Positions 1 to 32,000 of a stretch of 32,000 nt of DNA are shown here, piece by piece. Made by a program: the position numbers and the translations under genes. Each line of letters starts with the position of its first letter. Within the stretch, counting starts at the first letter, position 1. The DNA comes from Promethearchaeota archaeon (GTDB lineage: Archaea; Asgardarchaeota; Lokiarchaeia; Sigyniarchaeales; Promethearchaeaceae): NCBI GenBank assembly GCA_016933055.1, contig JAFGBS010000014.1, forward strand, positions 150,001-182,000, read 5' to 3'. Below the pieces are notes generated by a model. It ran no database searches, was not told where the DNA came from, and saw only the letters and a list, made by a program, of their open reading frames with translations.

Positions 1-1227
1 TTCCTCAAAATAGATTATTTCTGCATTCTCCGGAAATTCGTCTATAATGGTGCCTATTGGGACTTCATCTCGCCAAAGAACATATACTCTGTTCATGCCA
101 TCGGAACCTGCAAATGATATGCTCGTAACTCGTTCTCGCGCGATTAGTGCCTCTGGTAAATTTCCCGTCTTTGGAACTTCAACTTCTATATCGAACGCGA
201 CTCTACGAACGTCAGGTATAGGATAGGAAAACACTTTCATATACCGTCGAGCCATTTCTTGAAATACCTCCGGTTCGTTCGCAAACAATTTTAATAATTT
301 TTTTTCAAGATCAGGAGTTGTATGCAATTCCATTGGGGAAATTGACCCATCTTTTATTTGATAAATTAAACCGGGTATTAAATCTCGGTCATAGATATAA
401 TTATGGTGATAGCGAATATTTGCTTCCCATGCACCATTATACCCTGCTCGTGCTAGTATATTAAATATCGAATTAGGGCTGAGAGTCATGGGATCATCAT
501 TTTGAATATCTCCTTTTTTGCCGATATCGTTTGGAGTTTTTCCATAAATTTTCGAAACCATTATTTTTTCGTCGTGTAATAAATCTTCAATTTCCACAGT
601 TTCAATTCCATCAAATCCAGAAAAATTGACCAATTCGGGAATTTGTTCAAGTTTTTCCTTTTTTTCCTTGTGCAATGCGTAAGGACGATGGTTAGTATTG
701 TCTATCCAAAATTTGATTATTTTTTCATTGATATCATAAAACCGCGCATATGCTTTGTTTTGTTTTCCAGAGTATTCTACTGTAAGTAATATCCCTTGTT
801 CCATATGGGAACAAATTTCCCCGTTTTGGATGAGGTTTTCTACATATACTGCCTTTGCAGCTCCCTTTCTATCTTCTACTGGATTCTCAAACCGTTGTTC
901 CCCAAATGGAGTTGTGTCTTTTTTATAGAAAGTCAAATCAGATTTTTTCAGTGTTTCCACTGAATTGGGTTGGGACGATAGGGTCTTTTTTTGAGGAACA
1001 TCTTGTTTCTTTTTTTGCTCAACCATCTGTTGTAACTTTTCAAGTTGCTTTTCTTTCTCAGGGAGCTTTTCTGATGAAAAATCTGCAACTTGTTCTTTTT
1101 TCGTAGATTTTTTCAAATTTTTCTCGGAATCCGATTCTATGAATCGCATAAGGCTATTCTTTGCGGTAACAGGTTTGGTTTTCTTTTTTGATTTACCGCT
1201 GGTTTTTTCAGATTTTTTAAAAGTCAT
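1..1227 (-). CDS. polB1: Family B DNA polymerase, archaeal PolB1 type (partial, runs off the left edge)
   Basis: Not in the ORF track. Manual minus-strand translation from ATG at 1227 stays open to position 1 (409 codons). It contains GILLTVEYSGKQNKAYARFYD..WIDNTNHRPY, WEANIRYHHNYIYDRDLIPG and PIPDVRRVAFDIEV (ExoI), which match PolB1 (Dpo1-like) N-terminal and exonuclease motifs. An SD-like AAGGGG lies just upstream of the ATG. Confidence 0.9.
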   Translation of the reverse strand, partial: MTFKKSEKTSGKSKKKTKPVTAKNSLMRFIESDSEKNLKKSTKKEQVADFSSEKLPEKEKQLEKLQQMVEQKKKQDVPQKKTLSSQPNSVETLKKSDLTFYKKDTTPFGEQRFENPVEDRKGAAKAVYVENLIQNGEICSHMEQGILLTVEYSGKQNKAYARFYDINEKIIKFWIDNTNHRPYALHKEKKEKLEQIPELVNFSGFDGIETVEIEDLLHDEKIMVSKIYGKTPNDIGKKGDIQNDDPMTLSPNSIFNILARAGYNGAWEANIRYHHNYIYDRDLIPGLIYQIKDGSISPMELHTTPDLEKKLLKLFANEPEVFQEMARRYMKVFSYPIPDVRRVAFDIEVEVPKTGNLPEALIARERVTSISFAGSDGMNRVYVLWRDEVPIGTIIDEFPENAEIIYFEE

Positions 1228-1361
1228 TAAGTTCCCCTTACTAGTTACCACTGAATATTGGAAAATCTATCTATAAAGTATTTATTTACATGGAGTACAT
1301 GCAAAATTGAATAGAATAGAGAGTCAATTCTATATTAAATATATTATTAACCACTCAAAAA
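1228..1361. promoter_or_regulatory. Divergent promoter region between polB1 and thiolase
   Basis: AT-rich intergenic gap between divergent genes. A TATA-like TATATTAA at 1331-1338 is about 30 nt upstream of the thiolase ATG at 1362, consistent with a leaderless archaeal transcript. Confidence 0.4.
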
Positions 1362-2618
1362 ATGGAAGATGAATTCGTGATGAAAAAAAGAGATGTTGTC
1401 ATAGTTAGTGCTTGTAGGACTCCAATTGGTGCATTTGGAGGGAGTCTGCGACCAGTTCAAGCACCTCAGTTAGCTTCTTTAGTTATGCGTGAGGCAATCA
1501 AACGTGCAAAATTACAGGATCAATTAGATCTGATCCAAGATGTGAGATTTGGGAATTGCTTAGAACCAGTTGATGCGATGAATGTAACACGCATTGCAGC
1601 ATTACTGGCAGGGGTTCCTAACTCGGTTCCCGCGGTTACCGTAAATCGTGTTTGTATTTCAGGAATGACTGCGGCTTTAGATAGTATGGTTTATATACAG
1701 AATGGATTATTGGACTGTTGCCTAGTAGGTGGAGTAGAGTCAATGAGTAATGTACCTTATGTGGTTCAAGAAGCCCGTTGGGGTCTGAGATTACAAGATG
1801 CGGCATTTGCTGATGGATTAATTCGTGGTTTGCAATGCGGTTCTATCTTCGTGCCTTATCCTAAAGATGGACCAGTCGAGTGGGCTCGTGGAAAACCCTT
1901 CATAATGGGTCAAACTGCTGAGTTTCTCGTTGCGCGAGATGGCTGGACACGGGAACAACAGGATGAAATCGCTCTACGATCCCATAACAACGCCGAACGG
2001 GCTAATACCGATGGTACTTTCAAAGATGAAATAGTACCAGTCACAATTAAGGACCGAAAAAAAGGAGAGATAATAGTGGATAAGGATGAACATTTCCGGC
2101 CGGGACTAACGATGGAACAATTAGCTAGGTTATCCCCTGCATTCATTCCTAATGGCACTGTAACCGCTGGAAATTCCTCTGGAATTAATGATGGTGCTTC
2201 TGCAATGATTATTATGGCAGAAGAAACAGCTTTAGAATTAGGGCTAAAACCACTAGCAAAAATTACGGGAATGGGAATGGGGGCTTGCGAACCGGAAATA
2301 ATGGGAAGATCTCCCGTTCCTGCGGTTCGTAATCTCTTGGAACGTACTGATTACAAAATAGAGCAATTCGAACGAATTGAACTCAATGAAGCCTTTGCAG
2401 CACAGTATTTGACAGTAGAAAAAGAACTGGGTTTAAATCGAGATATTACAAATATAAATGGTTCAGGAATCGGACTGGGACATCCGGTAGGTTGCACTGG
2501 AAACCGGATTATGGTTTCACTTCTCTATGAACTGATTCACTCGGGAAAGCAGACAGGATTAGCAACTCTATGCGGTGGAGGCGGGGTTTCCTCTGCTTGT
2601 GTGTTAGAAAAAATGTAA
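1362..2618 (+). CDS. Thiolase (acetyl-CoA C-acetyltransferase / 3-ketoacyl-CoA thiolase)
   Basis: Thiolase motifs RTPIG, NRVCISGM (catalytic Cys), TAGNSSGINDGA, NEAFA, GHPVGCTG and LCGGGG. An alternative start is ATG at 1380. Confidence 0.95.
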   Translation: MEDEFVMKKRDVVIVSACRTPIGAFGGSLRPVQAPQLASLVMREAIKRAKLQDQLDLIQDVRFGNCLEPVDAMNVTRIAALLAGVPNSVPAVTVNRVCISGMTAALDSMVYIQNGLLDCCLVGGVESMSNVPYVVQEARWGLRLQDAAFADGLIRGLQCGSIFVPYPKDGPVEWARGKPFIMGQTAEFLVARDGWTREQQDEIALRSHNNAERANTDGTFKDEIVPVTIKDRKKGEIIVDKDEHFRPGLTMEQLARLSPAFIPNGTVTAGNSSGINDGASAMIIMAEETALELGLKPLAKITGMGMGACEPEIMGRSPVPAVRNLLERTDYKIEQFERIELNEAFAAQYLTVEKELGLNRDITNINGSGIGLGHPVGCTGNRIMVSLLYELIHSGKQTGLATLCGGGGVSSACVLEKM

Positions 2619-2621
2619 TTT

Positions 2622-3599
2622 CTAATATTTATTTTTTTTATATCCTAAATCTACCAGCATACCGTATACCAGAGCTAAGGCATTTCGGGTTGAAATACCT
2701 TTATAGACTTCTTTCAGATCTTCAGTCCGGTGGAAAGAAGAGCGTTCTAGAAACAATTCTTGTATTGTAGCTTCTACTACTGATCTTGTTGCTTTGAATT
2801 TTTCGTAGTTGTTCTTTACGAATTCCCGGAAGATGGGAACAAACTTTATTTGGTCCTCTACAATTAATTTTACATCTTTTAAGCTAGTTACGGCACCGTA
2901 ATGGCAAAATCCTGCGTTTTCTATTTCTAAACCTTGTATTTTCTTTAAGGATTGCATGTATTCCTCATAATTGAATTCAGTTGGCATGCTTGTAGGAAGT
3001 GTCAACAATTCTTCCTTATTAAAGAGCGTTCCTGCAGCCTCTCCAAAGTAGGAGAAATACGTAGAACCCTCCATAAAAATCGTTGGACAGACATGATCCT
3101 TGGTGTGCCCAGGAGTAGAAATTAAAGATAGTTCCAGTTCTCTCTCTTCATCCAGCAGAATTTTGGTATCAGGTTCAATTAATTGAAAAAATCGATCGGG
3201 AATCGGTTCCATTCTACCTACAAACTCTCCGTATGTTGATCTTGCTGCTTTAAGATGATTTTCCGGATGTTGCAGATAGGTTTTATGGAGTTCCGTAGCT
3301 AAGATCTTTATTTTTGGATTATATTTCTCTAATTTTGTGAGAATCTTCCAACCAGCTCCAAAGTGATCAAAATGATGATGCGATGGAATAAGATATTTCA
3401 CAGAATCTCGGGAAATATGATGTTTCCTCATATAAGAAAGTACTTTGCGATAATCATCTGAAGTGCCTACATCGAAAATAATCGTCGAATTATCCCAATG
3501 CAGCAAAAAACTACTGGTAATTTTACTCATACCATATTGATTTAGATCTATTAAATGTACTGATTCGATAAATTCTCCAGCAGTGGAAATGATTGGCAT
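2622..3599 (-). CDS. Metallo-beta-lactamase fold hydrolase
   Basis: HxHxDH motif (SHHHFDH), TPGHT, GEAAG and FCHYG metal-ligand motifs; substrate unknown. Confidence 0.88.
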   Translation of the reverse strand: MPIISTAGEFIESVHLIDLNQYGMSKITSSFLLHWDNSTIIFDVGTSDDYRKVLSYMRKHHISRDSVKYLIPSHHHFDHFGAGWKILTKLEKYNPKIKILATELHKTYLQHPENHLKAARSTYGEFVGRMEPIPDRFFQLIEPDTKILLDEERELELSLISTPGHTKDHVCPTIFMEGSTYFSYFGEAAGTLFNKEELLTLPTSMPTEFNYEEYMQSLKKIQGLEIENAGFCHYGAVTSLKDVKLIVEDQIKFVPIFREFVKNNYEKFKATRSVVEATIQELFLERSSFHRTEDLKEVYKGISTRNALALVYGMLVDLGYKKNKY

Positions 3600-3732
3600 T
3601 ACACATTCCTTAATCTTTTCTATATAATAATTTTTTATAATCTGATTGTTATGGTATGTGTATTAACAACGTTATCATCATCTTTATGATTTATTTACAA
3701 CATACTCAAACATAACCGAGGATAAATAAAAT

Positions 3733-6654
3733 TTGAACCAGTCTCTCACACCCCAACTTAATGACGAAACCATCGATCTGATAGAATCCTATATAGCAAA
3801 CCGAAATTATAATGATGTAATTGACATTTGTATCCAAATCGTTCAAGAAAACATCAAAACTCCCAATAGAGAACAATTGTATGAAATAATTGAAAAAATT
3901 ACCCTCATTTGTGATAAAACTCCTTTTATTGTAGACACCCTTGTCCCGTATCTGGGAGAGTTTTTACAAGATTTGGATGAATGGCTAAGAACGGAATCCC
4001 TAATAATTACGGAAAGAATTAGTAAATATCGCCCCAACGTGTTAATTGAATTCATCCCCCTAATCACCAATCGATTACAAGATGAAGATCAAAACAACCG
4101 TGAGATTGCTCTGAACATAATTGGAAATTTAAGTTTAAACCTACATCTTGATCGAGAGAATTTATTTATCTTTATCCTGAATATGATGCAAGATAAATCA
4201 TGGAAAATACGAATACGAGCAATCCAAATCAGTGAACAACTCCTAAAGAAAGAAAAAATACCAAATAAGAATCTTTTTCAAAAATATGTAGAAGGGATAT
4301 CCAAATTAGTAGGAGATGAGGATGAGGAAGTCCAAGGTACTGCAATAGAAACACTCAAAAATATCAGTTTCTTGTTGGATTCCGAATCCTTTCTACAGAT
4401 TACATCCCAGTTAGTAAATTCGTCAATTTGGCAAATAAGTGAGAAAGGAATTTGGTTGGTGGGGGAAGTAGGAGCAGATCAATATTCCAATGTATCATTA
4501 ATAGCCCCCAGATTACCTAATCTCCTAAATAATCCTAATTTAATGATCCAAACAAAAGTAATTGATGCATTGGTAAAAATCGGTCGTGTACATACAGAAA
4601 AAATACTGGAGATCATTTTTAACAATGTGCACACTAAAGAAAAGGAGATTTATGACGGTTTATTCGATATATTTTTGTATTTAGGAATAGAACGACCCGA
4701 TGCAGTTCTCCAGCGAGCCTTTGAACATTTAGAAGACCCAGATCGTTCAATTCGGATGTTTATTTCAGATGTTCTAAACAAATTCAAAGAGGAAGCTGTG
4801 GGCAAAATCGAGGAACAAGTAGCGTCACTATTTGCACGTTTACGCACTACTGATTGGCGACAGCGGCAACATATTGTGGAAATTCTAGGCTCACTCAATG
4901 GTGTTATAAAGGTCAACAGTATTGCAGTGTGGTCTTATCTCACCCTTAAATCGATCTCAGAGAATGAGGTCGATCCTGAGGTTAAGGACACCATCCATTC
5001 AGCATTAGAACGGATACAGAGTTCCATTGATGATATAGAGATAATTATTAGAGAAGTTGAAGTACATCAAAACTTCTTTTATCGTGAAATATTGGAATTA
5101 CAGAATTTACCAAAACAATTACGCGACAATATGCTCATCATTATCGAAAAAAACGAATTTCGGGAAGCATTATTGATTCTGGAACGAGAAATAAATAAAG
5201 CTATCAAAAAAATCGAATCATTTGGGGATCGGTTAGATGAATATGAATACAAAAGATTAGCTGTGGATTTAATAGAAGATTGGTCATATACTCGATTGGA
5301 TTTATTGGAGCAAATAGGAGACATAAAAAATTATATTAAAGAGAGTGTAGAAAATGCAAAACAGCGATATATTACCCAACTGTACGAGAAAATCCAACGA
5401 GTAAAAGCACGAATTGATGTATTGAAGTCTGAAATGGAAGACATCATCAATTTAAATTCCCAGCTAAAACATCTCATCCAAATAGGTGAAGAGGAACGTG
5501 CTAAGAAAAAATTGGAACACCTTGCATACATCCGAGATAAGATTTTTCGTTTAGAAGCAGAAATAGGACAAATTTGGATTGAAAATCTTGATTTTAAAGA
5601 AGAACTCAAAGATATTACTCTATATTGGGTTAATGCAAAAATTGAAGCCCAACAATTATTGTATTCCATAAGTTACAATCTGAAAAGTATCCATACCAGT
5701 TTTAAAGATAGTAAAAAACAAAAAAATGCACTAAAAAAGGAAATTTCCTTTGAACTATTATTAAATCAATATCAAAACTTAATTCTTCAGTCTAGCAGTA
5801 ACGTCCGTGATCAGTTCGAGCGGTTTTCCATTATCACATCCCCTGTTGTGGACGAAATTAAAAAAGGGAGTTATGATAATGCGACAGATTTGCTAAAATT
5901 AACCATTTCCCAAACAGTCACTAGTATTCAAGATTTTGATAAGGAAATCATAAAAATTTATGATCAATTAGATAAGATGGAAGGGGATTTTGAAAAATCT
6001 AAAATGATTCGGTCATATATGGAAGATTGGATTCAGATTAAAGATTCATTGATTGAACGTAGTAATGAATTTTTCCAGCAGACATCTCAAGACATCTTTT
6101 TCCATCGTATAATAGATCTACAAAAATACATCAATCCTATCCCTATTGATCTCTTAAGCAAACATTTGAAAACGGAATATACTGAATCTCAATTACTTGA
6201 AAAATTGTTTAAACTCATTGAAAATGGAACTTTACAAGGTAAGATCCGAGATAATAAGTTATACTTACCCGAAAAACATCCTGAATACGAAAATGTATTA
6301 CAGATTTCCAAAAAAATCGAAACTTTAGGTAATTTCGTTCATTTTAAAATACGGTTGCAAAATACAACACGTCACTTCTTGCAAAATCTATCAATATTAT
6401 TTTCTTGGCCGGTATTTATGGAACTCCAAGAAGAACGTAGTAAACCTAACTGGATGGAGATTAAGGAACTTCAAGCGGAAGAAATCCAAATTTTTAATTG
6501 GGTATTGAAATATCGTCACGATAACATGATTAAATCCTCTGAACGATTGGGAGTAACTTCAAGAATAGGAGAATTAAAAGTTATTATACGCTATACCAAT
6601 TTCTTCGGAGTTCAAAAGGAAATTCGAAAGGAACTTGAGGTGTTCATCCCATAA
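3733..6654 (+). CDS. HEAT/ARM alpha-solenoid protein with helical middle, winged-helix (PCI-like) segment and C-terminal beta-sandwich
   Basis: HEAT-like units in aa ~40-430 (e.g. LQDEDQNNREIALNIIGNL, MQDKSWKIRIRAIQI, VGDEDEEVQGTAIETL, LEDPDRSIRMFISDVL, LRTTDWRQRQHIVEILGSL). A coiled/helical middle follows, then INPIPIDLLSKHL..LFKLIENGTLQGKIRDNKLYL (PCI-like winged helix) and a beta-strand-rich C-terminus (VHFKIRLQNTT..NLSILF..GELKVIIRYTN). TTG start with GAGG upstream. Confidence 0.75.
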   Translation: MNQSLTPQLNDETIDLIESYIANRNYNDVIDICIQIVQENIKTPNREQLYEIIEKITLICDKTPFIVDTLVPYLGEFLQDLDEWLRTESLIITERISKYRPNVLIEFIPLITNRLQDEDQNNREIALNIIGNLSLNLHLDRENLFIFILNMMQDKSWKIRIRAIQISEQLLKKEKIPNKNLFQKYVEGISKLVGDEDEEVQGTAIETLKNISFLLDSESFLQITSQLVNSSIWQISEKGIWLVGEVGADQYSNVSLIAPRLPNLLNNPNLMIQTKVIDALVKIGRVHTEKILEIIFNNVHTKEKEIYDGLFDIFLYLGIERPDAVLQRAFEHLEDPDRSIRMFISDVLNKFKEEAVGKIEEQVASLFARLRTTDWRQRQHIVEILGSLNGVIKVNSIAVWSYLTLKSISENEVDPEVKDTIHSALERIQSSIDDIEIIIREVEVHQNFFYREILELQNLPKQLRDNMLIIIEKNEFREALLILEREINKAIKKIESFGDRLDEYEYKRLAVDLIEDWSYTRLDLLEQIGDIKNYIKESVENAKQRYITQLYEKIQRVKARIDVLKSEMEDIINLNSQLKHLIQIGEEERAKKKLEHLAYIRDKIFRLEAEIGQIWIENLDFKEELKDITLYWVNAKIEAQQLLYSISYNLKSIHTSFKDSKKQKNALKKEISFELLLNQYQNLILQSSSNVRDQFERFSIITSPVVDEIKKGSYDNATDLLKLTISQTVTSIQDFDKEIIKIYDQLDKMEGDFEKSKMIRSYMEDWIQIKDSLIERSNEFFQQTSQDIFFHRIIDLQKYINPIPIDLLSKHLKTEYTESQLLEKLFKLIENGTLQGKIRDNKLYLPEKHPEYENVLQISKKIETLGNFVHFKIRLQNTTRHFLQNLSILFSWPVFMELQEERSKPNWMEIKELQAEEIQIFNWVLKYRHDNMIKSSERLGVTSRIGELKVIIRYTNFFGVQKEIRKELEVFIP

Positions 6655-6669
6655 ATTTTTCAATTACGC

Positions 6670-6677
6670 TTTTTTTT
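6670..6677 (+). terminator. Possible archaeal oligo-T terminator after the HEAT protein gene
   Basis: Run of 8 T at 6670-6677, 16 nt after the stop at 6654. Confidence 0.35.
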
Positions 6678-6716
6678 CCTTACTCAATCGATCTATGTGA
6701 TCGATAGGGAAACAGA

Positions 6717-7754
6717 ATGAATCCAGAATACCGATTAACAGCTAAAACGCAAATTCATGGATGATCATGTAAAGTATCAAAAGGTGCTCTCGAACGGATT
6801 TTAATGGGATCCGGGTTAGACTATTCTGCAGAAGATTGTGCCGTAAAACCGATTGGGAATAAGATATTAGCCACAAACGTGGATATTTTTACTCCCATTC
6901 ATGATGACCCTATTGTTCAAGGAGAAATCACCGCTTGTAACGCTACAAATGACCTATTTGCCATGAATGTGATTGATATCATTATGTATCTGAGTTTCCT
7001 CGGAGTCCCGGTGGATCAACCAGAAGAGATCACTCAAGGGTTAATTAAAGGTCAAAGAAATTTTCTGAAACAATTTGGCGCCGATATAAATGGAGGTCAT
7101 ACAATTATCAATCCTTGGCCGATATCGGGGGGAATTGTAGTAGGAATCGCGGATAAAAAGGATCTGATACCAAAACAGTTACGAACTACAGCCGATACAG
7201 GAGATTTGTTCATCACCAAACCGATCGGAATACAAGCAGCTATGGCAATATATCGTATACAAAAAGATGAGGACAATGTCCTAAATGAATTATTCCCAAA
7301 TGTGAAAAAAGTAACACTCGATAAAATGGTAGATACTGCGGTAGAAGTAATGCGGAAATCCAACCATGAGGTGGCTCACATAATTCGAAAATATCATCTC
7401 AGAAATGGCATTGCCAGTATGACCGATATAACAGGATTTGGTTTGAAACAACACATAGAAGAAATAGTCCAAGGTACCCAATTCGACATCTCGATAAATA
7501 CATTACCAATTATCGTGGGTACGGATAAAATATCTGATGGTTTAGGTTATGATCTCATGGGTGGATGTGCTGCAGAAACTGCGGGTCCAATGTTATTATG
7601 CATAGATCCTAATGAAATTGAACATGATGAAATCTTACGAGTGTTTCACAAGGAAAAAGTCCCGATTTGGAGTATCGGACAATATTTCAAAGGAAATGGA
7701 AAAGTGACCATCTCGCAAAATCCTAAGATCATTCAAGTAGAAAAAATAAATTAG
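6717..7754 (+). CDS. selD: Selenide, water dikinase (selenophosphate synthetase), selenoprotein with Sec at codon 16
   Basis: The ORF track starts at 6804, but the frame extends to ATG 6717: MNPEYRLTAKTQIHG-TGA-SCKVSKGALERILM. This places UGA in the catalytic (U/C)-x-C-K motif. Downstream SelD motifs: EDCAV, TNVDIF, NATNDLFAM, GGHT, MTDITGFGL and ETAG. A SECIS-like hairpin follows the stop. Confidence 0.95.
6762..6764 (+). other. In-frame UGA recoded as selenocysteine
   Basis: TGA at 6762-6764 is in frame with the selD body and sits exactly at the conserved catalytic Cys/Sec position (HG-U-SCK). Confidence 0.92.
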
Positions 7755-7827
7755 TAGTTCCCTATGAAGAGGGTGAAAACCGCTTGCGGGTAACTCTCGG
7801 AGGCTTCTGCTTGCAAAGCAGGAACTA
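7755..7827 (+). promoter_or_regulatory. Eukaryote-type SECIS element in the selD 3' UTR
   Basis: AUGA at 7764-7767. A non-Watson-Crick quartet UGAA (7765-7768) / GGAG (7799-7802) gives tandem G.A/A.G pairs. Helix GAGGGU (7769-7774) pairs with ACUCUC (7793-7798). Unpaired AAAA lies at 7776-7779, and an apical mini-stem CCG-CUUG-CGG spans 7780-7789. A basal helix UAGUUCC (7755-7761) pairs perfectly with GGAACUA (7821-7827). Confidence 0.85.
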
Positions 7828-7843
7828 TATTCTCTCTTTTGTT

Positions 7844-8257
7844 CTATATATACATATCTCTGTATGAATCATCGTCTTCCGATTCATAGTCTTCATCATC
7901 CTCTTCATCCAGGATCTCTTCAAGTATTTGCCGTAACTCAGGATATTCTCTCAAAAACCTCTTAATATCTTGAAAGTCCATCATATCAGGAGTAAGGGGT
8001 ATATCGTTCATTGAAACAGGAATTCGGATTTTCTTCCGTATCTTTACACCCTTTTGTTGGAGTAGATCAAGGTAAATTTTGATTAATTCTTGCTCTATCT
8101 CTGTGGCTTCCATTTCATAAATCTTTGAATCTGAATACTTATTTTCTAATTCAAGGAATCCCTTTTCCCTGAGTTCTTCATCCATTTCCACACCAGATAA
8201 TTTTTTGACAAAATCTTTAACCACTTCGAAATTTAGAATGTCTCTCCATGTTGCCAT
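7844..8257 (-). CDS. Small helical hypothetical protein with acidic tail ending in MYI
   Basis: 137-aa ORF with plausible protein composition, divergent from aIF2-gamma. C-terminus is EEILDEEDDEDYESEDDDSYRDMYI. Confidence 0.75.
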   Translation of the reverse strand: MATWRDILNFEVVKDFVKKLSGVEMDEELREKGFLELENKYSDSKIYEMEATEIEQELIKIYLDLLQQKGVKIRKKIRIPVSMNDIPLTPDMMDFQDIKRFLREYPELRQILEEILDEEDDEDYESEDDDSYRDMYI

Positions 8258-8426
8258 TATTTATCTAGTTAATAAAAAAAATTATCACTACTAAACTTAC
8301 CTCTATTTATTTATTGGAAAATCGGCAAAATCGTAAAGTGAAATTAGTGAAAAAATCGATTAAATTTTTGAACAATAATGAATTAATCACATGAACGATC
8401 ATTGCATTAGTGGGTATTAATCAAAA

Positions 8427-10016
8427 TTGACTGAGGATCCTAGTAAATATACTGAAGATGACTGGCATAAGCTCTATACAGAAGAAACTGGTAAGAAGGC
8501 AATATGGGGAGGTAAAATCACCAAACTGTATTTAACTTGGTTACAAAATAAAAAACAAGAGCTCGGTTTGGTTGATGAAACACCAAAATCAAAAGGGTCT
8601 ACTAAAAAAACTAAAGAATCATCTACAATCAAACCAGAACCTTCAACCAAAGAAAAGCCGAAACTAAAAAAAAAGGAAGTAGAAACTGAACCTATTGCCC
8701 AAAAAAAATCTGAAGAAAAACCAACTGAAAAATCAAAATCAAAGAAGAAGAAAGGGGAAAAAGGATCAAGCCTCCAAGCAGAAACGAATGTTGGTATGGT
8801 GGGGCATGTAGACCACGGAAAAACAACGCTTGTTGATGCTCTTTCGGGTGAATGGACAGATAGATATCAAAAAGAAAGAGAACAAGGTATAAGTATTAAA
8901 TTAGGATATGCTAATTGCGTAATAGCTTATTGTCCAAGTTGTGATAAGTACGTAACCTACCATCTTGCTAATGCTTTAAAAAAAAAGAAACAAAAACGAA
9001 ATACTTGCCCCGATTGTGCAGGAGAATTGACTTTTTGTAGGAAAATTAGTTTTGTGGATGCCCCCGGGCATGAAATCTTGATGGCTACTATGCTTAGTGG
9101 AGCAAGTTTAATGGATGGGGCATGTTTATTGATTTCGGCAAGCGAAAAATGCCCTCAACCTCAAACACGGGAACACTTAGCAGCTCTAGATATTTCTGGT
9201 ATCGATAAAATTATCATTGTTCAAAATAAGATTGATATGGTATCAAGGGAACGAGCAATTGAAAACTATAAAGAAATTAAGAAATTCATTAAAGGAACAA
9301 TTGCTGAAAATGCTCCAATAATTCCTATTTCTGCAATTTATAAAATCAATATCGAGGAAGTCCTTCGAAAGATTCAAGAAATAATTCCGACCCCCGATTT
9401 TGATGAAAACAAACCCCCACAATTCCATATAGCTCGAAGTTTTGATGTTAATAAACCCGGTACAGCGATAGAAGAACTAAGAGGAGGAGTGGTTGGAGGA
9501 TCAATTTCCCAAGGGGTGTTACAAATTGGAGATAAAATCGAGATCCGTCCTGGAATAAAACGTAGTAATAAGTTTGAGCCATTAAAAACCAATGTGACCA
9601 GTATTTATCAAGGTGATATACCTTTAGATTCTGCACACCCCGGTGGATTGATTGCGATCGGAACAACTTTAGATCCCTCATTAACAAAAGCGGATAATTT
9701 AATTGGGAACCTTGCTGGTATCATTGATAATCTTCCCGATGTTCAAAATCAATGTGAAATCGAAGTGCATCTTCTCGATAAAGTCTTAGGGGCTGAAGAA
9801 GAGATTGAGGTAACTCCCTTAAAAATTGGAGAACCAATGCTTTTAGTAACAGGCACATTATTGACCGCGGGTATCATCCAAAAGATTGGAAAGAAGAACA
9901 GAGTAGCTTTTAATCTCAAAAGACCGCTCTGCGCGGAAGTTGGAGCTACTGTGGCTATCAGTCGCCCCATTCGGAAGAGATACCGATTAATTGGTTACGG
10001 TATCCTCCGAACATAA
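8427..10016 (+). CDS. eif2g: Translation initiation factor 2 subunit gamma (aIF2-gamma) with ~116-aa N-terminal extension
   Basis: QAETNVGMVGHVDHGKTT (G1), GISIKLGY, a Zn knuckle CPSC..CPDC, SFVDAPGHEILMATMLSGA (G3), PQPQTREHL, QNKID (G4), PISA, RSFDVNKPG, GGVVGG and RYRLIGYG. TTG start. Confidence 0.96.
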   Translation: MTEDPSKYTEDDWHKLYTEETGKKAIWGGKITKLYLTWLQNKKQELGLVDETPKSKGSTKKTKESSTIKPEPSTKEKPKLKKKEVETEPIAQKKSEEKPTEKSKSKKKKGEKGSSLQAETNVGMVGHVDHGKTTLVDALSGEWTDRYQKEREQGISIKLGYANCVIAYCPSCDKYVTYHLANALKKKKQKRNTCPDCAGELTFCRKISFVDAPGHEILMATMLSGASLMDGACLLISASEKCPQPQTREHLAALDISGIDKIIIVQNKIDMVSRERAIENYKEIKKFIKGTIAENAPIIPISAIYKINIEEVLRKIQEIIPTPDFDENKPPQFHIARSFDVNKPGTAIEELRGGVVGGSISQGVLQIGDKIEIRPGIKRSNKFEPLKTNVTSIYQGDIPLDSAHPGGLIAIGTTLDPSLTKADNLIGNLAGIIDNLPDVQNQCEIEVHLLDKVLGAEEEIEVTPLKIGEPMLLVTGTLLTAGIIQKIGKKNRVAFNLKRPLCAEVGATVAISRPIRKRYRLIGYGILRT

Positions 10017-10040
10017 TGGAATAATAATATAACACTATTT

Positions 10041-10550
10041 CTAATCCATCGCGTATTTTTTTGTGTAATCACGAGCTTGCTTATTGAATCGTTCAGGAGA
10101 CCTCAATGCTTGCTCTCCCGCTTCATGATTCAATGGATCACCAGGATTGTAAAAAGGAGGTTCCATATGAATCATTGCTCGAAGAGCTTCAATAATATTT
10201 GTCAAAGTTTTCGCCGGAGTCCATCCGCTTGCACCAGTGGTCTGATCTACCTTTCCAACAAGATCTGGATTAATGAGATCTAAGCAAATATTCAATTTTC
10301 CAGGGGGGATGGATGGATCAATGTTTGGATGCCACAAAAGTGTATGACAATAAGCATAAGGGGGACTGAAAGGATAATTTTCAGGTAATTTTATCTCAAA
10401 AATGAATTTACCCCCCTTATATGGTGTATTAGGTAGTCCTTTGATCGTCAATCGAATATGATCAACTGACATACCCCATGGTTCAATTAAAACTTCTTTA
10501 TTAGAATTAAAAGCTTCTACAGATTCTTGATAATCAGTTTCTTCGCGCAT
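10041..10550 (-). CDS. Ubiquitin-conjugating enzyme E2 (UBC fold)
   Basis: GLPNTPYKGGKF, LPENYPFSPP, WHPNI, ICLDL (catalytic Cys89), GWTPA, NPGDPLNHEAG and the C-terminal ARDYTKKYA all follow the UBC consensus. Confidence 0.95.
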   Translation of the reverse strand: MREETDYQESVEAFNSNKEVLIEPWGMSVDHIRLTIKGLPNTPYKGGKFIFEIKLPENYPFSPPYAYCHTLLWHPNIDPSIPPGKLNICLDLINPDLVGKVDQTTGASGWTPAKTLTNIIEALRAMIHMEPPFYNPGDPLNHEAGEQALRSPERFNKQARDYTKKYAMD

Positions 10551-10721
10551 TTTGCTCGCTTTTTTTCTTTCTTGTTGAAAGATTATAATTGGAGTCCTTA
10601 ATGATTTTTGCCAATCTATACTACCAAGTTATGGTAAGTGAGAAAATCCAAAATACAACAAAAATAATTAGCGAATAATAAATAGGTTTCTTGGTATTAA
10701 TGATACTTAGGTCAAAACATC

Positions 10722-11657
10722 ATGGCAAATGGAGTTCTCATATTCAAAATTGTAGGCAACACACGCCCAGAGATCATCGCAAAATATAATGACGATGGAT
10801 TTGATAGCAATCTTGCTCGTAAAATCGCAAACAAACATACGATTTATGGAGAGGAAGCCCACCCAAAAGATATGTTATCGTATCGCACTGACGAAAGTAA
10901 ATACTATTCTATATATATAACTCAAAATGAGAAGAACGAGAACGTATTTCTAGTCTTTATTTTAGATTCCAATGAATCTATTGCGCCGTTTTCTATCATG
11001 CTTAGCGAGTTACGAGAGTTTATAATACTGAGCTTAAATAAATCAGAATCTGTGCTGAAAGATGCGATAAAACATATTTTAGAAGAGCGAAATGATTTAA
11101 TACAAGATGTAAGAGATGTTAAGCGTCTGCAAGAAAGAATCGTAACTAAAGCAAATGAGTTATTAGATGAGAAAAATTTTGAAAAAACTCAAGAAATGAT
11201 TAAAAGAGCAAATGAAATACCTCCAAAAATCGCTAACTTGTGTAAAAAAGCAGATCAAGCCTTTCATGATCAAAAAAACTACCGTCAAGCTCAAAGATAT
11301 TATAAAGAAGCCAGCAATTTAGCCAAGAAAATAAAACAAAAGTCAATCTCTAAACTATTGGAACAAAAAGCAAAACGAGCAGAAGAGATCCCCCAATTTG
11401 CTAAAAATTGGGCAATTACTTATGATCAAATAGTTAAACCCCTTCGTAAGATTGAGAAAAGGGATCACGATTATTACCTTAAACCCATTAAGTTAATTAA
11501 TCGAGCCATAGAAATTTCCGATTTTCTAGAAGAGGATAAAACCATAGAGGATTTGCAGAAATTGGCTGATTATCTAGAACGTGCAAATGATCTAATGGAA
11601 GAAGTAGATGCAATTGATGAAAAAATCAAAGAAGTATTGATAAAAATTAAGAGATAA
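10722..11657 (+). CDS. Putative longin/uDENN-like domain fused to helical (TPR/MIT-like) region
   Basis: The N-terminal ~125 aa has the beta-beta-alpha-beta-beta-beta-alpha pattern of longin domains (GVLIFKIV..PEIIAKY..LARKIANKH..LSYRTD..YYSIYI..VFLVFIL..helix). The rest is amphipathic helices with TPR-like pairs (KKADQAFHDQKNYRQAQRYYKEASNLAKKI). The fold call is inference. Confidence 0.6.
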   Translation: MANGVLIFKIVGNTRPEIIAKYNDDGFDSNLARKIANKHTIYGEEAHPKDMLSYRTDESKYYSIYITQNEKNENVFLVFILDSNESIAPFSIMLSELREFIILSLNKSESVLKDAIKHILEERNDLIQDVRDVKRLQERIVTKANELLDEKNFEKTQEMIKRANEIPPKIANLCKKADQAFHDQKNYRQAQRYYKEASNLAKKIKQKSISKLLEQKAKRAEEIPQFAKNWAITYDQIVKPLRKIEKRDHDYYLKPIKLINRAIEISDFLEEDKTIEDLQKLADYLERANDLMEEVDAIDEKIKEVLIKIKR

Positions 11658-11662
11658 AAGAG

Positions 11663-14600
11663 TTATTTCTCAAACAGAATTTTTTCTTCTTCAAAAACTG
11701 GGATGATTTGTAATAAACTCCATGCACTATTGATCATAGAACTATAATTGATAGCCCTCGCATCAATATATAAGCTCAATAATTTTACTGGAAAGGTTTC
11801 TTTTAACACCTTTTCTGCAAAACCAATTCTTCCGAGGAAGTTATATAAGTATGATTTAATAGGATCGATTGTTACTGATGATTTCAGTAAACTCAAGGCG
11901 CCCAATAATACTAGCACACTTACAGTATCATAATCTCGCTTAGCGGTTTGGTTAATTGCTAAATCAAAATACTCGGATGCAGCTTTCTGATATTCTTTAT
12001 TCTTTAGAGCCTCCAATAGATTGCGATATACTAGCCGTTTTAATGCATTTCGCTTTCTGAATGAATCTTCCAGGCGTTCTTTATCCTCTGCTTTTCTTTT
12101 ATTTAAAATCGAAAGTTGTTGTTTCTGTAACACCATAGATTCAGTTTCTTCTTGTTTTTTCTCAAATTGGATTTTATTTATTTCAGTTCTCTTACTTGGG
12201 CTAATTTCATTAAGTAATAACCCTCGCTCAACATCTAATAATGGAAGGTATTTGTAAAATGCTTCTAGGATCAAATCTACTTTTTCTTCGTCTTGAAGTT
12301 GGTGAGAGACTAATAAAGCTTCGAGAAGTTTATATTCTGGTTTATTTTGGATGATATCTCGGGGCAATGGGACCTCCATAATGGTTTTTTCAAGATTACG
12401 TTTTGCTTCCAATCTTTTTCCCACTTTAAGTAAGCAGATTACCCCCATCATTAAACTGATTGGGAAAAATTCCTCGTGATCGTTTTTTATTAGGAGATCT
12501 ATACTATTGAAATATTCTCTTGCTGCATCCGTATAATTTTGGGTTCTGATATTATTATTAGCGTCTAACCAATATTTATCAAGAAGTGTTCCTCGCTTTA
12601 TCGACGAGATTTCCTTGGTTTTCAGTTTTTCAATGTGTTTATTGATTATGACCTCACTTATATGGGAAGGATCGAATTGATCTGGCTGGACTTTCTCTCC
12701 TTCTCTTTTATCAGGTTTGACTATTTCATGCAATGCATTTTTCTCTTCCCGAAACAGTGCTAAATTTTCAAATAATTTAATCGCTTGCAGATGAATTGAC
12801 TGATCTGGATAATCCAACAAGGTAATGATGAAATCAACCACTTGGGAAACAAAACCTTGAGTTCTATTATATTTTTTGCGTAAAGGAATTAATCCCTCTT
12901 TATTTTTTAATATGAAAAATAGGATTGTGATGACCGCAAGATCAATCTCAGCTAAATCCATTTTTCTTTGACTGAGTAATGATCCCATTTGTTTTTCATA
13001 GCCTTCTAGTGCTTTATCATAATTCTTATTATCCAATAGGTTCAAGAATTCTTGGTAATTTAATCTTTTATATCCTTGACGACGAGATAATGTGTCTTGT
13101 TGTCTTAACAATTCTTCTTGTGCCATCTGTCTGAGACGAGAGAGTTTTTCTACCATCATATGAATCTCTTCATCTCTCATTTTTTCCGCTTTTCTCTCCT
13201 TGTTAATTTCCTCCTCAATAGCATCAATCTTTTTGTGGATTCTCTTTTGAATGCCTTTATTTTTGATTTTACTATTTATTAAAGAAGTTTCACTTAATTC
13301 TTTTAAAATATCTTTCAAGAAAGCCTCATCAAGCCCGAGTTTACTACCTGTTGAATTTGTCAATTCTTTTTCTTTCAGTTTGTTTTCCATTTGTGAAAGA
13401 TGGCGTTGAGCAATTTCCTCTAATATAAAATCATAATCCAGAGGATCCCTCTCTGATAACCTTTGATATACCATTTCTGCTTGTTTAAGCAAATCCAGAA
13501 CAGTTTGTGCTTCCTCCAAACCCGAAGAAGTAGCGAGTAGCTTTTTTGCTCTACCAGTGAGAAATTTTACATATAATCTTTCCAGATCCTTAGTTTCATC
13601 ATATAATAAATGATTTCGATATAATTTTGCGTAATTTTCTAATATCTGGTTAACTTTGTCTAATGATTCCTCACTTTCTGTTAAAATTTCAATTTTATTT
13701 TGAATTTTACCGATGCTACGCTTTAGATAATCCTCCCGTGTTTCATTTCGTAGATTTATCATTTCGTGAAGAAATGGTAAAAACATTCCTGAATCTAAAT
13801 ATAAATCCAGTAAATGAATCAATAGTTCGTTATTGATCTTAGCATGTCCTACATTTTTGAACCAATCTGCACGTTTTTTAATTTCAGAAGTTGCTTCTAA
13901 TATTTTATCCGCTTTTTTTAATTCCTCGATCTGTCTATATAATTTTTCATTAGCTTGGATAAATTCAGTTTTTTCTTTTTCTACATATTTCTTTAATACA
14001 GAAATAGCATTAGTGTAATGAGTTATTGCCGAATCAATACGATTTTTGCGATATTCTTCTTCAGCAGATTGTCGTAATTCTGTTAATTCTTTTTGAATAG
14101 GATATGACTGTACATAATTGATCAATTTATCCACAATCGAAAATTGGTTTTTGTTCAGAAATAGTATGGCAATACTGCGTATACTATCATCTACATCCTC
14201 TCGATCAATGTGGAAGGTCTCCCAAATGTTGAATAACTCTTCAAGAGTAAGATTTGCTGAATCAGGATCATTTTCCTTAATATATTGATTTAGTAAAATT
14301 CTGAGTACAATGACAATTTTCTCACCCAGTATTTTAATTTCATCGAACAACCCCATCCTTTGATACTTATCTATTGTAAAATACAATTGCCCTTTTACAA
14401 TATCATAACGTTTTTCTTCAATTAACCGATCCACTGCTCTTGCTATACCTGGAGTTAAGTCTTGCATTAATTCCTTTTGTTCTTTGAAGTCCAATTTCTC
14501 CATCAATTGGAACGCATTTTGAAATTCAGTTGAGGTAATCCACGTAGTTATTGCTAATTTTAGGGACTTCTCAGCTAGCTCTTCATCATTTAGTTCTATA

Positions 14601-15436
14601 GATGCGTATAAATATGCTTTCTCAAACTTTTCTGCTGCTGTGTGATATCTTTTCATATTGAACAGGCGGGATCCTTGATGAACAAGATTTTCTACATAGA
14701 TACGGACAAATTTCTCAGAATAAACACTAACTCCTTGTAACACAGTGGACGCTTTCAAATATTCTCCCGATTTATAATATAACCATGCAGCTTGTTCTGC
14801 ATTTATGAAATAATCTTGTTTTGAGAACTTTTTCTTCATGTTGGTTAAAATTTCAGCAAGATTCCCCGCATCCTCATATCGTTCATCTACAAGCAACCGA
14901 TTGATTTTTTCCATGAAAAAGGGAATTCTCATCCATGCAGTTTCTACGTTAATAGGGATATTTCCAGTTATCATTGCTTCCGAAAGACATTCTAATACTT
15001 CATAAAATGTATTTTTCGAATAAAAATCAAACACAAATGCCTCAATGAGATAATTTTCCCATATGTATTCTAACAGGAAGTTGGATGGAACATAAATTAA
15101 TCCGCTGCGAGTGTAGAACACCACAATAATAGGTATAGTTCGACCCAATTTCTGAATAATATCTATTATTAATTCGAATAACTCAAATTGTTGCACATCG
15201 TTAGGATCCAAGAAGTATAAAATGCCATCGGAAGTAGGAATAATACTGTCGAAATCAACTGTAGAACTTAATACAACATCAATATCAATAACAGCTTGAT
15301 CTGTTCCCACATTAACTCCTCTATTCCACCGGGAAATCTCATGATCCTTAAATTGGTGGTTCAATTTTCCTGTTTTTATCAATTGTAGACCAAGATTTGA
15401 ATCACCTAAACTCAGTACTTTGAAGATATACCTCAT
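11663..15436 (-). CDS. Large protein: degenerate small-GTPase-like N-terminal domain + TPR/alpha-solenoid + three C-terminal repeats
   Basis: The N-terminus YIFKVLSLGDSNLG mirrors Rab-type YxFKxxxxGDxxxG, and FDSIIPTSDGILYFLD and IPIIVVF follow small-GTPase strand order. The G1 Lys/Ser, G3 Gly and NKxD are absent. The remainder is helical with TPR-like units (AEQAAWLYYKSGEYLKA, LFNMKRYHTAAEKFEKA). Confidence 0.7.
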   Translation of the reverse strand: MRYIFKVLSLGDSNLGLQLIKTGKLNHQFKDHEISRWNRGVNVGTDQAVIDIDVVLSSTVDFDSIIPTSDGILYFLDPNDVQQFELFELIIDIIQKLGRTIPIIVVFYTRSGLIYVPSNFLLEYIWENYLIEAFVFDFYSKNTFYEVLECLSEAMITGNIPINVETAWMRIPFFMEKINRLLVDERYEDAGNLAEILTNMKKKFSKQDYFINAEQAAWLYYKSGEYLKASTVLQGVSVYSEKFVRIYVENLVHQGSRLFNMKRYHTAAEKFEKAYLYASIELNDEELAEKSLKLAITTWITSTEFQNAFQLMEKLDFKEQKELMQDLTPGIARAVDRLIEEKRYDIVKGQLYFTIDKYQRMGLFDEIKILGEKIVIVLRILLNQYIKENDPDSANLTLEELFNIWETFHIDREDVDDSIRSIAILFLNKNQFSIVDKLINYVQSYPIQKELTELRQSAEEEYRKNRIDSAITHYTNAISVLKKYVEKEKTEFIQANEKLYRQIEELKKADKILEATSEIKKRADWFKNVGHAKINNELLIHLLDLYLDSGMFLPFLHEMINLRNETREDYLKRSIGKIQNKIEILTESEESLDKVNQILENYAKLYRNHLLYDETKDLERLYVKFLTGRAKKLLATSSGLEEAQTVLDLLKQAEMVYQRLSERDPLDYDFILEEIAQRHLSQMENKLKEKELTNSTGSKLGLDEAFLKDILKELSETSLINSKIKNKGIQKRIHKKIDAIEEEINKERKAEKMRDEEIHMMVEKLSRLRQMAQEELLRQQDTLSRRQGYKRLNYQEFLNLLDNKNYDKALEGYEKQMGSLLSQRKMDLAEIDLAVITILFFILKNKEGLIPLRKKYNRTQGFVSQVVDFIITLLDYPDQSIHLQAIKLFENLALFREEKNALHEIVKPDKREGEKVQPDQFDPSHISEVIINKHIEKLKTKEISSIKRGTLLDKYWLDANNNIRTQNYTDAAREYFNSIDLLIKNDHEEFFPISLMMGVICLLKVGKRLEAKRNLEKTIMEVPLPRDIIQNKPEYKLLEALLVSHQLQDEEKVDLILEAFYKYLPLLDVERGLLLNEISPSKRTEINKIQFEKKQEETESMVLQKQQLSILNKRKAEDKERLEDSFRKRNALKRLVYRNLLEALKNKEYQKAASEYFDLAINQTAKRDYDTVSVLVLLGALSLLKSSVTIDPIKSYLYNFLGRIGFAEKVLKETFPVKLLSLYIDARAINYSSMINSAWSLLQIIPVFEEEKILFEK
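11666..13090 (-). repeat. Three tandem ~125-135 aa protein-level repeats (aa ~783-905, ~944-1078, ~1125-1257)
   Basis: Matching starts KRLNYQEFLNLLDNKNYDKALEGY / DKYWLDANNNIRTQNYTDAAREY / KRLVYRNLLEALKNKEYQKAASEY. Matching hydrophobic helices end in FILK / CLLK / SLLK, and matching ends are LALFREEK / LPLLDVER / IPVFEEEK. Confidence 0.75.
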
Positions 15437-15636
15437 GGATTTATCGCCTTATATTATGAACAAATTATTACGTTTTAGATTTTTCGTTCCTTCCACAAAT
15501 GTCTGTCAACGATCTTATTATCTCTCGTGTCCCTATAAAACTTCCAACTATGTATTCTACTTCTCAAGAAATATGAAGTTTTTAATAGCTGAAAGAAAAT
15601 ATTCCAATAAGTAAAGATTGGAGATTGAGTTAAAAA

Positions 15637-16059
15637 GTGTCAGCAGATAATGAAACTTTAGCTATTATTATGAGTATTGAAAAAAATCTATTATTCCCGG
15701 AAGAAGTCAAAAATAAACTTCTAGAACAAGGTCATAATGTAGTAGTTGTAGTCCCAAAAAATGCTAAAAAAGTTGTAATGTTTCCCACAAGTGCGAATAC
15801 AGGTATTTACGCCAGAATTGATATACAAAAAGGTTCCCAGCTGACTGATGCATTTTTTCCTGAACTACCGAAAGTATTGAGTAAGTTCCAATTAAAGACA
15901 TTATTCACAACAGGAGTATGTTTACACACTGAATTATGCTATTGGGAGGGAATTTTTGAGTACCGAGAAGGATTGGTAGTTGAGGATTTACGTTCTGCAC
16001 TAATGAATATTAAAACAGTAGAATCGGTCAAAATGACCATTCTGGCTCCATTTGTATGA
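15637..16059 (+). CDS. Small hypothetical protein with ACT-like C-terminal domain
   Basis: 140-aa ORF immediately upstream of a regulator. Alternating strand/helix pattern with FTTGVCLHTELCYWEGIF (two Cys and a His). The ACT-like call is inference. Confidence 0.55.
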   Translation: MSADNETLAIIMSIEKNLLFPEEVKNKLLEQGHNVVVVVPKNAKKVVMFPTSANTGIYARIDIQKGSQLTDAFFPELPKVLSKFQLKTLFTTGVCLHTELCYWEGIFEYREGLVVEDLRSALMNIKTVESVKMTILAPFV

Positions 16060-16081
16060 AATTTTTCACTTGAGGGGTACT

Positions 16082-16756
16082 ATGACAAAATCTAAAGAAA
16101 ATTTATTACTACTTCACCCTACACGGTGGTCAATATATAAGATCATCTGTGAAAATCCGGGAACCTATTTCTATAAATTAATGGGAGAAGTATCAAATTA
16201 TTCCGATAAAGCCTCTTCTGCCACAATCATTTATCATCTAAAGAAACTAAATGAAGAAAAATTGCTGCGCACCGAAAAAGTTGATGGTAAACGTATTTAT
16301 TTTCCCACTAATTTACGATCGGCAGAAATTGAACGAATATTCATGCTATTGCAAAATGAAAATGCACGACAAATTTTTCAATATATAATTAATAATGATC
16401 GCCCGTTCCAGAATGAGATTGCACGAGAATTAGATGTCCACCATGATACGATCAATTATCATACCTCCCATTTGGAGGATGCGGGATTAATTGTAAAAGA
16501 AAAAGAGGGTAAATTTACTCGATTCCGGGTAGCGGATTTGGGGGAACAAATCCTTAATGGAAGCCTAAATATCATCACTGAGCAATATGTGAACTTTATT
16601 TTCTCAAAATTATCCAGTTCTTGCCATTTCCCTGAGATATTAGAAAAAACTAGAACTCATTTAAAAATTCGGGTGATTTGCCCGGACGAGGATGATATTG
16701 AACTAACTATCTCACTTAATGACTTTCAAGTATCTTTTATTTCCGAGATGTCATGA
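16082..16756 (+). CDS. Tandem winged helix-turn-helix transcriptional regulator (ArsR/MarR-like)
   Basis: Two wHTH units: HPTRWSIYKIICENPG..TIIYHLKKLNEEKLL..DGKRIYF and NENARQIFQYI..QNEIARELDVHHDTINYHTSHLEDAGLIVKEKEGK. The start is likely ATG 16082 (GAGGGGT upstream), although the ORF track starts at 16052. Confidence 0.85.
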   Translation: MTKSKENLLLLHPTRWSIYKIICENPGTYFYKLMGEVSNYSDKASSATIIYHLKKLNEEKLLRTEKVDGKRIYFPTNLRSAEIERIFMLLQNENARQIFQYIINNDRPFQNEIARELDVHHDTINYHTSHLEDAGLIVKEKEGKFTRFRVADLGEQILNGSLNIITEQYVNFIFSKLSSSCHFPEILEKTRTHLKIRVICPDEDDIELTISLNDFQVSFISEMS

Positions 16757-18469
16757 TAATTCTTTTATTAATTTCTGAACTTCGACTTCTTGTTGTTTGG
16801 GAGTTTTATCTAGTTTCTTTTTATGGTTCTTTGCCCATTTTGTTTCAATTCTTTCCCGATGTAACGTATTAAAAGCGCAAAACGGTATTTCTAATACATG
16901 GGATTCATCATCCGGATCAAGCACGCCATAATGAACTACACATCTCTGAACGCGCTCTATATCAAAATTATAGATATCTTGGAAATGCATGGATCCGATA
17001 AATAATAAACCATTTAGCAGCATATCTTTTGAGGTGCGTAATGAGGGATATACAAGCAGTTTAAACACATTAATGTAAAATTTATCATCTAGGATTTTCC
17101 TCCATTCAAGATCATAAATGTATTTGAGAGTACCGGCAATAAAATACGCTTTCATCATATTACGGTAGGCGATATCCGTAAGGTTATCTGTTAGATCACC
17201 AAGGGCATCAATTAGTTTTTTCATACCGAATTTTCCAGCAAATTCCTCGATGCTACTAAATAATCCCGATTGGGTGGGTTTGGGAATTTCACATTTTTGT
17301 ACCATATCCCATACTTCCCCAGCCCATGTCAGCATCCCTTCTACATCAAGATATTCATGCAAGGGTTTCCAACCGCCCTCAGGCTGAATTTGAACTACGG
17401 TAGCAAATCCACAACTATCATGAGCGGTTATTGCCCATCCGGGATTATCTGAAAACCAAGAAAGAAGTTGTGTGAGTTTATTGCTTGCGCCTAAGGGATA
17501 AAAATCTTTAGGACTAAGACTACCTTTGGTGATTCGTTCAATTTCTTGAGTTAGATCACTGTTTGTATAGCGAAGTCGTCGAAGATCTTCCATTGTTACC
17601 CTTCCACATAAAGAAACGGGTTGGAATACTATTCCACATACTACATCATTATTTTCTCGTGCAAATTGTAAAACATTTTCTACTTCATGGTCATTTTCTC
17701 CTTTACATACAGTCATAACCAATTGTACTCCCGTAATACCTACCTCTCGGCAATTTTCAATCACTTTACGTTTTACTTTGCTGAGATCAACTCCTCTGAT
17801 GGATTTATACGTTTCTGGTTCAATTCCATCAAATGACAAATATAAGGCTAAATCTGGATAAGCATTTTTTAACTCCTTACAAAATTCAATGGATTGCGCC
17901 ATTTTGACTCCATTTGTATTCAATAAAATGTGTTGGAAGGATAATTCAGCGGCTTTTTTTATAATTTTCACTATATCGGGATGAAGAGTCGGTTCTCCTC
18001 CTGAGAATTGTGCAACGGGAGCAAAATAGGGACGTTGTTTTACGAAGTGTTCCATGATGCGAACAGTTTCTTCATAAGAATATTCAACAATATGACCAGC
18101 CGCATTGGCATTGGCATAGCAGATCGGACAGTTGAGATTACAGCGATTGGTAACATCCAATATCATTAGATTAGCTGCAGATTTGTGTTGAGAGCATAAA
18201 CCACAATTATTAGGACACTCGTTTACAAACGGTTGTAATTCAATATTTTGGGGAGCAGTATCCATACGGGAATGAAGAACTTCGTTTACAAGTGAATGTT
18301 TCCATTTATACAGTTCCGGGTCTTTGGATAGAATATCCTCGAAATCTCCATGTTCTTCACAAGTTTTTCGCATTAGAACTAGATTACCGTCTTCAACGAT
18401 TCGAGCTTTGATATTTTTTTGGCATTCTGGGCAAATAGAAAGTGTGTGTCGGAGAAGAATTTCTGTCAA
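16751..18469 (-). CDS. tes: Radical SAM enzyme of the tetraether synthase (Tes / GDGT-MAS, MJ0619) family
   Basis: N-terminal TLSICPEC..KTCEEHG (rubredoxin-like site), CPNNCGLCSQH (auxiliary cluster), TNRCNLNCPICYA (SAM cluster), QFSGGEPT, AHDSCG, RCVVHY and IPFCAFN give the full Cys pattern of this family. Likely TTG start at 18469 with AGGAG upstream; the ORF extends to 18514. Confidence 0.8.
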   Translation of the reverse strand: MTEILLRHTLSICPECQKNIKARIVEDGNLVLMRKTCEEHGDFEDILSKDPELYKWKHSLVNEVLHSRMDTAPQNIELQPFVNECPNNCGLCSQHKSAANLMILDVTNRCNLNCPICYANANAAGHIVEYSYEETVRIMEHFVKQRPYFAPVAQFSGGEPTLHPDIVKIIKKAAELSFQHILLNTNGVKMAQSIEFCKELKNAYPDLALYLSFDGIEPETYKSIRGVDLSKVKRKVIENCREVGITGVQLVMTVCKGENDHEVENVLQFARENNDVVCGIVFQPVSLCGRVTMEDLRRLRYTNSDLTQEIERITKGSLSPKDFYPLGASNKLTQLLSWFSDNPGWAITAHDSCGFATVVQIQPEGGWKPLHEYLDVEGMLTWAGEVWDMVQKCEIPKPTQSGLFSSIEEFAGKFGMKKLIDALGDLTDNLTDIAYRNMMKAYFIAGTLKYIYDLEWRKILDDKFYINVFKLLVYPSLRTSKDMLLNGLLFIGSMHFQDIYNFDIERVQRCVVHYGVLDPDDESHVLEIPFCAFNTLHRERIETKWAKNHKKKLDKTPKQQEVEVQKLIKELS

Positions 18470-18656
18470 TCTGTTTATGCTCCTTTTACTGAGTGTTGAA
18501 TATAATTTTATCACTATTAAAAAATTTAGTCTTTATCTAATTTATATCGCATAATTGTGTCTATTTGAATAGCTTTTCCATATTCAAAGTTGTATAATCT
18601 TAATGTTTTTGTACTGTGTAACTATCAAAGAAATAATCTCGCAATTGGTACATATT

Positions 18657-19322
18657 ATGACAATACCACGATATCTCGATCGAAACACGGAACTAGTTAG
18701 AAAACGACTCATTGAGCAAGTTAAAATTTCACTGGATAAGGGGAATAAGTTTATAGAAAAAGAAATGTCCTCCAATCTGTTTGTGCTTGTAAAACCCATC
18801 ATTAAGTTTTTCTATAATGAAGTGAAACGTAAAGACATGGAATCGGGGAGTTACAAGCAAATCGATTTATCCATCAAAGCTGCAAAAGATGTAATACTAG
18901 AACAAATATCATTGGAGATGGCAATTGAACGGTATTTTCAGCAGTATTTAAAATCAGATCAAACTTACCAAACTTTAAAGAAACATCATAAAAATTATCC
19001 CAAATTAGTGAACAACACAAAAGATGTGTTCAGAGAGCAAGTGAGACCACTAATTGATCTCCTTCAAAATGATTCGGAAAATATTACGACATATGAAAAT
19101 TTAGCTAAAGAGACTTTTAAATCAAAAGAGAAAACCTTGAATGCCTTAACAGGACAGTTTGAATTTATGGAACAAGGCTTAAAATGGATTAAGGAGGATT
19201 TAACAATAATCAATCTTCCTATGGGCAGAGACATTTTGTATAAAATTCTATTACAAGGTTATCAGGAAACCGTTAACGAATTAGTTTCAGAAACCGAGGC
19301 GATGTATGATGCCTTATATTAA
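18657..19322 (+). CDS. All-alpha hypothetical protein
   Basis: Long ORF with helical amphipathic composition, co-oriented with and overlapping the next gene. ATG at 18657 is preferred over TTG at 18603. Confidence 0.7.
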   Translation: MTIPRYLDRNTELVRKRLIEQVKISLDKGNKFIEKEMSSNLFVLVKPIIKFFYNEVKRKDMESGSYKQIDLSIKAAKDVILEQISLEMAIERYFQQYLKSDQTYQTLKKHHKNYPKLVNNTKDVFREQVRPLIDLLQNDSENITTYENLAKETFKSKEKTLNALTGQFEFMEQGLKWIKEDLTIINLPMGRDILYKILLQGYQETVNELVSETEAMYDALY

Positions 19323-20493
19323 CTCAGAATTCGAAGAAGATTTCATATCTGATGAAGAACTTGAAGATGATAGCGAAGCTCTCATTCAGTCTCGAATTAA
19401 GTATCAAATTAGTACTCTGGTTAAAGTAAAGCGGATTATATTTTGGATATTATACATTATTGTATTTTATTTCTTCGCATCTCGGAATTCTGGATACCTT
19501 TCTTTTCTCGAATCAGGAATTGATCGAATTTCTGGTGTAAAATTTCTCACTGGATTTTTAGTACTGATTCTCTGTGCAAATATCGCAGGACCTATCGCGG
19601 GAGGAATTGGAGCTCTATTGGGAGATCTTACGTATCAATTAGTAACTACTAAGACCATACGGATGGAATTTTTACTAATAGCAATTCTTATGGGAGTAAC
19701 AGCAGGAGTATTTCGGTTTGATAAAGAAAAAACTCTAAAGAAAATGAAAGTAATGCACTTGTTTTATAGTCTAGTAGGAGCCATTATATTTTCTTTGGGA
19801 GTTTTGTTTCTTATTGCATGGGTTCGTAATCCAGGACTGAATTGGAGTTCTGAGCTCGGTTCAGCATTACAATTTAATTATTTTCAGTTCTTCTTATCCG
19901 AAATAACGTCTTTTTTATTTTTAGCACCCATAATCATAGCTATTTTGGATCGGGTGTTACGTTGGGCTTCAAATGATAAGGGGATTGCCTATAAATTCTT
20001 TTTTACCCACCATTATGAGGAACAAGCAGATCATACAATCCCCATAGACATCGGTGGATACCAATTTTTTGTATGCTCACGCTGTTCAGGAACGGTGTCT
20101 GGTATCTTATTGATGTTTTTTATCGATTCTGTATTATTTGAATATAATAATGGTGTTGAGATTATCAATCCGACCATTGCATTCATCCTATCCATTGTTT
20201 TTACTATCCCGGCCCTTTCCGATTGGGGAACTCAAAAACTGCTTCTGCGGGAGAGTAACGATACAATTCGCTTACTAACGGGAGTATTTCTAGGGGCAGC
20301 GATCCATTTATTAGTATTAGCAGTAGACCAATATGTTATTGGAGTTATTATTGTGCTTGTTGCGTATTTCGGAGCATTTTTTACCATGTTTGCATTGGGT
20401 AATCGCAAATTGCGTCGCTTTATCCAAAAACGCATAAATAAAACAGTGAGTGAAAATGAAATGGATAAAAATACGAAGGAATCGAAAGATTAA
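19306..20493 (+). CDS. Membrane protein: ECF S-component-like domain fused to DUF2085-like domain
   Basis: About 9-10 hydrophobic helices. AGPIAGGIGALLGDL is a typical ECF S-component signature. The C-terminal THH..HT..IGGYQFFVCSRCSG and PALSDWGTQ..RESNDTIRLLTG match the DUF2085 pattern. Confidence 0.65.
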   Translation: MMPYINSEFEEDFISDEELEDDSEALIQSRIKYQISTLVKVKRIIFWILYIIVFYFFASRNSGYLSFLESGIDRISGVKFLTGFLVLILCANIAGPIAGGIGALLGDLTYQLVTTKTIRMEFLLIAILMGVTAGVFRFDKEKTLKKMKVMHLFYSLVGAIIFSLGVLFLIAWVRNPGLNWSSELGSALQFNYFQFFLSEITSFLFLAPIIIAILDRVLRWASNDKGIAYKFFFTHHYEEQADHTIPIDIGGYQFFVCSRCSGTVSGILLMFFIDSVLFEYNNGVEIINPTIAFILSIVFTIPALSDWGTQKLLLRESNDTIRLLTGVFLGAAIHLLVLAVDQYVIGVIIVLVAYFGAFFTMFALGNRKLRRFIQKRINKTVSENEMDKNTKESKD

Positions 20494-21040
20494 CCAATAT
20501 GGGAGTTCCCGAAAAATATTTTCACAATTATTATTACCCTACAATCCAACTCCTGAAGATTTGATACGAACAGTCTTGCATGAATTAACGGTCAAGAAAG
20601 GACAAGTTTTATACGATTTAGGTTGCGGTGATGGTCGAGTCTTACGAATAGCAGCAGAAGAGTTTGGATTACATGCAGTGGGATATGAAATCGATACTAC
20701 ACGAATCCAAGTATGTCGAGAAACGCTTAGAAGTCTTCCTCTCAAGATTCAAAAAAAAATTCGGATATTTGAACAAGATTTATTTACGGCTGACCTAAAC
20801 AAGGCGGATTTAGTGTACATTTATGGATTACCAGACGTATTTCCCTATCTCGTCCATGTTATCCAAACTTGCCAACCAGATACCATACTTATACTTGTTT
20901 TATATGAACCAGGTGAAACTGTGAAGAGAGAGATGGGAATTGTGATTGAGAGAAAAATATCTATTCGAAATGCTAGTTGGTTCGCATATATTGCTAAAAA
21001 AATGGAGAAAGAAAACAGTGGCGCCGCGACCGGGATTTGA
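20450..21040 (+). CDS. Class I SAM-dependent methyltransferase (FAM173/aKMT-like protein-lysine methyltransferase group)
   Basis: PYNPT, VLYDLGCGDGR (motif I), VGYEID, EQDLFTADLNKADLVYIY. Its 3' end overlaps the tRNA gene on the opposite strand. Confidence 0.8.
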   Translation: MKMKWIKIRRNRKINQYGSSRKIFSQLLLPYNPTPEDLIRTVLHELTVKKGQVLYDLGCGDGRVLRIAAEEFGLHAVGYEIDTTRIQVCRETLRSLPLKIQKKIRIFEQDLFTADLNKADLVYIYGLPDVFPYLVHVIQTCQPDTILILVLYEPGETVKREMGIVIERKISIRNASWFAYIAKKMEKENSGAATGI

Positions 21041-21127
21041 ACCCGGGTCCAAGGAGATCTGCAAGATCGTCGAGAACTCTCAATCTCATGACAGTCCTCG
21101 ATGCTCACCGAACTACACTATCGCGGC
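21019..21127 (-). tRNA. tRNA-Asp(GTC) with 32-nt intron at 37/38 and encoded CCA
   Basis: The reverse complement folds as: acceptor GCCGCGA/TCGCGGC, discriminator G, CCA, D-arm GTGT/GCAT, anticodon stem GAGGA/TCCTT with loop CT-GTC-A^C, and T-arm CCGGG-TTCAAAT-CCCGG. Mature length is 77 nt. Confidence 0.96.
21057..21088 (-). other. Archaeal tRNA intron with canonical bulge-helix-bulge
   Basis: Intron TGAGATTGAGAGTTCTCGACGATCTTGCAGAT. Central helix CUGU/GCAG, 3-nt bulges CA^U and AU^C, and flanking helix GAGAU/AUCUU. Confidence 0.92.
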
Positions 21128-21313
21128 AATACAGATATTTAAAAAGTAAATCAAAAAAATTGCTCGTAACTAATAAATTTTTCTTAACTTCAGTGCCTTT
21201 ATTATGACCATTCTATTCCAAACTTCAAGAGAGCTCTTCGGTACTTCCTCCTTTTTTTATAGTACTTGTATTTTCTGCGTTCAGTTCAAAATTACGACTA
21301 AGGAAAATTACAA

Positions 21314-23002
21314 TTAAAGATAGAATAAAGATGAACGACTATAATTTACTTCTAATGAATCTAATAATCGAAAATGCTCGAATAGACGGATTTTAAAATG
21401 ATTCCAACTCTTTAGAGATTGTTCAGTCCATAAAACTTCTGCAAGTGCACTCATTCTTGGGACACACATGTATTCAATATGGTCTGGAGTCTCAATGTAT
21501 TCGGTCCAAAGGTTCCCTTGAGCCCCCAAAATGTATTTAGCTTCTTCCGAATTTAATTCGGCCGGAATAGGTTCAAAACTATAGACTTTTGACAAAGGAA
21601 TATATCCTCCAATTGCTTTGGGCTCAGTGAGAGGATCACCTTGATAATAATCGAAATAACAATGCTCAGTGGGGGTCATTATTACCGTATGGTTTAATCT
21701 AACCGCAGCAATTGCTGCATCCCAGCTATTCCATGCCATAACTGTGGCATTTTCAGCCAATCCACCCTCGATTATTTCATTCCAACCTATGATTGAACGA
21801 TTATGAGCTTGTAAAAAGGTACTAATTTGTGAGATGAAATAACTTTGCAGTTCACTTTCATTTTGTAAGCTTTCATTCATAATTCTGGCTTGACATTTTG
21901 GACATAATTCCCAACGAGCTTTCGGACATTCATCCCCACCAATATGGATATATTTAGACGGAAATAACTCTATAACTTCCAATAAAACCGTTTCAAGAAA
22001 CTCAAAAACTTCGTCATTCCCTGCGCAGTAAACATCTTCATAAATCCCCCATTTTGTTGGAACACTATATGGACCACCCGTACAGGATAGCTCGGGATAC
22101 GCAGCTAGAACCGCCATACAGTGACCTGGCATTTCGATCTCGGGAATAATTGTTATATATCTTTTTTCAGCATATTCTAAAATGTCTCTTATCTCATCTT
22201 GCGTGTAATATCCACCGTAAATATTTCCATGTCCTTCCATACGATATGCTCCTATTTCGGTTAATTTGCTATAATTCTTTATTTCGACTCTCCAGCCTTG
22301 ATCATCCGTTAGATGCCAGTGAAATGTGTTATATTTATATAATGCTAACAGATCGAGGTATTTTTTAATGAAACTAACGGGGAAAAAATGCCTAGCTACA
22401 TCCAAATGCATTCCACGATATGAAAATCTGGGCTGGTCTCGAATCTGGAGACAAGGCAGTAATATCTTGTCCTCTTTTATCAATCCATTTAGTTTTCCGA
22501 TGGAGGGAGGAAATAGCTGTAAGAGTGTTTGAATACCATAGAATACTCCCTTAGGATTTTGAGCCGTAATCAAAATTATACTTTCATTGATAACCAAATT
22601 ATATCCCTCATTTCCCAACTTGTCTTCTGATAAATTTAATTCCAACTGGAGGGTTCCGTTCAAGAAAGTTGTAGGAATAGTTTTTATTTCGATTTCACGT
22701 CCCATGGAATATCGTAATTTCTCAGCCAAATAATCCCCTGTTTCTTTTAATTTTTCACTAGAATTATCAACTGAAATAAAAAATTCACTGGTTACCTCAA
22801 AGAAACCTGAATTTGTTATTACATGCAAGGGTCTGGGTATGATCGGGTATTCGAGACCATCATTCGCATTTTTATAGATTAGAAAACCTCCGATGAAACT
22901 AGAGATCACCCAAACTGCAATTATTGAAGCAATTATGCAACTATTTTTCCATTTCAAGCCCCGATTCACCATCTTGAAGCAATCAACTGTACCAATATGC
23001 AC
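21314..23002 (-). CDS. Membrane-anchored beta-N-acetylhexosaminidase (GH20)
   Basis: PRFSYRGMHLDVARHF, HWHLTDDQGWR, PEIEMPGH, HIGGDE (catalytic Asp-Glu), GWNE, YFDYYQ and GAQGNLWTEYI. One N-terminal hydrophobic helix (IIASIIAVWVISSFIGGFLIY). The start may be ATG 22972. Confidence 0.95.
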   Translation of the reverse strand: MHIGTVDCFKMVNRGLKWKNSCIIASIIAVWVISSFIGGFLIYKNANDGLEYPIIPRPLHVITNSGFFEVTSEFFISVDNSSEKLKETGDYLAEKLRYSMGREIEIKTIPTTFLNGTLQLELNLSEDKLGNEGYNLVINESIILITAQNPKGVFYGIQTLLQLFPPSIGKLNGLIKEDKILLPCLQIRDQPRFSYRGMHLDVARHFFPVSFIKKYLDLLALYKYNTFHWHLTDDQGWRVEIKNYSKLTEIGAYRMEGHGNIYGGYYTQDEIRDILEYAEKRYITIIPEIEMPGHCMAVLAAYPELSCTGGPYSVPTKWGIYEDVYCAGNDEVFEFLETVLLEVIELFPSKYIHIGGDECPKARWELCPKCQARIMNESLQNESELQSYFISQISTFLQAHNRSIIGWNEIIEGGLAENATVMAWNSWDAAIAAVRLNHTVIMTPTEHCYFDYYQGDPLTEPKAIGGYIPLSKVYSFEPIPAELNSEEAKYILGAQGNLWTEYIETPDHIEYMCVPRMSALAEVLWTEQSLKSWNHFKIRLFEHFRLLDSLEVNYSRSSLFYL

Positions 23003-23185
23003 TTAAACATGAATGATGTGCTATTTTAATTTGAAGATTTATTTCATTCATCGAATTTCATTTTTTCCGTCTTATATGACGTTTTTCATGATTTTTTCTA
23101 TAATCTAAAATCACAATTTTTTTTACATAATTAGTTAAATAATTATCAACCCCTTAACTTAATTTAACGGGTGAGTGAGAAAACA

Positions 23186-23989
23186 ATGGAAAAACAATTT
23201 TTAGAACAATCTAGAATTAGTGATAAATATCTGAAGAAGTTCAATCTCGTGATGTTTTTTTTGCACTTCGTTCAAGCATTGACCATGCTTTTACTCGGAC
23301 TCTTCGTAGCACAGATAAGAGATTTTGAATTGCCCATTACAACGACCTATCTACAATTCATTCCAGGACCAGACATTTTAGTACCGAACTATCAAACTAT
23401 TGGATCAATTCCTATAGGACCAATTGTATCTTCTTTCTTGTTCCTATCAGCATTGGCACACTTCTTGATAGCAGTCCCCTTCAACAAATTCTACAATAAA
23501 TCTTTAGATAAACATGTGAACTATTTCCGATGGTTTGAATACGCTTTAAGTTCTTCAGTAATGATCGTACTGATTGCGATGTTCTTTGGTGTTTATGATC
23601 TATCAAGCTTGGTTCTGATTTTTGGCGCAAATGCAACAATGAACTTGCTGGGATTAATGATGGAGATTCATAATCAAACAACCAAGAAGACCAGTTGGAT
23701 TGCGTTCAACATCGGTTGGGTAGTTGGATTACTTCCATGGGCAGTAATAATACTTTATCTACTTGGAAATAATGTATCCTTTAGTCAAGTCCCCTGGTTT
23801 GTATGGGCTATCTTTTTCAGCTACGGTGTCTTGTTCTTTACATTCCCGATCAATATGTTCTTACAATATAAGAAAGTAGGAAAGTTTCAAGATTACCGTT
23901 TTGGAGAAAGAGGTTATATCATCCTATCACTCGTTGCAAAAACCCTTCTAGCATGGTTAGTTTTTGCTGGAGTTTTACAACCTTCTTAA
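23186..23989 (+). CDS. Heliorhodopsin
   Basis: Seven hydrophobic helices with LHFVQ (His), SALAHF (His), NYFRWFEYALSSSVM (Arg and counterion Glu) and ERGYIILSLVAKT (retinal Lys at 23939-23941). ATG 23186 has GGTGAG upstream; the ORF track starts at GTG 23171. Confidence 0.93.
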   Translation: MEKQFLEQSRISDKYLKKFNLVMFFLHFVQALTMLLLGLFVAQIRDFELPITTTYLQFIPGPDILVPNYQTIGSIPIGPIVSSFLFLSALAHFLIAVPFNKFYNKSLDKHVNYFRWFEYALSSSVMIVLIAMFFGVYDLSSLVLIFGANATMNLLGLMMEIHNQTTKKTSWIAFNIGWVVGLLPWAVIILYLLGNNVSFSQVPWFVWAIFFSYGVLFFTFPINMFLQYKKVGKFQDYRFGERGYIILSLVAKTLLAWLVFAGVLQPS

Positions 23990-24007
23990 ACCAATTTTTT
24001 TTTATTT

Positions 24008-24838
24008 TTAATTTTTTTGAGAAATATTTCGGTTTGATTTTATCTTGCGTGAGCTAAGAAGATATTTCGAAAACATATTATATTGGTGGCGATTCTTAGA
24101 TTTAAGTGCCCAGATTGCGTCTACGGGGCATAGATTTACACATCCATTACAACCAACACAGATTCTTTCACGTATGACTGGATATCCTTTTTCATTAAGC
24201 GTGATTGCACCCGATGGACAAATTACTTCGGCACATATTCTGCATTTTGTGCATTTTTTCCTATTTATTTGCTTAAATCCCGCTGTTAACGCCATCTGCC
24301 AGCGAAATGAAAGTAAAGCGGTCCAAACAGAGAGAAGATAATTCTGTTTAGGAATTTCTTCAATTTTGTATTCCAAGTTATGAAAAATCTTATGCACAAA
24401 TTCATAGGACCGATTTTTGTCATATTCTGATATAGTATAATTTGGTATGATTCTTCGCTTATTCGGCATCCAAGCTCGTATATTCGTAGTAACTGATACA
24501 GAAAACGCTCCTAAACTTGGACCTGCTGTTCTTGCAATAGATTTATACAGATTCCAATGGGTATTTCCTTTTTGTCCCCCAGTAGTGGAAAACACAAAGA
24601 ATGGCTTTCTCTGAAAATCTAATTTTTTTAAAATGGTTGTTACCATTCGTGGAGCCCGATAGGAATATACCGGGGCACCAATTCCAAATAAATCATATGT
24701 ATTTAAATCAATTTGAGAATTATGCTTAATACGAATAAGATCTGAAGTATGACCGATTTCGTTTAGATTTTCCCTTAAAATGTTAGCCAATTGTGCTGTA
24801 GTTCCAGTACCAGAGAAAAAAACTAAACAAACTTTCAT
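24008..24838 (-). CDS. EFR1-family flavodoxin-fold / 2x[4Fe-4S] ferredoxin protein
   Basis: N-terminal FFSGTGTT flavodoxin motif and GAPVYSY. C-terminal CTKCRICAEVICP and CVGCNGCVNLCP. Confidence 0.88.
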   Translation of the reverse strand: MKVCLVFFSGTGTTAQLANILRENLNEIGHTSDLIRIKHNSQIDLNTYDLFGIGAPVYSYRAPRMVTTILKKLDFQRKPFFVFSTTGGQKGNTHWNLYKSIARTAGPSLGAFSVSVTTNIRAWMPNKRRIIPNYTISEYDKNRSYEFVHKIFHNLEYKIEEIPKQNYLLSVWTALLSFRWQMALTAGFKQINRKKCTKCRICAEVICPSGAITLNEKGYPVIRERICVGCNGCVNLCPVDAIWALKSKNRHQYNMFSKYLLSSRKIKSNRNISQKN

Positions 24839-24953
24839 ACTTTTAGAAAACCACTACACTTCAAAAATCTACCAGTACGATAATTTAACTTTTTATTCAA
24901 TCGCAATGAATTTGAATTTAAAAGCGATTCGTCAATTGATTATATGAGTTTGA

Positions 24954-26465
24954 ATGGTGGAACCTACGCATTTTCTCCATAAGTTATTGAACCCCCAATC
25001 CTTGTGTGTTTTCGGCGCGAATGAAAACTTGCTGCAAAATATGGGTTGTCAGGAGCTTTTAAACATTTTAGATGACGGATATAAAGGAAACGTTTATCCC
25101 ATTCATCCGAGACTTGAAACGGTTCTCGGATTAAAAGCGTACAAAACAATTGCTGAACTTCCAGAAACACCTGACTTGGCAATAATACTATTACCAAAAC
25201 GAATAGTACCTCAAATACTTAGAGAGATTGGTGAAAAAGGAACAAAATTTGTGATTTTAGTTACTGCGGGATTTCGAGAAACCGATAATGCTGAAGCAGA
25301 AGAAGAAATTGTGAAAATAGCACAACAATACGGAATGCGGTTCATTGGGCCGAATTGTTTAGGTATAATCAATACTCATTGTAAGGTTGGGGATGAAGAA
25401 TGTATTCTTAATACCACCTGGGTAAATTATTACGAACCGAATCGTCCTGGGAATGTATCTATCGCAAGTCAATCAGGCACTTTTGTTTCCCATGTGTGCT
25501 TTCTTACCCCTGAAATTGATTTACATTTTAGTAAAACTATATCCATTGGAAATTCCCTCAATGTGGATATTATCGATTGTTTAGAGTATTTTGAGCAAGA
25601 TCCGACAACGGATGTGATTCTTTTATATATTGAGGAAATTCAAAGAGGACGAGAATTCATTGAAGCAGTAAAGAGAATTGCCCCCAAAAAACCTATTATT
25701 GCATTATATACAGGTGGTTCGAAGTACGGGGCAAAAGCGGTAGCATCCCACACTGGTTCGCTTTCAGGAAATGATGATATTTACAATGCAGCATTTAAAT
25801 ATGGAATTATACGAGTCGATACATTAGAAGAATGGTTGGATACAGCTGTTTTATTCTCAAAAACTATTCCTATAGGAGCAATTCCCAAAAATAATCGGTT
25901 AGGAATAGTAACTGTAGCGGGAGGACCAGGTGCTACTATGTCGGATCAAGCTTCACGGGAGGGGTTGATTATGCCCGAGTTACCAAAGGATGTTCAAGAG
26001 AAGGTGAAAACCATGCTTCCAGCTACAGCACAAGGTATTCAAGCTTCCAATCCTATAGATTTCACATTTCAGATTAGTCCACAAGTATTTTTCGAACGAA
26101 TGCCCAAACTGATAGCTAAAAAAGACATTGTGGATGGAATGATACTTTTTGGTGCATATGGAAGAGATTTCTTTCAGTATCACGAAATTGGCATGAGTTT
26201 TTACCGAACCGAGGCAGTACAAAACGGTCTTGATGTCTTAAAAGAATTGACTGAAGCAGGGATCGAATACTTAAAAAGAATGGTAAAAAAGCTCAAAGTA
26301 CCCATAATTTTTGTGAATTATCTTGGAACCAAAGATGAAGTTGTGAATTTGCTAAATAGTAAGGGATTTACCGTATTTCGTTTAGAACATCAAGCTGTGC
26401 ATGCCATGAAAAATCTGATGGCGTATGGAATATTTTTACAAAAATTATATAGTTCATCAAACTAA
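24954..26465 (+). CDS. ADP-forming acyl-CoA (acetate-CoA) ligase, alpha-subunit-like
   Basis: LLNPQSLCVFGA, VYPIHP, PDLAI, AGFRE, RFIGPNCLG, SQSG, SIGN, LYIE, ASHTGSLSG (phosphorylated His), AGGPG and NPIDF. There is no ATP-grasp domain in this ORF. Confidence 0.9.
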   Translation: MVEPTHFLHKLLNPQSLCVFGANENLLQNMGCQELLNILDDGYKGNVYPIHPRLETVLGLKAYKTIAELPETPDLAIILLPKRIVPQILREIGEKGTKFVILVTAGFRETDNAEAEEEIVKIAQQYGMRFIGPNCLGIINTHCKVGDEECILNTTWVNYYEPNRPGNVSIASQSGTFVSHVCFLTPEIDLHFSKTISIGNSLNVDIIDCLEYFEQDPTTDVILLYIEEIQRGREFIEAVKRIAPKKPIIALYTGGSKYGAKAVASHTGSLSGNDDIYNAAFKYGIIRVDTLEEWLDTAVLFSKTIPIGAIPKNNRLGIVTVAGGPGATMSDQASREGLIMPELPKDVQEKVKTMLPATAQGIQASNPIDFTFQISPQVFFERMPKLIAKKDIVDGMILFGAYGRDFFQYHEIGMSFYRTEAVQNGLDVLKELTEAGIEYLKRMVKKLKVPIIFVNYLGTKDEVVNLLNSKGFTVFRLEHQAVHAMKNLMAYGIFLQKLYSSSN

Positions 26466-26839
26466 ATCTATTTCTATTTTTGCACCAACTACAGGGGGAT
26501 TAAACGGTAACCTACCACATCCCGAATCCTGAAAGCAATTCTCGATAGTATAGAGATAGAAGAAGGGGAATTTATAGCACTCAATGAAGGATCATCCTGA
26601 AATTTTTTCGGTATACGCGAATATACTACGACATATATATGAAAAAGTGAATGGAACTGATTTGAATTCTATGATTAAATGAAAAACCAAAATACTGTGC
26701 TTTTCATTGCATTGGCAGAACAATAGATATTTCCAAATTTATTGCTCATAATTGGAATAAAAATTCCATAAAGAATTTTTGAGAGGATAAATAATCATAA
26801 ATTTAACGTAAAATAGACGTATGAAAGACGAAAAAAGTT

Positions 26840-27610
26840 ATGTCTCGTTTCATGGAGAAATTTGTTCTTATTTGGAAATATGTCAAGCGGAGTCGAATGA
26901 TAAAGGTAATTCTGATAGTATTTACACTCAATATCATACTTGCGGGTATTTATTCCCTAATTGAGGGCATTCCCTTCCACCTCGGCTTCTATTGGATAAG
27001 TGATTATATTACAAACACGGGGACGGGGCTTATCTCTCCTGATCCCACAGACCCTCATGATATTGGATTATGGTGGTTAACCAGTGCAGTGATTTGGATA
27101 GGATTGGGCATTACTTTGGTGTTTGTGGAAAATGTCTATTTACGATTTATGCGAAAAGAGGAGAAAGTTGTGAAGTTCCATAATCATATCATCCTTGCAG
27201 GTTGGAACGCAAAGATGCGTTATCTCATCGAAAATCTATCGGGAGAATTAGGAGTTCACCACGATTACGTACTGATAAACATTAACGAAGAACGTCCATA
27301 TGATTTGCCTGACATCATCGAATTTATTTCGGGTAGTCCTTTGGAGGAACGAGTTTTACGCCAAGCAAATATAGAATCGGCAGATCAAGCTGTTATCGTT
27401 ATGGAAGATGACGCGGATGCGCTTATGTTATGTAGTACGCTTCAACATATGAATCCCGATGCAGGAATAACCGTCAATGTTTTATTTTCGGAAAATATCA
27501 AACACTTCCAGCGAATTGATGTAGAAGAGATCATTTGTGATGAAGAATTATCGGGTGATGCCTTAGTGCAAGGATTTTACCGAAATAAAAAACGTAAAAG
27601 CGAAAAATGA
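26840..27610 (+). CDS. MthK-like 2TM ion channel with RCK (TrkA-N) domain and non-canonical filter
   Basis: TM1, then YSLIEG..YW pore helix..SP, TM2, then HNHIILAGWN, GSPLEERVLRQANIESADQAVI and the RCK strand pattern. The filter position reads NTGTGL. Confidence 0.8.
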   Translation: MSRFMEKFVLIWKYVKRSRMIKVILIVFTLNIILAGIYSLIEGIPFHLGFYWISDYITNTGTGLISPDPTDPHDIGLWWLTSAVIWIGLGITLVFVENVYLRFMRKEEKVVKFHNHIILAGWNAKMRYLIENLSGELGVHHDYVLININEERPYDLPDIIEFISGSPLEERVLRQANIESADQAVIVMEDDADALMLCSTLQHMNPDAGITVNVLFSENIKHFQRIDVEEIICDEELSGDALVQGFYRNKKRKSEK

Positions 27611-27837
27611 ATTTTGAATATTACAACTCTGTACAGTTTACTGCTCGGTTAATAGCCCATTATCGTGCTTTAGAATTACAGCAAGAAAATCCAAAATTTA
27701 TCAAATGGGAATTGAAAAGGGAGGAAGTTGTTAATGTTTTCGGTCAATCGGGCTGGCTAGTGAAATTTCTATTTGCTGATCAGTATGAAGGAGGAAAACA
27801 TAAAGATTCGGGACAAAAAGGGTTAATTTTTGAATAA
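27607..27837 (+). pseudogene. Probable internally deleted LCM/TIGR00027-type SAM methyltransferase remnant
   Basis: 76-aa ORF coupled (ATGA overlap) to the channel gene. Its N-terminus SVQFTARLIAHYRALE..ENP resembles the TAxxxAxxRAxE start of this family and is joined directly to a C-terminal-like EEVVNVFGQSGW. There is no SAM-binding core. Confidence 0.45.
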
Positions 27838-27857
27838 GACGAAAAGAAAACATAATT

Positions 27858-29336
27858 CTATACCCAATATCCACACATATGATCATAAAATCGATTAAAT
27901 TTTCGGATTACAAATTGATATTGTTTCACGACTTTAGGATCGGGGCTAAATATCTCTTCTTCTTTAGGTAAATTCACTTCTGAAATCGAGTTTATTAAAC
28001 CAACACCAAGAGCCCCTAACATTCCCGCTCCTTTAAGACTGGATTCTGGCTCATCCGTTACTACCACGGGCACATTCCAAATGTCAGCTTTCATTTTACT
28101 CAATAATTTATTGCGAGTACCCCCTCCAACTAAAAGTACTTTGCTGAATTGTACTCCTAACTCTCGAAAACTTTGGATTTCACGCGCTAATGACAAGGTA
28201 ACTCCTTCCATAACTGCACGTGCCATGTGAGCTGCTGTATGATTTATTGTCAAATTGAGGAAAATTCCTTTCGCATTTGGATTCTCGGGATTTCGTTCCC
28301 CTAATAAGTATGGATAAAATATTAATCCATCACTGCCAGCGGGAACAGTCTCTGCTAATTTTATGATAGTATCAAATAGTATTTCCTCTTTCGAAACTAC
28401 ATCTAATACATCTTTTATCCATTTGATACTTAATCCCCCTGAATCCAACATAATGAACGGTATCCATCCTTCAAGAACATGGTGTAGATTCTGAACACGG
28501 GGATGAATAATGGGTTCCTTTTTTTGGAATACGAATAAAGTACTAGTCCCAGTCATATCAATTGCTATTCCTTGCTCAATTAATCCCAATCCTAATAGAG
28601 AGACTATAAAGTCGCCTCCACCAGCAACTACGGGTGTGCCTTCGGGTATACCGGTTTCTAATGACACAATTTTAGTAACTTTGCCTATTATCTCATGGGA
28701 TTTATGCACTGGAGGAAATTTAGAGATGTCGACATCTAATAAATCTGCCATAGTTTCGGAATATTGCTCTATTTGGTAATCCCAAAGAAATGATCCCGAA
28801 GCTTCAGAAGGATCCGTAGCTGCAACTCCTGTAAGTTTGAAATTAATATAATCTTTCGGGACCAAATACCATTTAGTTCTCTGATATGCGTTTGATTGAT
28901 GTTCTTTTTCCCATTTTACTTTTAGGGCAACCCACCCAGTTGTGGGAGGATTAGCAGTGATTTGCATTAGCAAGTGAGTATCAGTTTTTTTTCTTATTCG
29001 GTCTACAATTTGCTGATTTCGTTTATCGCACCACAATTGGGTCATAGAAGTGGTTATATTTCCCTCGGAATCTATCCCTGTAGGTCCGTGCATCTGACCA
29101 CAACACGCTACTGCTGCAATATCGTCAGAATTGATCTCAGATTTATCCAGCAATTGTTTAACTGCGTATTGTAATTCTATCCACCATTGTTGGGGATTTT
29201 GTTGAGCCCAATTTTCATAAGGGGAATCCACTTCATGGTTGACTTGTACAACTGCATCAATATAGCCTTTCGGTGTCACAATACCTGCTCGGACACTCTG
29301 AGTACCTAAATCTATGGCAAGAACTTTATTTCGCAT
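27858..29336 (-). CDS. FGGY-family carbohydrate kinase (xylulokinase-like)
   Basis: AIDLGTQSVRA, GQMHG, LWCDKR, PKDYINFKLTG, TDPSEASG, VAGGGD, TGTS, PYLLGERNP, ARAVMEGV and VGGGTR. Exact sugar specificity is not determinable by eye. Confidence 0.9.
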   Translation of the reverse strand: MRNKVLAIDLGTQSVRAGIVTPKGYIDAVVQVNHEVDSPYENWAQQNPQQWWIELQYAVKQLLDKSEINSDDIAAVACCGQMHGPTGIDSEGNITTSMTQLWCDKRNQQIVDRIRKKTDTHLLMQITANPPTTGWVALKVKWEKEHQSNAYQRTKWYLVPKDYINFKLTGVAATDPSEASGSFLWDYQIEQYSETMADLLDVDISKFPPVHKSHEIIGKVTKIVSLETGIPEGTPVVAGGGDFIVSLLGLGLIEQGIAIDMTGTSTLFVFQKKEPIIHPRVQNLHHVLEGWIPFIMLDSGGLSIKWIKDVLDVVSKEEILFDTIIKLAETVPAGSDGLIFYPYLLGERNPENPNAKGIFLNLTINHTAAHMARAVMEGVTLSLAREIQSFRELGVQFSKVLLVGGGTRNKLLSKMKADIWNVPVVVTDEPESSLKGAGMLGALGVGLINSISEVNLPKEEEIFSPDPKVVKQYQFVIRKFNRFYDHMCGYWV

Positions 29337-29349
29337 ATTAAATTATCCC

Positions 29350-30534
29350 TTATATTCGATTCTCTAAAATTATTCGCAGATCTTCTTCGGAATGTTGAAT
29401 TGGATTGTTTTTATTACTAGCTTTTTCAATAATTGCGTCGATACTGGATTTATTAATACCATACTCCCCCAAGCGTTTTAAATCCAATTTTTTCGTCATT
29501 TCTTGGAGTTTATCGATTAAGATCTTACAATTTATTTCAATCTGTTCTTCTGAAGATAAACGTTTATTTTCGAATAAAGCTCCAACTTCCGCAAATTTTC
29601 TCAAATACTTCAAGTTCTCATCTGAAGGAGATTCTAATAAGCGTTCTATGGTTAATCGATTAGTTTCAGCCATAAGAGACCCACAAATGACACCATGAGG
29701 AATATCGAATAATCCACCAATGGATGATGCAAATCCATGAACTGTTCCTAATCCTGCATTTGCAAGAGTAATACCCGACATTAATGCTGCATATGCAAGC
29801 CCTTCACGGTAGTGAAGATTTTCAGGGTCTTCAATTGCAGTAGGAATTAAATATTGAATACTATATTGCATCCCTGAAAGTGCTAGTGCATCAGTTATAG
29901 GATTTGAGTCAGTTGATACGTATGATTCCAATAACTGGGTAAATGTATCCATTCCACATGCACTTGTGACATTTCGAGGACAAGTTACCATGAATTCTGG
30001 ATCAATAATAGCATAATCTGGAACTAAATTATTATGACGAAGAGATTTTTTAAAACCATCATCTCCGGGACGGCTCAACACGGCATTTTTAGTAGCTTCA
30101 GACCCCGTACCAGAAGTTGTTGGAATGGCAATAAATGGAATTTTTTTACCATCATGTTTTTTGGTACCTATGCCTTCGAGATAGTCCTCCACTGGAACAT
30201 CATGAAGAATCATAGCTGATACAGCTTTGCCAGTATCGATAGTAGATCCTCCCCCAATTGCGACCACTATATCAATTTCCGAGTGTTTATATTTTTTTAC
30301 AAGCGAATTTATAGAATTTGGGGAAGGTTCTCGCAAAACTGTTTCGTGATATATTGTTTTAGGTTCAATCGCTTCCATTAATTGGTCAAATTTCCCTTTT
30401 GAGTTTAAAATATCTTTAGGAGCGGATATTAATAATATCTTTTTTGTATAATTGGGCAAAATAGTGTTTATTTCTTTAACTTTTCCTATTCCAAATAAAA
30501 TAGTAGGAATTTTCGTGAAATTAAATGAAAGCAT
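29350..30534 (-). CDS. Iron-containing alcohol dehydrogenase
   Basis: GGGSTIDTGK, IPTTSGTGSEAT, AIIDP, GMDTFTQLLES, LANAGLGTVHG and PHGVICG. It lies 13 nt upstream of the kinase on the same strand, so the two are probably an operon. Confidence 0.93.
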   Translation of the reverse strand: MLSFNFTKIPTILFGIGKVKEINTILPNYTKKILLISAPKDILNSKGKFDQLMEAIEPKTIYHETVLREPSPNSINSLVKKYKHSEIDIVVAIGGGSTIDTGKAVSAMILHDVPVEDYLEGIGTKKHDGKKIPFIAIPTTSGTGSEATKNAVLSRPGDDGFKKSLRHNNLVPDYAIIDPEFMVTCPRNVTSACGMDTFTQLLESYVSTDSNPITDALALSGMQYSIQYLIPTAIEDPENLHYREGLAYAALMSGITLANAGLGTVHGFASSIGGLFDIPHGVICGSLMAETNRLTIERLLESPSDENLKYLRKFAEVGALFENKRLSSEEQIEINCKILIDKLQEMTKKLDLKRLGEYGINKSSIDAIIEKASNKNNPIQHSEEDLRIILENRI

Positions 30535-30646
30535 GAATTTTACTTAGATGATTGTGTTTTTATACTCTCTTCATATTTCAACGCTAAAAAATGTTCATTG
30601 AATTCTTAAAAGGAACATTTTTCTAGTACAACGGCAATGTGCAATT

Positions 30647-32000
30647 ATGGTATCAAACAAATCAGTATTATTACTCCGATTGCTTTTTTATATCTTTTTT
30701 CTGGGTTTTGCTCTAGCTCAGCTATTTTTTTATGGTATTTTAATGATGATCCCAATGGATCTGATGTTTTTTGCTGAAGAAAATGCGAATGTGTGGGGAT
30801 TTTTAGTACCATTTTGCATTGGATCGTTTTCTTTGTATGTTCTTCATATAACAAAAACGAAATCAAACCCAAAATTCACTGAATATTTTCGAAAATTCTC
30901 AGTAGGAGTGGGTTTACTGCTGAATATCATTTTTAGTGGAGTTTTATTGCTGATATTTATCCGATTTGCCAAATATAATCATGAACCATGGCTAATTCAA
31001 GGTGGCTGGTTCATGAGATCTCATGGAATTATTTGGAGTTTCCTTCTGGGAGCTCTTGTTTTCACTGGTATTCAAGTAATAGATGAATTAATGCTACTCA
31101 AGCAGCTTTTTGATTCAGATTTATCTCTAAAAATTGGTAAAGCAAAATGGAATTTCACTATAGGCTCTCTTGTAGCCTTATTTACCTTTCTATTCACATT
31201 AGTGTTTTCTGGCTTCCTATTGCTATTTTATCGAGTTTACACCTTATATGGTGCGTTCTTGTTCACCTTTATTATATTAATAGGATTTTCGATAATATAT
31301 ATTGGAACGAAAGGAATTCAATTCCCATTTTATTATAAGATTGCGCAAATTAAGCGTTCAGAACCTAGTACAACTCCGTTAAATACTTCAGAAAGAAAGA
31401 AAAATGTAGGGAAATCAGCTTTATTCCTTTTCATCTCTTCAATTTCTCTAATCATAATGATATTATATTTCTTCGATATCAAATTCCTCTTCCCTTATCC
31501 TCCAGGTGTAAATGCAAACCGTTTTATTTTTCCGATTCAGCAACCTCTAACAATAGTGTTAGGTGTATTTGTGGGAATCGTTGTGATTGGGGGATTTTCA
31601 CGTTTTATCCTACAAAACTCAGTGTTTGGTAAAATTGAACTTACATCTAATAGACAAGCTAACCGAATCATTCGCGCTTTATTCGGTATTGGGATTTTTA
31701 CTGCAGTGACATTCATAATCATAATTTTTGGATTATCTCTGTATATTTTCGAGTTTACTCTTTATCTTCCCCAAGTTATTAGTTACACATTTATATGGGC
31801 GGCACTCGGTGTTATTGTTTTTCTTATAAGTGAGAAACTAGTTCTTAAGTCCAGGTTACGCCAGACCTTATCATTCACTATGATTATTATTGCATTCCTA
31901 TTGATCATTACAAATTTCTGGAAATTAGCTTTGGATTTGAGTGAAAACAATCAGAGTTTTAAAAGTGGAGCTTTTGACATATATTTTCCGTTTGAATTTC
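30647..32000 (+). CDS. Polytopic membrane protein (partial, runs off the right edge)
   Basis: Not in the ORF track. Manual translation from ATG 30647 (MVSNKSVLLLRLLFYIFFLGFALAQLFFYG...) has no stop to the window end (451 codons) and shows more than 10 hydrophobic segments. No family was recognised. Confidence 0.8.
   Translation, partial: MVSNKSVLLLRLLFYIFFLGFALAQLFFYGILMMIPMDLMFFAEENANVWGFLVPFCIGSFSLYVLHITKTKSNPKFTEYFRKFSVGVGLLLNIIFSGVLLLIFIRFAKYNHEPWLIQGGWFMRSHGIIWSFLLGALVFTGIQVIDELMLLKQLFDSDLSLKIGKAKWNFTIGSLVALFTFLFTLVFSGFLLLFYRVYTLYGAFLFTFIILIGFSIIYIGTKGIQFPFYYKIAQIKRSEPSTTPLNTSERKKNVGKSALFLFISSISLIIMILYFFDIKFLFPYPPGVNANRFIFPIQQPLTIVLGVFVGIVVIGGFSRFILQNSVFGKIELTSNRQANRIIRALFGIGIFTAVTFIIIIFGLSLYIFEFTLYLPQVISYTFIWAALGVIVFLISEKLVLKSRLRQTLSFTMIIIAFLLIITNFWKLALDLSENNQSFKSGAFDIYFPFEF

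Follow-up and report, generated by a model that had tools for sequence, protein, structure and literature searches.

The forward-strand open reading frame at positions 3733–6654 (P0002; TTG start, TAA stop) of the 32,000-nucleotide window, the whole stretch of lokiarchaeal DNA analyzed here, encodes a 973-aa protein in which a HEAT solenoid, a rod of three tandem repeats, a PCI-type winged helix and an ear-like β-sandwich are joined in a single chain. No description of the full chain was found in the literature. The gene was detected in a single copy in 73 of the 76 genomes of one Lokiarchaeia order in a GTDB survey, which argues for a core role; it was not found in the other Asgard archaea searched and is confined to this order. 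The protein is probably a soluble, non-enzymatic scaffold specific to the order that arose by domain shuffling and docks into an assembly of PCI and GAE domains.

The start site of the reading frame is the same in close relatives, and 15 full-length or near full-length database relatives align end to end with 27–80% identity. The GTDB genomes contain 107 loci for the protein, and family members range from 890 to 1031 aa. An AlphaFold (AF2) model computed with the family alignment as input (mean pLDDT 84) consists of ~11 helical hairpins (aa 11–431), nine long helices (435–797), a small α/β domain (798–844) and a β-sandwich (856–972). Pfam and the model agree with a sequence-only reading of this DNA, which had placed HEAT repeats, a helical segment, a winged helix and a terminal β-sandwich at these positions. 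No transmembrane stretch is present in the protein (maximum 19-residue hydropathy 1.44), and the Pfam matches of the family include no enzyme family. ESM Atlas feature searches with the whole protein, the rod and the C-terminus returned nothing usable.

The trunk (positions 3763–5025, +) is matched by the Pfam families HEAT_2 (E = 3e-12) and HEAT (7e-11), and its repeats are ~37–41 aa long. PBS-lyase HEAT proteins have short repeats of ~31 aa. HEAT_PBS is absent among the Pfam families at E ≤ 0.001, yet prokaryotic HEAT_PBS clusters occur among the Atlas shape neighbors. Another Asgard family (G065, G089) has HEAT-only proteins of 620–630 aa, which are not orthologous.

The segment that follows (5035–6102, +), previously read as a ~370-aa helical or coiled region, was correctly located and is indeed helical, but hhalign resolves it into three tandem homologous repeats of ~115 aa (aa ~435–545, 548–660 and 668–790). 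The repeats align with each other at P 91–95% and E 7e-8 to 9e-7, compared with P ≤ 1.5% for reversed controls. In the AF2 model, each repeat comprises three helices, the third of which continues into the first helix of the next repeat, and each carries one conserved tryptophan (W517, W632 and W766). With pLDDT mostly 70–90, the region is folded and conserved rather than unstructured. Spectrin repeats are tandem ~106-aa three-helix bundles with a conserved tryptophan, in which helix C is continuous with the next helix A; judged by the predicted helix pattern and the tryptophan only, the rod may be described as spectrin-like. Searches of Pfam families and PDB sequences with the rod yielded nothing beyond coiled-coil noise and no spectrin family. 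Among the other proteins of the same genome, none matched above the reversed control, and the helical repeats of a 1500-aa PCI protein (C10:14218) scored P 17%. The family is best recognized by the rod, with exactly one copy in each of the 73 genomes and one weak match (7e-6) in 225 other Asgard genomes. The other Lokiarchaeia orders contain weak partial matches only, in proteins of different sizes, for example a 1338-aa protein (G301:C315:4460-5779) and a 570-aa protein (G305:C412:596-1009), with E-values of 1e-7 to 5e-6.

The winged helix (6103–6276, +; aa ~791–848) contains the motif LFKLIENGTLQGKIRD at aa 826–841. Pfam PCI is the leading model, matched by 15 of 23 family members (best 1.3e-6; 0.0015 for the query protein), with the related models UFL1, Paf67 and DDRGK next, and the winged-helix profile weakly matches eIF3E and CSN2 (E 0.04–0.06). 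The topology in the AF2 model is that described for PCI domains. The earlier suggestion of a PCI-like winged helix is thus upheld, and we regard the PCI label, based on profiles and a predicted structure, as fair. The domain is missing from the fold-match lists because matches to the sandwich filled them.

The sandwich (6295–6648, +; aa 855–972) has an Ig-like fold resembling GAE/ear domains. In the AF2 model it packs next to the winged helix, and the chain terminates there, with no platform subdomain. Its best structural match is BBS9-GAE, and a PDB search with its profile gave no sequence at E < 0.3. Mean column identity is lowest in the GAE domain (32%, compared with 39% in the rod and 42% in the winged helix), which fits a loose docking role and would not be expected of a conserved peptide pocket.

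Profile alignment shows homology between the PCI+GAE unit and the corresponding unit of other Loki proteins. It can be aligned across ~155 columns with a ~790-aa protein containing a Zn finger, multiple winged helices, GAE and platform (hhalign P 97%, E 3e-11), which is present in 28 of 32 genomes of the order and in the source genome, and with a ~335-aa GAE-platform-Zn-ribbon protein (P 94%) whose family occurs in 50 of 61 Lokiarchaeia. The unit is also found C-terminal to LRR and other N-termini. A ~600-aa paralog combines HEAT (P 99.6%) and PCI+GAE (P 98.8%) without the rod and coexists with the long form in 7 of the 76 genomes; therefore, the parts move as modules. A complex prediction pairing the PCI+GAE unit with the corresponding regions of two paralogs scored 0.00 and carries no weight either way.

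The gene for the short ~600-aa form (L081–L089) usually adjoins a LuxC-like acyl-CoA reductase gene. In the source genome, a 784-aa protein (L102:6198-8549; G000:C17:628197-630548, +), of a type near-universal in the order, comprises Zn fingers, several UFL1/DDRGK-like winged helices, PCI, GAE, platform and a helical bundle. The gene for a PCI-GAE-platform-Zn-ribbon paralog (L103:5553-6700; G000:C28:54552-55700, +) has an in-frame TAA after codon 295, beyond which the frame runs 87 more codons to a CxxC..CxxC end, indicating either a pseudogene or an assembly error. In the 1500-aa protein mentioned above (L104:5219-9718; G000:C10:14218-18717, +), long helical repeats are accompanied by a PCI-like winged helix, and a pair of hydrophobic segments at the C-terminus might anchor PCI proteins in the membrane.

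The anatomy, modularity and distribution of the family are direct results of these comparisons; its partners and pathway we infer. In the proposed scaffold, the HEAT groove would hold a client protein, and the rod would act as a spacer that sets the client at a distance, roughly 10–15 nm assuming spectrin-like stacking of the repeats. With its PCI+GAE end, the protein would dock into a larger assembly; the most likely binding partners would be other Loki proteins bearing PCI or GAE domains, by analogy with the PCI winged helices of the lid, CSN and eIF3 horseshoe and with the GAE pairs of the BBSome. PCI winged helices mediate PCI:PCI contacts (PMC1274264), and BBSome GAE domains heterodimerize (PMC7018513). 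The BBSome subunits BBS1/2/7/9 offer the closest sandwich, that of BBS9, and the occurrence of paralogs with and without the platform recalls BBS9 and BBS1; they differ in that the Loki protein has no β-propeller and carries a PCI winged helix ahead of the GAE domain. The likeliest setting would be the ubiquitin- and ESCRT-linked protein-sorting network to which Makarova et al. assigned Asgard PCI and ear proteins, and a link to ESCRT would follow by analogy with the similar proteins that they describe. These are multidomain Asgard proteins combining adaptin appendage, Ig and HTH/PCI modules and tied to ESCRT (Makarova et al. 2024, 10.1101/2024.02.06.579148). The PCI and Ig-like appendage modules are shared with our family, which, however, has HEAT and rod instead of Vps28-C, steadiness box or platform, and occurs almost throughout its order instead of in a patchy pattern. 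In a bolder version, which we consider unlikely, the protein and two conserved GAE-platform paralogs would form an archaeal adaptor/coat-like complex through PCI winged helices and GAE pairing. The protein would then be the first Asgard chain to fuse an adaptin-related trunk to an ear, and would represent either a present-day counterpart or a remnant of the stage at which free domains were combined into AP, BBSome and PCI scaffolds.

The AP large subunits (γ-, α-, β- and δ-adaptin) and β/γ-COP likewise combine an N-terminal HEAT trunk with a C-terminal Ig-like ear in a protein of ~100 kDa, and the protein could be a true archaeal relative of the AP/COPI large subunits, acting in a membrane coat with the rod and PCI domain in place of the hinge. 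The order of the parts and the size agree with such a relationship, which would be to the γ type only: the platform subdomain, found in the α, β and COP types, is absent from γ-adaptin and from this protein, the ear-like sandwich of which would correspond to the GAE-only ear of γ-adaptin. Searched against PDB sequences, the family profile matches AP-1 β (3e-20) and, over one ~300-aa stretch, AP-3 δ (1e-17). The Pfam family Adaptin_N is matched by 3 of 23 members (best 1.6e-12), and no other gene of the source genome matches Adaptin_N better than this one, albeit under the Pfam cut-off (1.4e-7; 30.5 bits against a cut-off of 37; profile positions 65–224 only). The long and short paralogs are also reminiscent of two large subunits. 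However, unrelated HEAT proteins match the family profile equally well (CAND1, 5e-19; SF3B1 and PP2A-A, 1e-14), and the AP-1 β alignment is out of register, with chain residues 349–517 placed on profile positions 20–195. Structural superposition on adaptins is poor (rmsd 12–14 Å) and ranks below INTS4. Whereas the Adaptin_N trunk is collinear over ~520 aa in AP/COPI and the hinge is unstructured, here the trunk spans ~430 aa and is not specifically adaptin-like, and a folded three-repeat rod and a PCI winged helix stand in place of the hinge. The gene is confined to one order, with the short paralog in just 7 genomes. No Pfam match to the longin σ/μ partners (PF01217, PF00928) was obtained in the 91%-complete genome, where control searches were equally matchless. 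We consider membership of the AP/COPI lineage rather unlikely. The layout is like that of a cargo-adaptor large subunit; descent from, or ancestry to, the AP/COPI large subunits is not established. The earlier proposal of a coat-adaptor-like and PCI-like scaffold with an adaptin/coatomer-like layout is partly supported: the HEAT, PCI and ear-like parts hold, and a specific adaptin kinship of the trunk gains no support, as other HEAT proteins score equally.

Asgard archaea are the closest microbial relatives of complex cells, and the family gives the impression of common Asgard modules reshuffled within the group, not of a proven ancestor of vesicle-coat or proteasome-lid scaffolds. Shuffling can yield HEAT plus ear, so that the layout alone is no proof of adaptin ancestry. 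Eme et al. 2023 (PMC10307638) reported that all adaptor-complex domains occur in Asgard archaea, with Adaptin_N and Alpha_adaptinC2 never fused. Their Adaptin_N list contains a member of our family (Lokiarchaeales BC2, SHMV01000052.1_14), which represents a known kind of Asgard eukaryote-signature protein, and their Alpha_adaptinC2 list contains both paralog types that share the ear. Unlike in their account, here an ear-like sandwich ends a trunk-bearing chain, after the rod and the PCI domain, and the statement that the two are never fused needs qualifying.

Eukaryotic PCI subunits end in a bundle helix. In these subunits, TPR-like repeats are directly joined to the winged helix (PMC1274264). 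The protein shares the winged helix with the PCI subunits of the proteasome lid, COP9 signalosome and eIF3, and might be a subunit of an archaeal PCI/MPN complex of the lid/CSN type, with PCI proteins joined by winged helices around a JAMM isopeptidase. Besides the Pfam PCI match, such a complex is suggested by the source genome encoding at least four PCI-type proteins, by the PCI-subunit plan of the short paralog (solenoid, then winged helix), and by an E2 ubiquitin-conjugating enzyme gene 3.4 kb away in the window. In addition, in 25 of 30 loci from two families, the gene of the GAE-platform-Zn-ribbon paralog (L122–L151) is arranged head to head with genes for a winged-helix protein and a JAMM/MPN+ isopeptidase. 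Nevertheless, the solenoid consists of HEAT rather than TPR-like repeats, a 360-aa rod parts it from the winged helix in the long form, and a sandwich stands where the bundle helix would be. The E2 neighbor is not conserved, and the JAMM synteny, which may simply be of the housekeeping kind, belongs to a paralog that is mostly devoid of the PCI part. We regard this assignment as quite unlikely.

INTS4 and INTS7 have a C-terminal sandwich. Together with a similar length (~960 aa) and with INTS4 as the top natural fold match of the trunk, this might suggest a relative of the Integrator scaffold INTS4/INTS7 or of symplekin that holds an RNA-processing nuclease, which we find improbable. Only the trunk superposes (whole-chain TM 0.20–0.24, rmsd 26–36 Å), the Z lead of INTS4 over other solenoids is small, and these proteins have neither PCI domain nor rod. 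A lactamase neighbor of the gene has no β-CASP match and is absent from the loci of the other family. Among the best 50 fold matches listed for the ear-like domain, the INTS4 sandwich does not appear, which carries little weight either way. Graseck et al. 2026 (10.64898/2026.10.28.762692) described an INTS4 solenoid cluster of 57 mostly Lokiarchaeia proteins, with a warning about convergence; this cluster may be our family.

The only neighbor conserved across the order is selD (selenophosphate synthetase; 6717–7754, +), which directly follows the studied gene in 61 of 71 informative loci in both main families; with Se/S-transport genes inserted at the same spot in 5 loci, this might suggest that the winged helix binds nucleic acid and that the protein has a role in selenium metabolism, such as controlling or recoding selD, but gaps of 33–561 bp (median about 160) leave room for separate promoters and the winged helix scores as PCI rather than as a regulator and is mildly basic only, so that we give this explanation very little credence. 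The other neighbors are metabolic genes, and the neighborhood lends no support to the scaffold reading. The selD gene begins upstream of the start called by the ORF finder, and its in-frame TGA (6762–6764), read as selenocysteine, sits in a G-U-x-C-K motif, making the product a selenoprotein; many relatives carry a tandem pair of selD copies.

A wider spread of the gene, suggested by database records titled Hod-, Hermod-, Thor- and Odinarchaeota, was rejected: the synteny is as in the Loki loci, and the GTDB survey restricts the gene to one order. The closed Ca. Harpocratesius repetitus genome encodes a member. We take the order to be that of the cultured Lokiarchaeia; as one of its core genes, the gene offers a concrete bait for testing whether coat- or PCI-like complexes are assembled in Asgard cells. 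Further along the window lie the E2 gene (10041–10550, −; Pfam 2e-25), a gene for a longin-like plus helical protein (10722–11657, +) and a gene for a 1257-aa TPR-rich protein (11663–15436, −) with a GTPase-like N-terminus by eye. A conserved trafficking neighborhood was rejected, as the E2, longin-like and TPR genes accompany the gene in 0 of 80 loci and in none of the own-family loci examined. A heliorhodopsin gene is located at 23171–23989 (+; Pfam 2e-92).
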